Made by a program: the position numbers and the translations under genes
The notes under the pieces: model-generated
Seen by the model: the letters and a program-made list of their open reading frames with translations, nothing else
Database searches by the model: none
What the model was told of the DNA's origin: nothing
Assembly: GCA_039794085.1 (NCBI GenBank)
Contig: JBDIWC010000003.1
Location: forward strand, 72,152 to 136,151
Length of the DNA stretch: 64,000 nucleotides
Source: Gemmatimonadales bacterium
GTDB lineage: Bacteria > Gemmatimonadota > Gemmatimonadetes > Gemmatimonadales > GWC2-71-9
Direction: 5' to 3'
In this document: one piece after another, positions 1 through 64,000 of the stretch
Layout of the letters: each line of letters opens with the position of its first letter
Numbering within the stretch: position 1 is the stretch's first letter

Positions 1-144
1 GCTCACCTCGTCGCGCGTCCGTCCGACCCCGTCAAGCTTCTGGGAACGGGCGAGGCCGCCCGGGCGTACACCGTCTCGGGTGTGGTGTGCTCCGCCGCGG
101 CTCGGGCCAAGATCGAGGCCGCAGGCGGCCGCGTCGAGGCGTAG
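1..144 (+). CDS. rplO: 50S ribosomal protein L15, C-terminal part (truncated by window start)
   Basis: Frame 1 reads ...PVKLLGTGE...SAAARAKIEAAGGRVEA*, the typical L15 C-terminus, directly before secY. Confidence 0.9.
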   Translation, partial: AHLVARPSDPVKLLGTGEAARAYTVSGVVCSAAARAKIEAAGGRVEA

Positions 145-1455
145 GTGACAGCGCCACGGGTTCCCGGCCTCGGGATTGATGAGGAACTGAAGAACAAGAT
201 CCTCTTCACGCTGCTCTGCATTCTGATCTACCGGGTCGGCGCGCACATCGCCGCCCCGGGCGTCAACGTGCCCGCCCTGGCGGCGTTCATCCAGAACTCC
301 GCCGCGTCCGGCTTCTTCGCCCTCTATGACACCCTGGGGGGCGGACTCTCCCGCGCCACGGTGTTCGCGCTGGGCATCATGCCGTACATCTCGGCGTCCA
401 TCATCTTCCAGTTGGCCGGCGGAATGGTGCCGACGGTCAGCAAGATGCAGAAGGACGAGGAGGGGCGGAAGAAGCTCACCCAGTGGACCCGCTACGTCGC
501 GATCTTCATCTCGCTCTCCCAGGCCTACACCTTCACGCTCTTCACCGAGGGGATTCCCGGGGCGATCCCGAATCCCGGGTTCGCGTCGCGGCTGATCATG
601 GTGGTCACACTGACCGCGGGTGCCGTGTTCGTGATGTGGCTCGGCGAACAGATCACCGAACGCGGGATTGGAAACGGGATGAGTCTCCTCATCACCGTGT
701 CGATCCTGGAGCGGATGTGGCCGGGTACCCTGCAGCTTCTCGGATACCTGCGCGACGGTGTCGTTTCCGTGCCGGGAGGAATCCTGTTCGTGGCGGTTCT
801 GGTGGCATCCATGGCGGCCGTGACCGGCATGACGATCGCCTCGCGACGCATCCCGATTCAAATACCCCGCAAGGTGATGGGACGGGGACGCATCCGGGAG
901 GGGCAGAAGACCTTCATCCCGATCCGGCTGATCACCGCCGGCGTGATGCCGATCATCTTTGCCCAGACGATCATCATCGTCCCCAGTACCCTGGCCACCT
1001 TCACCCGGAACCAGATCCTGACCGACATCGCGGGATTCTTCGTGCCGGGCGGACTGTGGTACAACCTCGTCTTCATGGTGATGATCGTCCTCTTCAGCTA
1101 CTTCTACACCTCCATCATCTTCAACTCGGTGGACCTGTCGGAAAATCTGAAGAAGCAGGGCGGATTCATCCCCGGGGTGAAGCCGGGCGCGGCCACGGCG
1201 GACTACATCGACGGCGTGCTGGCCCGTGTCACTCTCCCCGGATCCCTGTTCCTGGCCGTGATTGCGGTGTTCCCGATCCTGGTGTCACAGCAGGTGAACA
1301 TCCAGACCCAGTTCGGCGGGACGTCGATCCTGATCGTGGTGGGCGTGCTGCTCGACACCATCGCTCAGATCGAGCAACACCGGACCCTGCGGAAGTACGA
1401 CAGCTTCATGAAGACGGGGCGGGTCAAGTTTCGGGGTCGCCAGCGCTTCATCTGA
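145..1455 (+). CDS. secY: Preprotein translocase subunit SecY
   Basis: ALGIMPYISASII, WLGEQITERGIGNGMSL and FGGTSILIVVGV motifs; about 10 TM segments; spc-operon position. Confidence 0.98.
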   Translation: MTAPRVPGLGIDEELKNKILFTLLCILIYRVGAHIAAPGVNVPALAAFIQNSAASGFFALYDTLGGGLSRATVFALGIMPYISASIIFQLAGGMVPTVSKMQKDEEGRKKLTQWTRYVAIFISLSQAYTFTLFTEGIPGAIPNPGFASRLIMVVTLTAGAVFVMWLGEQITERGIGNGMSLLITVSILERMWPGTLQLLGYLRDGVVSVPGGILFVAVLVASMAAVTGMTIASRRIPIQIPRKVMGRGRIREGQKTFIPIRLITAGVMPIIFAQTIIIVPSTLATFTRNQILTDIAGFFVPGGLWYNLVFMVMIVLFSYFYTSIIFNSVDLSENLKKQGGFIPGVKPGAATADYIDGVLARVTLPGSLFLAVIAVFPILVSQQVNIQTQFGGTSILIVVGVLLDTIAQIEQHRTLRKYDSFMKTGRVKFRGRQRFI

Positions 1456-1537
1456 CGGGTCCCGAGGAATCAACGGGCGGTGGATGGGATGGTCGCTCGG
1501 CGACGCCCCCATCCACCGCCCCTGTGCGTTTGAGAGG

Positions 1538-2110
1538 ATGGACATCGTGGACATTCTGCTGCTGGGCCCTCCCGGGGCCGGAAAGGGCACCCAGGGCGCC
1601 CTCCTGTCCCGGACACTCGGTCTCCCGAAGTTTGCCACCGGCGACCTGCTTCGGGACGCGGTGCGGCGGGAGACCCCGTTGGGGCGCCAGGCGAAGTCGA
1701 TCATGGAGGCGGGGCACCTGGTCAGCGATGACGTCATTCTCGGCGTCGTGCGCGAGGAGATGGCCAAGCCCGAGGCACAGGGAGGGGTGATCTTCGACGG
1801 GGTGGTGCGGACCATTCCCCAGGCGGAAGGGGTGCGCGACATTCTCGCCGAGCGGGGCCGCGCGATGGACGCGGTTCTCTTCCTCGACGTGTCCGATGAG
1901 GACATCCTGGCCCGACTGCAGCACCGGAGGTCGGTGGAGCAGCGCGCCGATGATGATCCCGCGGCCGTGGCCCGCCGGCTGGCCGCCTACCGGGAGCAGA
2001 CGGCCCCGGTGCTGGAGTGGTACGAGGACCGTGGCCCGGTTCACCGCATTGCCGGTGGCGACACCATTGAACGGATCCAGGAACGGATGCTCCATGCCCT
2101 CGGCCACTGA
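1538..2110 (+). CDS. adk: Adenylate kinase (short-LID type)
   Basis: GPPGAGKGTQ P-loop, TGDLLR, RADD; start set at ATG 1538 after GAGG. Confidence 0.95.
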   Translation: MDIVDILLLGPPGAGKGTQGALLSRTLGLPKFATGDLLRDAVRRETPLGRQAKSIMEAGHLVSDDVILGVVREEMAKPEAQGGVIFDGVVRTIPQAEGVRDILAERGRAMDAVLFLDVSDEDILARLQHRRSVEQRADDDPAAVARRLAAYREQTAPVLEWYEDRGPVHRIAGGDTIERIQERMLHALGH

Positions 2111-2114
2111 CCGG

Positions 2115-2873
2115 ATGATCACCCTCAAGTCGGGGAGGGAGATCGAGATCATGGCCCGGGCCGGGGCGATCGTGGCCGGGACCCTGGCCCACATGCGGGA
2201 CATCTGCGCCCCGGGACTCTCGACCGAGGACCTCGACCGGGCGGCCGAGACCTTCATCCGGAGTCATCCGGGGGCCACGCCGAGCTTCAAGGGTCTCTAC
2301 GGGTTCCCCAAGACCCTCTGCACCTCCATCAATGACGAGATCGTCCACGGGATCCCCTCCCGGAAGCGAGTGCTCCGGGAGGGCGACATTGTCAGCGTGG
2401 ACGCCGGTGTCCACCTCGACGGACTGCACGCCGACAGCGCCACCACGATCCCCGTGGGCACCATCAGTCGGGAGGCCCAGCGGCTTCTCGCGGCGACCGA
2501 GGCCTCCCTCTATTGCGGGATTGACGCAGCCCAGGCGGGCCACCATGTGGGGGACATCGGCCACGCCGTGCAGCAGCGGGCCGAGGCGGAGGGATTCGGC
2601 GTGGTGCGGGAACTGGTGGGCCACGGGATCGGCGCCCGGTTCCACGAGGAGCCCCAGGTGCCGAATCATGGTCGGCCGGGGCGTGGTCCCCGACTTCAGG
2701 TGGGCATGACGATCGCGATCGAGCCGATGATCACGATGGGGAGCTTCACCACGCGCACCCTCAAGGATCGCTGGACGGTCTGCACCAGCGATGGGTCCCT
2801 GTCAGCGCACTTCGAGCATACGGTGGCCATCACCGCCGAGGGGCCGCGGATCCTGACCCGCCTCCCGGAGTAG
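2115..2873 (+). CDS. map: Type I methionine aminopeptidase
   Basis: CTSINDEIVHGIP, GHGIG..FHEEP, AIEPM, SAHFEHT motifs. Confidence 0.97.
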   Translation: MITLKSGREIEIMARAGAIVAGTLAHMRDICAPGLSTEDLDRAAETFIRSHPGATPSFKGLYGFPKTLCTSINDEIVHGIPSRKRVLREGDIVSVDAGVHLDGLHADSATTIPVGTISREAQRLLAATEASLYCGIDAAQAGHHVGDIGHAVQQRAEAEGFGVVRELVGHGIGARFHEEPQVPNHGRPGRGPRLQVGMTIAIEPMITMGSFTTRTLKDRWTVCTSDGSLSAHFEHTVAITAEGPRILTRLPE

Positions 2874-3663
2874 CACCCGGCCCGGCCCGGATCGTGTCCA
2901 GCAACCAGCGGTGGATGATCGGGTTGCCGGCCACCACGGTGCCGTGCCGTGGCGTCCTTCCCTGACCCTGCCCATCGGTGACGACGCCCCCCGCCTCCCG
3001 GATCAGCAGAAGGCCGGCCGCCATGTCCCAGGGCGCCAGGTGCAGCTCCCAGAATCCATCGAAGCGTCCCGCCGCCACGTCGGCCAGGTCGAGTGCGGCG
3101 GAACCAGCCCGGCGGATCCCGCTCGTGGCCAGGAGGACTGATGCGAACTGGCGTTGGTAGGCGTCGAGAGCCTCGGGGTTCTTGAAGGGGAATCCCGTCC
3201 CGATGAGGGCAAACCGGGGATCCCCGACCCGGGACACCAGCAGGGGATGACCGTTTTCCCACGCGCCATGGCCCAGAGCGGCAGTGCATACCCGGTCATC
3301 CCCGGGGCGATGAACAACCCCGGCGAGGACCTCGTCTCCGTCCACGGCGGCGATCGACACGGCCCAGGCGGGATACCGGTGCAGGAAGTTGGTGGTGCCA
3401 TCCAGCGGATCCACGATCCAGTGCAGGCCCGCCGGGCTCTGGTCCGGGGAAAGCTCCTCCCCGAGGACCGGGGCGGAGGATCCGGTGGCCAGCTCCTCCC
3501 GGATCACGGCTTCGGCCTCCCGGTCCACCTCGGTCACGAAATCGCTTCGGCCCTTGAGAGTCCAGCGGGCGGGATCGCCGGGAACCGGAACCGTGCGCAG
3601 GAAGGCGGCGGCGCGGGCGGCAGCCCGGGTGGCCAAGGCCAGTAAGTTCAAGGGAGAGTTCAT
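2830..3663 (-). CDS. suhB: Inositol monophosphatase family protein (SuhB-like)
   Basis: DFVTEVD, WIVDPLDGTTNF, RRAGSAALDL, PWDMAAG; real part is the 3' portion of ORF 2830..4794. Confidence 0.9.
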   Translation of the reverse strand: MNSPLNLLALATRAAARAAAFLRTVPVPGDPARWTLKGRSDFVTEVDREAEAVIREELATGSSAPVLGEELSPDQSPAGLHWIVDPLDGTTNFLHRYPAWAVSIAAVDGDEVLAGVVHRPGDDRVCTAALGHGAWENGHPLLVSRVGDPRFALIGTGFPFKNPEALDAYQRQFASVLLATSGIRRAGSAALDLADVAAGRFDGFWELHLAPWDMAAGLLLIREAGGVVTDGQGQGRTPRHGTVVAGNPIIHRWLLDTIRAGPGATPGGGSGSAAPRR

Positions 3664-3699
3664 CTTGCGGCGATTGTCCCAGGTTGTTAGTTTGATGAG

Positions 3700-4692
3700 A
3701 TGCCTCGGATATTCTCGGGAATTCAGCCGACCGGCGACCTGCATATCGGAAACTGGCTCGGCGCCGTTCAAAACTGGGTCCACCTCCAGGATCAGATGGA
3801 GTGCATCTACTGCATCGTGGACCTGCACTCCCTCACGGGGGGCTACGACGTGCCCACCATGGCCTCGCGGACCCGGGACATGGCCATCGGTCTTCTCGCG
3901 GCCGGGATCGATCCGGAACGCTCCATTCTCTTCGTCCAGTCCCGCGTGGCTGAGCATTCCGAACTGCAGTGGCTCTTCACGACGTTGACGCCGCTGGGCG
4001 AACTGGAGCGCATGACGCAGTTCAAAGATAAGTCGGAACGTCTGGAAAGTGTGCCGGCCGGTCTCCTCGCCTACCCGATTCTTCAGGCGGCGGACATCCT
4101 CCTCTACCGCGCCGATCGGGTGCCGGTGGGGGAGGACCAGCTCCAGCACCTTGAGCTGACCCGCGAGATCGCCCGGAAGTGGAACTCGGCGTTTGCGGAG
4201 ACCGATCCCTTCTTCCCGGAGCCGCAGGCGCTTCTGACGCCCGCGCGGCGGATCCTGGGACTCGACGGCCAGTCCAAGATGTCGAAGAGTCTGGGCAATA
4301 CGATCGGACTTCTCGACCCGCCGGACGTCGTGTGGAACAAGCTCCGTCCCGCCATGACCGATCCGGCCCGGGTCACCCGCCGTGATCCGGGGAATCCGGA
4401 GGTGTGCAACATGTTCACTCTGCACCGATCGTTCTCCCCGCCGGACACGGTGGCGACGGTGGACGCGCAATGCCGGTCCGCGGGATGGGGGTGCCTCGAT
4501 TGCAAGCGTGTGCTGGCCGACGCGATGGAAACGGCGCTGGGACCGATCCGGGCCACGGCCGAGGTTCTGAAGGGTGATCCGGCGTCCGTGGACAGGATAC
4601 TGGAGACGGGCGCGGAGCGGGCCCGGATCCTGGCGCACGAGACGATGGCCGAGGTACGCGATCGCATGGGTTTCTGGCACCCGGAGGTTTGA
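3700..4692 (+). CDS. trpS: Tryptophan--tRNA ligase
   Basis: SGIQPTG, HIGN, YPILQAADIL, VPVGEDQ, KMSKS. Confidence 0.97.
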   Translation: MPRIFSGIQPTGDLHIGNWLGAVQNWVHLQDQMECIYCIVDLHSLTGGYDVPTMASRTRDMAIGLLAAGIDPERSILFVQSRVAEHSELQWLFTTLTPLGELERMTQFKDKSERLESVPAGLLAYPILQAADILLYRADRVPVGEDQLQHLELTREIARKWNSAFAETDPFFPEPQALLTPARRILGLDGQSKMSKSLGNTIGLLDPPDVVWNKLRPAMTDPARVTRRDPGNPEVCNMFTLHRSFSPPDTVATVDAQCRSAGWGCLDCKRVLADAMETALGPIRATAEVLKGDPASVDRILETGAERARILAHETMAEVRDRMGFWHPEV

Positions 4693-4693
4693 G

Positions 4694-5794
4694 ATGGCTG
4701 GCGCATCGATGGAAAAGATCATCAAGGCGGCCGTGGAACGCGGGGCCTCGGACCTGCACATCAAGGCGGGAGACGTGTTTCGCGCCCGGATCAACGGGCA
4801 GTTGGTCCCCCTGACGAAACAGCGACTGACGCCCGATCAGACCCGGGCCATCACCATCCGGCTCCTCGGGTCCGACGAGGCGCGCACGCGTCTGGACCAG
4901 CTGCATGACTTCGACTGCAGTTGGGGAATGCCGGGGGTGGGTCGTTTCCGGGTCAATATCCTCCGGCAGCGCTCCTCCTTCATGATCGTCATGCGGGTGA
5001 TTCCCTTTTCGGTCCCCACGTTCGACTCGCTCCATCTCCCCCCCTCGCTGGGACGCCTGGCCGAAGGCGAACGAGGCCTGGTGCTGGTGACCGGGGTGAG
5101 CGGGAGCGGAAAGAGCTCGACCATCGCCGCGATGGTGCAACACGTCAACCAGAATTCCCAGCGCCACATCGTGACCATCGAGAACCCGATCGAGTTCCTG
5201 CACCGGGATCTGCGAAGCTCGGTGACCCAGCGTGAGGTGGGCGTGGACACCGAGTCGACCGGGGTGGCCCTGCGGGCGGCCCTGCGTCAGGATCCCGATG
5301 TGGTGGTGATCGGGGACCTCCGGGATCCGGCCACGGTGGACATCGCCATCAAGGCCGCGGAAACGGGGCACCTCGTTCTGGCGGCCATGCCCACACCGGA
5401 TGTGCTGACGACGATCGGGCAGATCCTGGCCACCCTGCCGACGGAGGAACGGGACATCGGGCGGGTGCGGTTTTCCGAGGCGCTCCGGGCGATCGTGTCG
5501 CAACAACTGCTGCCCCGGGCCGATGGGGAGGGGCGCATCGTGGCCACGGAGGTGCTGATCGGGGGCGGGACCGTGCGGCAGGCCCTGCGGGACCCGGCGC
5601 GGATCGTCGACCTTCGGGGGATCATGGAGAATGGCGGGGAGCAGGGGATGTGGACCTTCCAGCAATCGGTGGACCAACTGGTGACCGATGGCCTCGTGGA
5701 CCAGGAAACCGCCGATGCCGTCGCGGGAACCGACGAGGAGGACGCCTCCGGAGAAACCCGGGAGCCGCGTCGCCGGCGCCGGGGCCGCGGGTGA
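4694..5794 (+). CDS. PilT/PilU-family type IV pilus ATPase paralog with degenerate motifs
   Basis: ASDLHI, GRFRVN, GSGKSST, ALRQDPDV, AETGHLV; start ATG 4694 or 4709. Confidence 0.88.
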   Translation: MAGASMEKIIKAAVERGASDLHIKAGDVFRARINGQLVPLTKQRLTPDQTRAITIRLLGSDEARTRLDQLHDFDCSWGMPGVGRFRVNILRQRSSFMIVMRVIPFSVPTFDSLHLPPSLGRLAEGERGLVLVTGVSGSGKSSTIAAMVQHVNQNSQRHIVTIENPIEFLHRDLRSSVTQREVGVDTESTGVALRAALRQDPDVVVIGDLRDPATVDIAIKAAETGHLVLAAMPTPDVLTTIGQILATLPTEERDIGRVRFSEALRAIVSQQLLPRADGEGRIVATEVLIGGGTVRQALRDPARIVDLRGIMENGGEQGMWTFQQSVDQLVTDGLVDQETADAVAGTDEEDASGETREPRRRRRGRG

Positions 5795-5893
5795 GGTTGG
5801 TGAATTCCCCCGGCCGGGATATCCTTGCCGGGTATGCAGGCTCACGGCTCCGGAAGCGGAGCCGTTTTCTCGGAAAGGGACCGCGGGGTATCC

Positions 5894-7174
5894 ATGTTTG
5901 ATCAAGATCTGCGTTGTGTCGTCGTGGTCGGAGCCCAATGGGGAGACGAGGGGAAGGGGAAGCTCGTCGATGTCCTGGCCGAGCGTGCCGATGTGGTGGT
6001 GCGCTACCAGGGCGGAGCCAACGCCGGCCATACGGTGGTCACGGAGGACGGCACCTTCGTCCTGCACCAGATCCCCTCCGGGATACTGCACCGCGGGTCG
6101 GAATGCCTGGTGGGGAATGGGGTGGTGCTCGATTCCGAGACCTTCTTCGCCGAACTCGACGCGCTCCATGCCAAGGGAGTCGAGACGGAGGGGCGCCTGT
6201 ACGTCTCGGACCGGGCCCACCTCGTTCTTCCCCTGCACAAGGTGATGGATGCCGCCCGGGAACGGAGCGAGAACATCGGGACCACGGGGCGGGGAATCGG
6301 GCCGGCCTATGAGGACAAGACCGGTCGGCGGGGAATCCGGGTGGGGGATCTCCGCGATCTCGAGGTGGTGGCTCGTGCCGTGGAGGATCGCGTGGAGCGG
6401 GCCAACGCGATCCTCGCCATGCTCGGGGGCACGGACCGGGTATCCGCGGCGGAGCATGTGGCGCTGCTCGCACGCCTTGCTCCCCGTCTGCTCCCCTTGG
6501 CCTGTGACACTGGTCACCGGCTGCATGCCGCCCTGGCCGCTGGCAAGCGGGTGCTTCTCGAAGGGGCCCAGGGGGCACTCCTCGACATCGATCATGGAAC
6601 CTATCCCTACGTGACCTCCTCGAACACGACGGCCGGAGGGGCCGCCGTGGGGGCCGGGATTGGTCCGACGGCGATGGATGGTGTCCTGGGCGTGGTCAAG
6701 GCGTACACGACCCGGGTCGGGAATGGGCCCTTGCCGAGCGCCGCCGACGCGGGGGCGGAGGAGCGCCTGCGCACCCTCGGCGGGGAATTCGGCGCCACGA
6801 CCGGACGCCCTCGGCGGTGCGGGTGGTTCGACGCGATGGTGGTGGCCTACGCGACCCGGGTGAATGGATTGACGGGCCTGGCGGTGACCAAGCTCGACGT
6901 GCTCGACACCTTCCCGGAGATCCCGGTGTGCGTGGGGTATAGCCGTCACGGGTCGCCCGTCGAGGTGTTCCCGTCGGAGGTCGAGGCGCTGGAGGGAGTG
7001 GAGCCGGTCTGGGAAACGCTTCCGGGGTGGCAGGAACCGACCACCGGGGCCCGGCGCATCGCCGATCTGCCCCGAGCGGCGCGGGCCTATCTGGACCGGA
7101 TCGAGGCCCTGTCCGGGGCCCCGATCCGCTATGTGAGCGTCGGGACCCACCGCGACCAGATCATCGCGGTGTAA
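5894..7174 (+). CDS. purA: Adenylosuccinate synthetase
   Basis: GAQWGDEGKGK, GGANAGHT, EGAQG, TTGRPRRCGWFD, TKLDVL. Confidence 0.98.
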   Translation: MFDQDLRCVVVVGAQWGDEGKGKLVDVLAERADVVVRYQGGANAGHTVVTEDGTFVLHQIPSGILHRGSECLVGNGVVLDSETFFAELDALHAKGVETEGRLYVSDRAHLVLPLHKVMDAARERSENIGTTGRGIGPAYEDKTGRRGIRVGDLRDLEVVARAVEDRVERANAILAMLGGTDRVSAAEHVALLARLAPRLLPLACDTGHRLHAALAAGKRVLLEGAQGALLDIDHGTYPYVTSSNTTAGGAAVGAGIGPTAMDGVLGVVKAYTTRVGNGPLPSAADAGAEERLRTLGGEFGATTGRPRRCGWFDAMVVAYATRVNGLTGLAVTKLDVLDTFPEIPVCVGYSRHGSPVEVFPSEVEALEGVEPVWETLPGWQEPTTGARRIADLPRAARAYLDRIEALSGAPIRYVSVGTHRDQIIAV

Positions 7175-7202
7175 TCCCGACAGGAGGGCACGAGAGTTCG
7201 GG

Positions 7203-9005
7203 CTACTGCTGGTAGAGCGTGAACCAGGTGTTGATGTCGAATCCCACCGGGTCCATGGAGTAGAACCGGTTGCGGGAGAAGTGCCCGGTGGTCGGGAAGT
7301 ACGGCGGCGGGTCGGTCAGAGCGCAGGTGTTGTAGGAGTAGCGCTTGACGTTGCCGGTCCCGGCGGTGGTGCCCACGGGCCCGCGAACCGATTGGATGAT
7401 CCCCCCCGTGAGACGGAGGCAGCCCCGGCCCCAGTTGGTGGTCTCGCACTTCTCCTCCTTCTTCGGACCCGTGGTATGATTCTGGACCCCGAACTGGCCG
7501 AGAGCAAGAACCACGGCGTGGATGAATTCATCCTGGTTGCCGGTGGTCCGCATGGTCTTGTAGGTAGTCCCCGCCACGTTGACCGGTGCGTTGAGCAGGT
7601 TGTCCGCCACGGTCACGTTCCCCATGGAAAAGATGCCGACGATGTCGTCACAGACCCCGATCGCGGGGTCGCTGGCCTGACGGAGGTTGTCGGCGAGGAT
7701 GATGTCGTTGGGCGAGGCGATGGTCACCCGTCCGCGCACCGTCCCACTGATGGCCACCTTCCCGTTGACGAAGATGACTCCCTTGAAGTTCGGGTTCAGG
7801 CCACGGGAGAGGGGGTGCAGGTACGGGGCCTCCAGAGGCCGGAGAGCCGCCAGCGCCGGGTCGATGGCCCCTCCCCAGGGCAGCCACGCCCCCCGGGAGG
7901 TGCTCGGCACGAAGCCGTTGGTGAGCACCGGGTCCCCTCCGAGGTAGCATCGGGCGGTGGCATCGTTCAATGAGGCCTGCTTGGCGTGGGTTCCGGGAGG
8001 TGCACTGCCCGGAATGGGAGGATTTGGGTGATCGGCGGTGGCGAGGAAGTCGGGTGCATGGATGCCTTGGGTGTCGCCACAGTTGACGGTGTTGGTGATC
8101 GAGCCGGATGGCCGGGCCGCCGTCACGAATCCCTCCTCGCCTGAGGCGCCTTGATAGATACGGAAGAACCCCTCGTTGTCGTCGGTCACGTCTCCGTCGC
8201 CATTCAGATCGATGGCCACGAACTCGATACGGGTCCGCGCGGTCCCGGCGCCGCCGGTCGTGAAACCCGAGAACGAGGTTCCGCCGAGGCCGGCCTGGGT
8301 CTGCAGCTTGTTCATCGCCGCGATGGTGGGCAGGGGGATGATGGGCACGTTCTCCAGGTACCCCTTGTCGAACGTACCGTTGCCGGGGCTGATCACGCGG
8401 CGCGCGGTGCGCACCTCGTCCCGGAAACGGGCACCCGAGCTGTAGATGCAGATGTCGTCATTGGAATGAACCGGGCCGAAGATCTGGTCGCCTCCGCCAA
8501 AACAGATGCCGGTGTTCTCGTTGTCGGTGAAATAGGCGAACTTGGCGAAGCTCTCCTGATCGATCTCCATCCGGCGCACCATCAGAATGTTGGCGTTGTC
8601 GCTCACGGTGCTGATGACGCTGCCGAAGACCCCGAACTGACCGCTGCTGACCCCGCTCGGGCCGGCGTAGGTGGTGCGGGAGAGGCCGGGAATCACGTTG
8701 CCGGCAGCGTCGAGGACCGCGGCCCCGCTCTCGAGGGTGACGAACCCGGAATCGGGGTAGAGGAGGGGAGTCCCGTTGAGCTGGCTCCGGCCCTCGTCCA
8801 GACCGGACAGGGCGGCGTTTTCCAGGGCGGTCATCCTCTCGCTGTAGCGACGGATCATCGTGGAGTTGGTGGTGACCAGCGCTCCCCCGATGATGAGGGC
8901 GCTCAGGGCAAGCGACACCAAAAGGACGGTGAAGAGCGCGATCCCCTTCGTGTCCCGGAGTGAAGGCACGTGTGCCATGGAAGAGTCTCCCGCGTGGTCT
9001 GTCAT
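7203..9005 (-). CDS. PilX-like N-terminus large pilus/pseudopilus-associated protein
   Basis: KGIALFTVLLV prepilin-like N-terminus lacking Glu5; GPVHSND motif; last gene of the pilin cluster; start may be 8978. Confidence 0.7.
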   Translation of the reverse strand: MTDHAGDSSMAHVPSLRDTKGIALFTVLLVSLALSALIIGGALVTTNSTMIRRYSERMTALENAALSGLDEGRSQLNGTPLLYPDSGFVTLESGAAVLDAAGNVIPGLSRTTYAGPSGVSSGQFGVFGSVISTVSDNANILMVRRMEIDQESFAKFAYFTDNENTGICFGGGDQIFGPVHSNDDICIYSSGARFRDEVRTARRVISPGNGTFDKGYLENVPIIPLPTIAAMNKLQTQAGLGGTSFSGFTTGGAGTARTRIEFVAIDLNGDGDVTDDNEGFFRIYQGASGEEGFVTAARPSGSITNTVNCGDTQGIHAPDFLATADHPNPPIPGSAPPGTHAKQASLNDATARCYLGGDPVLTNGFVPSTSRGAWLPWGGAIDPALAALRPLEAPYLHPLSRGLNPNFKGVIFVNGKVAISGTVRGRVTIASPNDIILADNLRQASDPAIGVCDDIVGIFSMGNVTVADNLLNAPVNVAGTTYKTMRTTGNQDEFIHAVVLALGQFGVQNHTTGPKKEEKCETTNWGRGCLRLTGGIIQSVRGPVGTTAGTGNVKRYSYNTCALTDPPPYFPTTGHFSRNRFYSMDPVGFDINTWFTLYQQ

Positions 9006-10162
9006 GGTATGGACACCACCCCGGACAGGCTCCGGGTGGAAAGGGATGGGGTGCAGTCCTGGGCCTCGAGGGCGTACTCGTAGTCCGTCCCGGAGACGAT
9101 GTTGAGATCCGAGAAAAGATAGGACGCGACGCCGCCGGAGGAGAGTGAGGCGTAGGGATCACCCCAGGCATTGCCCGGGATGCGCCGGTAGATGACGTAT
9201 CGAATGATGTCCTTCTCCCCCGCGGCCTCGTCGATGGCCGGAGCCCAGGTGAGATCCACCGAGGGAGTGGGTCCCGGTATGTATGCGGCCACCAGGGGCT
9301 GGCCGAGCTGCGGCTGGTCGCCGCAGCTTTGAAGCTTTTTCAACCCCATGTTGTGCAGGGGGATGATGGTCTGGATATCGCGGATCCTTTCCGCTGGGCC
9401 CGCCCGCCCATTCGTGATGCGGTAGCGCACTTCCACCGCCCGCAGGTTGTCAATCCGGGCGACCACGCCGGTGTCCGGCAACTGTCCGTGGTTGGGGGCC
9501 GTATGCCGGAGAGGATACCAGGACGTGGGAACCGTGTCGAGAGTCGAATTCCCCACGGCGGGAATCACCAGGTGGTAGTAGCGCAGAAACGTTCCGGCGG
9601 CCGGGAGGAGCACATTGCGGAGCACCGTCTCCTCCCGTTGCCCGTTCACGCCGCGAACCAGGAGAAAGTCATCCGGCCGGGCCGTGGTCGAATCGTCCGT
9701 GAACCAGTAGGTGACCGTCTCCGCCATGCTCCCCGGGTAGACGGCAAGAGGATGGGAAAAGGCGGGGGCCGATCCGGGAACCGTCACCGATCCCACCGCC
9801 GTGAGGGCGGTGACCTGCCCCGCCGGTGCATTCGGGTCGACGTAGATCGCCGAGATATCACCCATCAGGTTGGACACCAGGTCGGCGTTGAAGGCGAAGG
9901 CGCTGGGGCCGGCATAGACCACCGGCGGTTGGCGAGCCTCGGTGTTGGCTCCCGCGGTCCGGAGCTCCTCACTCAGGATGTCCACGCCGAACCGCAGATT
10001 CTGCACGATCCCCATCTCGTCCGCTCCGCGTGCAAATCCGGACGACTGGGTGCTCAGGGCCTTGAGTGTTCCCGCCAGGACAACCAGGAAAACCGTCATC
10101 GAGACGAGCATCTCCACCAGGGTGAGGCCTCGGCGGTTGCGGACACGGGAAGAGTTGGTCAT
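9002..10162 (-). CDS. Prepilin-type minor pilin (PilW-like) with C-terminal FN3-like domain
   Basis: RRGLTLVEMLVSM class III signal; C-terminal VDLTW...YVIYR...FSD..IVSG..YEY pattern. Confidence 0.8.
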   Translation of the reverse strand: MTNSSRVRNRRGLTLVEMLVSMTVFLVVLAGTLKALSTQSSGFARGADEMGIVQNLRFGVDILSEELRTAGANTEARQPPVVYAGPSAFAFNADLVSNLMGDISAIYVDPNAPAGQVTALTAVGSVTVPGSAPAFSHPLAVYPGSMAETVTYWFTDDSTTARPDDFLLVRGVNGQREETVLRNVLLPAAGTFLRYYHLVIPAVGNSTLDTVPTSWYPLRHTAPNHGQLPDTGVVARIDNLRAVEVRYRITNGRAGPAERIRDIQTIIPLHNMGLKKLQSCGDQPQLGQPLVAAYIPGPTPSVDLTWAPAIDEAAGEKDIIRYVIYRRIPGNAWGDPYASLSSGGVASYLFSDLNIVSGTDYEYALEAQDCTPSLSTRSLSGVVSIP

Positions 10163-10539
10163 GGCGCCGCCACGGAAATGGACCGGGAGACGGGGGCCGG
10201 GAGGCCCGGGCCGTCCACCGTCACGGTGATCCGCTTGTAGTCATCGGGTTGGTTCAGGCCTCCGATGCGCGCGATGGTTGTGGTACGGGTCCACCCCGCC
10301 TGCGGGGTATCGGCTTCGACGCCCGCATAGGCGGAGTCGAGGGTGGAATACACGGGCCACTGCCGGGTGAGCGCCAGCTTCTCGTCCGCCGCCTTGGCCG
10401 CAATCGTGCGCGACCGGTCATCGGTCACGGTGTGGAGCATTCGGGACGTGGTGGAGAGAAGCCCCAGCATGACGATCCCGAGCATCGCCACGGCGATGGC
10501 GACCTCGATCAGGGTGAATCCGGCGCGCGATCGAACCAT
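10159..10539 (-). CDS. Prepilin-type minor pilin (PilV-like)
   Basis: RAGFTLIEVAIAVAML class III signal; start at ATG 10539. Confidence 0.82.
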   Translation of the reverse strand: MVRSRAGFTLIEVAIAVAMLGIVMLGLLSTTSRMLHTVTDDRSRTIAAKAADEKLALTRQWPVYSTLDSAYAGVEADTPQAGWTRTTTIARIGGLNQPDDYKRITVTVDGPGLPAPVSRSISVAAP

Positions 10540-10541
10540 GG

Positions 10542-11126
10542 TCAGAACCCCCGGCGCCAGGCGTTGTCGATGTAGCGCATCCACTCGACCCGGCCCGTGG
10601 CGCGCACAATGGACACCGCCCGTGTATCCGACTGATTGTTGGGATCACCGGCCTGGGCCCGGACCGATGTGAGGTAGAATCCCCCCGCAAAATTGGCGCT
10701 GCCGTTCCGGTGAAACACCAGGGTGGGGAGTCCCGTCATCCCGACGGGGAAGTTCACCAGGGCAGCGCCGAAGGGAAGAGCTGGAGCTCCCGCCCTCCCG
10801 AAAACGACCTGCGATTCCAGGGGGACGGCTCGCGATCTTTCCCCGGCGTCCAGGCTGCCGTTGTTGTTCGCGTCGAAGATCATACGGACCGTTCCTCCCG
10901 GCTCGTCGAAGGTGACCAGCACGTCGTGCTGCCGGGCGATCCCCTCGCGTTGGGCGGCCTGAAGGGCCGTGCCCAGGCCGATCATCGCACTTTCGGCCTC
11001 GGTCCGGGATACATTGATCCGGGGAAGGGCGATGGTCGTCAGGATCCCGATGATGGTGACCGTGACGAGCATCTCCATCAGGGTGAAGCCGTGGGACAAT
11101 CTGCTGTTGCTCGGCGCTGCGGTCAT
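10542..11126 (-). CDS. FimT/GspH-like minor pilin
   Basis: HGFTLMEMLVTVTIIGIL; AQREGI; DANNNG..D.GE; start at ATG 11126. Confidence 0.82.
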   Translation of the reverse strand: MTAAPSNSRLSHGFTLMEMLVTVTIIGILTTIALPRINVSRTEAESAMIGLGTALQAAQREGIARQHDVLVTFDEPGGTVRMIFDANNNGSLDAGERSRAVPLESQVVFGRAGAPALPFGAALVNFPVGMTGLPTLVFHRNGSANFAGGFYLTSVRAQAGDPNNQSDTRAVSIVRATGRVEWMRYIDNAWRRGF

Positions 11127-11415
11127 CAGCCCTCCTGGGCCCGTGCGGAGATATTTCCTCAGTTCCATCCAGCAAGCGACGTGCCGGGGGTGCCACCGCG
11201 TCGGATTGTGTCACCAACGCCTTGGGAGACAGTGACTTGTATCCCCGAGGAACAACCCGGTTCTTCCCCCCCCCGCTGTAGTGGTGCCGTCGCATTCTGC
11301 GGAGGTCGAACAACGGGAATGACAAAGAAGGATACAGCATGACAAATGTTGCAGTCCGGGGGATAGATACTTGCAAGACGGGAAATCACAGCCTAGTGGC
11401 TGGGAGCCGAAATCC

Positions 11416-12141
11416 GTGACTCGAGAAGAATTCGATCACCTGATCCGGGGCATGATGGCCGACATGCCCGAGGAGTATCTCCATGGGGTCGCCGGGATCG
11501 ATATTTCTCCCCGGGCCGTTCCCCACCCGGTCCACGCGGGAATCTTCACTCTCGGCGAATGCATTCCCTTGCCCGCCACCGACGACTCCCCCGAGGGAAT
11601 CCAGAGCCGCATCGTGCTCTACCACGGCTCCTTCCGGGCCCTCGCCTCGATGCGGGATGACTTTGACTGGAAGGGCGAAGCCTGGGAAACCCTGACCCAC
11701 GAAATCCGGCACCACCTGGAGTGGAAGGCCCGGGTTCCCGACCTGGAAGCGTACGATGACGCGTGCGAACAGAACTTCGCCCGGCAGGAAGGGGACCCCT
11801 TCGATCCGATGTTCTATCGGGGAGGAGAACGGCTGGCCGAGGGCGTATTCAAGGTGGAGGAGGACGTGTTCCTTGAACGTCGACTGGTGCGTCTCCCGCC
11901 GGAAATCACGGTCGCCTGGCATGGACGGGAGCATCGGGTGCGGATCCCCCGCGGTCTCTCCCTCCCGCTCTTCCTCTCCCTGGAAGGCCTCGAACCCGAC
12001 CCTTCCGGGGAGGTTGTCCTGGCCCTCCATCGCCGATCACTTCTCGGCGCCCTGTTCCGGCCGCGACCCGTCACCCAGGAGGTGGCCGAAGCGATCCCCG
12101 AGGGCCTATCTTCCGGGCAGAGGACAGAGGAGGAGACCTGA
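11416..12141 (+). CDS. Zincin-like metallopeptidase (minimal zincin/DUF1025-like)
   Basis: TLTHEIRHH (HExxH) preceded by RIVLY; GTG start at 11416. Confidence 0.75.
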   Translation: MTREEFDHLIRGMMADMPEEYLHGVAGIDISPRAVPHPVHAGIFTLGECIPLPATDDSPEGIQSRIVLYHGSFRALASMRDDFDWKGEAWETLTHEIRHHLEWKARVPDLEAYDDACEQNFARQEGDPFDPMFYRGGERLAEGVFKVEEDVFLERRLVRLPPEITVAWHGREHRVRIPRGLSLPLFLSLEGLEPDPSGEVVLALHRRSLLGALFRPRPVTQEVAEAIPEGLSSGQRTEEET

Positions 12142-13233
12142 ATGTTCCACCGATTGATGGCCCTCGTGTTGGCGCTCCAGGTGGTGGCGACATCCTCCAC
12201 CCTGGCGCAGGCCGCTGAGCCGGGGTTCCGCGTCGGGGTGGTGAGTGAATCCGGCGACATCGTGACCTGGTTCCGGCCGGACGGCCCGGCGCTGATCCGG
12301 GAGCGCGTGGTGCCGGTGGGAATGATGCCGGGCGACCCCGACGGGCCTCACAATCTCGCCGTGGCGCCCGACCAGCGTTCCTATTACATCACCATCGCCC
12401 ATGGCGTGCCCACCGGCTCCCTCTGGCGCTTCGATGCCGTGACGGACTCGGTGCTGGGTCGCGCCCCGGCGGACATGTATCCCACGACCATCGGTCTGAC
12501 TCCCGATGGCGACTTCGCCTTCGTCGCCAACTCCGATTTCTTCGGCATCCATCCGGCCATGAATCCGGTGACGGTGGTGTACACCCCCACGATGCGAACG
12601 CTGACCTCCATTCCGGCCTGCGACATGCCGCACGGTGTGCGGGTGAATCACGCCGGCACCCGCGTGTACGTGTCGTGCATGCATGATGACACGATCCTGG
12701 TCATCGATCCCGGAACCTTTCGCGTCACCGGACACCTCTCCCTGGACTCCGGGTCGCACACCGGGGCGGGTGACGTGCACGCCGGATCCTGCTCCCCGAC
12801 CTTCGTGTCGGTGTCGGCGGATGATCGCACACTCTACGTGGCCTGCAACGCCGCGAGTGACGTGAGAGTTGTCGACGTGGAGACGAGTCGGGTGACGGCC
12901 AGGATCGCGGTCGGAGAGGGGGCATACAACGTCGAACCGACCCGGGATGGGCTCCATCTGGTGGTGACCAACAAGAAGGGGCGCAGCGTCAGCCTGGTCG
13001 ATCTGGCCTCGGCGCGGGAAACGGCGCGCATCACCACCACCAAGGGCGTGGTCCACGGTGTCGCCTTCTCGCCCGATGGCCGATACGCCTATATTTCCGC
13101 CGAGTCGGTGGGTGCCGATCCCGGATCCATCGACACGATCGACCTGAGCACCGGCACGGTGGTGGGCACGGTGTCCGTGCCCTTTCAACCGACCGGCATC
13201 GCCATTCTCCGCTCTGCCGAGGAGACTCCCTGA
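12142..13233 (+). CDS. Secreted YVTN/YncE-type beta-propeller protein
   Basis: Signal peptide; repeated blades (AVAPDQRSYY, LTPDGDFAFV, FSPDGRYAYI). Confidence 0.8.
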   Translation: MFHRLMALVLALQVVATSSTLAQAAEPGFRVGVVSESGDIVTWFRPDGPALIRERVVPVGMMPGDPDGPHNLAVAPDQRSYYITIAHGVPTGSLWRFDAVTDSVLGRAPADMYPTTIGLTPDGDFAFVANSDFFGIHPAMNPVTVVYTPTMRTLTSIPACDMPHGVRVNHAGTRVYVSCMHDDTILVIDPGTFRVTGHLSLDSGSHTGAGDVHAGSCSPTFVSVSADDRTLYVACNAASDVRVVDVETSRVTARIAVGEGAYNVEPTRDGLHLVVTNKKGRSVSLVDLASARETARITTTKGVVHGVAFSPDGRYAYISAESVGADPGSIDTIDLSTGTVVGTVSVPFQPTGIAILRSAEETP

Positions 13234-13505
13234 TGGTGCACGAAACGACCACCACCTTGGCCGCGGCCGACATCCTGGCCCGGGCCCGGCATTTCTTCGC
13301 CGAGCGGGTTCCCCATCAGGCCGCGTTCCCCGAGGCCGAGGGTCCGACCCACCTTCTGTTGCGCGGTCAGGGGGGGGAGGAGGTCGCTCTGGCGATCCTG
13401 CCCGCGGAGGATGGTGCCGTGCGGGTGCGGGCCAGCACCCTGCTCTTCGATCAGGCCGTGGCGCGCTTCCTGTCCACTCTTCCTCCGGCGGCGGGTGCGG
13501 CATGA
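13233..13505 (+). CDS. Hypothetical protein (90 aa)
   Basis: Translationally coupled on both sides (TGATG and ATGA overlaps). Confidence 0.65.
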   Translation: MVHETTTTLAAADILARARHFFAERVPHQAAFPEAEGPTHLLLRGQGGEEVALAILPAEDGAVRVRASTLLFDQAVARFLSTLPPAAGAA

Positions 13506-13762
13506 CGGCCGACACCGTGACGGTCCGGGTGATGGTTCTGGAAACCTGGGACGAGATCCCCCTCACGCTCCCGCTCACCGCCACCGTGGCCGACCTGAAG
13601 CGCGAGGCCCTGGCGGCGACTCGGGCCGGGCTCCCCGCTGAGCGCTGCGAGCTCAAGTTCCGGGGAGCACTCTGCTCCGATGACGCCACCCTGGCCTCGC
13701 TGGATCTGGTTCCCGACGCCAATTTGATCGTCCTCCCCCGGCGCCGGATCCCCGTGCGGTGA
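13502..13762 (+). CDS. Ubiquitin-like (beta-grasp, YukD/EsaB-like) small protein
   Basis: TVADLK...LKFRGA...DDATLASLDL...NLIVL parallels ubiquitin TIENVK...LIFAGK...DGRTLSDYNI...TLHLVL; no C-terminal GG. Confidence 0.65.
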   Translation: MTADTVTVRVMVLETWDEIPLTLPLTATVADLKREALAATRAGLPAERCELKFRGALCSDDATLASLDLVPDANLIVLPRRRIPVR

Positions 13763-14030
13763 CGGCTCCCCCCGGCCCGCGAGCCGGTGTGTCCCGCCTC
13801 CTGACAACATTCGCGATCGGGATCCTCGTTCTCGACGGTGTGCTCCTGCTGATCGCGGGGTGGGATCAGGGCCGGGTGTCTCTGATGGGAGGCGGGGCGG
13901 TGTCCCTCCTGCTGGCCGGCGCGATGCGCTGGGCCTGGAAGCGCCACCAGCGGCTCCGGGAGGAGGTGGCGCGGGAGCGACAGGCCCTGGCCGATGAGGC
14001 GCGTGAGATGCGCAACCTGCTGCGCCGGAG

Positions 14031-14034
<4 letters not shown>
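13759..14034 (+). CDS. Small two-TM membrane protein with C-terminal coiled coil
   Basis: Two hydrophobic segments then a charged helix; coupled overlaps. Confidence 0.65.
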
Positions 14035-14930
<896 letters not shown>

Positions 14931-15001
14931 ACCGGGGGACGGTATACTTCAGGCTTCGTGCGCCACGTTTTCGTCTCCCTGTCCTCCGCCCTGAGGTGAC
15001 C

Positions 15002-16027
15002 GTGTCCTCCCCCCTGCGTCTCCACGCCGAGATCCTGGCCCTCCAGACCCGGCATCCCTTCATCATCGCCCGGGGAACCCACCATGAGATCCGGACCGTG
15101 CAGGTCACCCTTCGGGACGAAAACGGCCTGGAGGGCTGGGGCGAGGCCGCGCCGCAGCGGTACTACGGCGAAACGCCGGAAACGGTCCTCGCCGCGCTGG
15201 GTCGCTACGCCACGGCCCTCCCCGACGATCCCTTTGACCTGGAGGCTGCCGAGCGGAATCTGGTCCTGACCCTGGCGGGGAACCCGTCGGCGCGAGCCGC
15301 TGTGTCGATGGCGCTCCACGATCTCGTCGGAAAGCGCCTCGGTGTGCCCCTGTACCGGCTGTGGGGGCTCGATCCCGCGGCGTCCCCGGCCAGCACCTTC
15401 ACCATCGGCATTGACACGGCGGAGCGGATCCGGCTCAAGATCCGCGAGGCCGCCTCCTATCCGATCCTCAAGATCAAGCTGGGTAGCGACCGGGATCACG
15501 AGATCCTCCGGACCATCCGCGACGAGACCGACCGGGAACTCCGGGTCGATGCCAACTGCGGGTGGACGGTGAAGCAGGCGATCGCGATGCTGCCGGTGCT
15601 GGAGGACCACGGGGTGACGGTGCTGGAGCAACCCCTTCCGCCGGGTGACCTCGAGGGGTTGGCGCGGGTGACCGCCGCCGCTCCCATGCCGGTCCTGGCC
15701 GACGAAAGCTGCCTCACGGTGGCCGACATCCCCCGCCTGGTCGGGTGCGTGGACGGGATCAACATCAAGCTCGCCAAGTGCGGGAGCCTTCGGGAGGCGC
15801 TCCGGATGGTGGCGGTGGCCCGGGCTCACGAGATGTGTGTCATGGTCGGGTGCATGGTGGAGTCGTCCATCGGCATCACCGCCGCGGCCCACCTGACCCC
15901 CTTGCTCGACTATGTGGATCTGGATGGGGCCGCGCTCCTCGCCAAGGATCCCTTTGCCGGGGCCACGATCGAGGGGGGTGTGGTTCACCTGCCCGAGGGT
16001 CCCGGCCTCGGGGTCGTGGCGCGGTAG
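15002..16027 (+). CDS. Dipeptide epimerase (L-Ala-D/L-Glu epimerase, enolase superfamily)
   Basis: GWGEA, LKIKLG, RVDAN, EQP, ADES, NIKLAKCG, DLDG; GTG start 14996 or 15002. Confidence 0.9.
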   Translation: MSSPLRLHAEILALQTRHPFIIARGTHHEIRTVQVTLRDENGLEGWGEAAPQRYYGETPETVLAALGRYATALPDDPFDLEAAERNLVLTLAGNPSARAAVSMALHDLVGKRLGVPLYRLWGLDPAASPASTFTIGIDTAERIRLKIREAASYPILKIKLGSDRDHEILRTIRDETDRELRVDANCGWTVKQAIAMLPVLEDHGVTVLEQPLPPGDLEGLARVTAAAPMPVLADESCLTVADIPRLVGCVDGINIKLAKCGSLREALRMVAVARAHEMCVMVGCMVESSIGITAAAHLTPLLDYVDLDGAALLAKDPFAGATIEGGVVHLPEGPGLGVVAR

Positions 16028-16039
16028 AGTTCGCACGGC

Positions 16040-18496
16040 GTGGCCCGTGCCTCGAATGTCTCCATGAACGCTCCCACCGGGTTTGCCAGCGTGGCCTTGC
16101 CGCTGCCGCTCGCAACGCCCTACACCTACGGGATTCCGGCCACCCTGGCCGACCGGATCGTTCCCGGGGCCCGGGTGGTGGTTCCCGTGAGAGGTCGGGA
16201 ACTGGTCGGCATTGTCACCGCCCTCGGTGTGGGTGAGCCTGGTCCGGGGGTGACGGTCCGGCTGATCCTCGCCGCCCCCGATGCCGAACCGGCCCTCGCT
16301 CCTCCGCTCCTGGCCACTGCGGAGTGGATGAGTCGCTACTATGGTGCCCCGATCGGACTTACCCTGCGCGGGATGCTGCCGCGGGGGCTCTGGGGCGCGT
16401 CCCGCCTGGTCCTGGAACTCATGCCCGATCCGCCCGTCACCGGGGGCTTGGCGGGCGACCTTCTCGAGTGGCTCGCGGCACGGGAGGGTGAGGGGCTGCT
16501 CTCCAGCGCCGTCCGGACTCTCCGGAAACCGCTCTGGGACGTGGTGAACCGGCTGGTGCGGATCGGGGCCCTCCAACTCCGCTGCGATCCGGTGGACGCC
16601 GAGCCTCGGCCTGCCACAACGCGGGTGGCGGTGATAACGGGGGAGGGGCTCACTCTCCTGGAGCGCGACGCCCTCTTCCGCCGGGCCCCGAAGCAGCGCG
16701 CCCTCTATGAGACGCTCGAACGATCGGGAGGAACCCTGGCCGTGCCCCATCTCCTGCGGGAGGCGAGTGCAGGCCGGGGGGCCCTGAACCATCTGGTGGA
16801 GCGCGGGGTGGTGGTTCTCCGTGAGGCGGAGGTCCATCGCGATCCCTTCGAGGGGGATCCGGGAACACCACCGCCCGGTCCTCCCACGGTGGCACAGCAG
16901 ACGGCGCTGGTCCGGACCCTGGCGCTCGATCCCGGCGCGGGAGCCCTCCTGTTCGGGGTCACGGGGAGTGGCAAGACTCTGGTTTATCTCGATCTGGTGC
17001 GCGCGGCCCTAGCGGAGGGGCGCGGGGCGATCCTGCTGGTGCCGGAGATCAGTCTCACTCCCCAGACGGTCAGCCGCCTGCGGGGCGCCTTCGGCAACCA
17101 GGTGGCGGTGCTGCACAGCGGGCTCTCCGACGGGGAGCGCCTCGATGCCTGGCGGGCCCTGCGCCGTGGCGAGCGACGGGTCGCGGTGGGGGCGCGTTCG
17201 GCGATCTTTGCCCCCGTGGAGGATCCGGGCGTGATCATCATCGATGAGGAGCACGAAGCGAGCTACAAGAACGGGGAGACCCCCCGATACCATGCGCGGG
17301 ACGTGGCGGCGGTCCGTGCCCGCGAGGAGGGAGCCCGGCTGGTATACGGAAGCGCCACTCCCTCCCTGGAACTCTGGGCTGCGGCGAGCGAGGGCCGGAT
17401 CACCCGGGTTGACCTCCCCGATCGGATCGGCACCCGGGGCATGCCCCCCGTCGAGGTGGTCGACCTGCGGTGCGCTCCCCTGGTGCCGGGAACCGGGGCC
17501 GTGCCCTGGTCGGTCACGCTGGACGAGACGATTCATTCCGCGCTCGAGCGCGGCGAACAGGTACTCCTCCTGCTCAACCGGAGGGGGTTCGCCTCCTGGC
17601 TCCAATGCCCGTCGTGCGGGGCGGTCACCGAATGTCCCTCGTGCAGCATCGCGCTCACCGTGCACCGGTCTCCCGAGGAGTTGCGCTGTCATTACTGCGA
17701 CCATCGCGCCCCGATGCCCACCGCGTGCGCCACCTGCGGGGGAACGGTGCAACGTCAGCGGGGAGTGGGGACGCAGCAGCTTGAGGCGGTGGTCGCCGAG
17801 CGCTTTCCCACAGCCCGGATCGCCCGGATGGACCTGGACACCACGGGCCCCAAGTGGAGCCATCACCGGATTCTCGGCGCCGTGGGCCGGCGGGAGGTGG
17901 ACATTCTCCTGGGGACCCAGATGATCGCCAAGGGAATAGACTTTCCCTGGGTGACCGTGGTCGGGGTGATCGATGCCGACACGTCCCTCGCCCTCCCGGA
18001 TTTCCGGTCCGCCGAACGCACCTTTCAGCTGATTGCGCAGGTGGGAGGCCGGGCGGGCCGGGGTCCCGCCGGGGGACGCGTGATCGTGCAGACCCGGCAG
18101 CCGGAGCATCACGCCATCCACTGTGCCTCGCATCACGATGCGCCCGGTTTCCTGGCCGAGGAACTGTCCCAGAGGCGGATGCCACCCTATCCCCCCGTGA
18201 CCTCACTCGTCCATCTGGTGATCTCGGGGCCGGTGGAGGAACGGGTGGCGGCCCGGGCCGAGGCTCTCGCGGCGTGGCTGCGCCGGATGGTCGAGCGCCA
18301 TGCCCTGGAGCTCGACGTGCTGGGGCCCGCCGCCTGCCCCCTGGCGCGCATCCGGGACCGGTGGCGGTGGCACGTGATTCTCAAGGGGACGGCGCCGGTC
18401 CTGGGGCGGATGGTGCGCGCGCTGTCCCCGCGCATCGGGAGCGAGAGGGGGGGGGTGCGGATCCAGCTCGACCGGGACCCTGTGGCGCTTTTATAG
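16040..18496 (+). CDS. priA: Primosomal protein N' (replication restart helicase)
   Basis: GVTGSGKT, LVPEISLTPQ, DEEHE, four CxxC pairs, GTQMIAKG; start may be 16064. Confidence 0.97.
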   Translation: MARASNVSMNAPTGFASVALPLPLATPYTYGIPATLADRIVPGARVVVPVRGRELVGIVTALGVGEPGPGVTVRLILAAPDAEPALAPPLLATAEWMSRYYGAPIGLTLRGMLPRGLWGASRLVLELMPDPPVTGGLAGDLLEWLAAREGEGLLSSAVRTLRKPLWDVVNRLVRIGALQLRCDPVDAEPRPATTRVAVITGEGLTLLERDALFRRAPKQRALYETLERSGGTLAVPHLLREASAGRGALNHLVERGVVVLREAEVHRDPFEGDPGTPPPGPPTVAQQTALVRTLALDPGAGALLFGVTGSGKTLVYLDLVRAALAEGRGAILLVPEISLTPQTVSRLRGAFGNQVAVLHSGLSDGERLDAWRALRRGERRVAVGARSAIFAPVEDPGVIIIDEEHEASYKNGETPRYHARDVAAVRAREEGARLVYGSATPSLELWAAASEGRITRVDLPDRIGTRGMPPVEVVDLRCAPLVPGTGAVPWSVTLDETIHSALERGEQVLLLLNRRGFASWLQCPSCGAVTECPSCSIALTVHRSPEELRCHYCDHRAPMPTACATCGGTVQRQRGVGTQQLEAVVAERFPTARIARMDLDTTGPKWSHHRILGAVGRREVDILLGTQMIAKGIDFPWVTVVGVIDADTSLALPDFRSAERTFQLIAQVGGRAGRGPAGGRVIVQTRQPEHHAIHCASHHDAPGFLAEELSQRRMPPYPPVTSLVHLVISGPVEERVAARAEALAAWLRRMVERHALELDVLGPAACPLARIRDRWRWHVILKGTAPVLGRMVRALSPRIGSERGGVRIQLDRDPVALL

Positions 18497-18559
18497 GCAA
18501 GGGCCGGGGGTGAGGGCTTCCCGTCGCTCCACGCCTCGCGCGCCAACATCCACATTTGT

Positions 18560-18805
18560 TGTTGGGGGGTGGAAGGGCCCCCATCCTGCCGAGGCCCGCC
18601 ACGCGAGATCGGGAACCTGTCGGGGGAGCCGTCAACCCTCTGTGTCCTCCGCGTTCTCTGTGGTTCAAACCGGGGAGAGGTGGGGCTTGCACACCAGGAT
18701 CCGGTCTTGGTGTTGGGGGGTGGAAGGCCCCCATCCTGCCGATGCCGCAGGTGCAAGATCCGGTGGGCACCTCGACCCCTCTGTGCTCTCTGTGTCTCCG
18801 TGGTT
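18560..18805. repeat. Intergenic direct repeat (151-bp period) carrying 9-bp CTCTGTG-type tracts
   Basis: TGTTGGGGGGTGGAAGG(G)CCCCCATCCTGCCGA at 18560 and 18711; each copy ends in a CTCTGTG..CTC.G.G..CTC.GTGGTT tract. Confidence 0.8.
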
Positions 18806-18824
18806 CAGCTATGGGGAGAGGGGG

Positions 18825-19982
18825 CTAGCGTGGACTACCGCGATCGAGCCCATAGAGGATGACACGATGGAACCCCTCCGTGGGGTCGAGGAGCCGCCCG
18901 AGAATGTAGTCGTGTCCGATCTCGTATGCGGTGAACAGCGCGGGGAGCATGACCTCGGCCACCGGGGCGCCGCCGGGCGCAAAGACGACCCACGCGGCGG
19001 TGTCGGCTGCGCCCGCGGGGTAGCGCCGGACCCAGAGGTGCTCCTCGCCATCGACGAGAAAGTGAGTATAGGTGGGCAGGGTGGTGGGGAAATCCTTGGG
19101 CCACTCCTCGACGAGCTGCGGTTGGCGGCGGGCCGGCTTCCCCAGCGTGTCGAGCATCTTGAAGCGCGCCACGTCCGCTGCGGTGGTCCGGGGGGGCGGC
19201 TCATCCAGGCCGATGGTGCGCAGATGGCTCCCGTCGAGGCCGTAGACCTCGATGGCGAAGCTGTCGGCGGAACCCAGGTACGCGGCGTCCCGGCCCAGGG
19301 CCAGCACCGGTTCCCTTCCCAGAGGATGAGGTCCGCTGCCGTACGTGAAGACGAGTCGCTCGGAGCCGGGATGCGTCCCGAGAGTGTCCCGAATGGTACC
19401 ATCGGGGTGGGAGAGCCAGTAGGGGACCTTCCACCGGACCTTCCCCAACGTCGTCTCTGCTGACACGTTCCATCCGTTGTTCAGATACACACCGTCGGCA
19501 TTGCAGTCGCTCTGGTAGGGTGCCTGCCCGGGCGTCGGACCCGCAATCGAGAAAGTGCGAGCCAGGGTGCCGTCGAGGCTGAACACGGTTATCCGCCTGG
19601 GAGCGATGTCCTGCGCATGCAGCGAGTCCCCGCAGCGGCGGAGGGCGGCGAGATAATCGAACTCGCCCGGTCCCTCACCCTTCCGACCCACGGAGCGCAC
19701 GAAACGGCCTTCCGGGTCGAAGTACCGCAGGGAGGCACTCAACCGATCCGCGACCACCACCGACCCATCCGGCAAACGGGTGGCCCCGGTGACGTCCCCG
19801 AACGAGTGCAGGGTGTCCTCCTCCACGGCCCCGACATCGAAGAGAGGACCGGGAGCGACCGTCCATCGGGTCATCATCACCCTGGAGGGGTCGGGATCAC
19901 CGCCACAGGACCAGAGGAAACCGAGGGCGAGGAGAACGAACCGCCCTCGACCGGCGAACCGCTCCCGGTGCGCGGTGCTCAC
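18825..19982 (-). CDS. 6-bladed beta-propeller (NHL-like) lipoprotein
   Basis: FLWSC lipobox-like signal; VGRKGEGPGEF motif. Confidence 0.75.
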   Translation of the reverse strand: MSTAHRERFAGRGRFVLLALGFLWSCGGDPDPSRVMMTRWTVAPGPLFDVGAVEEDTLHSFGDVTGATRLPDGSVVVADRLSASLRYFDPEGRFVRSVGRKGEGPGEFDYLAALRRCGDSLHAQDIAPRRITVFSLDGTLARTFSIAGPTPGQAPYQSDCNADGVYLNNGWNVSAETTLGKVRWKVPYWLSHPDGTIRDTLGTHPGSERLVFTYGSGPHPLGREPVLALGRDAAYLGSADSFAIEVYGLDGSHLRTIGLDEPPPRTTAADVARFKMLDTLGKPARRQPQLVEEWPKDFPTTLPTYTHFLVDGEEHLWVRRYPAGAADTAAWVVFAPGGAPVAEVMLPALFTAYEIGHDYILGRLLDPTEGFHRVILYGLDRGSPR

Positions 19983-20989
19983 GAATCTTCATCCAGCGTG
20001 ACGGTGCTCTCCCCCGGGTCCTGCCGAAGCGTCATGACGAAACAGGCCCCGCCCAGGGGCGAGTCGGAAATGGCAACGTCCCCCTGGTGAAGCTGGGTAC
20101 ATGCCACCACCGAGGAGAGTCCCAGTCCCATCCCATTGGTTTTGGTCGTGTGAAACGGTTTCAGGATGAGATCTCGCTGGTCGGCGGGGACGCCCGGCCC
20201 GGTGTCGTGCACTTCGATCGTGGCTCTCTCCCGGTCCCTGCTCAACCGGACCTCAATGCGAGACCCGGGCCCGGCTGCCTCGGCGGCATTGATGACCAGA
20301 TTCACCAGGGCGCGCTGCACGATGCTCTCATGACCACGGAACATCATCGGGTGGGCCTCGGGCTCAAACACCAGGGTCGAGGATCGCAGGCGGGGATGAC
20401 GGCGGATCAGGTCCAAGCTCGTACGTACGCTGTGAACCAGATCAAACGTGGAAATTTCGCGACCGGCCCTCCGACCCCCGAGATCGAAGAGCCGCTGGTT
20501 CCAGGTACCGATTTCCTCGAGGGCCCTGGCCGTGTCGTCCGCCAGGGCTCCGGCTCTCGACCCGGCAGCGAGGTCGGACCGCAGGTCCTCGAGGGACATC
20601 ACCGCCACCGTGAGGGCGTTGTTGATGTCATGGGCGATGGTGGTGGCCACAACGCCGGCCAGGACCGCCGCTTCGCCCTGGTGCAGGGCGTGCTGCTGCC
20701 GGGCAATCTGATCCTCGTGGCGACGGATGCGTTCCAGGAGCAGGTAGTTGAACCCGAACATCACGGCGGCTGTCACGATGACGAACACCATCCCCTTGAG
20801 GATTTCCACCCGCTTCAGATCCTCCACACTCGCGGCCTGCTCTCCGGCCAGACTGGAGGAAATCACGATGTAGGCGCCCGCGATGACCAAGTAGAAGAGC
20901 GCCATGACGGCCGCGAGGCGGAGAGCGGAGGGGATCCCGCGGTGGGAAGGGAACAGATCTCCGCGGGAATCGGTGACGAGCGTGACCAT
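19979..20989 (-). CDS. Membrane sensor histidine kinase
   Basis: Two TMs; IAHDINN H-box, NLVINA N-box, DTGPG, PFHTTK, GMGLGL. Confidence 0.92.
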   Translation of the reverse strand: MVTLVTDSRGDLFPSHRGIPSALRLAAVMALFYLVIAGAYIVISSSLAGEQAASVEDLKRVEILKGMVFVIVTAAVMFGFNYLLLERIRRHEDQIARQQHALHQGEAAVLAGVVATTIAHDINNALTVAVMSLEDLRSDLAAGSRAGALADDTARALEEIGTWNQRLFDLGGRRAGREISTFDLVHSVRTSLDLIRRHPRLRSSTLVFEPEAHPMMFRGHESIVQRALVNLVINAAEAAGPGSRIEVRLSRDRERATIEVHDTGPGVPADQRDLILKPFHTTKTNGMGLGLSSVVACTQLHQGDVAISDSPLGGACFVMTLRQDPGESTVTLDEDS

Positions 20990-21092
20990 GTATCTCCTAC
21001 GAGGACGTGGCGAAGGGGTGGTCCGGGAGAGGTCCGATGAAAACCCTCCCCTTTCAAGAAGATGAGACTCAGTTCAAGATGATGCAAGGGTA

Positions 21093-21200
21093 GGGTGTTG
21101 GGTGTTGGGTATTGGGTACTGGGTATTGGGTACTGGGTATTGGGTGCTGGGTATTGGGTACCATTGGGTCCTGGGTATTACTGGGTATTGGGTATTGGGT
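21093..21200. repeat. Tandem 7-bp repeats (GGGTATT/GGGTGTT/GGGTACT)
   Basis: About 14 degenerate heptamers; the same family occurs inverted at 54675-54741 and 60331-60389. Confidence 0.9.
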
Positions 21201-21297
21201 CCTGGGGACCCCTGCGGGGTCCTCGCGATGACATCACGGGTGGCACCGGACGCCCGACATTTCCACGCCCTACGTCCTGTGTCCTGTGTCCTGTGTC

Positions 21298-23472
21298 CTA
21301 TTCCCTATTCTCTACTCCCCACTCCCCGCCCCACGTTCCCCAATCCAACGTCGCCCCCACGTAGACCTGGCGACTCGCCCCCGGTTCAAAGACCCGTCCG
21401 CCAAATCCGTTCACCGTGACGGCGCTGATGTACCGCCGGTTGAAGAGATTCTCCACGCCCACGAAGGGCCGGCCGGCCAGGCGCCCGGCGCCGAGGGTCC
21501 AGGTGGCGCGGAGTCCGGTGACGCCGACTCCCCACGATGCCGCCTGCTGGGTGTTGCGGTCATCGGCCCAGACGCCGCTCGCCAGGGTCTGGTCGAGGTC
21601 GAGGGTCACCGGCCCCAGAGCGGACCGGACGCCGAGCCGCAGTTGATGCAGCGGGACGCCCGGGAGCCGGTTCCCGTCCAGGGTATCGGTGACGCCGCCG
21701 TTCGTCACCCGGAATCGGGTGAACCGGAGATCGCTCAGGGTGTAGGCGCCCAGCATCGAAAGCCCGGTGAGGGGCCGGACCTGCAGCCCGGCTTCGACGC
21801 CCTGATGGCGGGTCCGCCCGGCGTTCTGGAAAAAGGCGCGGCCATCCTGCTCCCGGGCCTGGATCAGGGCGTCCCGCACGGTGATGCGATAGACGGCGAG
21901 GGAGTACTCGGCGACCCGCTGCCGGCCGCGGATGCCCCACTCGACGCTGACCGCCCGCTGGGGGCCGAGATTGCGGTTGAGGCCGATGACACCACCGGGG
22001 AGGCTCACCAGTTCGGTCGACGTGGGGGACTCGAAGGCCGTGCCGGCGGTGACCCAGGTGTTGTGCCGGTCATCGAGGGTGATCGTGACGCCCAGAGAGC
22101 CGCTCACGTTGGCCATCACCCGCCGGCCACTGTGGTCCTCGCCCCCGGCGGCGATCCGGTCCCGCACCGTGAACACCAGGCGATCGTATCGGAGCCCCCC
22201 GCTCAGCACGACGGGACCGGTCTGCCAGGAGGCGTGGGCAAAGGGTCCGAGTTCCGACACCGTCTCCCGCTGATCCACCAGGAGGGCGGTGGTGATCTGT
22301 CCCCCGTCCGAGCGGAAGTTCCGCCGCTCGTCCCGCATCCGCTGCACATCGGCACCGACGGTCAGCGTGCCCCGGTTCCCATCGAACGGAACGGCGGCTT
22401 CGGCCCGGGTGCCCAGCACGACCCGGTCGATGGTGTTGAAGGTGCCCTCCGTGGGACCGGCGGGTGCCGGAGGGGCCGTGGCCAGGGGATTCTCCAGGTC
22501 CCTCCATTGCACCCAGGCACCGAGGGAGGTTCGAACACCGCTGCCCGCACCACGCCCGGCCACCCCTCCCGGGCGGCCCTCCAGGTGCACCGAGAGTTGG
22601 GTCTGGGTGACGTCCTTGTCGGCTCCCCGCGCCACGTTGTTGGGCGCCGCGGCCGAGGGGGTGGACGCGGCCTCGGCGGCGGTGAGGGCGCCGGGGTTCT
22701 TCGCCTCGGGAGCATCCGCCACCGCCACCCGGAAACCGAGTTGCCAGCGCGAGGTGATGTCGTGGAGGACCCGGGCGGTTACCTGACGCTGGTCTGCACT
22801 GCTGTGGTCCCGGAAACCGTCGGTCTCCATCCGGGACACCGCGAGGCTCGCCACCGTGGCGTCGGAGCGGAAGCCGGACAGGAAGTGCCACTTGCGAGTG
22901 GCGAACGTGCCACCCTGGGCCCGGAACGACTGCGTGAACCCCCGCTCCTCCGGCAACCCGGTGGAGAATTGCAGAACGCCCCCGGCCGCGTTGCCGTAGA
23001 GCGCGCTCGAAGCGCCGCGGAGGATCTCGATCCGGTCCACCGACGCGAGGTCGAGGTTCGACAGTTGGCCCTGTCCGTCCGGCAGGGTCTGGGGCACTCC
23101 GTCGAGGACCAGCCGGAGACCTCGCATGCCGAAGCTGGACCGGCTCCCGAACCCGCGGATCGACAACCGCTGATCGAGAGAGGCGTTGTACCGGTTGGCC
23201 ACATGCACACCGGGAACATCGGCGAGGGCTTCGTCGAGCCCGAGGGTGGCACGACCCCGGGTGAGGGCCTCCCGGTTCAGGACCGAGATGGATGCGGGGA
23301 TCCGGGACAGCGGGGCCGTCTGCCGGGTGACCGTCACCGCGATGTCCGGAAGCCGGGCGGCCCTCGTGCTGTCGGTGCGGGTGGTATCCTGCTGTCCCCC
23401 CGCTGACGCGAGCGGGAGCGCCAAAAGGGAGAGGGCGACACCCAGAACGGTCGGCAGGGAGTGGGGGGGCAT
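21298..23472 (-). CDS. TonB-dependent outer-membrane receptor
   Basis: Signal peptide, plug motifs (SIRGFG, RIEILRGASSALYGNAAGGV), barrel strands, VENLFN..Y. Confidence 0.92.
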   Translation of the reverse strand: MPPHSLPTVLGVALSLLALPLASAGGQQDTTRTDSTRAARLPDIAVTVTRQTAPLSRIPASISVLNREALTRGRATLGLDEALADVPGVHVANRYNASLDQRLSIRGFGSRSSFGMRGLRLVLDGVPQTLPDGQGQLSNLDLASVDRIEILRGASSALYGNAAGGVLQFSTGLPEERGFTQSFRAQGGTFATRKWHFLSGFRSDATVASLAVSRMETDGFRDHSSADQRQVTARVLHDITSRWQLGFRVAVADAPEAKNPGALTAAEAASTPSAAAPNNVARGADKDVTQTQLSVHLEGRPGGVAGRGAGSGVRTSLGAWVQWRDLENPLATAPPAPAGPTEGTFNTIDRVVLGTRAEAAVPFDGNRGTLTVGADVQRMRDERRNFRSDGGQITTALLVDQRETVSELGPFAHASWQTGPVVLSGGLRYDRLVFTVRDRIAAGGEDHSGRRVMANVSGSLGVTITLDDRHNTWVTAGTAFESPTSTELVSLPGGVIGLNRNLGPQRAVSVEWGIRGRQRVAEYSLAVYRITVRDALIQAREQDGRAFFQNAGRTRHQGVEAGLQVRPLTGLSMLGAYTLSDLRFTRFRVTNGGVTDTLDGNRLPGVPLHQLRLGVRSALGPVTLDLDQTLASGVWADDRNTQQAASWGVGVTGLRATWTLGAGRLAGRPFVGVENLFNRRYISAVTVNGFGGRVFEPGASRQVYVGATLDWGTWGGEWGVENRE

Positions 23473-23543
23473 GGGGTCGAAAGGTAGCAAGGTTCGAGGG
23501 TCGCTTGAATCGGCCCGCCTCGGGGCCTACCTTCCCTCCGCGC

Positions 23544-24626
23544 ATGACTCATCCCAACCCGCCTCCCGACCCGATGCCCGTTCCTCTTCTGGAGGCGCCC
23601 GAGGCCCGTTTCCTTCCCGCCCCCGCCGATGGGGTGATGCCGGAAGGGTTCTTCGCCACCACCAACCTTCCGACCTGGGTGCGGTTGTCGGAGGGATGGG
23701 TCATGCCGATGCATGCGCGCATGGATGGAGTCATCGTGCGGCGCTCGGAGTCGTTGGTGGTCCTCGAACCTCGGCGGGTGCACCAGGGAGAGCTGGTGGC
23801 CATGGGACTCGCCGAAGACGGATCGGAGGGCATCTGGGTCGACACCCACGGGTTCCTCCACACGCCCACCCCGGGGCAGGGCTTCCAGTTCATGTCCACC
23901 GAGGTAAGCCGGGAGCGCCCGGTGGACTATGCCGACCTCGCCTCACGGCTCGTTCGGGAGCGGGACACCAGCGGCTTTCTGGTCTGGGTGGTGGGGCCGG
24001 CCCTGGTGCACTCCCGGGCGCGAGCCGACTTCGAGTGGTTCATTGCGCAGGGATTCGTGCAGGCGGTCCTGGCCGGCAACGCGGTGGCGGTGCACGACAT
24101 CGAGGCGGCCCTCTACGGGACCACCCTGGGAATGCGCGGAACCGGACGGGCGGCCGAGGGGGGTCATGCCCTCCACATGAGGGCCATCAACCGGATCCGC
24201 GCGATCGGCTCCATCGAGGAGGCCGTGCGGAGCGGAGTCGTCACCAGTGGCATCATGCACTCCCTCGTGACCCACGAGATCCCCTGGGTGCTGGCCGGGT
24301 CCATTCGCGACGACGGTCCGCTCCCGGGAGTGGTCACCGACGTTCTTGACGCGCAGGACGCCATGCGGCCCTTCACCATCCGCGCCACGGGGGCTCTCTT
24401 CATCGCCACGGCCCTCCATGCGATTGCGGTGGGGAACATGCTTCCGGCCTTTCATCTCCATCGCGGTGTGCCCGAGCCGGTGCTCACCGTCTGCGTGGAT
24501 CAGACCGAGTTCGTCGTCAGCAAGCTCAAGGATCGGGGCACCCATCAGGCGGTGGGTGTGGTCACCAACGCCCAGGACTTCATGCACGTTCTTCGACACC
24601 ACGTGGCGGCATGCAACCCAGCCTGA
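23544..24626 (+). CDS. TIGR00300 / LOR-SDH-domain protein (ornithine cyclodeaminase-like domain of ArgZ/AgrE)
   Basis: APADGVMPEGFFATTN, FMSTEVSRE, GNAVAVHDIE, LAGSIRDDGPLP, KLKDRG. Confidence 0.8.
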   Translation: MTHPNPPPDPMPVPLLEAPEARFLPAPADGVMPEGFFATTNLPTWVRLSEGWVMPMHARMDGVIVRRSESLVVLEPRRVHQGELVAMGLAEDGSEGIWVDTHGFLHTPTPGQGFQFMSTEVSRERPVDYADLASRLVRERDTSGFLVWVVGPALVHSRARADFEWFIAQGFVQAVLAGNAVAVHDIEAALYGTTLGMRGTGRAAEGGHALHMRAINRIRAIGSIEEAVRSGVVTSGIMHSLVTHEIPWVLAGSIRDDGPLPGVVTDVLDAQDAMRPFTIRATGALFIATALHAIAVGNMLPAFHLHRGVPEPVLTVCVDQTEFVVSKLKDRGTHQAVGVVTNAQDFMHVLRHHVAACNPA

Positions 24627-25003
24627 CGATTTCCGACGTCCCCGGCGAGGGCGCCGCCTGGGTCCGCATGGCGGCTGAGGTGGGTGCCACCGTCCCCCGG
24701 GAGGAGATCGACGGATGCTGGGCCTTCCGCCCGATCCGGCGCGAGGAGCGGGAGTTCGGAACTGCGGTGATCTCCCGCGTCGACGGGGATCGCCGCCGGA
24801 TCTACACGGCCCGCTACATCCACGTCATCAAGGGGAAGGAGCGGGGCGGCTTTTCCTGCGTGGTCGAGGAGGTGGGAAGCGGTCCGCTCGAGGCCCTCGA
24901 CGAACTCCTGGCGGCGGTCCCCCGGCGGTCCGACGAGGACCCCCCCGCACCGGTTCCCCGGGAGCGGTGGTTTCCGGAGCCCGATGCCCAGGCCTCCGAG
25001 TAG
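24611..25003 (+). CDS. Hypothetical protein (130 aa)
   Basis: Overlaps both neighbours in an operon-like arrangement. Confidence 0.6.
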   Translation: MQPSLTISDVPGEGAAWVRMAAEVGATVPREEIDGCWAFRPIRREEREFGTAVISRVDGDRRRIYTARYIHVIKGKERGGFSCVVEEVGSGPLEALDELLAAVPRRSDEDPPAPVPRERWFPEPDAQASE

Positions 25004-25466
25004 CCCGGCCGACGAACAGGTCGGACGTTTCGTCCGATACCTGCGCGAGCGCGGGCTCTCCGTGACCAAACCCCGCCTGGCGGTGGCCCGGGTCCTCTTC
25101 TCCTCGGAAGGACACCCCTCCGTGGAAGAGATCCAGGAGGCCCTCCGGGAGCGTGCTGAGCATGTGGGAACGGCCACCGTGTATCGCGCCCTGGACCTCC
25201 TGGTGCAGAGCGGGTTGGCCCTGGAACACGACTTCGGCGAGCCGTTCCGTCGCTTCGAACCGGCCGGGTCGACGCCCCAGCATGAGCATCTGCTCTGCCA
25301 GCGATGCGGGCGGGTCGTGGAGTTCCATCACGACCGGCTGGAACGGATGCTGCAACTGATCGCCGATGAGCACAACTTCGTCCCACGACGGCATCGCGTC
25401 GAAATCCATGGATGGTGCGCCGAGTGCCAGGCCCGCGGCGCCCCGTCCTCAACCGGCAGGAGATGA
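24984..25466 (+). CDS. Fur-family transcriptional regulator
   Basis: ATVYRALDLL helix, HEHLLCQRCG, C-terminal CAEC. Confidence 0.93.
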   Translation: MPRPPSSPADEQVGRFVRYLRERGLSVTKPRLAVARVLFSSEGHPSVEEIQEALRERAEHVGTATVYRALDLLVQSGLALEHDFGEPFRRFEPAGSTPQHEHLLCQRCGRVVEFHHDRLERMLQLIADEHNFVPRRHRVEIHGWCAECQARGAPSSTGRR

Positions 25467-25474
25467 CCTGATCG

Positions 25475-26200
25475 ATGGACGCACCGAACATTGGACTTGC
25501 CATTGCCTTCGTGGGCGGGCTCCTCAGCTTCCTGAGCCCCTGCGTCCTCCCGCTGGTCCCGTCCTATCTCGGGTTTATCACCGGCATGACGCTGGACGAG
25601 ATGAAGGGGCGTCGTCGGCTCGCCATGACCCACGCCATTCTGTTCGTCCTCGGCTTTTCGCTGATCTTCATCCTCCTGGGGGCGAGCGCCACGGCCCTGG
25701 GACGCGCGCTCAAGTACTATGAGGTGTGGGTGACCCGGGCCGGCGGCATCCTGATCATCCTCTTTGGCCTGTATCTCCTGGGGGCGTTCCGCATCGGATT
25801 CCTCGCCCGGGAACAGCGCATGCACATGGAGCGGAAGCCGCTCGGCTATCTCGGATCCGTGTTGGTCGGGATTGCCTTCGGGGCGGGCTGGACCCCCTGC
25901 ATCGGCCCGATCCTCGGCGGCATCCTCGGACTCGCCGCCACCGAAGGGGACACCTCGCGGGGCGTCGCGCTGCTCTCCGCCTACTCGGCGGGCCTCGCCG
26001 TGCCGTTCCTCGCAGCGGCCTGGGCGGTGGAGTCGTTCCTCGACTGGTTCCAGAGGTTCCGGCGTTATCTTCCCTGGGTGCAGCGCATCAGCGGGATCCT
26101 GCTCCTGCTGGTCGGCATTCTCCTCCTGTCGGGGCAGTTCACCCGGCTGGCAGGCTGGCTCTCGGGATTCACCCCCGAGTTCCTGCGGCAGTGGCTGTGA
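25475..26200 (+). CDS. ccdA: Cytochrome c biogenesis protein CcdA
   Basis: SFLSPCVLPLVP and GWTPCIGPIL. Confidence 0.9.
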   Translation: MDAPNIGLAIAFVGGLLSFLSPCVLPLVPSYLGFITGMTLDEMKGRRRLAMTHAILFVLGFSLIFILLGASATALGRALKYYEVWVTRAGGILIILFGLYLLGAFRIGFLAREQRMHMERKPLGYLGSVLVGIAFGAGWTPCIGPILGGILGLAATEGDTSRGVALLSAYSAGLAVPFLAAAWAVESFLDWFQRFRRYLPWVQRISGILLLLVGILLLSGQFTRLAGWLSGFTPEFLRQWL

Positions 26201-26308
26201 GGGTGGGAGACGAGTGAGACGTCTCCAGTAGGTAGATGGCATGACACCGCCACCGGGGACGCCCATTCCGGGCTTCCCCCCGATGGCCGACAGCACCAGG
26301 AGGTACCG

Positions 26309-27154
26309 ATGATGAACCACCGTACTGCTGGCCCGTGGATCGCGATGGCCGTCCTGATGACGGCCTGCGGCGGCGACCAGCCCGTCACTGACGACACTCT
26401 CCCCCGGGACCTCTCGCTGGCGCCTGCGGAGACGGTCTATGTCATGGACGACCGGGCCTCGACCGCCGAGCCCGAGCCGACGCCGCCCCCGCCGCCCCCC
26501 GTGGCTCGGCTTGCTCCGCGCCGGACACCACCCCCGCCCCCGCCGCCGCCCCCACCCCCACCGGCGCTGACCCGGAACCTGGCGCCGGCACCACCTCCGG
26601 CTCCACCCGCGCCTCCACCACCCCTGTCCCTCGCGCGCGGGACGTCGTTTCAGGTGCAGACGATGCAGGACACCATCACCTCCCGGAGAAACAAGGCCGG
26701 GGAGACGATGACGGTCACCGTGCCCAGCGATGTGAGAGATGCCAGTGGGGCCGTGGTGATTCCCGCCGGCTCGCGGATGACCCTGGAGATCGTCGAACTG
26801 GGGCCCTCGGAGAACAAGGGTGACGACGTGGGCAAGCTCACCCTCCGGCCGAGCCGGGTGACCATCCGCGGCAAGTCGTACCCGCTCTCCGCCCGGGTGA
26901 CCAGCGTCGAGTATGAACTGCAGGGTCGCGGTGTCCAGGCCGGCGACGTGGCGAAGGTCGGCATCGGCGCGGCGGCCGGGGCTGTGCTCGGCAACATCCT
27001 CGGGGGAAAGAAGGGCACCGTCGTCGGCGGTGTGGTCGGAGCCGGGGCCGGCACCGCCGTCGCGGTGCAGGGGGTGGACCGGGACGTCGTGATCCTCCCG
27101 GGTGCCCGGATCGATATCACCCTCTCCGATCCCCTCGAGGTTCCGCGGAACTGA
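26309..27154 (+). CDS. Proline-rich lipoprotein with glycine-zipper segment
   Basis: LMTAC lipobox; poly-Pro linker; GAAAGAVLG...GGVVGAGAGT. Confidence 0.75.
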   Translation: MMNHRTAGPWIAMAVLMTACGGDQPVTDDTLPRDLSLAPAETVYVMDDRASTAEPEPTPPPPPPVARLAPRRTPPPPPPPPPPPPALTRNLAPAPPPAPPAPPPPLSLARGTSFQVQTMQDTITSRRNKAGETMTVTVPSDVRDASGAVVIPAGSRMTLEIVELGPSENKGDDVGKLTLRPSRVTIRGKSYPLSARVTSVEYELQGRGVQAGDVAKVGIGAAAGAVLGNILGGKKGTVVGGVVGAGAGTAVAVQGVDRDVVILPGARIDITLSDPLEVPRN

Positions 27155-27160
27155 CCGGGA

Positions 27161-27588
27161 GAAGTTTGAAGTTTGAAGTGGACGCCGGATCTCAACTGGA
27201 GCGGGATCGTCACCCCGGCGGAAGCCGGGGTCCATTTTCCAGAGTGGCGATCAGCCTCGATCCACGGGTGAAGCCCGGGGCTCGGCGCCCGCGGCGACGG
27301 GTCCTGAAGGATGGTGACTGTTTCGTGGACCGGAATCATCCCGTGAACGGAGTCATCCCGAGCCGCAAGGCGAGGGATCTGAGGAGGTCGCGGGTGTACT
27401 CCCCGCGGGCCAGACTCCGAAGTCAGGACGTGAAGTTGTTGGTTGTCCTGGTGGCGCCTGGTTGGGGCGGTGTCTTCGTGAGCCCTTGCCTGCCCGACCA
27501 TGGACCCCGGCGTTCGCCGGGGTGACGCTCCGATGTACCTTCGAGGTCCCGAACACTTCAAACTTCAAACTTCGAACTTCAAACTTCG
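27161..27588. repeat. Composite intergenic repeat: inverted heptamer tracts enclosing an inverted REP-like pair
   Basis: (GAAGTTT)n at 27161 and (CTTCAAA/CTTCGAA)n at 27556; CGTCACCCCGGCGGAAGCCGGGGTCCA 27208-27234 with an inverse copy 27501-27527. Confidence 0.85.
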
Positions 27589-27602
27589 ATTACCTTTCGC
27601 GG

Positions 27603-28565
27603 ATGCCGCCCGACTCCGCCACGCCTGTCGGCCTTCGCCTGACCGAACGCCGGAACCCCCGAACCCAGCACATCGACACCGCGACCCCCCGGGAGATTGT
27701 CGATCTCATGTGCGCCGAGGATGCCACGGTCCCCGAACTGGTCCGGGACGTGGGTGACGCGATCGCCGCCGCGATCCAGGCCGTCGAGGAGGCGCTTCGG
27801 GGCGGGGGTCGGCTGTTCTATCTCGGGGCCGGGACCAGCGGCCGGCTGGGGGTGCTCGATGCCTCGGAATGCCCCCCGACCTTCGGATCCGATCCGGCGC
27901 AGGTGATCGGGATCATCGCCGGGGGACCCGCGGCGCTGGTCCAGTCGATGGAGGGCGTGGAGGACGACGAAGGCGCCGCCCGCTCCGCGGTCGAGCACCA
28001 CCGGATCGGATCCCTCGACGTGCTGGTGGGAATCGCGGCGAGCGGGGTGACCCCCTTCGTCCGTGCGGCACTCCTGCAGGCCCGCACCCGCAAGGCGCAC
28101 ACCGTGCTCCTCTGCTGTGCCGCCCCCCCGGAGAACCTGCGGATGGCATGCGACGTCGTCATTCTGGTGCCGACCGGACCGGAGGTGATCACCGGATCCA
28201 CCCGGCTCAAGGCGGGCACCGCCACCAAGCTCGTCCTCAACATGATCTCCACCGGCGCCATGATCCGGCTGGGAAAGACCTGGGGCAACCTGATGGTGGA
28301 TCTCCAGGCCCGGAGCGCCAAACTGCGGGACCGGGGGGAGCGCATCCTGATCGAGGCCACCGGCATCGACCGCGAATCGGCTCGGGGCGCCATCGACGCG
28401 GCCGGTGGCAGCGTGCGCACGGCGATCGTGATGGTGTTGCTCAACCGGTCCCGCGCGGAGGCCGAGCGGGAACTCCTCCTCCATGACGGCCGCCTCCGCG
28501 CGGTCGTCGGCGACCCACCTCCTCCCCCTCCCCCTCCCCCTCCCCCTCCCCCGGTGCCCTCATGA
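27603..28565 (+). CDS. murQ: N-acetylmuramic acid 6-phosphate etherase
   Basis: TERRNP, GAGTSGRLGVLDASECPPTF, GPEVITGSTRLKAGTA. Confidence 0.96.
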   Translation: MPPDSATPVGLRLTERRNPRTQHIDTATPREIVDLMCAEDATVPELVRDVGDAIAAAIQAVEEALRGGGRLFYLGAGTSGRLGVLDASECPPTFGSDPAQVIGIIAGGPAALVQSMEGVEDDEGAARSAVEHHRIGSLDVLVGIAASGVTPFVRAALLQARTRKAHTVLLCCAAPPENLRMACDVVILVPTGPEVITGSTRLKAGTATKLVLNMISTGAMIRLGKTWGNLMVDLQARSAKLRDRGERILIEATGIDRESARGAIDAAGGSVRTAIVMVLLNRSRAEAERELLLHDGRLRAVVGDPPPPPPPPPPPPPVPS

Positions 28566-29656
28566 CCGAACGACCCGTCCTCGCGATCGGCCTCATGTCG
28601 GGCACCTCGCTCGACGGCATGGATGCCGCCCTGGTGCGCCTCGAGGGCCCGGCACGCGCGCACCTCCTCGCATTCGAGACCCGGCCCTATGCGTCGGCGG
28701 AGCGCGCCCTTCTCGAAAAGTGCCTCCATGACGGGTCCTCGGCCGACTTCGCCCGCCTGCATGTGCAACTCGGTGTCTGGGCCTGCGAAGCCGTGGACCA
28801 GGTGCTGGCCACCGGACGCACCCGGGCCAGCACGTTGGACTTCATCGCCTTCCCGGGCCAGACTCTCTGGCACGAGCCGGGCCGGGTGAGCTGGCAGCTC
28901 GGCGAACCGGCGGTGCTGGCGGAGCGATTCGGGGTGCGGGTCGTGAGCGGGTTCCGGGCCCGGGATGTGGCGGCGGGAGGGGAGGGGGCTCCCCTCGTGC
29001 CGATGGCCGATGTGCTCCTCTTCGGGGCCCCGGATCATGCCCGGATCCTGCTCAACATCGGGGGGATGGCCAACGTCACCTTCGTGCCGCGCCGGGAGGC
29101 CGACCACGGCGTTCTCGCCTTCGACACCGGACCGGGGATGGTGCTGATCGATGCCTTGGCCCGGCGGCACGACCCGGCCCTTCCCTTCGACCGGGACGGA
29201 GCGGTGGCGGCGGCGGGTCGGGTCGATGAGGCCACGGTCACCGCCGTGCTGGCCGATCCCTGGTTTCACCGATCGCCGCCCAAGAGCACGGGCCGGGAAC
29301 ATTTTGGAGACGGGTTGGTCGGACAGTTGGGGGCCGGGCCCGATGCGGTGGCCACCGCAGTTGAGATCACGGTCCGGTCGATCGCCGACGCGATTACGCG
29401 CTGGCTCCCGGCCGGCTCCGAGATCCTCGTGTCGGGAGGGGGGACGCGGCATCCGGTGCTGCGGAAACGGTTGGATGAACTTCTGGCGCCCCGTACCGTG
29501 CGGGACTTCTCCGACGTCTACTTCTCCGGCGATGCCAAGGAGGCGGTCGCCTTTGCCCACCTCGGCTATCTCACGGTGCATGGCCAGCCCGGCAACCTCC
29601 CCGAGGTCACGGGGGCCCGCGGACCGCGGGTGCTCGGGAGCATCACCCCGGCGTGA
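28562..29656 (+). CDS. anmK: Anhydro-N-acetylmuramic acid kinase
   Basis: GLMSGTSLDGMD, GGEGAPLVP, NIGGMAN, FDTGPG, PKSTGRE, KEAVAFA. Confidence 0.95.
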   Translation: MTERPVLAIGLMSGTSLDGMDAALVRLEGPARAHLLAFETRPYASAERALLEKCLHDGSSADFARLHVQLGVWACEAVDQVLATGRTRASTLDFIAFPGQTLWHEPGRVSWQLGEPAVLAERFGVRVVSGFRARDVAAGGEGAPLVPMADVLLFGAPDHARILLNIGGMANVTFVPRREADHGVLAFDTGPGMVLIDALARRHDPALPFDRDGAVAAAGRVDEATVTAVLADPWFHRSPPKSTGREHFGDGLVGQLGAGPDAVATAVEITVRSIADAITRWLPAGSEILVSGGGTRHPVLRKRLDELLAPRTVRDFSDVYFSGDAKEAVAFAHLGYLTVHGQPGNLPEVTGARGPRVLGSITPA

Positions 29657-31059
29657 ACCCGGCACGACTCGTCCTGCCCGCGGTTCGGTGGGATGACCCC
29701 CGGGGAGTGGAGGTGGCTCGGGATGATGCGCTCCGGGCCATCGACGCCGGGGCGGGGGGAGTGATCCTCTTCGGAGGCAGCACCGAGTCGGTGCCGCGCA
29801 TGGTGAAGCAACTTCAGGGGGCCGCAGACTGGCCGCTGCTGGTAGCCTCCGATCTGGAACGGGGGGCGGGGCAGCAGGTGGCCGGATTGACCGAGCTTCC
29901 CCCTCCCGGTGCCCTGGGTTGGATCGACGATTCCGAGCTCTCCCGCGAGGCGGGACGGCGCACGGCCCGCGACGCCCGGTCTGTCGGCATCAACTGGGTT
30001 CTCGCCCCGGTGGCGGACCTTGATGCCGAGGCCGACAACCCGATCGTGCAGAGCCGGGCCTTCGGCGACGATCCCGAGAGGGTGGCGGTGCATGTCCGGG
30101 CCTGGATCGAGGGGTGCCAGGAATCGGCGCTCGCTTGTGCCAAGCACTTTCCCGGCCATGGTCGCACCACCGCGGACAGCCATCTCACCCTGCCGGTGGT
30201 GTCCGCGTCGGGCGCCCTGCTCGAGCGGGATCGGATTCCGTTCCGGGCCGCGGTGCAAGCCGGCGTGTCCGGCATCATGACCGCGCACGTTGCCTATCCC
30301 TCTCTTGATCCGACAGGAACGCCCGCCACCTTCTCCGCTCCGATCCTGGCCGGACTCCGTACCGAGGGGTTCGAGGGGGTCATCGTGACCGATGCCCTGA
30401 TGATGGAGGGGGCCCGGCAGTCGAAGGGACCCGGAGAGGCCGCCTGCCGGGCGCTCGCCGCCGGGGTCGATCTCCTCCTCTATCCCGAGGAGCCGCTGGC
30501 GGTCATCGCGCGACTGCGGGACCGAGTCTCGGAGGACGAGTCCTTCGCGGCCCGGGTACGGGAGAGTCTGGCACGATGGGAGACAGCGGCCCGGGCAGCC
30601 ACGGCGAAACCCGCCCCGGGCGTGGATCTCCCCGGGCTCGATCGTCTCCTGGCCACGCGCATCCTGTCCGAGGGGCTGATCCGCGGGGACGAACCGGTGC
30701 TCCGCTCTCCCGTCGACCTGGTGGTGGTGGATGATGATCAGGAGGGGACCTGGCCTCCCTCCTCTCCGCACGTCGTGTCCGAGGCCCTGGGGCGTGCCGG
30801 GGTTCCCCTCGGCGAGGGAGGGAGCCGCCTGGTGCTGGTGTTCTCCGAGCCACGCGCCGGCAAGCGACGGGCCACGCTCGGCCCGCGGGCCCGGGCCGCT
30901 CTGGGCGATGCGCTCCCCGGTGCCGATCTCGTGGTGCTTTTCGGGCATCGGCGCATCGCCGAGGAGATTCAGGGGACGGTGCCCGTTCTGGTGGCCTGGC
31001 ACCGGCAGCGGCTGATGCAGGAATCGGTGGCGAACTGGATCCGGGATCGCATCCGGTGA
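29653..31059 (+). CDS. nagZ: GH3 beta-N-acetylglucosaminidase (NagZ-like)
   Basis: DLERG, APVAD, KHFPGHG..TADSH, MTAHV, TDALMM. Confidence 0.85.
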   Translation: MNPARLVLPAVRWDDPRGVEVARDDALRAIDAGAGGVILFGGSTESVPRMVKQLQGAADWPLLVASDLERGAGQQVAGLTELPPPGALGWIDDSELSREAGRRTARDARSVGINWVLAPVADLDAEADNPIVQSRAFGDDPERVAVHVRAWIEGCQESALACAKHFPGHGRTTADSHLTLPVVSASGALLERDRIPFRAAVQAGVSGIMTAHVAYPSLDPTGTPATFSAPILAGLRTEGFEGVIVTDALMMEGARQSKGPGEAACRALAAGVDLLLYPEEPLAVIARLRDRVSEDESFAARVRESLARWETAARAATAKPAPGVDLPGLDRLLATRILSEGLIRGDEPVLRSPVDLVVVDDDQEGTWPPSSPHVVSEALGRAGVPLGEGGSRLVLVFSEPRAGKRRATLGPRARAALGDALPGADLVVLFGHRRIAEEIQGTVPVLVAWHRQRLMQESVANWIRDRIR

Positions 31060-32696
31060 GTCGTCTCGACTGGATCGTGGTGGCCGCGTATCTCGTCGGC
31101 ACCCTCTCCCTCGGCCTCCTGGTGGCGCGGCGTGGCGCACGGTCCCTGGCGGAGTTCTTCGTGGGCGGCCGCGCCATCCCGTGGTGGCTCGCCGCCACCT
31201 CGATGGCCGCCACGACTTTCAATGTCGACACCCCTTTGTACGTGGCGGGCCGGGTAGCGCGGGCCGGCATCGCGGGCAACTGGGAGTGGTGGGCCTTCGC
31301 CTTTGCCCACGTGCTGATGGCGGTGCTGCTCGCCAAGCTGTGGCGCCGGGCCAATGTCCTCACCGACCTCGAACTGACCGAGATCCGCTACGGCGGCCGC
31401 TCCGCCGCGTGGCTCCGGACCACCCGGGCCTTTCTGCTGGCTGTCCCCTTCAACGGCATCAGCATCGGGTATGGGATGCTCGCGATGCGCAAGGTGGTGG
31501 TGGCCCTGGGCCTCACCGCCAATCTTCCCGACCTCCCGGGGGATGACCGCCTCTGGGTCCTGATGCCGATCGTGCTCATCGTGCTGGTCTACACCGCGGT
31601 GTCGGGCCTCTGGGGTGTGGTCGCCACCGATTTCGTCCAGTACATCCTCGCCATGTCCGGTGCCGTGCTGGTGGCCTGGTTCGCCCTGAGCGAAGTGGGC
31701 GGCATCGGCGCCCTGGCGGACACCCTCCGGGCCCAGGGGAAGGGGAACTCCCTCGACCTGATCCCGACCGGGAGCGATGCCCTGGTGCCGTTCTCCACCT
31801 TCTTCGGGTACATCGCCATTCAATGGTGGGCGTTCCGGAACAGCGACGGCGGGGGGATGTTCGTGCAGCGGCTCTCGTCCACCCGAAACGAACGGGAGGC
31901 GGAGAAGGCGGCCCACGCGTTCAACATCCTGAACTACGTGGTGCGGACCTGGCCCTGGGTCATGGTCGGGCTGGCGGCTCTCGTCATCCTGCCCGGCCTC
32001 GAGGATCCCGAGCTGGCGTACCCGATGTTGATGGTGCGCTACCTGCCGAGCGGACTGCTCGGGTTGGTGTTCGCGAGCATGCTGGCGGCCTTCATGTCCA
32101 CGGTCAGCACCCAGGTCAACTGGGGGGCCTCCTACGTCGTCAACGACCTCTACGCCCGCTTCCGTCCTGGCCGGAGCGATGCCCACCTCCTCCGGGCCGC
32201 CCGCTGGGCCTCGGTGGGCCTCACCGTGCTCGCCGCCACTCTCTCCTTTTTCATGGACGACGTCGGGGCGGTGTTCCGCTTCCTCATCCTGATCGGCAAC
32301 GGGCCGGGCCTGGTGCTGCTGCTGCGTTGGTTCTGGTGGCGGATCAACGCCTGGGCGGAACTGAGCGCCATGCTCGCGGGACTCGTTCTGGCGCTCATGA
32401 CCTACCTGCCGTTTTTCGCGGACCTCACCTTCGGCCAGCGGCTCGCCATCACCGCCTTCGGGGCGCTGGCCGTGTGGGTGCCGGTGATGTGGCTCACCCG
32501 TCCCGAACCGGCCGAGGTGCTCGACCGGTTCTACGCCCGGGTCCGACCCGCCGGCTGGTGGGCGCCGATGGCCGCGCACACCGGGCTCGCGCCGCTCGAC
32601 TCCCTCCGGGCGGACGGGCGGCGATGGATCCAATGGTTGGTGGTGATCCTGGGCGGCACGCTGGGGACGGGGTGGCTGCTGCTCGCCTTTGGGTAA
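31056..32696 (+). CDS. Sodium:solute symporter family protein
   Basis: FFVGGR..PWW, SGLWGVVATD, AAFMSTVSTQVNWG; about 13 TMs. Confidence 0.9.
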   Translation: MSRLDWIVVAAYLVGTLSLGLLVARRGARSLAEFFVGGRAIPWWLAATSMAATTFNVDTPLYVAGRVARAGIAGNWEWWAFAFAHVLMAVLLAKLWRRANVLTDLELTEIRYGGRSAAWLRTTRAFLLAVPFNGISIGYGMLAMRKVVVALGLTANLPDLPGDDRLWVLMPIVLIVLVYTAVSGLWGVVATDFVQYILAMSGAVLVAWFALSEVGGIGALADTLRAQGKGNSLDLIPTGSDALVPFSTFFGYIAIQWWAFRNSDGGGMFVQRLSSTRNEREAEKAAHAFNILNYVVRTWPWVMVGLAALVILPGLEDPELAYPMLMVRYLPSGLLGLVFASMLAAFMSTVSTQVNWGASYVVNDLYARFRPGRSDAHLLRAARWASVGLTVLAATLSFFMDDVGAVFRFLILIGNGPGLVLLLRWFWWRINAWAELSAMLAGLVLALMTYLPFFADLTFGQRLAITAFGALAVWVPVMWLTRPEPAEVLDRFYARVRPAGWWAPMAAHTGLAPLDSLRADGRRWIQWLVVILGGTLGTGWLLLAFG

Positions 32697-32701
32697 ACTG
32701 T

Positions 32702-33328
32702 GTCATCCCGAGTGAAACGAGGGATCTGAGACCGCTGCAGGCGTACTTCACGTCGTCTGGATCCACGATGGTCGCATGACACCCTCCGCTGGGCGTTCTC
32801 GGCCTTGGTTGGTATTTCCCGGGGCTGACGCCCCTTGCTCGGCCAATTGAGGTGGCTGACGCCACCGGGAACCGCGACGAACCCCCGGATGGGCTGTCAT
32901 CGCGAGGCGGCGAATGGAAGTGTGAAGTTCGAAGTGTGAAGTTTGAAGAGTGACCAGGTGTCATCCCGAGTGAAACGAGGGATGATCTGAGACGCCTGGG
33001 CGATCTCGTGGGCGGAGGCCTGCGTCGGGAGACGATCGCGGGCCATCATGCCAAGACCGAGCCTGTTGGGTTCCGGCACGATGGCCGGCCTTGTGTCTCG
33101 CCGGGACGGCACGGGCTCACGGGATCGCCACGGGCCCCCTGTCGCGAGGAGGCGAAGCCGACGTGGCGATCCGGGCCCTCGCGATGACAGCGTTCCCCCT
33201 GCGGGCCCTCGCGATGACGGCCTCCATGCCAGAATCCGGCCGGTTCCTTCTGGTCTGCTGTACGATCACGCGGGATGAATCCCGCGCGATGCACCTTCGG
33301 TGACCTGCGCCGAAGCGCCGGACCCCCA
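32702..33328. repeat. Composite REP-like repeat cluster
   Basis: GTCATCCCGAGTGAAACGAGGGAT twice (32702, 32960), GAAGTGT/GAAGTTC heptamers, GTCATCGCGAG-family doublet. Confidence 0.85.
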
Positions 33329-33484
33329 TCCGGATGACTCCGCGAGCCGAACACTGAAGATGAAAACTGTTCATTGATCATTGTCCATAGATCAATGCGC
33401 CGCAAGGAGCGCACGCCGGATCCCCTCCTTTCACTCGGGGTCGGCCCGCTGTCCGCACACCGAACCGTGAGCCCTGGTCATTGA

Positions 33485-34036
33485 TCATTGCTCATTGATC
33501 ACCGCTCCCCCCGCACGCTGATAGATCCAGACCCAGGTACCCACCGCGGTCCAGATCGTCTCCCGAGTACCACTGACCGGGTAATGCTCGAATTCGGGTC
33601 CCGGGTTCCCTATAAGCGCTCCGCCCTCCGGAACGGCCTCGCGGTTGTCGGCGCGGGTGACCAAGGTATCCCCCACCCACCGGAACGTCCCGAACCGTTC
33701 GGGCCCCAGTTCCAACGTCTCGATGGTGATCCCGTTCCTTCTCCGCTCATACTTTGCATGGCCAAGAAAGGTCCCGTCGGGGAGAAGGGTGATGGTATGG
33801 AAGTTGACGATGAGCTCTGTCACGAGCGGCTCGCCATTCTCGTCTACCCCACCCGTCTTGAACATGGGCGCGGGCAGGGGGCGGCCGAAGATCGAGACCA
33901 GGTTGTAGACCACCGGTTCGGCCGAAGGCCCCGAGGGGGATGAGCAGGAACTGGTGGCCGCCCACAGGACCAGCACGGTGGCTAGAGTGCGGGCGGCTGT
34001 TGAACCGTGTACTGTTGGATATGTTCGCGGAGTCAT
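33485..34036 (-). CDS. Hypothetical lipoprotein
   Basis: Hydrophobic signal ending TSSC; starts 3 bp after the protease stop codon. Confidence 0.65.
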   Translation of the reverse strand: MTPRTYPTVHGSTAARTLATVLVLWAATSSCSSPSGPSAEPVVYNLVSIFGRPLPAPMFKTGGVDENGEPLVTELIVNFHTITLLPDGTFLGHAKYERRRNGITIETLELGPERFGTFRWVGDTLVTRADNREAVPEGGALIGNPGPEFEHYPVSGTRETIWTAVGTWVWIYQRAGGAVINEQ

Positions 34037-34039
34037 GGG

Positions 34040-35541
34040 TCACGATCCGGTGATGTTGATCCCGAAACCGGCGGGGATATCTTCGATTTCCGCCGCCACG
34101 GCGGTAATCGGGCTGAACACGCAGCCACTCCCCCAGTTGAGACCCACCGCGAAGATGTCGTTGCCACCGATCCCGAAGAACACTGGCCCGCCGCTGTCGC
34201 CTTTCAGGCAACTGTAGGTAGCTTGGAACTGGCAGAGCATCGTCCGGCCGGTATCAAATAGTTGTCCGAATTGGTTCTCCTCAAACTGGTTAAACATGGC
34301 ACAGGTCTGCTGCACCGTTCCCACCGTGTTCCCCGTGGTCCGCCCGACCTTCTGCACAGTCTGTCCCATCACCGCGTTTCCGTAGGAGAAAACCGTTCCG
34401 AAAACGCTGGCCGTGAGGCTCCCGACCGGGGGTATCGCCACCCGGCCATGATCCGAGTTGGCACTGGTGCCGTAGACGAACAGCGCGGCGTCGGAATAGC
34501 GGCACTGGCGCCCGGCGGGGCACGCTGGATCCGCGGCGCTGGTGAACGTCGGGGGATCGACGAGCTCGGTTCCGATCTGTTCGGCTGTCGAGGACTGGCC
34601 CATCGGCATCTGGGTGACCACGCCGAAATTGTCGGTGCAGTGGGAGTTGGTGAGGAAGTACCGGGCCGGGTTGGACCCCGCATCGGGACGCGCATTGTAT
34701 CCTAGTGTGCAGTTGAACGGCTGGCCTCCCAGGAAGAACTGGATCTGCATGCCGCCTGGCACAGGGCGCCGGGTGCTGGTGATGCTGAACGAGGTTCCGC
34801 CACCTCCGCCGCCGCCGCCACCCTCACACGGCTCGATCGCCGTCTCGGGGTCACACTCCGGGTCCGACTGGACCACGGCCGGGCGCGCCACGGCCCCCTC
34901 GAAAGGAACGATCTCCACTGCATCGGCCGGGATCCCGAGGCCGCTGAGCCGCGTCGTGATGGCGCCCCCGGTCGAGAGATCCCGCACCCCGATCACGATC
35001 CGGTTCCGCCGCTCGTCGATGTCGGTCATGGTGACCCCATCCGTTGCCCCCAGACTGGGAATGACTTGGCCGGTGTACCAGGCGCGCAGCTCCCGGAAGT
35101 CGTAGCGGGCCGCTATCGCCCGCATCGCCCCCACCTCGCCGGGAATCTGGCCGAGCCGCGCGGGGCTCCGGCCGGCCTGCCGCACCAAGAACGCGCTGAC
35201 CGGGGACCGTGCCGCGTCGGCCCGTCCGGTGTCCTTCAGCCGAACGGTGAGTGTCCCGTCGTCGTCGTAGTAGAGCCCTCCGAAGCCCGGGACTTCCCCG
35301 GCCAGGTCGCTGAACTCATCATCGAGGGTGCGGACCAGACCGCTGGCGCCGGGCTGTCCTGCGGTGTTGAAGGTGGGAGACATCGCGTCGTCGCTGGGGG
35401 CGACGGTTCTATTGTCGCAGGCGGTCAGCGCCAGCAGGAGGAGGAACGGGGCGGCGGCGAAGCGGCGTCCAACGCGTCCTGCGTCCTGCGTCCTGCGTCC
35501 TGCGTCCTGCGTCCTGCGTCCTGCGTCCACAGACGTTCCAT
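34040..35541 (-). CDS. Secreted S1 (alpha-lytic/streptogrisin-like) serine protease lipoprotein with pro-region; start ambiguous or frameshifted by a 7-bp repeat
   Basis: CTLGY, LTNSHC (His), SDAAL (Asp), KVGRTTG, GDSGGP (Ser); LTAC lipobox; in-frame GTG at 35530, out-of-frame ATG with RBS at 35541. Confidence 0.85.
35474..35528. repeat. Perfect 7-bp tandem repeat (GCGTCCT)7 plus a partial unit
   Basis: Counted directly; lies in the 5' end of the protease gene. Confidence 0.95.
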
Positions 35542-35576
35542 GGTGCACCTCACTTGTAAAAGTAGTGTACCTTACC

Positions 35577-35605
35577 ACGGTAGCAAATGGGATTGCCTCT
35601 GTCAA
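35577..35605 (-). promoter_or_regulatory. Sigma70-type promoter of the protease gene
   Basis: TTGACA-17 bp-TACCGT on the minus strand. Confidence 0.7.
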
Positions 35606-35624
35606 GAGAAACTTTTTGACACTC

Positions 35625-36150
35625 CGCGATGCACCTTCGGTGACCGGCGCTGAAGCGCCGGCCCCCACCCAGCAGCGCCGGGAAAGGGATTCGGATCGCC
35701 ACGGGTGCGCCGCAAGCAGCGCACCCACGGCTGGCGGGGAGGATCGGATGGCATCGGGGACCTCTCGGCCGTGTGAACGGCCGCACCGCCGAGCCCGGGG
35801 CGAGAGCCCCGGAGAGGAAGTGTGAAGTGCGAAGTGTGAAGTTCGAAGGGTGGTCGTGGGGGGGGGGGACGGCACTGCGGATCCGGGTGAGCACCCGGAA
35901 GGCTGTCATCGCGAGGCGGCGAAGCCGCCGTGGCGATCTCGTGAGCGAAGGCCTGCGTCGGGAGACGATCGCGGGCCATCATGCCAGGACCAAGCCTGTT
36001 GGGTTCCGGTACGATGGCCGGTCTCACGTCTTGCCGGGTCACTATCGGCTCACGGGATCGCCACGGGCCCTGCGGGCCCTCGCGATGACAACATTCCCCG
36101 CGCAGGCCCTCGCGATGACAACATTCCCCGCGCGGGCCCTCGCGATGACA
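35625..36150. repeat. Composite REP-like cluster homologous to 32896-33328
   Basis: GAAGTGT heptamers, GTCATCGCGAG doublet, three 30-bp tandem units ending CTCGCGATGAC. Confidence 0.85.
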
Positions 36151-36184
36151 CCGTTCCCCTGAAGGCCCACAAGCTGTTCACTGG

Positions 36185-37654
36185 TCATTGGTCATTGTCG
36201 AGCATCGCTCGAACGAAGCGTGCCGGCACCGCGTACAGAATCCGCCCCCCGGTGTCCGAGGCGCCCGCATACAGCACGCCGACCACCCGGCCATCCCCAC
36301 CGAACACCGGACTCCCGCTCGATCCCGCCGCCCCGTATCCATCGACCTGCAGCACCGACGGAAGGACGCGGCTCACCGTCCCCGTGAATAACGAGGCCAC
36401 CACTCCCGTCTCTTCCCATCGCGTCCCCATCGGGAGGTCCAGCCCGCGTGGAAAGCTGATCAGCACCACCGGCATCCCGACCGATGTGCCCTCTCCCGCG
36501 TCGTCCAGACCCCGGACCACCGGCACCCCCCCCGTCACGACCACCCGGAGCACCGCCAGATCGAGACTGTCATGCCGGGCCACGATTTCGGCCGGGAAGT
36601 TCTGGGCCGAACCGTGAAAGATCACCCCGGCCCGGCGGGCGCTTCGTCCCAGGGAGTCGGACACGGCGTGGCGACTCGTCACGACCCACGCGGTATCCCC
36701 GCTCCGGACCGCCGCGAACCCCGTCGCGGTCCAGGCCCGCCCATCCCGGAACTCGGCCACGACCAGGGCGACGGCGTCGATGTTGGCCTCCGCAACGCCG
36801 CGCGAGTCGAGGCCCGCCACGCCCAGCAGGGGAGCCCGCTCGGTCACCGTGCGGGACACCGCCGCCTCGAGGGAGTCGAACTCCCGGGCCGTGGCATTGT
36901 CCAGGGCGGCCGAGTACGCGCGCACCGCGTCCCCCACGGTCCCGAGCATCGAATCGAGCGCCGGAGTCCCCGTCTCCGTGGCGGCGATGATCCGGACCAG
37001 GCTGTCCACCCGGTGCAGGAGGTCGGCCCGCCGCGCCGCCTCGCTCCGGCGGGTGGCCACGACATATCCGGCGACACCCGTCACCAGCAGCAGCACCGCC
37101 GCGAGGGAACCCCACGTGAGGCGCCTCCACCGCACCGTCCGGCGCGCCACCTCGGCGTGGATCGCGAGGGGGGACCGGCCTGGGGCGCCGGACGCCGCGG
37201 GTGTCGTGCGGTGACGGATCGGGTCGGGGCGAACGGTGTCCGGTCCCCGGGTCTCGGCCGTGTCGCTGAGGATGCCGAGCTCCCCGGTGGCGTGGCGATC
37301 CCGCCCGGGGGAAGATGCGGCGGCTCGTCCGCCCGGCCCCTCCATGTCGAACCGGGTTTCGGGTCCGAGTGGTCCGAAGCGAATGACGTCGCCCGGGGCG
37401 AGCGGACGGTCATCCCGCACCCGCTCTCCGTTCACCCAGGTCCCGTTGGTGCTTCCCAGGTCGCGCACGAACCAGGTCTCGTCCTGCCGGAACAGCGCGG
37501 CGTGCCGGGCGGAGACGTCGAGATCCCGCGTGGGATCGAAGGCGATGTGAGACGACGGGTGCCGTCCGATGGTGACAAAATCGCAGGGGAAGACGACCGC
37601 GTCTCCGGCCCGGGCCCCCGACAGAATGGTGAGACCGGGTGTGGCGGGAGCCAT
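36185..37654 (-). CDS. FHA domain - TM - trypsin-like serine protease fusion
   Basis: FHA motifs IGR, VSARHA, DLGSTNGTWVNG; one TM; VTSRHAV, DLAVL, GSSGSP triad motifs. Confidence 0.88.
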   Translation of the reverse strand: MAPATPGLTILSGARAGDAVVFPCDFVTIGRHPSSHIAFDPTRDLDVSARHAALFRQDETWFVRDLGSTNGTWVNGERVRDDRPLAPGDVIRFGPLGPETRFDMEGPGGRAAASSPGRDRHATGELGILSDTAETRGPDTVRPDPIRHRTTPAASGAPGRSPLAIHAEVARRTVRWRRLTWGSLAAVLLLVTGVAGYVVATRRSEAARRADLLHRVDSLVRIIAATETGTPALDSMLGTVGDAVRAYSAALDNATAREFDSLEAAVSRTVTERAPLLGVAGLDSRGVAEANIDAVALVVAEFRDGRAWTATGFAAVRSGDTAWVVTSRHAVSDSLGRSARRAGVIFHGSAQNFPAEIVARHDSLDLAVLRVVVTGGVPVVRGLDDAGEGTSVGMPVVLISFPRGLDLPMGTRWEETGVVASLFTGTVSRVLPSVLQVDGYGAAGSSGSPVFGGDGRVVGVLYAGASDTGGRILYAVPARFVRAMLDNDQ

Positions 37655-37660
37655 CGGACC

Positions 37661-38686
37661 TCAGCCGGTGAGAAGAAGGAAGATCAGCACCAGGAGACCG
37701 AGAAAAACGACTCCGGCGGCCGCGATCGTGAGGGGCGACCCGGTCCGGCGCTGTGGGGGAGGGGCTTTCGGGCGCGGGGCGGCCAGATGCTCGTGGGTCG
37801 ATTCGGTCGTGCTCGCTTCCGCGTTCAGGATCTGATAGGCCACCGCGGACTCCGGGGGACCGGACAGGGCGGCGCCCTCGAAACGGGCCACGACCACCGT
37901 GATGTTGTCGGGTCCCCCGCGCTCATTGGCCGTCGCGATGAGCGCCTCGGTCACTCCTCCCAGTTCCGTCGTGTCCACGGTCACCGCGCGGGCGATCTCC
38001 TCCCGGCGCACCTGGCCTGAGAGGCCATCGGAACAGAGAACCAGGGTGTCGCCCTGGCGGAGTTCATGCCACGTCAGTTCCACCCGGATGTGGGGATCGG
38101 GGCCCAAGGCCTGCAGGATGATGTTCCGGCGCTCGCTCCGTTCCGCCTGCTCCTCGGTCATCTCCCCCGCGTCCACCAGGCGCTGGGTCAGGGACTGGTC
38201 TTTGGTCAACTGCACCGCCTCTCCGTCTCGGACCAGGTACGCCCGGCTGTCTCCCACCTGGGCCACGTAGAGAAGGTTTCCCAGGACCCCGGCCACGGTG
38301 GCCGTGGTGCCCATGCCCCGGAACTCGGGATGGGCCCCGGCATAGGTGTTGATCTGCAGGTTGGCGAGACTGACCGCTTCCTTCAACAGGAAGGTGAAAC
38401 GCTCGGGCGTCTGCTCGGCGTCGTGGGCCCACACCTGGGAGAGGTGTCCGAAGATCAGGTCCGCGGCCATGGAGCTGGCCAGTTCGCCCGCGGCGGCCCC
38501 GCCCATGCCGTCGGCCACGAGAAAGAGATGGCCCCGTTCTCCGACGGGCTCGGTCACAGCCACCGAATCGACGTGGGTCCGTCCCGTCGAGAGGTTGGCC
38601 ACCAGGAAGGTGTCCTCATTGTGGTCACGCGTCATGCCGGGGTCGGTCCGGGTGCTGATCGTGACGTAGAGATCGGGGGCTGTCAC
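37661..38686 (-). CDS. PP2C/Stp1-family Ser/Thr phosphatase with C-terminal TM
   Basis: R.HNED, VADGMGGAAAGE, VGDSRAY, LCSDGL, DNITV. Confidence 0.93.
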   Translation of the reverse strand: MTAPDLYVTISTRTDPGMTRDHNEDTFLVANLSTGRTHVDSVAVTEPVGERGHLFLVADGMGGAAAGELASSMAADLIFGHLSQVWAHDAEQTPERFTFLLKEAVSLANLQINTYAGAHPEFRGMGTTATVAGVLGNLLYVAQVGDSRAYLVRDGEAVQLTKDQSLTQRLVDAGEMTEEQAERSERRNIILQALGPDPHIRVELTWHELRQGDTLVLCSDGLSGQVRREEIARAVTVDTTELGGVTEALIATANERGGPDNITVVVARFEGAALSGPPESAVAYQILNAEASTTESTHEHLAAPRPKAPPPQRRTGSPLTIAAAGVVFLGLLVLIFLLLTG

Positions 38687-40260
38687 AGGCTGATTGAATC
38701 CCTGGCTTGGCGAGCCCGGGCCAGGAGATCCCGGTAGCGCGGTGTTGGGTTGAGGCGCATGGCGACTTCAAGGTAATGGATCTGGGCGTCGATCTGATGG
38801 TCCAGCCGTGCCTGTTCCGCGAGCCCGAAAGCGGCGCTGGCTCGCAGTGTGTCGGGAAGACTGGTATCGGACGCGAGGCGCAGGATCTGGCGCCGGGCGT
38901 TTTCGCGCACGGCCGGATCGTCGGACGTGATCGCCTCGGGGCTCGGGAGAGCGAGGACCGACCGGTCCTCTCTCCCCGGACCGCGGTCCGGTTCTCCTGA
39001 CCGGGTGGGCGCGGAGGGAAGGGCGGGGGGGTGCGTCGCGATGATCCCCGACGTGGGGTCTCCCGTGGTACCGTCAGCCGAGTCGGTGGCGTCCGGCGGG
39101 GGCGGGACCAGAGCATCACTCGCGGGATCGGTTGCCGCCCCGGGGCGGACCGCGGCCCAGACCGCAACCGAGGCCAGGGCGACGGCGACCGCCAGGCCCA
39201 CCAGAAGGCGTCGGCGCAATCGCCGGACCGGCTCCCCCCCGCCCCTCCCCCCCCCCCGGGTCAGGCGAATCGTCGGCACCTCGTGTTCCTCGGCCAGCGC
39301 GGCGGAGAGGGCATCGGCGAACGCCGTCACCGAGACATGCCGGTCCACCGGTCGCTGGGCCAGTCCCTTCCGCAACACCCTCTCCATCCCTCCGGGGATG
39401 GCCAGCCCGGGGGCCGCGTCGGCGATAGGCCGGGGAGGATGAGTGAGACGCCGGGTGAGGGCCTCCTGTGCCGTGTTCCCCACGAAGGGAAGGGCGCCGG
39501 TAAGCATCCGATAGCACACCAGCGCCAGGGAGTAGACGTCGGTGCGGGCATCGACCGGGTCGCCGGCGAGCTGCTCGGGAGCCATGTACTCGGGGGTTCC
39601 CAGCACCAGGCCGCCGTGAGTGATGTCCGGCCCCGCCGAGGGGTCCATCGCCTTGGCGATGCCGAAGTCGACCAGTTTGACGATCTCCGCCGGCGCCGGG
39701 GACGCACCACCCGGTCCCGTCCGATCATCCCCGGGCGCCGGGGCGAGGAGGATGTTGTCCGGCTTGAGGTCGCGGTGGACGATGCCGAGCGCGTGCGCGG
39801 CCTGAAGCCCCGCCGCGCACTGCCGCGCGATGGCCACGACCCGGGCGGGAGGGAATCGGGGGGTCGTCTCCAGGGCCTGGCGGAGCGTGACCCCCTCGAT
39901 GTACTCCATCGCCAGATAGAGACGACCGGTGGGGGTGACGCCGAAGTCGTAGAGGGTGCAGACGTTGGGGTGGGTGATGCGGGAGGCGTGCAGGGCTTCG
40001 CGCCGAAACCGGCTCGCCGAATCGGGGTGGGTCGCCTGGTCCGGACCGATCACCTTGATCGCCGAGACCCGCCCGATGTGGACATGGGTGGCCCGGTACA
40101 CCTCCCCCATGCCTCCGGTGGCGAGCTTGGCTTCGATCCGGTACCGGCCGTCGAGCACCTCCCCCGTCAGATCCGCCTTCCCGGGGAGGGGGGTACGGTC
40201 TCGCGAGCAGAAGTGCGCGTCGTCGGCGTATTCGGTCCCGCAGGTGGGGCAGGTCTTCAT
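38683..40260 (-). CDS. Hanks-type Ser/Thr protein kinase with N-terminal Zn ribbon and TM
   Basis: CPTC...FC; GGMGEVY, AIK, HRDLKPDN, DFGIAK, GTPEYMAPEQ. Confidence 0.94.
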   Translation of the reverse strand: MKTCPTCGTEYADDAHFCSRDRTPLPGKADLTGEVLDGRYRIEAKLATGGMGEVYRATHVHIGRVSAIKVIGPDQATHPDSASRFRREALHASRITHPNVCTLYDFGVTPTGRLYLAMEYIEGVTLRQALETTPRFPPARVVAIARQCAAGLQAAHALGIVHRDLKPDNILLAPAPGDDRTGPGGASPAPAEIVKLVDFGIAKAMDPSAGPDITHGGLVLGTPEYMAPEQLAGDPVDARTDVYSLALVCYRMLTGALPFVGNTAQEALTRRLTHPPRPIADAAPGLAIPGGMERVLRKGLAQRPVDRHVSVTAFADALSAALAEEHEVPTIRLTRGGGRGGGEPVRRLRRRLLVGLAVAVALASVAVWAAVRPGAATDPASDALVPPPPDATDSADGTTGDPTSGIIATHPPALPSAPTRSGEPDRGPGREDRSVLALPSPEAITSDDPAVRENARRQILRLASDTSLPDTLRASAAFGLAEQARLDHQIDAQIHYLEVAMRLNPTPRYRDLLARARQARDSISL

Positions 40261-40388
40261 GGCATCCCGATCCCCCAGGGGTTGCGCGGGCACGGGGACG
40301 ATCGCGCCGCGTCCGGGTGAACGGTGTCAAATGTACCGTTCCGGTGAAGTCGGGTCAACGAGCAGGATTGCCCTAAGTTGCAGCAAAC

Positions 40389-42347
40389 ATGTATCTTGCG
40401 GCCATGCACAGAGCGGGGTTTTTGCCGGGGCTTCTCCTCCTCGCGGGCGGCGTGCTCTCCTGTGCGCCTGCGCGACAACCCTCGCGCGCGCTCACGCCGG
40501 TGGCCGAGGGGGGCCTGGGAATTGCTCGAACCGTCCGAGGCGAGGGAGGACTCCCCGCCGTCGATTCGGTCCGGGGGCCGTTTGCTCTCACGGTCGTGTA
40601 TCCCACGCCGGAAGTGACGCTCGACCCCGCCGACTCGACTTTCCTCTACGGAGCCGCGGGCAACGGCCGCGCCACCGTGACCGTGAATGGAGCGGTCGCC
40701 GAGGTCTGGCCTAACGGTGCGTGGATTGCGTGGGCGCTCCCCCGGACCGGACGCCCGGGCGAAGCCGTGTTCGAGGTGGTCGCGGCTCTCGAGGGCGACA
40801 CCGCCCGGGTGACGCATTCAACCCGGGAACAGTTCCGGTACCACCCTCCGCGCGACGGATCGCTCTGGGCCGACACCACATCGATGTGGCCCCGCGGCGA
40901 GGCGGAATGGCCGGGGGGGGAGCCCTTCCTCCTCTCCGTGCGCGCCACCCCGGGCGCCGGAGTGGCCCTCCGCCTGGCCGATGGGACCTCCATCCCCTTC
41001 ATCGAGGGAGTGCGGCTCACTCCGGTCCCCGAGGGGATCCGCAACTTCGACCGGGATCCGGTCCGCCTCCGCCGGGACACCCTCGACGGGATCTATCGCG
41101 CGGAGATCGACAGGGAGCCGCTCGGGGCGGGGGAGGGGCCTCCGATGCTGGTGGTCGCCCGGGGAGGGGACACGCTGGAGATTCCCTGGCCTCTCCGGTT
41201 GGTGCGGGTCGGTCGTCCCTCGCCGGTGGTTCTCGACGACGATCCGCGGGGGGAGGGAGGTCCCGGTGTGGATGGCATCACGCCGGGACGGGCCGTGCCC
41301 GGGGGGACCTATCATTGGTTTTTCCCCGCGGGGACCGTCGTCACGCCGGCCGGCCGGATCAATGGTGACCAGCGGATCCGCCTCGATACCGGACAGATGG
41401 CCTGGGTCTCCGCCCGGGAAACCCGCCCCGATCCGAGGGCCCTCCCGGAGGGTCCCGCGGTGATCGGAACCGTGACCCTGACCCCGGGGCATCCGGCCCG
41501 CGTCCGCATTCCCGTCGGCCGCAGGGTTCCCTTCCGGGTCACCGAGGAGGGAGATCGTCTCACGTTGGTGTTGTACAATGCGGTGGGTGACGTGGACTGG
41601 ATCCGGTATGGCGCCGAAGAACCGGGGGGGAACCTGGTGCGGGAAGTGCGGTGGCGCCAGACGGCGACCGATCGGGCCGTGATCGATTTCCTTCTCGCCG
41701 AGCCGCTCTGGGGGTATCGCATCTCGTGGGATCAGGAGGACCTGATCCTGGAGTTGCGGTCCCCCCCGGCGATCGACCGGAAGCATCCCCTGCGAGGTCG
41801 AGTCATCGTGGTCGACGCCGGCCATCCCCCGGGAGGGAGCACCGGGCCCACCGGACTCACCGAGGCCGATGCCAATCTCTTCATCGCCCGGCGCCTCTCG
41901 ACCATGCTGGAGGCGGAGGGGGCCACGGTCGTCTCCCTTCGACCCACCGAACATCCGGTCGGCCTCGTGGAGCGGGGGCAGAGAGCCGACCAGGTCGGGG
42001 CGGACCTCCTCGTCTCCATCCACAACAATGCCCTGCCCGATGGCGTGCCACCCGGGCCGAACAGCGGAAGCAGCACCTTCTATCACCGGCCTGCGAGCCT
42101 CCCGCTCGCCCGCGCGGTGCAGGCTCAACTCGTCCGCCGGCTCGGCGCGGGCGATCTCGGGGTGGCCCAGGCCGACCTCGCCGTCATCCGGCGCACCGGG
42201 ATGCCGGCCATCATGACCGAGGGCCTCTTCATGATGCTTCCCGAGCATGAGGCGGCACTGCGCACGCCCGAGGTTCAGACCCGGTACGCTGAGGCGGTAC
42301 GGGACGGTTTGATCGCCTTTCTTCGCTCAGTGGCGGGGGACCGGTGA
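40389..42347 (+). CDS. N-acetylmuramoyl-L-alanine amidase (Amidase_3) lipoprotein
   Basis: VLSC lipobox; C-terminal VDAGH, E..AN, VSIHNNA, PAIMTE. Confidence 0.88.
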   Translation: MYLAAMHRAGFLPGLLLLAGGVLSCAPARQPSRALTPVAEGGLGIARTVRGEGGLPAVDSVRGPFALTVVYPTPEVTLDPADSTFLYGAAGNGRATVTVNGAVAEVWPNGAWIAWALPRTGRPGEAVFEVVAALEGDTARVTHSTREQFRYHPPRDGSLWADTTSMWPRGEAEWPGGEPFLLSVRATPGAGVALRLADGTSIPFIEGVRLTPVPEGIRNFDRDPVRLRRDTLDGIYRAEIDREPLGAGEGPPMLVVARGGDTLEIPWPLRLVRVGRPSPVVLDDDPRGEGGPGVDGITPGRAVPGGTYHWFFPAGTVVTPAGRINGDQRIRLDTGQMAWVSARETRPDPRALPEGPAVIGTVTLTPGHPARVRIPVGRRVPFRVTEEGDRLTLVLYNAVGDVDWIRYGAEEPGGNLVREVRWRQTATDRAVIDFLLAEPLWGYRISWDQEDLILELRSPPAIDRKHPLRGRVIVVDAGHPPGGSTGPTGLTEADANLFIARRLSTMLEAEGATVVSLRPTEHPVGLVERGQRADQVGADLLVSIHNNALPDGVPPGPNSGSSTFYHRPASLPLARAVQAQLVRRLGAGDLGVAQADLAVIRRTGMPAIMTEGLFMMLPEHEAALRTPEVQTRYAEAVRDGLIAFLRSVAGDR

Positions 42348-42373
42348 GGTGTGCAGAATCTGCGGGAGCGGTC

Positions 42374-42712
42374 GTCTGTAGTCTGTAGGGGCGACGCATG
42401 CGTCGCCCGGGCGCGGGTCGGCGCGGGACCCACGGAGGCCGTCATCGCGAGGCGGCGACGCCGCCGTGGCGATCTCGTGCGCGGAATGTGGCGCCGGAAG
42501 AGAATGCCCGGCCTTCCTGCCGGAGTCCGTCATCGCGAGGCGGCGACGCCGCCGTGGCGATCTCGTGAGCGGGAGCTGGCTCTGGGAGAGGATGCCCGGC
42601 CTTCATGCCAGGACGGGCAGGAAGGGGTCCGGCAGGAAGGCCGAGGTGGTGTCACGCGTAGTCGGCATGGGTTCACGGGATTGCCACGGGCCCTTCGGGC
42701 CCTCGCAATGAC
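42374..42712. repeat. GTAG-type REP plus GTCATCGCGAG-family doublet
   Basis: GTAGGGGCGACGCATGCGTCGCCC at 42385; GTCATCGCGAG at 42441 and 42529; inverse variant at 42702. Confidence 0.85.
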
Positions 42713-42736
42713 AGCTTTCCCGTATCGGGCCAGTGC

Positions 42737-45112
42737 GTGTCTGGATTCATGATGAAAGCAGGTATGTCTGCGATGCGGTTCCCCGGGATGCCACTCGTCC
42801 GCTCTCGCCTCTTCCCCCTCTCGGGGTGGGGGCGCGGGGCGGCGTGTGCCTCCCTGCTGGTGGCACTGGGGATGGGACCCGCCGCCGGGATCCTTCGAGG
42901 CCAGGAACAGGTCGGAATCGAAGAAGCGGCGCTCCTCCGGTTCCAGGATTCCCTTCGCCGGGTCAACGACACGGTGGATCTCGGGGAACTCGAGAGGCGA
43001 TTGATCCTCCAGGCATCCCGGGCCATCTCCGATCCGGCGCTCCACCTCCGGCTCGGGTTTCTCGCCCTCCGGCTGGGCGAATTGGGCCAGACCGCCCACT
43101 TCAACGATGCGGCGAGCGAATTCCTCTGGACCACCCGTCTCCGTCCCGCCGCTCCCCTCGGCTGGTACGGACTGGGCCTCTCCGAGTTTGCGCTCGGACG
43201 GGTTCAAGCCGAGGCCTCACGCCGGGTTGCCGTCGGGCTGTTGGCGCGGGACGCCGCGGATCGGGCCGTCGTGGCCTTTGCGCGCGCCGCGGAGGTGGAC
43301 CCCGGATTTGCGCATCGGCTCTATGCCCTGGCGGTGCGTTCCGTTCACGAGCGGGAGCCGACCCGGGCCCGGCTCGCCCTGGAGGCGCTGCGGCGCACCG
43401 CGCGGGGAACCACCGCCTCCCTGGATGTGCGCCTCAAGCTCGCCCTGGGCCGAACCGAGCGTGAGTTCGGGGATCTCACACTGGCCTTGCTGGCATTTGA
43501 TCAGGTGGCGGACGATCTCGGTCCCCGGGGGGCGGGGCTTCCACTTCTCGAGGTGGCCCGGACCCGCTTCCTGATGGGGCGTCGTGATGGGGCGGTGCCG
43601 TACTTTGCCGGGGCGCGATCGGACGATTCGGCCACCGTGGCCGAGTATCGGAGCGATCTCGCCCCGATCGCGTCCCCCGCGGAACTCGCGAGGTTCGATG
43701 GAACCCGGGGGGAGGCCCGGGCCACCTTCCTCGCCCGGTTCTGGCGGGAGCGCGACCTGGCGGAGTTCCGGGAGCCGGGCGAGCGTCTGGTGGAGCATTA
43801 CCGGCGACTCTACGAGGCTCGGCGTCGCTTTCCCCTCCGGGTTCCTCCCCGGGTGTGGGACGACCGCACCTGGATCGCCGTCAGCGAGGGGCCCCGGGTG
43901 GACGAACGGGGCGAGATCTTCATACGTCACGGCGAGCCCGACGACCGGGCCACCCTCCAGACCTTGGGGGTCGAGCCCAACGAATCGTGGCGCTACGCCC
44001 GGGGCGGGCAGGATCTCATCCTCCACTTCGTTGCCCGCCAGGATCCCGAGAACTTCCGTCTGGTCGAGAGTGTCTTCGACATCGTGGACGTGCGGAATGG
44101 AGCGACGCTGGCGGCGGGAGGGCCGGCCGGGCGGTCGGGTGATTCCTCCCGCGGTGGGTCGCCGCGCTGGAGCAGAGACGAACTGGTCCGATCCCGGGCC
44201 ATTCTGGGGTCGGTTTATGGAGCGATCTCGGGCGCGGGAGGGTCGGAGGGGCGGGGTGGGGAGGATCTTCAGCTTGCCGAACGGCTGATCGGCCGGAGCA
44301 GCATTGTTCAGGCCCGGGGGACCGATTCCTACCGGCGACGGTTCCAGGCCGACCTCGGCGCGCGGGCGGAGGTTCTGGTGGCTCATGGTGCGGCCCGTGA
44401 TGGGGCCCCGGGAAGCGTTGTGGTCCCGTTTGCCGTTCCTGGCGGCGGGATGGAGCCGGTGCGGGGTTCGGGAGGGTTCGAGTATCCCCTGCGGCTGCGT
44501 CTCCTGCTGAGCGATCTGGACGGCGAGCCGGCTCTGCTGCGGGACACCACGGTGAGTCTCGAGACCCCGCGCCTTCTCCCGCCGAACCGGGTGGTCCGCA
44601 GTGCGGTCCGCCTGCCGGTGCCGGCGGGACGATATGTGGCCCGGCTGCTCCTCGAGCAGGGGGATCAGGCCGGGACCTCCTTTGCACCCACGGTGGTGGA
44701 GGTGAGCCGGGTGAGCCACGACTCCCTCTCCGCCGGCGACGTTCTCCTCCGGTCGCTCACCCGCCGGGGAGGAGAGGTCGCGGTGGGAGCTCCCATCGAC
44801 GACTCCCTCCTGGTCTCCCCGACCGGATCCTATGTCCAGGGGGATCGCCTCGGAGTGTCTCTTTTGCTGGCGGCGGAGCGCCCCTGGACGAGTCTCGAGG
44901 CGCGGCTGGTACTGATCCGCCAGGGAGAGGATGCCCGGGTGGAACTCAATCGCGTCGTCACCGAGTCGGGACTGGCTCGTTCGGCCCGGCTGGATCAGGT
45001 GCTCGACCTGGGCGGGGTCCGGCCCGGGGAGTACTCGCTGGAGCTCACGGTGCGGACTCCGGATGGGCGTCTGGTGCGCCGGTGGCGGGACCTGGTGGTC
45101 TCGGGGCGCTGA
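42737..45112 (+). CDS. GWxTD-domain-like secreted protein with TPR-like N-terminus
   Basis: FW..RD...EHYRR...A...F and DERG.IFIRHGEPD...ESWRY pattern; start uncertain (42737-42788). Confidence 0.72.
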   Translation: MSGFMMKAGMSAMRFPGMPLVRSRLFPLSGWGRGAACASLLVALGMGPAAGILRGQEQVGIEEAALLRFQDSLRRVNDTVDLGELERRLILQASRAISDPALHLRLGFLALRLGELGQTAHFNDAASEFLWTTRLRPAAPLGWYGLGLSEFALGRVQAEASRRVAVGLLARDAADRAVVAFARAAEVDPGFAHRLYALAVRSVHEREPTRARLALEALRRTARGTTASLDVRLKLALGRTEREFGDLTLALLAFDQVADDLGPRGAGLPLLEVARTRFLMGRRDGAVPYFAGARSDDSATVAEYRSDLAPIASPAELARFDGTRGEARATFLARFWRERDLAEFREPGERLVEHYRRLYEARRRFPLRVPPRVWDDRTWIAVSEGPRVDERGEIFIRHGEPDDRATLQTLGVEPNESWRYARGGQDLILHFVARQDPENFRLVESVFDIVDVRNGATLAAGGPAGRSGDSSRGGSPRWSRDELVRSRAILGSVYGAISGAGGSEGRGGEDLQLAERLIGRSSIVQARGTDSYRRRFQADLGARAEVLVAHGAARDGAPGSVVVPFAVPGGGMEPVRGSGGFEYPLRLRLLLSDLDGEPALLRDTTVSLETPRLLPPNRVVRSAVRLPVPAGRYVARLLLEQGDQAGTSFAPTVVEVSRVSHDSLSAGDVLLRSLTRRGGEVAVGAPIDDSLLVSPTGSYVQGDRLGVSLLLAAERPWTSLEARLVLIRQGEDARVELNRVVTESGLARSARLDQVLDLGGVRPGEYSLELTVRTPDGRLVRRWRDLVVSGR

Positions 45113-45176
45113 GCCCGGGAGCAGATTTGTGATGTGAATACCGGTTCGTCGCGCCCTGCCGTCCCTTCGCCCGGGA

Positions 45177-45205
45177 TTGTGCTCCCTCTCCCGATCTCCT
45201 AGCTT
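45177..45205 (+). promoter_or_regulatory. Putative sigma70 promoter upstream of nrdJ
   Basis: TTGTGC-17 bp-TAGCTT. Confidence 0.45.
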
Positions 45206-45244
45206 GACCATCCCAACACAGCTCCCCGCGTGAGGCTGGACGGG

Positions 45245-45268
45245 CACCCTTCGGGGTGGTTTTTTGTT
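45245..45268 (+). terminator. Intrinsic terminator-like hairpin in the nrdJ leader
   Basis: CACCC-TTCG-GGGTG followed by GTTTTTTGTT. Confidence 0.6.
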
Positions 45269-45312
45269 CGCTCTTCCTTCGCTACTTTTGAACAGAACAC
45301 AGAGAGGGATCC

Positions 45313-47841
45313 ATGGCATCTGCCTCCCCGCAGCGGGCGCCGATTTCGCTGTCGCCGAACGCGATGACCGTCCTTGAAAAGCGCTACCTCATCAAGGATG
45401 ATGCGGGGAACCCGGTCGAACGTCCCGAAGATCTCTTCCTGCGCGTGGCCCGGGTGGTGGCGGCCCCCGATCGGCAGTACGGCGCCTCGGACGGGGCGGT
45501 CGACACCCTCGCCGACGCCTTCTATGACGTGATGGCCCGCCGGCTCTTCATGCCGAACTCCCCCACCCTGATGAACGCGGGACGTCCCTTGGGGCAGCTC
45601 TCGGCGTGCTTCGTCCTCCCGGTCGACGATGCGCTGAGCAACGGCGAGAGCGGCATCTATGACACCCTGCGGTCGATGGCCCTGGTGCATCAGTCGGGAG
45701 GGGGCACCGGCTTCAGCTTCTCGGCGCTCCGTCCCCGCAACGACATCGTGCGCTCCACCATGGGGGTGGCCTCGGGGCCGATCTCCTTCATGTCCCTCTT
45801 CGACGCCTCCACCGATGTCGTGAAGCAGGGAGGGACCCGCCGGGGCGCCAACATGGGGATCCTCCGGGTCGACCATCCCGACATCCTGGATTTCATCGCC
45901 TGCAAGGACGATACCTCGCGGATCACCAACTTCAACATCTCGGTGGCCGTCACCGACGCCTTCATGGCCGCGGTCGAGGTGGATGGCCAGTACGATCTTC
46001 TCCATCCCCGCACCCACGAGGTGGTGGGGCAGCTCCGCGCCCGCGAGGTCTGGGAGCGGATCATCCACGGTGCCTGGAAAACCGGGGAGCCGGGGGTGTT
46101 CTTCATCGACCGGGCCAACTACTACAATCCGGTGCCCCACCTCGGGTCGTACGAGGCCACCAACCCGTGCGGAGAGCAACCGCTTCTCCCCTACGACGTC
46201 TGCAACCTCGGGTCGATCAACCTCGGAGCCTTCGTCTCCGCCACCGGCACCGACCTCGACTGGGACCATCTCCGGCAGGTGGTCCACCTGACGACGCACT
46301 TCCTCGAGAACGTGATCGACGCGAATCACTATCCGCTGCCTGCCATCACCGACCTGGCCCAGCGGATCCGGCGCATTGGACTCGGGGTCATGGGGCTCGC
46401 CGACGTCTTCGTCCGGCTCGGTATCCCCTACGACTCGGAGGAGGCCGTCGCCCTGGGACGCAAGATCCAGCGCTTCGTCGACGAGGAGGGGAAGAACGAA
46501 TCCGAACGGCTCGCCGGGATCCGCGGACCCTTCCCCGAATGGGACCGGAGCATCTGGGGGCCCGATGCCACCTGTGCCCGCGATGCCCAGGGCCACCGGA
46601 TCCGCCCCATGCGGCGGCTCCGCAACTGCAACGTGACCACCGTGGCGCCCACCGGCACCATCTCGATCATCGCCGGGTGCAGCTCGGGGATCGAGCCCCT
46701 CTTCGCGGTGGCCTTCATGCGGAACCAGGCCGGCGTGCTGATGCCCGACGTCAATCAGGACTTCGTCGACATCGCCCGGCGCGAGGGGTGGTACTCCGAC
46801 GCCCTCATGCACCGGATCGCCGAGGCGGGACACCTCCAGTTCGACGAGGTGCCCGAGCAGTGGCGCCGGGTGTTCGTCACCGCCAACGCTATCCGACCCG
46901 AGTGGCACATCCGGATGCAGGCCGCCTTCCAGGAATACAACGACTCGGCCATCTCCAAGACCTGCAACTTTGCCCACGAGGCCACCGAGGAGGACGTCGA
47001 GGAGATCTACCGCCTCGCCTACCGCCTGGGGTGCAAGGGAGTCACCGTCTATCGCGACGGGAGCCGCGACATGCAGGTCCTGAGCACCGGATCCACCGCG
47101 AAGAAGGTCCAGGAGCAGGCCACCGGGTCCGGATCCGCCCAGGCCCGGGGCGACCTCGCCGCCATGTCCTCCGCCGCGCCCGACGGCCGCCGGACCGAGA
47201 GTGCCGACCTGCGGGGGGAACTCGCCGAGCTGCGGGCCGAGAACGAGCGCCTCCGCCGCGTGGTGCACGAACTCGAGTCCGAGAATCTCCAGCGTCGCCA
47301 GAAGCGGAGCCGCCCCGAAATGCTCCGGGGCACCACCCGCCGGGTCGACACTCCCCTCGGCACCATGTACGTCACCATCACCGAGGACGACAAGGGGCAG
47401 GCCTTCGAGGTCTTCATGAGTCTCGGCAAGGCGGGCGGAGCCCTCATGGCCGACGTCGAAGCCCTCGGTCGTCTCATCAGCCTCGCCCTCCGGTCCGGGA
47501 TCTCCATGAAGGAGATCCACCGCCAGCTCCGGGGCATCAGCTCCGACCGGGTCATCGGTCTCGGCGCCAGCCGCGTCATGTCCGTCCCCGATGCCGTCGG
47601 CATTGCGCTCGAACGGTGGATGATCGAGAAGCAGGGGATCCAGGAGGAACTCCTCCCCGGCAGCGCCCCGGCCCCCGCCGATTCGATCGTCCGCACCGTG
47701 TCCCGCGGCGGAGAGGAAACCCTCTTCACTCCCCACCAGGCCGAACACCTGCTCGGTGCCTGCCCCGACTGCGGCTCCCAGCTCGAGTTCGCCGAAGGGT
47801 GCATGAAGTGCCACGTCTGCGGCTTCAGCGAGTGCGGATGA
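45313..47841 (+). CDS. nrdJ: Vitamin B12-dependent class II ribonucleotide reductase with TSCPD-like domain and C-terminal Zn ribbon
   Basis: NSPTLMNAG, SACFV, TNPCGEQPL, APTGTIS, CKGVTVYRDGSR, CPDC...C..CGFSECG. Confidence 0.95.
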   Translation: MASASPQRAPISLSPNAMTVLEKRYLIKDDAGNPVERPEDLFLRVARVVAAPDRQYGASDGAVDTLADAFYDVMARRLFMPNSPTLMNAGRPLGQLSACFVLPVDDALSNGESGIYDTLRSMALVHQSGGGTGFSFSALRPRNDIVRSTMGVASGPISFMSLFDASTDVVKQGGTRRGANMGILRVDHPDILDFIACKDDTSRITNFNISVAVTDAFMAAVEVDGQYDLLHPRTHEVVGQLRAREVWERIIHGAWKTGEPGVFFIDRANYYNPVPHLGSYEATNPCGEQPLLPYDVCNLGSINLGAFVSATGTDLDWDHLRQVVHLTTHFLENVIDANHYPLPAITDLAQRIRRIGLGVMGLADVFVRLGIPYDSEEAVALGRKIQRFVDEEGKNESERLAGIRGPFPEWDRSIWGPDATCARDAQGHRIRPMRRLRNCNVTTVAPTGTISIIAGCSSGIEPLFAVAFMRNQAGVLMPDVNQDFVDIARREGWYSDALMHRIAEAGHLQFDEVPEQWRRVFVTANAIRPEWHIRMQAAFQEYNDSAISKTCNFAHEATEEDVEEIYRLAYRLGCKGVTVYRDGSRDMQVLSTGSTAKKVQEQATGSGSAQARGDLAAMSSAAPDGRRTESADLRGELAELRAENERLRRVVHELESENLQRRQKRSRPEMLRGTTRRVDTPLGTMYVTITEDDKGQAFEVFMSLGKAGGALMADVEALGRLISLALRSGISMKEIHRQLRGISSDRVIGLGASRVMSVPDAVGIALERWMIEKQGIQEELLPGSAPAPADSIVRTVSRGGEETLFTPHQAEHLLGACPDCGSQLEFAEGCMKCHVCGFSECG

Positions 47842-47904
47842 GGCACGACAGGCGGTCGGCGGTCGGCGATAGGCGGTAGGGGGGGAGAGGGAGAAGGGAA
47901 TGCG

Positions 47905-48226
47905 GTCATCGCGAGGGCCCGCAGGGTGTGGTCATCGCGAGGGCCCATGCTGTCATCGCGAGGGCCCGCAGGGCCCGTGGCGATCTCGTGAGCCCATGCC
48001 TGCCAGGCGGGACGCAAGGTCGGCCATCCTGCCGGAGTCGGCCATGCCGTCATCGCGAGGGCCCGCAGGGCCCGTGGCGATCTCGTGAGCCCATGCCTGC
48101 CAGGCGGGACGCAAGGTCGGCCATCCTGCCGGAGTCGGCCATGCTGTCATCGCGAGGGCCCGGAGGGCCCGTGGCGATCTCGTAAGCCGATGCCGGGGTC
48201 CCGAGACACCGGGTTGGCCTTCATGC
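47905..48226. repeat. Tandem REP-like array left of the GIY-YIG gene
   Basis: GTCATCGCGAG at 47905, 47931, 47952, 48049, 48146; 97-bp period with identical linkers for the last three. Confidence 0.93.
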
Positions 48227-48551
48227 CACACTCACCAGCGTCTTCCAGTGGGTTATGCAACAGCCTCCCGCCAAGATCAGCCCAGGTGGGATTCGTCTCT
48301 TCGATCAAGGCGACCTTCTTCGACCGGCGACCGGCCTTGATCTGCTTTTCGCGAGCAATCGCACCCGCAGCGCTTTCCGATGTTTCGTAGTAGACGAGCT
48401 TCCAAACTCGGTATCGCTTTGCGAAGGAACCGCCGTAAGTACCGAGCCGGTGCTGGAGGAGGCGACGGCAGAGATCGGATGTCATGCCGGTGTAGAGAAC
48501 GGAGTTTCTCGTGTTCGCGAGGATGTACACGAAGTAGGGACGTGAGCGCAT
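48147..48551 (-). CDS. Stand-alone GIY-YIG nuclease (YhbQ/UPF0213-like)
   Basis: YFVYIL...LYTGMTSDL.RR..QH, LVYYE, AIAREKQIK, NPTW.DL. Confidence 0.92.
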   Translation of the reverse strand: MRSRPYFVYILANTRNSVLYTGMTSDLCRRLLQHRLGTYGGSFAKRYRVWKLVYYETSESAAGAIAREKQIKAGRRSKKVALIEETNPTWADLGGRLLHNPLEDAGECGMKANPVSRDPGIGLRDRHGPSGPSR

Positions 48552-48630
48552 TCCGGAGTCTACTGCGCATCGGGATCTGACTCATGGCCCATTGAACGCG
48601 GGAAGGGGCACAAGTAACGCCGCACCAGCG

Positions 48631-49090
48631 GTCATCGCGAGGGCCCATGCTGTCATCGCGAGGGCCCATGCTGTCATCGCGAGGGCCCGCAGGGCCCGTG
48701 GCGATCCCGTGAGCCCATGCCCGCCGGGCGCGACGCAGCGTTGGCCATCCCGCCGAAACCCCACCTGTCCGGGCTCTGGTGTGAAGGCCGGCCATCCGGC
48801 TCCCGAAGCCGACTTCCGCTCACGAGATCGCCACGTCGGCTTCGCCTCCTCGCGATGACGACCTCCGCGAGGGCCCGCAGGGCCCGTGGCGATCCCGTGA
48901 GCCCATGCCCGCCGGGCGCGACGCAGCGTTGGCCATCCCGCCGAAACCCCACCTGTCCGGGCTCTGGTGTGAAGGCCGGCCATCCGGCTCCCGAAGCCGA
49001 CTTCCGCCCACGAGATCGCCACGTCGGGCTTGTTGCGAAGGCCCGAAGGGCCTGTGGCAATCGCCTCCTCGCGATGACGACCTCCGCGGG
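48631..49090. repeat. REP-like array right of the GIY-YIG gene (21-bp units plus two inverted doublets)
   Basis: GTCATCGCGAG at 48631, 48652, 48673; inverse copies at 48849 and 49068; a unit of about 190 bp is duplicated. Confidence 0.93.
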
Positions 49091-49210
49091 GTCCCGCGCC
49101 TCCTTGCCTTGACGGCTCGCGCCCCTACCGTGAAACGAGCCCCCGGCCCATATTCCCCGGTCATCCCGTACCGTCTCCACCCTGACACGCCACCCGGCCG
49201 AGGAATTCGC

Positions 49211-49471
49211 ATGCCGAACGAAGAGCTGAAACCGATCTCTCCCGAACGCGTGGCCGAGGAACTCCGCCGGATCTGTGGTTCGTTCCGGAGGGGCGAGATC
49301 AAGGCGGATGAATACGAGCATCGGTTTGCCCGCATGATCGGTGAACTGCGGGACCGCCGGATCGACGGCACTCGCGCCGAGATTCTCGCCGTCCTCTCCC
49401 CGTTGCAGCTCGAGGGCGTCGTGTCCCCCACCGAGTGGTTGCGCCTCACCAAGCAACTCGGCCTTGCCTGA
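49211..49471 (+). CDS. Hypothetical helical protein (86 aa)
   Basis: GAGGA RBS then ATG 49211; overlaps the AKR start. Confidence 0.6.
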   Translation: MPNEELKPISPERVAEELRRICGSFRRGEIKADEYEHRFARMIGELRDRRIDGTRAEILAVLSPLQLEGVVSPTEWLRLTKQLGLA

Positions 49472-50384
49472 GGCGCCCGCCGACGGCCTGACCCCCCGGC
49501 CGGCCCGTCCCGCCACCCGGGCCCTGGGCCCCGGCGGGCCGGAGGTGTCCGTCCTCGGCCTCGGAGGCATGCCCCTCTCCATCGCGGGGCGCCCGGACGA
49601 GGCCCAGGCGATCGCCGTGATCCACGCCAGCCTCGACGCCGGCGTCTCCCTGATCGACACCGCCGACGTCTACTGCCTCGACCACACCGACATCGGGCAC
49701 AACGAGCGGCTCGTGGCCAAGGCCCTCCGCACCTGGCGCGGCTCTCCGGAGGACGTCGTGGTGGCCACCAAGGGGGGACTGGAACGTCCGGGAGGGCAGT
49801 GGACCCGCAATGGCCGGCCGGAGCACCTGCGCCGCGCGTGCGAGAGGTCACTCAAGGCGCTGGGGGTGGATCACATCGATCTCTACCAACTCCACGCCCC
49901 CGATCCCGACGTTCCCTTCGAAGAGTCGGTCGGGGCGATCGCCGACCTGGTCCGGGAAGGAAAGGTCCGCTGGGCCGGGCTCAGCAACGTGTCGGTGGAG
50001 CAGTTGCGCCAGGCCCGGGCCATGGTTCCCGTTCTGACCGTACAGAACCGGCTCAATCCCTTCTTCCGCGAGGCGATCGACGAGGGAGTGGTGGACGAGT
50101 GCGCCCGTCAGGGAATCGGTTTCCTGGCGTACAGTCCGGTCGGCGGCGGGCGTCTCCAGAAAAAGCTCCCCGATCACCCGGTTGTGGCGCGGATCGCCCG
50201 CGAGGTGGGGGCGTCCCCTCACGCCGTGGTGACGGCCTGGGTGCTCGCCCGGGGGCCCACGGTGTTCGCCATTCCGGGGGCCCGGACCATCCCTCACGCC
50301 CTGGATGCAGTGGCCGCCGCGAATCTCAATCTGAGTCGGGAACAGCGGGCGGCGATCTCGGAGGCGGAGTTCCCTGTCACGTAG
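49464..50384 (+). CDS. Aldo/keto reductase
   Basis: LGLGGM, IDTADVY, ATKGG, IDLYQLH, GLSN, AYSP, IPG; TTG start inferred. Confidence 0.92.
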   Translation: MPEAPADGLTPRPARPATRALGPGGPEVSVLGLGGMPLSIAGRPDEAQAIAVIHASLDAGVSLIDTADVYCLDHTDIGHNERLVAKALRTWRGSPEDVVVATKGGLERPGGQWTRNGRPEHLRRACERSLKALGVDHIDLYQLHAPDPDVPFEESVGAIADLVREGKVRWAGLSNVSVEQLRQARAMVPVLTVQNRLNPFFREAIDEGVVDECARQGIGFLAYSPVGGGRLQKKLPDHPVVARIAREVGASPHAVVTAWVLARGPTVFAIPGARTIPHALDAVAAANLNLSREQRAAISEAEFPVT

Positions 50385-50387
50385 GCT

Positions 50388-50870
50388 GTCATCGCGAGGA
50401 CCCATGCCGTCATCGCGAGGGCCCGCAGGGCCCGTGGCGATCCCGTGAGCCCATGCCTTCCTGGCACGACGCAAGGTTGGCCATCCTGCCGGAGTTCTGC
50501 CATGCCGTCATCGCGAGGGCCCGCAGGGGGCCGTCATCGCGAGGGCCCGCAGGGCCCGTGGCGATCCCGTGAGCCCATGCCCGCCTGGCACGACGCAAGG
50601 TCGGCCATCCTGCCGGAGTTCTGCCAATGGGCCCCGGCATGAAGGCCGGCCACCCGCTCCCGGCGTCGGCCTCCGCTCACGAGATCGCCACGGCGGCCAA
50701 GGCCGCCTCGCGATGACGGCTCAGGCATGAAGGCCGGCCGCCCTCTCCCGAAGCCGACTTCCGCTCACGAGATCGCCACGTCGGCTTCGCCTCCTCGCGA
50801 TGACGGCCTCCGTGCGGTCCCGCGCCTCCTCGCGATGACGGCCTCCTTCACACTTCGAACTTCAAACTTC
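50388..50870. repeat. GTCATCGCGAG-family repeat cluster plus CTTCAAA heptamers
   Basis: Forward copies at 50388, 50409, 50507, 50533; inverse at 50707, 50794, 50829. Confidence 0.9.
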
Positions 50871-50913
50871 CGGGAAGGGGCCGCGGAGGAGGGGCCCGAT
50901 TACCTTTAGGGTC

Positions 50914-52158
50914 ATGACCGCCATGCCCCGCAGGGACACCCTCACCGTCCGCATTGGCGACGTCCCGGTGGGGTCCGCCCACCCCATCGTCGTCCAGTCG
51001 ATGACCAACACCGACACCGCCGACATCCCCGGCACCATCGCCCAGGCCGAGGCCCTGGCCCGGGCCGGAAGCGAGCTGGTCCGGGTCACCGTCAACACCG
51101 AGGACGCCGCCCGCGCCGTGCCCCACATCGTGGAGGGGCTCGCCGCCCGCGGCACTCCGGTCCCCATCGTCGGCGACTTCCACTACAACGGGCATCTCCT
51201 CCTCACCCGTCATCCCGACTGCGCCCGCAGACTGGCCAAGTACCGCATCAACCCCGGCAACGTGGGGGGCAAGCGCCAGGACGAGCACTTCCGCGCCATC
51301 CTCGACGTGGCCCTGGCCCACGAAAAGCCGATCCGGATCGGGGTCAACTGGGGCTCCCTCGACCAGCAACTCCTCACCGAGCTGATGGACGCCAACGCCG
51401 CCCTCCCCGCTCCCCGTGCGGCGCGGGACGTCACCATGGAGGCGATGGTCCAGAGTGCCCTTCGGTCCGCCGCCTTCGCGGAATCGGTCGGGATGCCGGC
51501 CGACCGGATCATCCTGAGCGCCAAGGTCAGCGGGGTGCAGGACCTGATCGACGTCTACCGCATGCTCGCCGCCCGCTGCCGCTTCCCCCTCCACCTCGGC
51601 CTCACCGAGGCGGGGCTCGGCATGAAGGGTGTCGTCGCCTCCGCGGCCGGACTCGCCGTGCTCCTGCAGGAGGGAATTGGAGACACCATCCGGATCTCCC
51701 TCACTCCCTCACCCGGCGGCGATCGCACCGAGGAGGTGCGGGTGGGGCAGCAGATCCTCCAGTCCCTCGATCTCCGGAGCTTCACGCCCCAGGTGACCAG
51801 CTGCCCCGGCTGCGGCCGGACCACCAGCACCTTCTTTCAGCAGATGGCGGAAGACATCCAGAACCACCTCCGGGAGCGTATGCCGGAGTGGAGGGTGACG
51901 CACCCCGGCGTGGAGGACCTCAAGGTGGCGGTCATGGGGTGCGTGGTGAACGGGCCCGGGGAATCGAAACACGCCCACATCGGCATCTCGCTGCCCGGCA
52001 CCTTCGAGGACCCCAAGGCGCCGGTGTATGTGGACGGCCGGCTGCATGTCACACTGAAGGGGGACGCGATCGTGCCCGAGTTTCTGCGCATCCTGGAACA
52101 GTATGTGGACACCCGGTACCCGGCCGAGCCAGGAGCCCCCATCGGCGTCGCGCCGTGA
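50914..52158 (+). CDS. ispG: (E)-4-hydroxy-3-methylbut-2-enyl-diphosphate synthase
   Basis: [49 protein letters not shown]. Confidence 0.97.
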
Positions 52159-52850
52159 TCGCCGATCTCCCCCTGCTGGAACGGCCGCTGGCGGCACTTC
52201 CCGTCATCTTCGGCGCGGGGCTCGTCACCAGCCTCACGCCGTGTGTCTATCCGATGATCCCCATCACCGCCGGGATTCTGGGCGGCGAGGGCGCCGTGGG
52301 CCGGTCGCGGAAACGCACCGTGGTGCTCACCGGGGTCTATGTGCTGGGGCTCGCGCTGGTCTACGCCTCACTGGGTCTTCTGGCGGGCCTCACGGGGACG
52401 CTGTTCGGGACGGTGAGCTCCAATCCCTGGGCCTACTTCCTCTTCGGGAATCTGCTCCTGGTGCTTGGACTCGGCATGCTGGATGTCTTTCCCATGGCGG
52501 CCCCCCAGCGCTGGGTGGCCTGGGCCTCCCGATTCGGCGGCGGGTCGGTGGGCGGCGTGTTCCTGATGGGGGCCACGTCGGGACTCGTGGCGGCGCCCTG
52601 CGGCGCGCCGGCCTTCGGTGCCATTCTCACGTTCGTGGGCGGCACCGGGAGCCCCCTCTGGGGCTTCATCTATCTCTTCGTGTTCTCGCTCGGCATGACG
52701 GCGCTGCTGGTGGGGGTGGGGCTCTCGTCGGGCCTCATCGCCTCGCTCCCCAGGCCGGGGCGCTGGACCGGGATGGTGAAGAAGGCCGGCGGCGTGCTGA
52801 TCCTGGCGATGGCGGAATATTATTTCGTGCAGATGGGGAAGGTACTGTAG
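52155..52850 (+). CDS. DsbD/CcdA-type transmembrane thiol-disulfide protein
   Basis: [12 protein letters not shown] and AAPCGAP; GTG overlapping the ispG stop. Confidence 0.88.
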
Positions 52851-53075
52851 GCGGTAGGCGGGAGGCGATAGGCGATAGGGGAAACGCCCCAGGGGCGATC
52901 GCGCAGCGTCGCCCGAGGCCCGGATGTTCCCGGGAACGTTTCGCAGGGGCGATGCGCAGCGTCGCCCGAGGCCCGGATGTTTCCGGGAACGTTTTACAGG
53001 GGGTGACGCATGCGTCGCCCGTGCCCCGGATGTTCCAGTAGCCATATTCAAGGGCGACGCCCAGCGTCGCCCGAG
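52848..53075. repeat. TAGGCGR heptamers plus about 53-bp tandem units containing a GGGCGA..GC..GCGTCGCCC palindrome
   Basis: Four palindrome variants at roughly 53-bp spacing. Confidence 0.8.
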
Positions 53076-53097
53076 CTTTCAGATGCAAGGAGTTCTC

Positions 53098-53610
53098 ATG
53101 AAGCGCACCATCCTCGCCCTCGCCGCCCTCGGGGCCCTCACGGCCCTCCCGGCCGAGGCCCAGTTCGACGAGGGCCTCCCGGTCGGCAGCAAAGCTCCGG
53201 TCGTCGTCGTCAACGATCTCGACGGGAACCCCTTCGACCTCGGCACCGTAATCGGGAAGAAGCCGGTCTTCCTCGAGTTCTGGGCCACCTGGTGCACCAT
53301 CTGCGAGGAACTCCTCCCCACCGTCAAGGCGGTGCACCGGAAGTACGGCGACCGGGTCGAGTGGATCGGGGTGAACGTGACGGTGAACCAGTCGGTGAAC
53401 CGGGTCCGGCGCTATCTCGAGACCCACGAACCCCCGTTCCGCACCCTCTACGACAGCAAGGGAGCCGCGGTGCGGGCCTACGAGGCTCCCACCACGTCTC
53501 ATGTGGTCGTGGTGAATGCTCAGGGGATCGTGGTCTATACGGGGAGCGGCGGAAAGCAGGACCTCGAGGCCGCCATCAAGCTGGCGCTGGGAGACGGGGG
53601 GGGGGCCTGA
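53098..53610 (+). CDS. TlpA-family thiol-disulfide oxidoreductase
   Basis: Signal peptide; FWATWCTIC. Confidence 0.9.
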   Translation: MKRTILALAALGALTALPAEAQFDEGLPVGSKAPVVVVNDLDGNPFDLGTVIGKKPVFLEFWATWCTICEELLPTVKAVHRKYGDRVEWIGVNVTVNQSVNRVRRYLETHEPPFRTLYDSKGAAVRAYEAPTTSHVVVVNAQGIVVYTGSGGKQDLEAAIKLALGDGGGA

Positions 53611-54185
53611 TGCCCGGCGGCAGGCTCCTCGGCGTGGCCGGAGTGGCGGCCCTCCTCGTGGCGGCGCCTCCCGGCGCCCGGGAGGGGGCGGCGCAGGAGC
53701 GGACCGGGATCCGGGTTCGCATCGTGGGGGCCCCGGCGGTGGGGAGGGAGGCCCCGCAGGTGGAGGCGCCCTACGTTACCCGGGCGGGGCCGGGGCCGGC
53801 CGACCAGCCCTTCCGGCTCTCGGCGGAGCTGGGCCGGGCGGTGATCATCCTGATCGGCGCCGAGGATGAGTTCCTGCGGGAGCTGGGCGCCCGGGCCGAC
53901 TCGGCGATGCCGGGGATCCAGGTGGCGGTCCTGGTGCGGGAGGATGTGGCCCGGGCCGCGGAGCATGCCGCGGCGCTGGACATCCCGTTCAAGCTCCTGG
54001 CCGACCCCGGCGGGGAGATCCACCGGAGCTTCGGGGGCCGGGACGCGGGCGGCCGGGGCGGGGCCACCGCCTGGGTGGTGAACTCGCTGGGGACGATCGA
54101 GGCGAAGCTGGAGGGGATGGTGGCCGGGGATGTGTCCCGGATGGCGCGGCTGGAGACGATGGCCCGGGCCGCGGCGGGGCGGTAG
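53610..54185 (+). CDS. Exported redoxin/peroxiredoxin-fold protein lacking cysteines
   Basis: VGREAP, PFKLLADPGGEI..SFG, WVVN..G.I; no Cys. Confidence 0.6.
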   Translation: MPGGRLLGVAGVAALLVAAPPGAREGAAQERTGIRVRIVGAPAVGREAPQVEAPYVTRAGPGPADQPFRLSAELGRAVIILIGAEDEFLRELGARADSAMPGIQVAVLVREDVARAAEHAAALDIPFKLLADPGGEIHRSFGGRDAGGRGGATAWVVNSLGTIEAKLEGMVAGDVSRMARLETMARAAAGR

Positions 54186-54225
54186 CCCTCACCCCTGGCC
54201 CCTCTCCCGCATGGCGGGAGAGGGG
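54186..54225. repeat. CCCTCACCCC...CCCCTCTCCCGC-ATG-GCGGGAGAGGGG palindromic element
   Basis: Perfect 12-bp stem (54199-54225) right after a stop codon. Confidence 0.7.
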
Positions 54226-54236
54226 AACTGCGGCCC

Positions 54237-54741
54237 GTCATCGCGAGGAGGCTGTCATCGCGAGGGCCCGCAGGGCCCGTGGCGATCCCGTGAGCCCATG
54301 CCGGCCCGACGAGACGCGGGGTTGGCCATCCCGCCGGAACCCCCGGATGCTGTCATCGCGAGGGCCCGCAGGGGCAATGCCGTCATCGCGAGGGCCCGGC
54401 AGGGCCCGTGGCGATCCCGTGAGCCCATGCCGGCCTGACGAGAGACAGGGCTGGCCATCCCGCCGGAACTCCCGGAGGCTGTCATCGCGAGGGCCCGCAG
54501 GGCCCGTGGCGATCCCGTGAGCCCATGCTGGCCTGACGCGACGGCAAGGCGGGCCATCTCACCGGAACCCTCCCCACCCGGGCTCCGGCAGGAAGGCCGA
54601 CCTGGCGTCTCGCGGCATCGGAATCGGCTCACGGGATCGCCACGTCGGCTTCGCCTCCTCGCGATGACGAGTTCCCAACCCCCAATACCCAATACCCAGC
54701 CCCCCAGCCCCCAACACCCAACACCCAACACCCAACACCCC
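54237..54741. repeat. GTCATCGCGAG-family cluster plus AACACCC/AATACCC heptamers
   Basis: Forward copies at 54237, 54254, 54352, 54382, 54481; inverse at 54658. Confidence 0.9.
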
Positions 54742-55065
54742 CCCCGGCATCCTGCCATGATCCCGGCAGATTCCCCCCGGGCGGTGGTCCGTCCGGGTGC
54801 GGGAATGGTACCGCCGGGGGGGCCGAAACGGGGGGTAAAATGGCCCCGCCAATGTGACGCAAGTCACCATTTTGCAGGAATTTGGACCAACTTTGGTGAC
54901 GCCCGTCACTGAACCCCGCTTGCGGACCCGTTAGCTTGTCTCCACGCTCCTTTCAGGCATGCGGATTGCCGGGAAGGTGCAGTTGCGGGCACGGTGTCCA
55001 GGATTTGACCCCGGTTCGCAACGCCATGACCGCCAAGACGTTTTCCGGGATGGACTTGCAAAGGG

Positions 55066-55094
55066 TTGACCGATTTCCTCCGGCGCACTATCTT
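55066..55094 (+). promoter_or_regulatory. Sigma70-type promoter of the surface-protein gene
   Basis: TTGACC-17 bp-TATCTT. Confidence 0.65.
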
Positions 55095-55345
55095 GGCATG
55101 TTGTTTTACATGCGGGATATCCGTACTTGGGCCGTCCGACGTTCGGAATCAACGGGACTCACAGGCGCGGTCCCGCCCTGTCTCGTTGCCTTGCCGGCGC
55201 CAACCGTTCAGGGACGAGGACCCGCGAAAGTGACAGGGTCGCAATCGCAGGTGTCATCACGCAGGTCGCAGGAGATGGAGCAGCAAGGCAACTAACTGGA
55301 GTTGGAGCAGAAGTTCGTAGCACACACAACAATCAGGGGGAGTGA

Positions 55346-58030
55346 ATGAACAAGCTTTACCGTTCTCTACTAGTGGCTGGTCTGGCCGTCGTTGGCCTCG
55401 CCGGCTGCGGTGACGACGTCACGGTGGCACCGCCGCCGCCACCGCCGCCGCCACCACCGGTCGTCATCACCGTCACCGTCGCGCCGAATGGGGTCACCAT
55501 TCCGGTGGGCGGCACGGTGCAGCTCGCCGCCGCGGTGTCCGGCGTCACCGGCGCCACGGTCACCTGGAGCAGCAGCAACGCCTCCGTCGCCACCGTGAGC
55601 GGAACCGGTCTGGTGACCGGTGTGGCTCCCGGTAGCGTCGGCATCACCGCAACCGCCACGAAGGACGGCGCCACCGGCCAGGGCTCGGCCACCATCACGG
55701 TCAGCTCGACCCAGACCACCCCGGCCACGATCAGCATCAACTCGGTGACCACTGCAGCGGGCGCTCCTGTCGTCCTCGCAGCGGCGGCCGGCCAGTTGAA
55801 TGTGGCCCTGAACCTCGATCGCGGTGGCGAAAACGTCCAGCGCGTCGAGCTCCTCCTCGACGGCACCGTCGTCGGAACCCAGAACTTCTCGCTCCTGGCC
55901 AGCAAGGCCCAGGAGGCCGGTGAGGAGTTCGATGCAGTGGAAGTTATCGTCATCCCCTTCAACACCGCTGCTTTCGATGCCGTGACCGGTGTCGCGCAGT
56001 TCCTGAATGGGGCCCACACCCTCTCGGCTCGGGTCATCACCGCCGAGAACCAGACCGGAACGGCCTCACCGTCGCTTTCGATCACCTTGGCGAACGTCAG
56101 CTTCATCGCGATCACGGTTGAAGTTCAGAACGGTGCCTCAGCAAACAGCGCCACCGGCATCCTCTGGCAGACCGGTGACATCGTCGCCGTTGCCGTGCCG
56201 GTTCTCTACATTGCTGGATCGCCCGCCATTCAGCAGATCGTCCTGACTCCGACTGGCCTTAACCCGAAGACCCTCACCGCAGCTCCGTTCACTGCGACAT
56301 GGGCCAAGGGGACCACCGTGGCCAACGGCGGTGCAGGCAGCGGGAATGGCGGCATTGAAGTCGCGGGTCTCGTTGTTGCTGCGAACTCAACCGTTGGCGG
56401 AGCCGTGGGCCCGGTCGGTACCAGCGCTGCCATCAATTTCGACACCAAGGCACCGGGGGCCCCGACGTTCGTGGCCAACCCGAACAACCGCCAGAACGGC
56501 TGGATCAACGCAGCCGTCGGTCTGGTGGGCCTGAATACCTCCGCCACCGACAACGACTGGCTGGTCAATGGTGCGGCCGATGCGGGCGTGGGTGGTTACA
56601 TCCGGATCATCCGGATCGGCAACGGCCCGACCGCGGCCGACGCCATCAGCAAGCCCGGGGAGACGGCGCCTGCGCTGCCCGCCCCGACGCTGACCAACAC
56701 CACGCTCTGCGCGGTGATCAGTGCGAAGGACTTGCTGGACAACGAGTCCAACCGGCCGAGTGGCAGCACCACCTGCACTGCGCCCCCGGTTGCCTCGAAC
56801 ACTGCCGTCGCAGCCCAGCACCTGCTGTTCGGTGTGGACGTTGATTCTCCGACCATTGCCTTCTCGGGTGGTCTGGCCTCCAATGCCCGCCTGAATGGTG
56901 GCACCGTGGGTGCCGAGTTCCAGGTGACCGTCGCTGATGTCGGCACGGTCGGCAACTCCGGCATGCTGAGCGGCGCCTCGGTCATCGGCACCGTCCAGAT
57001 CCGGAATGCCACCGGCACCTCCTGCTTCATTGGTGCGGTGGTCAGCGGTGTCTGTACGAACGCCATCATCAACCCAGCTCCGGCCTTCCCGCTCGTTCCG
57101 ACCCTCACGGTCGCGGGGAACGCCACGGTCGGGTATTACACGGCGAACCTCATTGCCCAGGATGCGGCCGGCAACATGACCGCTCCGGTGACCCGTGTGA
57201 TCGTGTTCGATCCGGCTGCTAATGTGCCGGCGCTCACGACCGCCCTCTTCAACACCCCGCTGAACGGACCGCAGGTGGTCTTCAACGCCAACGGGTCGGA
57301 CAACCTCGACCTCCGCGACGTCAGCTACACGATGTCCTACGGGGCGAATGCGGTCCTCGGCGGGCCGATTCAGTTCCCGCTGGTGGTTCTCAACACCTTC
57401 AACGTCGCGCCGCTGGTGAACTCCAACGTGCCGGCCGGACTGACGATCCTTCAGTTCATGCGGCGGCTTGAAGGGGCCACGAACGGTGCGGTCGGTCCGT
57501 TGACCGTAACGGCTGGTGAAGTGCCGAGTCAGATCGATGGCACGATCCGGGACCAGGCCAACAACACGTTCGGTCCGGTCACCACGGCGATCCCGGGTGG
57601 TTCAGTTACTCCCGGCGCTTCGTACACCACAGCTGCTGCAGCACAGTTGATCAACACGTGGAACGTCACGAACGCGGCCACCAACGTCTCGAACGGCGCT
57701 GGACCGGGCGCGGCGGTCAACCCGCTGTCCGTGACCCTGAATGCGGACGTCTTCGGTCCGACGGCAACATTCAACCCGCCGTTCGCCCGAGTCGACTTCT
57801 ACACGGTGGTTGCTGGTCCGCTGCTTGTTCAGATCGGGTCGGCTACGGCGGTGAGCAGCACGGTTGACGATGGCTCGGCCAACGGTCGCCGTCATCGCTA
57901 CTCGTTCACTTGGACCCCGGGTGCAGCACAGCCCGTGGGTGTCGCGCCCATCATCGCCATCGGTGTGAATGCCGCTGGAGATGCAATCGCGACCGCTGCC
58001 AACAACAACATCACCGTCACCAACCCGTAA
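55346..58030 (+). CDS. Large Ig-like (Big_2) surface lipoprotein, S-layer/adhesin-like
   Basis: LAGC lipobox, poly-Pro linker, VTWSSSNASVATVSGTGLVTGVAPG; rich in Ala/Thr/Gly/Val/Asn. Confidence 0.85.
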   Translation: MNKLYRSLLVAGLAVVGLAGCGDDVTVAPPPPPPPPPPVVITVTVAPNGVTIPVGGTVQLAAAVSGVTGATVTWSSSNASVATVSGTGLVTGVAPGSVGITATATKDGATGQGSATITVSSTQTTPATISINSVTTAAGAPVVLAAAAGQLNVALNLDRGGENVQRVELLLDGTVVGTQNFSLLASKAQEAGEEFDAVEVIVIPFNTAAFDAVTGVAQFLNGAHTLSARVITAENQTGTASPSLSITLANVSFIAITVEVQNGASANSATGILWQTGDIVAVAVPVLYIAGSPAIQQIVLTPTGLNPKTLTAAPFTATWAKGTTVANGGAGSGNGGIEVAGLVVAANSTVGGAVGPVGTSAAINFDTKAPGAPTFVANPNNRQNGWINAAVGLVGLNTSATDNDWLVNGAADAGVGGYIRIIRIGNGPTAADAISKPGETAPALPAPTLTNTTLCAVISAKDLLDNESNRPSGSTTCTAPPVASNTAVAAQHLLFGVDVDSPTIAFSGGLASNARLNGGTVGAEFQVTVADVGTVGNSGMLSGASVIGTVQIRNATGTSCFIGAVVSGVCTNAIINPAPAFPLVPTLTVAGNATVGYYTANLIAQDAAGNMTAPVTRVIVFDPAANVPALTTALFNTPLNGPQVVFNANGSDNLDLRDVSYTMSYGANAVLGGPIQFPLVVLNTFNVAPLVNSNVPAGLTILQFMRRLEGATNGAVGPLTVTAGEVPSQIDGTIRDQANNTFGPVTTAIPGGSVTPGASYTTAAAAQLINTWNVTNAATNVSNGAGPGAAVNPLSVTLNADVFGPTATFNPPFARVDFYTVVAGPLLVQIGSATAVSSTVDDGSANGRRHRYSFTWTPGAAQPVGVAPIIAIGVNAAGDAIATAANNNITVTNP

Positions 58031-58070
58031 GGTTCAGCTCGACCGAATCTTTCGGAATCGAACGACCAGG

Positions 58071-58102
58071 GAGGGTCCGGGCACATCGCCCGGGCCCTTT
58101 CT
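58071..58102 (+). terminator. Intrinsic terminator after the surface-protein gene
   Basis: AGGGTCCGGGC-ACATC-GCCCGGGCCCT then TTCT. Confidence 0.7.
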
Positions 58103-58125
58103 GCGTTCCGGGGGCTAACGCCCCG

Positions 58126-58646
58126 GAAGTTTGAAGTTCGAAGTTATAGGGGCGGTCCGTGGACCGCCCCAGGGGCGATGCGCTGCGCCGCCCGAGGCCC
58201 GTCATTGCAGGGGGCCGTGTGCCGGGGCGAGGTGGGGAAGTTCGAAGTGTGAAGTTTGAAGCGAATCGAAATGATCCCTTCGTCACCCGTCGAACTTCAC
58301 ACTTCCCTGGTGGGCGACGTGCTCTCCTACCTGGCCGGTGGGATGAGCGAGGACCGAGCGCGAGCGTCGACTGGCGAGCGTTCCCGGCAGCTGAGCCGAC
58401 CTTGCGCGACGCCCCCGCATGAAGCTGCTGTTCGATGAGAACCTCGCACATGAGTTCGTATTTCCCGGGGCTCACGCCCCTTGCTCGGCCGCGGGAGGTG
58501 GCTCACGCCACCCGTGCTCGGGTGCACGCCCGGCCGTGTGAACGGCCTCTTGCCGCCGAGCCCGGGGCGTCAGCCCCGTGGTTTATGATATCGATCGCCT
58601 CTCACCGCCGAGCCCGGGGTGTGTACGGGCGGTTCGTGAACCGCCC
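58126..58646. repeat. REP-like cluster left of the Y1 transposase
   Basis: GAAGTTT heptamers; GCCGAGCCCGGGGCGTCAGCCCCG at 58555; GTACGGGCGGTTCGTGAACCGCCC 58623-58646. Confidence 0.8.
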
Positions 58647-58749
58647 TTTCCCGTCGTTCACGAACGCGAGTCGTGCGTGCTGCGTTTCCTGGATTGGCTG
58701 ACCGTTGAAATGGTTACGGCCGTCGGCCAGATCCTACGATACTTCCTGC

Positions 58750-59154
58750 ATGCGCCATCGCGTCTACTTCCATCTGGTTTGGACCACCCAGGACCGGATG
58801 CCCTTGATTGATGAGGACCGCGCTCGGTGCCTCCGTCGCCTTGTGCCCACGATCGCCCGGGAGGCCGGGGCTCATCTGATGGGGCTGGGTATCGTCACGA
58901 CCCACCTCCATGTCCTGGTGCGAGTACCTCCCGGTTTTGATTGCGGGCGGTTCGTTGGCCGAACCAAGTCGGTGAGTGCCCTGCTGGCCCGGCGGGACCG
59001 ACTGGGGGATCAGTCACGCCCGCTTCGGTGGGTGGAGGGATACTCGGTGACGAGCGTGGGGCCCGGAGAGGTGGACCGGGTGCAACAGTATGTCCTTGGA
59101 CAGTCGCGGCGCCATCCCCGCGAGGCGATCGGGGGAACTCGCACGGCGGACTGA
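58750..59154 (+). mobile_element. tnpA: IS200/IS605-family HUH (Y1) transposase, RAYT-like context
   Basis: FHLVWTT..R.P, HLH (HUH), K..S, W.EGY...SV, Y...Q; no tnpB. Confidence 0.85.
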
Positions 59155-59169
59155 GGCCACGGGTGAGCG

Positions 59170-59350
59170 CCCGGCCGTGGGAACGGCCTCTCTCCGCCGA
59201 GCCCGGGGCGTCAGCCCCGTGGTTTACGCATCGATTTCCCGGGGGAAGGGCGGTTCACGAACCGCCCCTACGCGCCACCGAGAGCCTAGGTGCACACCTG
59301 GCCGTGTGAACGGCCTCTCGCCGCCGAGCCCGGGGTGTCAACCCCGGGGT
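59170..59350. repeat. REP-like cluster right of the Y1 transposase
   Basis: GCCGAGCCCGGGG.GTCA.CCCCG at 59196 and 59323; GGGCGGTTCACGAACCGCCCCTAC 59248-59271. Confidence 0.82.
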
Positions 59351-59443
59351 TCACGAAACCGACCGCCCTTTGCTCGGCCGCGTTGCCATTGTTTTCCGGG
59401 GTGGGGCGGTTCACCAGGTCGACTGCCCTACCCCCTTCGAGAG

Positions 59444-59475
59444 CAAAGGTATTACATTCGAAAGTAATACCTTTG
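59444..59475. promoter_or_regulatory. Putative VapBC autoregulatory operator
   Basis: Perfect 12-bp inverted repeat CAAAGGTATTAC-8 bp-GTAATACCTTTG just upstream of the antitoxin gene. Confidence 0.7.
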
Positions 59476-59497
59476 TACCCTCGGGTCAGGAGGCGTC

Positions 59498-59734
59498 ATG
59501 AAGATCACCAGCAAGGGGCAAGTCACCATTCCGGTCGAGATCCGCGAGCGTTTCGGATTGCTCCCCCAGACCGAGGTCGAGTTCACCATCCGCGATGGCC
59601 ACGTGGTGCTGCGTCGTCCCGTGCGGGGGGGCCGCCCGGGGAAGCGGGGTCAGGCTCTCGTGGAGCATCTCCGGGGCCGCGCCACCGAACGCCTGACCAC
59701 CGACGAAATCCTGGCGCTGACCCGCGAGGGGTGA
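59498..59734 (+). CDS. vapB: AbrB/MazE-type antitoxin
   Basis: MKITSKGQVTIP..IRE.FGL; AGGAGG RBS. Confidence 0.88.
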   Translation: MKITSKGQVTIPVEIRERFGLLPQTEVEFTIRDGHVVLRRPVRGGRPGKRGQALVEHLRGRATERLTTDEILALTREG

Positions 59735-59738
59735 TTCG

Positions 59739-60146
59739 GTGGGCCGCGTTCTGGTGGACAGCAACGTGCTGCTCGACATCCTGACCGACGATCCGGTCTG
59801 GGCGGAGTGGTCGGCGGAGGTGCTGAGCGAGGTGGGGGATGAATCGGTCCTCGTGATCAACCCGATCATCTACGCCGAGGTCTCGGTGGGCCTCCGCCGG
59901 ATCGAGGAACTCGAGGAGGTGCTTTCTCCGGAGTGGATCCAGCGCGAGCCCTTGCCGTGGGACGCGGCGTTTCTGGCCGGGAAGTGTTTTCTGAAGTATC
60001 GTCGCCACCGGGGAACCAGACGGTCACCGCCGCTTCCCGACTTTTACATCGGCGCGCACGCCGCGGTGCGGGGGATGACGCTCATCACCCGGGATCCGCG
60101 CCGGTATCTCACGTACTTTCCCGGCCTCTCGATCGTCTGCCCGTGA
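59739..60146 (+). CDS. vapC: PIN-domain VapC toxin
   Basis: VLVDSNVLLD, YAE, PDFYIGAHA, LITRD. Confidence 0.92.
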   Translation: MGRVLVDSNVLLDILTDDPVWAEWSAEVLSEVGDESVLVINPIIYAEVSVGLRRIEELEEVLSPEWIQREPLPWDAAFLAGKCFLKYRRHRGTRRSPPLPDFYIGAHAAVRGMTLITRDPRRYLTYFPGLSIVCP

Positions 60147-60153
60147 GAAGTGT

Positions 60154-60416
60154 GTAGGGGCGACGCATGCGTCGCCCGAGTCCCACGCGGCAACGGAGGG
60201 CGCCGTTGGCCTGCCTTCATGCCAGGACCGACTTGCCTGCTCCGGCATGATGGCCACCCTGGTGTCTCGTCAGGTCGGCATCGGTTCACGAGATCGCCAC
60301 GGGCCCTGCGGGCCCTCGCGATGACGGCATCCCCAACACCCAACACCCAATACCTAACATCCAATACCCAATACCCAATACCCAACACCCGGGCGACGCA
60401 TGCGTCGCCCCTACAC
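60154..60416. repeat. Inverted GTAG REP pair enclosing a GTCATCGCGAG unit and heptamers
   Basis: GTAGGGGCGACGCATGCGTCGCCC 60154-60177 and its exact inverse 60391-60414. Confidence 0.9.
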
Positions 60417-61187
60417 TTCCACCACCTGCCCGTCATACCCCGGTTCGATCCCCGCCGGCAACCGCCCCGCCAGCTCGGCATGCCCGGTCTCGTGGGTCAG
60501 GTGGGTCAGCAGGGTCCGCCGGGCCCCGATGGACTGCGCCGTCTCGATCGCCTCGGGGATGCTCAGGTGAGTCGGGTGGGTTCGCCACCAGAGCGCGTTC
60601 AGCACCAGCACCTCCACGCCCCGGAGCGCGGCCCGCACCGGTTCCGGCACCGCCTTCGCATCGGTCAGGTAGCCCACCGGCCCGACCCGGTAGCCGAACA
60701 CCCGCAGGTTCCCGTGATTCACCTCCAGCGGGAGAACCTCGACCCCCGCCACCCTCGCCGGTGACCCGACCTCGATCGGGTGGAGCGAGAGACTCGGTTT
60801 GCTCGTCCCCTTCACCACGGTGATCGACTCGTCGAAGATGTACCGGTAGGTGGCGCGGATCTGGTCGAGCGTCTCGACCGGTCCATGGAGGGGGAGGGGA
60901 GTGTCCCGTTGCACCGAGAACATCCGGAGGTCGTCGATCCCGGCGATATGATCGGCATGGGCGTGGGTGTAGAGCACGGCATCGACCCGGGTGGTTCTCG
61001 CGGCCACGAGCTGGAGCCGCAGTTCGGGCGGGGTGTCGATCAGGAGAGTGGTCCCGTCCCCCGTCTCCAGCAGTGCCGCACAGCGGGTGCGCCGGTCCCG
61101 CGGATCCTCCGACCGGCACACTCTGCAGGGGCACCCGATCTGGGGAACGCCGAACGAAGTTCCGGTGCCGAGCAACGTGAGAAGCAC
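60411..61187 (-). CDS. MBL-fold metallo-hydrolase (PhnP-like)
   Basis: LGTGTSFGVP..GC.C..C, THAHADHIAG, LTHLTH. Confidence 0.92.
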   Translation of the reverse strand: MLLTLLGTGTSFGVPQIGCPCRVCRSEDPRDRRTRCAALLETGDGTTLLIDTPPELRLQLVAARTTRVDAVLYTHAHADHIAGIDDLRMFSVQRDTPLPLHGPVETLDQIRATYRYIFDESITVVKGTSKPSLSLHPIEVGSPARVAGVEVLPLEVNHGNLRVFGYRVGPVGYLTDAKAVPEPVRAALRGVEVLVLNALWWRTHPTHLSIPEAIETAQSIGARRTLLTHLTHETGHAELAGRLPAGIEPGYDGQVVEV

Positions 61188-61191
61188 TGTG

Positions 61192-62628
61192 TCACACCGT
61201 CTCGATCTTGAGCAGGTTGGTGGTGCCCGCCTGATCGAAGGGGACCCCCGCCGTCACCACGAGTCGGTCTCCCGGCCGGGCGAGTCCGAGCTGCTGGATC
61301 CCGGCGCGGGCCAGGGGGAGCATGTCGTCATAGGTTGGCACCCGGTCCACCAGCACCGGCACCACGCCCCAGACCAGGCTCAACTGCCGCCACGTTTCCC
61401 GTTCCGGGGTCACGGCCAGGATCGGGACCTCGGGGCGGTAGGAGGCCACGGTGCGGGCGGTGAAGCCGCTGCTGGTGAAGCAGACGATGAGGGGGGAGTC
61501 GAGCAGCTGGGCGGCGGCGCTCACCGCCACGGCGATGGCATCCTCGGTGCGGGTGTTGCTGTGCTGCTGGTGATGGAGCCCGACCACGCTCCAGTTCGGG
61601 GTGTCCGCCTCATCCCCCTGACGGTGGCGCTCCACCTCCCGGGCGATGCGGTCCATCGCCCTCACCGACTCGACCGGATACTTCCCGACCGCCGTCTCCG
61701 CCGAGAGCATCACCGCGTCGGTCCCGTCGAGGATCGCATTGGCCACGTCGGACGCCTCGGCGCGGGTGGGCCGGGGGGCGCTCACCATCGACTCGAGCAT
61801 CTGGGTGGCGGTGATGACCGGTTTCCCGTGCAGCTTGGCTTCGCGGATGATCCGCTTCTGGACCATCGGCACCTGCTCGAAGGGGAGCTCGACGCCCAGA
61901 TCACCCCGGGCCACCATGATCGCGTCGGCCGCCTCGAGGATCTCCTCCAGACTGGTGAGGGCGGTGTCCTTCTCGATCTTGGCCACGATCCGGATCCGGC
62001 TTCCCTCGGGCAGGATGGCGCGGAGCCCGGTGATGTCGCTGGCCTGCCGCACGAAGGAGAGCCCGATGTAGTCCACACCCAGTGCCGCGGCGAGGAGCGC
62101 CTCCTCGCGGTCCTTGTCCGTCACGGCCGGGGCGGAGACGGCGACCCCGGGGAGGTTCATCCCCTTGTTGGCCTTGAGGACCCCGCCGTACTGCACCCGG
62201 GCCACCACCTTCCGCCCCGTGGTCTCGATCACTTCGGCCGCGAGGAGTCCGTCGTCGAGGAGGATCCGGGCGCCGGGATGGAGGTCGTCGGCGAGCTCGG
62301 GATAGGTGGTCGGGATCTCGTCGGCCTCCGCCTCCCCGGCGGGGGCAAAGACGATCCGCTGGCCCACATCCAGAGTGATCGGGGCGGGGAGGGCGCCGAC
62401 CCGGATCCGGGGGCCGTGCAGGTCGACGAGAATGGCCGAACTGGCGAGACGGCGGGCCTGGATTTCCTGGAGGGTCCTGATCCAGCTGCTCCTGGCCTCG
62501 GGAGTGCCATGGGAGGCGTTGACGCGAACCACGTTGACCCCGGCATCGAGGAGGGTGGTCATCTGGTGGGGTTCGGACCACGCGGGTCCCAGGGTGGCCA
62601 CGATCTTGGTTCGGCGTACGTCGGTCAC
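61192..62628 (-). CDS. pyk: Pyruvate kinase
   Basis: [42 protein letters not shown]. Confidence 0.97.
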
Positions 62629-62681
62629 ACGGGGTCCTTTGAGGGGAGAGGAGCGGGGGGAAAGGTAACGGCACGGAGGTC

Positions 62682-62973
62682 GTCATCGCGAGGCGGCGAA
62701 GCCGCCGTGGCGATCTCGTGCGCGGAGGCCGACGCCGGGACATGGATATGGCCTGCCTTCATGCCGGAGTCCGGGCGGGGAGGGTTTCGGTGGGATGGCC
62801 CGCCCTGTGTCTCGTCAGGTTGGCATGGGCTCACGGGATCGCCACGGGCCCTCCGGGCCCTCGCGATGACGGCCCCTCCCCCCTCCCTTCGGGCCCTGGC
62901 GATAACGCCGCACGCGGCGCCCCTACGGGTCCATGCACCGTCCGGGGAAGGGCGCCGCACGCGTCGCCCCTAC
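62682..62973. repeat. GTCATCGCGAG-family doublet plus inverse GTAG REP remnants
   Basis: GTCATCGCGAG at 62682 and CTCGCGATGAC ending 62870 (189 bp); ...GTCGCCCCTAC ending 62973. Confidence 0.88.
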
Positions 62974-62985
62974 TATACTTGTCAC

Positions 62986-63831
62986 ATGACTGGATCTGGT
63001 GACATCCCCGTGGCTCCCCCTGCGGGCCGGACGGTGGCCGAGCGGTTTGCCAAGCGGGTCGAGTTCAACGTGCCGGGGCACGGAAACCCGAAGCTGGCGC
63101 GGTTCATCGAGCGGGTCAACGCCGACGACGATCTCTACTCCCTCTGGCTCGCCGCCAATGTGAACGCCATGGAACGGCTGGGCATGACCGACCACGGGCC
63201 GGTGCATGTCAAGATCGTGATGAACCTGGCCAACAAGCTCTATCGGCTCCTGGTGGATGGCGGGATCGTGCCGGGGGTGGTGACCCATTGGGGAATGGAG
63301 GTCGCCGATGGGGAGCTGGTGGTGGCGGCGGGGGCCCTCCTGCACGACATCGGGATGTCGATCCACCGGTCGGAGCACGAGAGCTACTCCCTCTTCCTGG
63401 CCGATCGGAAGCTCCAGACCCTCCTGGAAGGAATCTACGAGCCCCGGGAGGCCACGGTCATCCGGTCCGAGGTGCTGCACGCCATCATTGCCCACCGGTC
63501 GGGGGGGAAGCCCCTCACGATGGAGGCGGGAGTTGTCCGCGTAGCCGATGCCCTCGACATGGCCAAGGGCCGCTCCCGGATTCCCTTCGCCGCCGGCTCC
63601 TCCAGCATCCACTCCATCTCCGCCGCTGCCGTGGACGGAGTGGTGCTCCAGAAGGGGGAACGGAAACCGGTCCACCTCTGCGTCGAACTCTCCAACTCCG
63701 CCGGGGTGTTCCAGCTCGATCAGCTCTTCCGGGACAAACTGATCGGCAGCGGCCTGGAGGCCCACATCGAGATGGAGGCCAAGATCCTCGGCGAGGAGAA
63801 GCAGCTCGTCAAGGAGTTTCGGATCCTGTGA
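62986..63831 (+). CDS. HD-domain phosphohydrolase (COG3294-like)
   Basis: DHGPVH, LLHDIG, ADALDM; real part is the 3' end of ORF 60991..63831. Confidence 0.85.
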   Translation: MTGSGDIPVAPPAGRTVAERFAKRVEFNVPGHGNPKLARFIERVNADDDLYSLWLAANVNAMERLGMTDHGPVHVKIVMNLANKLYRLLVDGGIVPGVVTHWGMEVADGELVVAAGALLHDIGMSIHRSEHESYSLFLADRKLQTLLEGIYEPREATVIRSEVLHAIIAHRSGGKPLTMEAGVVRVADALDMAKGRSRIPFAAGSSSIHSISAAAVDGVVLQKGERKPVHLCVELSNSAGVFQLDQLFRDKLIGSGLEAHIEMEAKILGEEKQLVKEFRIL

Positions 63832-64000
63832 GAACGAGGACATAGGACATAGTCCCTTACGGACAAGATTGAGCACAAAACGGCAACAATATTTGGGGCG
63901 CCCCCCGGACACCCGCTCCGGCCGTGCGTGTGACGGCGTCTGTGACGGCATCCCACTTGGGGCTCTTCAGGGTTTCGCGTGGGTGAGAGACACGTCGATC

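Follow-up and report, generated by a model that had tools for sequence, protein, structure and literature searches.

An Ssn-type GIY-YIG nuclease gene embedded in an array of YGTC-tagged hairpin repeats

Results

A GIY-YIG nuclease gene between two arrays of hairpin repeats

In the 64,000-nt stretch of DNA analyzed in this study (hereafter, the window), a gene for a small GIY-YIG nuclease lies between nrdJ and the gene of an 86-aa conserved protein and is bracketed by copies of a hairpin repeat, which we call type B (Table 1). Exact copies of GTCATCGCGAG, which represents a part of this repeat, were found 36 times in the window as compared with 0.07 expected from shuffled sequences, and ten of them, five per side of the nuclease gene, are held in the region 47905-49078. 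A first-pass annotation of this DNA had described this arrangement as the largest cluster of the window, which our counts bear out; indeed, it is the largest also in the 4.16-Mb assembly, where 104 exact copies form 62 clusters, and the next-largest clusters (7 and 6 copies) are both in the same window.

The left array is composed of three full units at 47952, 48049, and 48146 with a period of 97 bp, together with two truncated units at 47905 and 47931. In the right array, copies at 48631, 48652, and 48673 are spaced by 21 bp, and an inverted doublet (48673-48859) is followed by a second, 99%-identical doublet ending at 49078, the left arm of which has no GTCAT tag. The spacing of 97 bp on the left, the 21-bp units, and both inverted doublets agree with the earlier description. 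The same is true of two further points: namely, the stop codon of the nuclease gene (TGA at 48147-48149) is inside the repeat copy at 48146, and the DNA encoding the C-terminal tail (48146-48226) agrees with inverted 60245-60325 in 70 of 81 bases. A sigma-70 consensus promoter was not found at the locus, and a single terminator-like site was at the level of chance.

Table 1. Positions of the nuclease gene, its repeats, and related features (window numbering unless a contig of the genome, G000, is given)
Feature	Position	Strand	Remarks
nrdJ (B12-dependent ribonucleotide reductase), left neighbor of the insertion site	45313..47841	+	NF006417 and TIGR02504 over cut-off
Two truncated units (tag and left arm), directly 5' of a full hairpin	47905..47951	+	
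Three full bulged type B hairpins, 97-bp period; the third overlaps the stop codon	47952..48179	+	
Hairpin-bounded cassette, nearly identical in the sister species G001	48120..48665		2 differences in 546 nt
Ssn-family single-domain GIY-YIG nuclease, 134 aa; core of ~98 aa and tail reading into repeat DNA	48147..48551	-	PF01541, E 4e-14; similarity to Neisseria-genus proteins
Two truncated units of 21 bp, 5' of the full hairpin that follows	48631..48672	+	
Inverted doublet (BIME/REPIN-like): two type B hairpins and linker	48673..48859		
Second doublet	48866..49078		99% copy of the first over 162 nt, left tag lost
86-aa conserved protein, right neighbor of the array	49211..49471	+	
Gene-free cluster after the aldo-keto reductase gene	50388..50839		7 type B tags
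Gene-free cluster	54237..54668		6 type B tags
Gene-free hairpin and linker, homologous to the DNA encoding the nuclease tail	60245..60325	-	70/81 identical
Second Ssn-type gene	G000:C22:47694-47984		own hairpin family (type C); absent from the orthologous G001 site
Third Ssn-type gene	G000:C38:8633-8917		own hairpin family (type A); absent from the orthologous G001 site
Fourth Ssn-type gene	G000:C73:14729-15043		without repeats; common to G001 at background divergence

The nuclease is a member of the Ssn family by sequence

Ssn (cd10448), as reported by Chenal et al. in 2025, are GIY-YIG enzymes of small size whose target is a GTC-tagged hairpin in ssDNA; they bind the hairpin and cleave a few bases away on its 5' side, and ssDNA cleavage in vitro is described for four homologs (PMC11893778). 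The ORF found here codes for 134 aa and has PF01541 (GIY-YIG; residues 6-78, E 4e-14) as its sole Pfam domain, with no match to the HUH/Y1 domain (PF01797), and its size and architecture are those of an Ssn, i.e., a small single-domain GIY-YIG protein of 150 aa or less. As a proxy for SsnA of Neisseria meningitidis (CAX49033.1), we used 94-aa, NTS-flanked proteins from the genus Neisseria, with which the identity was 47-49% over 91 aa (96% cover, E 4e-24 to 6e-22); the threshold set for similarity to SsnA was E<1e-10 over >75% of the length. Such proteins, with Y6, Y17, and E64, are encoded at five loci amid NTS copies (up to 16 copies in 3.3 kb) in a sample of 61 Neisseria-genus genomes, and among the matches listed in a homolog search from a Neisseria sp. 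protein, none was named N. meningitidis SsnA. Y6, Y17, and E64 are the residues mutated in the Ssn study (PMC11893778), and they align to Y9, Y20, and E68 of the 134-aa protein, which are invariant across a 24-row alignment of homologs.

Most of the close homologs are 93-101 aa in length, so that the last ~36 residues of the 134-aa form would come from reading through, for the most part into repeat DNA. One strong homolog, 54-55% identical and flanked by type B, was found in each of Vreelandella salicampi and Algoriphagus lacus; both species are scored YES for cd10448 with a CDD score of >100 in Supplementary Data 4 of PMC11893778, where the SRM enrichment is only 0.79 and 1.05 fold. Judging from these similarities, we assign the protein to the Ssn nuclease family. 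A search of NCBIfam gave no family for the nuclease, and a search of the PDB by sequence gave only weak matches to UPF0213 and Slx1, with no Ssn structure found.

Type B is a bulged hairpin outside the published SRM pattern

While the repeat that the first-pass annotation had noticed is real, the 11-mer GTCATCGCGAG is not its whole unit but the tag and left arm of a 34-nt bulged hairpin. In the type B unit, which has bulges, the outer stem measures 5 bp and the inner stem is GC-rich; folding of the unit as DNA gives -10.9 kcal/mol and leaves the YGTC tag unpaired. Full units were found 77 times in the genome, in 50 clusters; assemblies break at hairpin arrays, so that genome-wide repeat counts may be low. 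With the published SRM pattern, we obtained 181 matches in the genome and two in the window but none at the nuclease locus, and the type B repeat is hence not filed as SRM in the strict sense; it is a variant hairpin, longer and two-tiered, outside the SRM pattern of PMC11893778. No match was obtained in Rfam up to E=1.

In terms of repeat architecture, type B is like the CGTC-tagged REP superfamily of Di Nocera et al. (2013; PMC3733652), with an unpaired CGTC/TGTC tag, a stem opening with complementary AT, inverted doublets, and no associated tyrosine transposase; those REPs are said to lack a dedicated transposase (PMC3733652). As far as the text descriptions tell, type B would nonetheless be set apart from the families CGTC-1 to -4, for which a stem of 8-9 bp, a loop of 4-5 nt, and a CCA tail are described (PMC3733652), by its bulged tiers of 5+7 bp and its C/TCGTG tail. 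Also, the GTAG-tagged flanking REPs that are typical of RAYT/REPtron are absent, the tag of type B being YGTC.

The nuclease and the type B repeat occur together across genomes

Loci of the best 80 of at least 597 homologs were scored with repeat patterns B and C, which we made ourselves from the window and its relatives. Type B was found within 500 bp in 47 of these 80 loci, on both sides in 30, and its density was 1.73 per kb within 500 bp versus 0.056 per kb beyond 2 kb. For the same 80 loci, the related type C was within 500 bp in 11 and SRM in one, and none of the three patterns was there in 21. The flanking enrichment that the first-pass annotation had proposed to look for is therefore about 30-fold over distal DNA among these best homologs, and together with the pairing across phyla it sustains the proposal of a cognate relationship between nuclease and repeat. 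Type B is the usual partner of a widespread Ssn branch in many phyla (47 of the best 80 of at least 597 homologs), and because it is invisible to the published SRM search, the pairing of Ssn with repeats is undercounted.

In the genomes of the first 40 of these best 80 (of at least 597) homologs, the median of other type B copies was 30 when the gene was flanked by type B (n=23) and 1 when it was not (n=17). Among 31 genomes (the own genome and 30 relatives), a match to the protein was found in 12 and the full type B pattern in five, and the same five hold the best-scoring homologs.

A comparison of the nuclease phylogeny with the repeats, which had also been proposed, was made on a quick tree of 108 proteins and 95 columns, from which we left out four rows that were short or unmatched as well as the G001 copy, which is identical; its resolution is weak, with 62 of 105 inner branches open. 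Repeat types cluster on this tree, since type B requires 14 changes while shuffled labels require 36, and the three rows flanked by SRM group on a single branch (SH-aLRT 93). Kinship alone, however, produces such a pattern.

Four Ssn-type genes and five Y1 genes in one genome

The GIY-YIG gene had been described as lone, which is correct within the window but not within the genome, where three more Ssn-type genes were found; the four are on the contigs C3 (the nuclease locus), C22, C38, and C73. Within 1 kb, the genes on C3, C22, and C38 have solely their own repeat type (B, C, and A, respectively), and the genome-wide copies amount to 77 for type B, 92 for type C, and 144 for type A. The gene on C73 has none of these types in the same range.

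Five matches to Y1_Tnp (PF01797) were also found in the genome, one of them in the window at 10 kb from the nuclease, and the 1 kb around each of the five is free of types A, B, and C. The Y1/HUH gene of the window (58750-59154, +; RAYT/TIRYT-like) has its own repeats on both sides, at ~58530-58646 and 59171-59335, the three motifs of which have 40, 24, and 21 exact copies in the genome. The Y1/HUH gene and these motifs form an HUH-repeat system of their own, 10 kb away from the nuclease gene. Beside it, a pair of an AbrB/MazE-type antitoxin and a PIN toxin is encoded at 59498-60146, and in the sister species G001 (L210:6800-8700), other repeats take the place of 58450-60360, together with a pair that looks MazEF-type by eye, and the Y1 gene is absent.

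Empty sites and a nearly identical cassette in related genomes

Another proposal of the first-pass annotation was to look for an empty site between nrdJ and the aldo-keto reductase gene, and such a site was found in two relatives. From nrdJ to the 86-aa gene, there are ~150 bp in G002 (same genus) and ~300 bp in G004; the genes after nrdJ are, in order, the 86-aa gene, aldo-keto reductase, and ispG, and neither the nuclease nor a repeat is there. When the nrdJ regions of 15 relatives were examined, the nuclease was at nrdJ in G001 only. In this sister species, furthermore, the C38 and C22 genes are missing together with their repeats from the orthologous sites, and several repeat clusters are present in just one of the two genomes (G000, i.e., the genome of this study, and G001). 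A search of the filled/empty pairs of G000 and G001 for clean insertion ends or target duplications gave none; instead, the intergenic filler is replaced wholesale. As one such variable region, G001 has a six-tag type B cluster corresponding to ~52850-53050 of the window (L150:2410-2879), and G000 has none.

Compared with a background of 7.5% differences over 201,758 aligned positions between G000 and G001, the cassette listed in Table 1 is nearly identical. Synonymous differences were 0 in the 135 codons of the nuclease ORF versus 73/843 in nrdJ, 18/87 and 28/280 in the right neighbors, and 14/105 in the repeat-less C73 paralog; at the third-position rate of nrdJ and assuming independence, the identity of the nuclease ORF has a binomial probability of 1.6e-6. 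The unique 63-bp spacer left of the array has four differences between G000 and G001, so that the near-identical tract stops at the arrays. Among seven near-identical tracts in 202 kb of alignment, the cassette alone has a repeat within 60 nt of each of its ends, and 4.6% of the sampled positions are that close to a repeat; this is a single event, and the compared G001 loci were chosen around repeats. These results suggest that the cassette was recently exchanged between the species at the hairpins. The sequencing runs X4, X5, and X7 share both differences with G001 and are hence not independent support, and contig joints in these runs are not read as excisions, the joints being within repeats.

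Two other regions stood out in this comparison. A near-identical tract of ~1.6 kb (L146:9542-11140; G000:C30 ~45100-46700) is far from any repeat and represents either background exchange or a highly conserved gene. In a thioredoxin-like gene of the window (53094-53610), many amino-acid but few third-position differences from G001 were counted, which is probably due to a frame slip in the coordinates.

Half-copies lie on the 5' side, and repeats are dense near the gene

Truncated copies composed of the tag and left arm are found directly 5' of full hairpins, and right arms are almost never found on the 3' side. With the caveat that the two arms may be detected unequally, the ratio of 5' to 3' half-copies was 12:0 among 77 type B units in G000 and 10:0 among 90 in the G001 loci. 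Type C gave 6:0 and type A gave 4:1, and in the homolog loci, the ratio was 17:4 among 196, where three of the four are whole variant copies. SsnA is reported to cut on the 5' side of the hairpin, the same side as the half-copies (PMC11893778).

Tag clusters are concentrated around the C3 gene, with eight at 1-30 kb versus 0.78 expected (about tenfold) and none in the next 90 kb. The local enrichment was three versus 0.45 expected for the C38 gene, and the C22 gene had none. In the homolog loci, the enrichment at 1.5-10 kb was modest (22 repeats versus 7.8 expected), with ten clusters in nine of 23 loci and none in the other 14. Contig C21 has an equally dense type B patch (24400-44700; eight tag clusters in 30 kb), in which an HMM search found no ssn gene. 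This patch as a continuation of the enriched region was ruled out, because synteny places C32, not C21, after C3.

The innermost repeats are direct at the nuclease locus, whereas in the homolog loci they are direct in 10 of 30 and inverted in 20 of 30. A universal direct-repeat architecture is thus ruled out, no single excision geometry can be claimed, and a unit running from cut to cut on one strand would not be general.

Discussion

We favor the reading, with a probability of roughly two in three, that the Ssn gene resides in an array of YGTC-tagged hairpins, that its product nicks 5' of the tag, and that host repair spreads and swaps segments including the gene. In this mechanism, the enzyme would recognize the hairpin once the DNA becomes single-stranded (in replication, in repair, or as incoming DNA) and would nick it a few bases 5' of the YGTC tag; host repair and recombination would then finish the duplication, spread, and exchange of hairpin-bounded segments, the gene included. 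Joining of strands by the enzyme itself is not expected. GIY-YIG enzymes hydrolyze DNA and have no known strand-joining step, so that host repair would be needed. By analogy with the published homologs, it is likely that the enzyme binds and nicks the type B hairpin; that the nicks drive the spread of repeats and the exchange of the cassette has about an even chance, as far as genome comparison can tell. Directly seen are the family membership by sequence, the pairing across phyla and by paralog, the empty sites, the near identity of the cassette in the two species, and the preference of half-copies for the 5' side; the genomic hints of mobility are suggestive but fall short of proof.

The nuclease might instead serve in a domesticated restriction that cuts incoming ssDNA at hairpins and limits integration, with repeats spreading by slippage or gene conversion and the cassette being swapped by homologous recombination without any nick. 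Restriction of incoming DNA is, in the available text of PMC11893778, the only in vivo role shown for an Ssn (in N. meningitidis); also, the arrays of the sister species differ by gains and losses of units that are typical of slippage, and the other near-identical tracts represent background exchange between G000 and G001. We nonetheless regard restriction as an unlikely explanation, since it predicts neither half-copies on the 5' side only, nor three separate gene-repeat pairs in a single genome, nor that sister species gain and lose entire modules of a gene with its repeats.

As an analogue of a self-sufficient transposase, on the other hand, the protein would both cut and insert hairpin units, and the locus would be an autonomous master copy. 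The largest repeat cluster of the genome, the excess of tag clusters within 1-30 kb (8 versus 0.78 expected), and the hairpin-bounded cassette would be consistent with this idea, which is improbable in our estimation, given that the protein has a single GIY-YIG domain and no HUH/Y1 domain, that published homologs were shown to cleave only (available text of PMC11893778), and that the compared pairs have no clean insertion ends. The term "autonomous master locus" in the first-pass annotation accordingly overreaches for a GIY-YIG enzyme without known strand joining, mobilization being deduced from genome patterns alone. The repeats could otherwise be moved in trans by a Y1/HUH (RAYT-type) transposase with the GIY-YIG gene as a passenger; five Y1_Tnp matches in the genome, one of them 10 kb away in the window, would supply candidates. 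Given, however, that none of the five has type A, B, or C within 1 kb, that the Y1 gene of the window has different repeats of its own, that CGTC-flanked tyrosine transposases were not found in PMC3733652 either, as far as its available text goes, and that the repeat follows the GIY-YIG gene across phyla, we consider movement in trans very improbable.

Returning to the Ssn gene and the proposed host-assisted spread of its hairpins, this locus works like a RAYT/REP pair but is not one. Like RAYT/REPtron and REPIN/BIME, it has a nuclease gene embedded in its own palindromes, with gene-free doublets and tandem mosaics elsewhere; unlike them, GIY-YIG replaces HUH/Y1 and YGTC replaces the GTAG tag, and the nuclease has no known covalent intermediate or strand transfer. 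The role of RAYT that the first-pass annotation ascribed to the GIY-YIG nuclease agrees with the cognate pair, the empty nrdJ site, and the lack of type A, B, or C copies within 1 kb of any Y1 gene, but it is not novel: Ssn was published in 2025. Whether the association of nuclease and repeat had been published was left unsure there, and it had been, including the RAYT/REP hypothesis, the discussion by Chenal et al. likening NTS-ssnA-NTS to RAYT/REP (PMC11893778); the pairing itself is hence no surprise.

The locus resembles SsnA with its NTS/SRM of N. meningitidis in the small single-domain GIY-YIG protein, in the same catalytic positions, in the flanking oriented GTC-tagged hairpins with C after the stem, and in the dispersal of repeats in intergenic clusters (PMC11893778). 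It differs from the published Ssn, as described in the available text of PMC11893778, in the read-through tail of ~36 aa and in the three cognate pairs of one genome; genomic evidence of cassette exchange or of 5' half-copies is likewise found here and not in that account. Our literature search returned no study of Ssn-driven mobilization and nothing on the type B sequence beyond PMC11893778 and PMC3733652, with subscription journals largely outside its coverage.

A broader proposal, which we put forward only tentatively, is that Ssn are the missing mobilizers of CGTC-type REPs: each paralog would seed its own hairpin family, 5' nicks would leave half-hairpin duplicates, repeats would accumulate near the gene, and the cassette would have crossed species, altogether resembling a homing-like selfish element acting through ssDNA nicks. 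The available texts of PMC11893778 and PMC3733652 leave open whether CGTC repeats are moved by Ssn. Three orthogonal pairs, filled and empty sites in sister species, an exchanged cassette, and a 5' scar signature make this question directly testable. For tools, furthermore, the type B hairpin likely makes a new ssDNA specificity available.

Additional observations

Some homologs and neighboring repeats deserve a separate mention. Ssn homologs with an internal stop were seen at L028 (G007) and L042 (G002), and the one in G007 keeps its flanking type B hairpins. Short tandem runs of 6-7-mers (e.g., AACACCC, GAAGTTC, TAGGGAG, and GGCGGTA) often adjoin the hairpin repeats, as does a further family of GC-rich palindromes; such sequences are seen at 60334-60390 and 58180-58270 of the window and in many intergenic regions, and they vary between G000 and G001. 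Four IMG/VR contigs (L135-L138) also have Ssn homologs, one of them with six type B hairpins nearby, and such contigs are a possible route of horizontal transfer.
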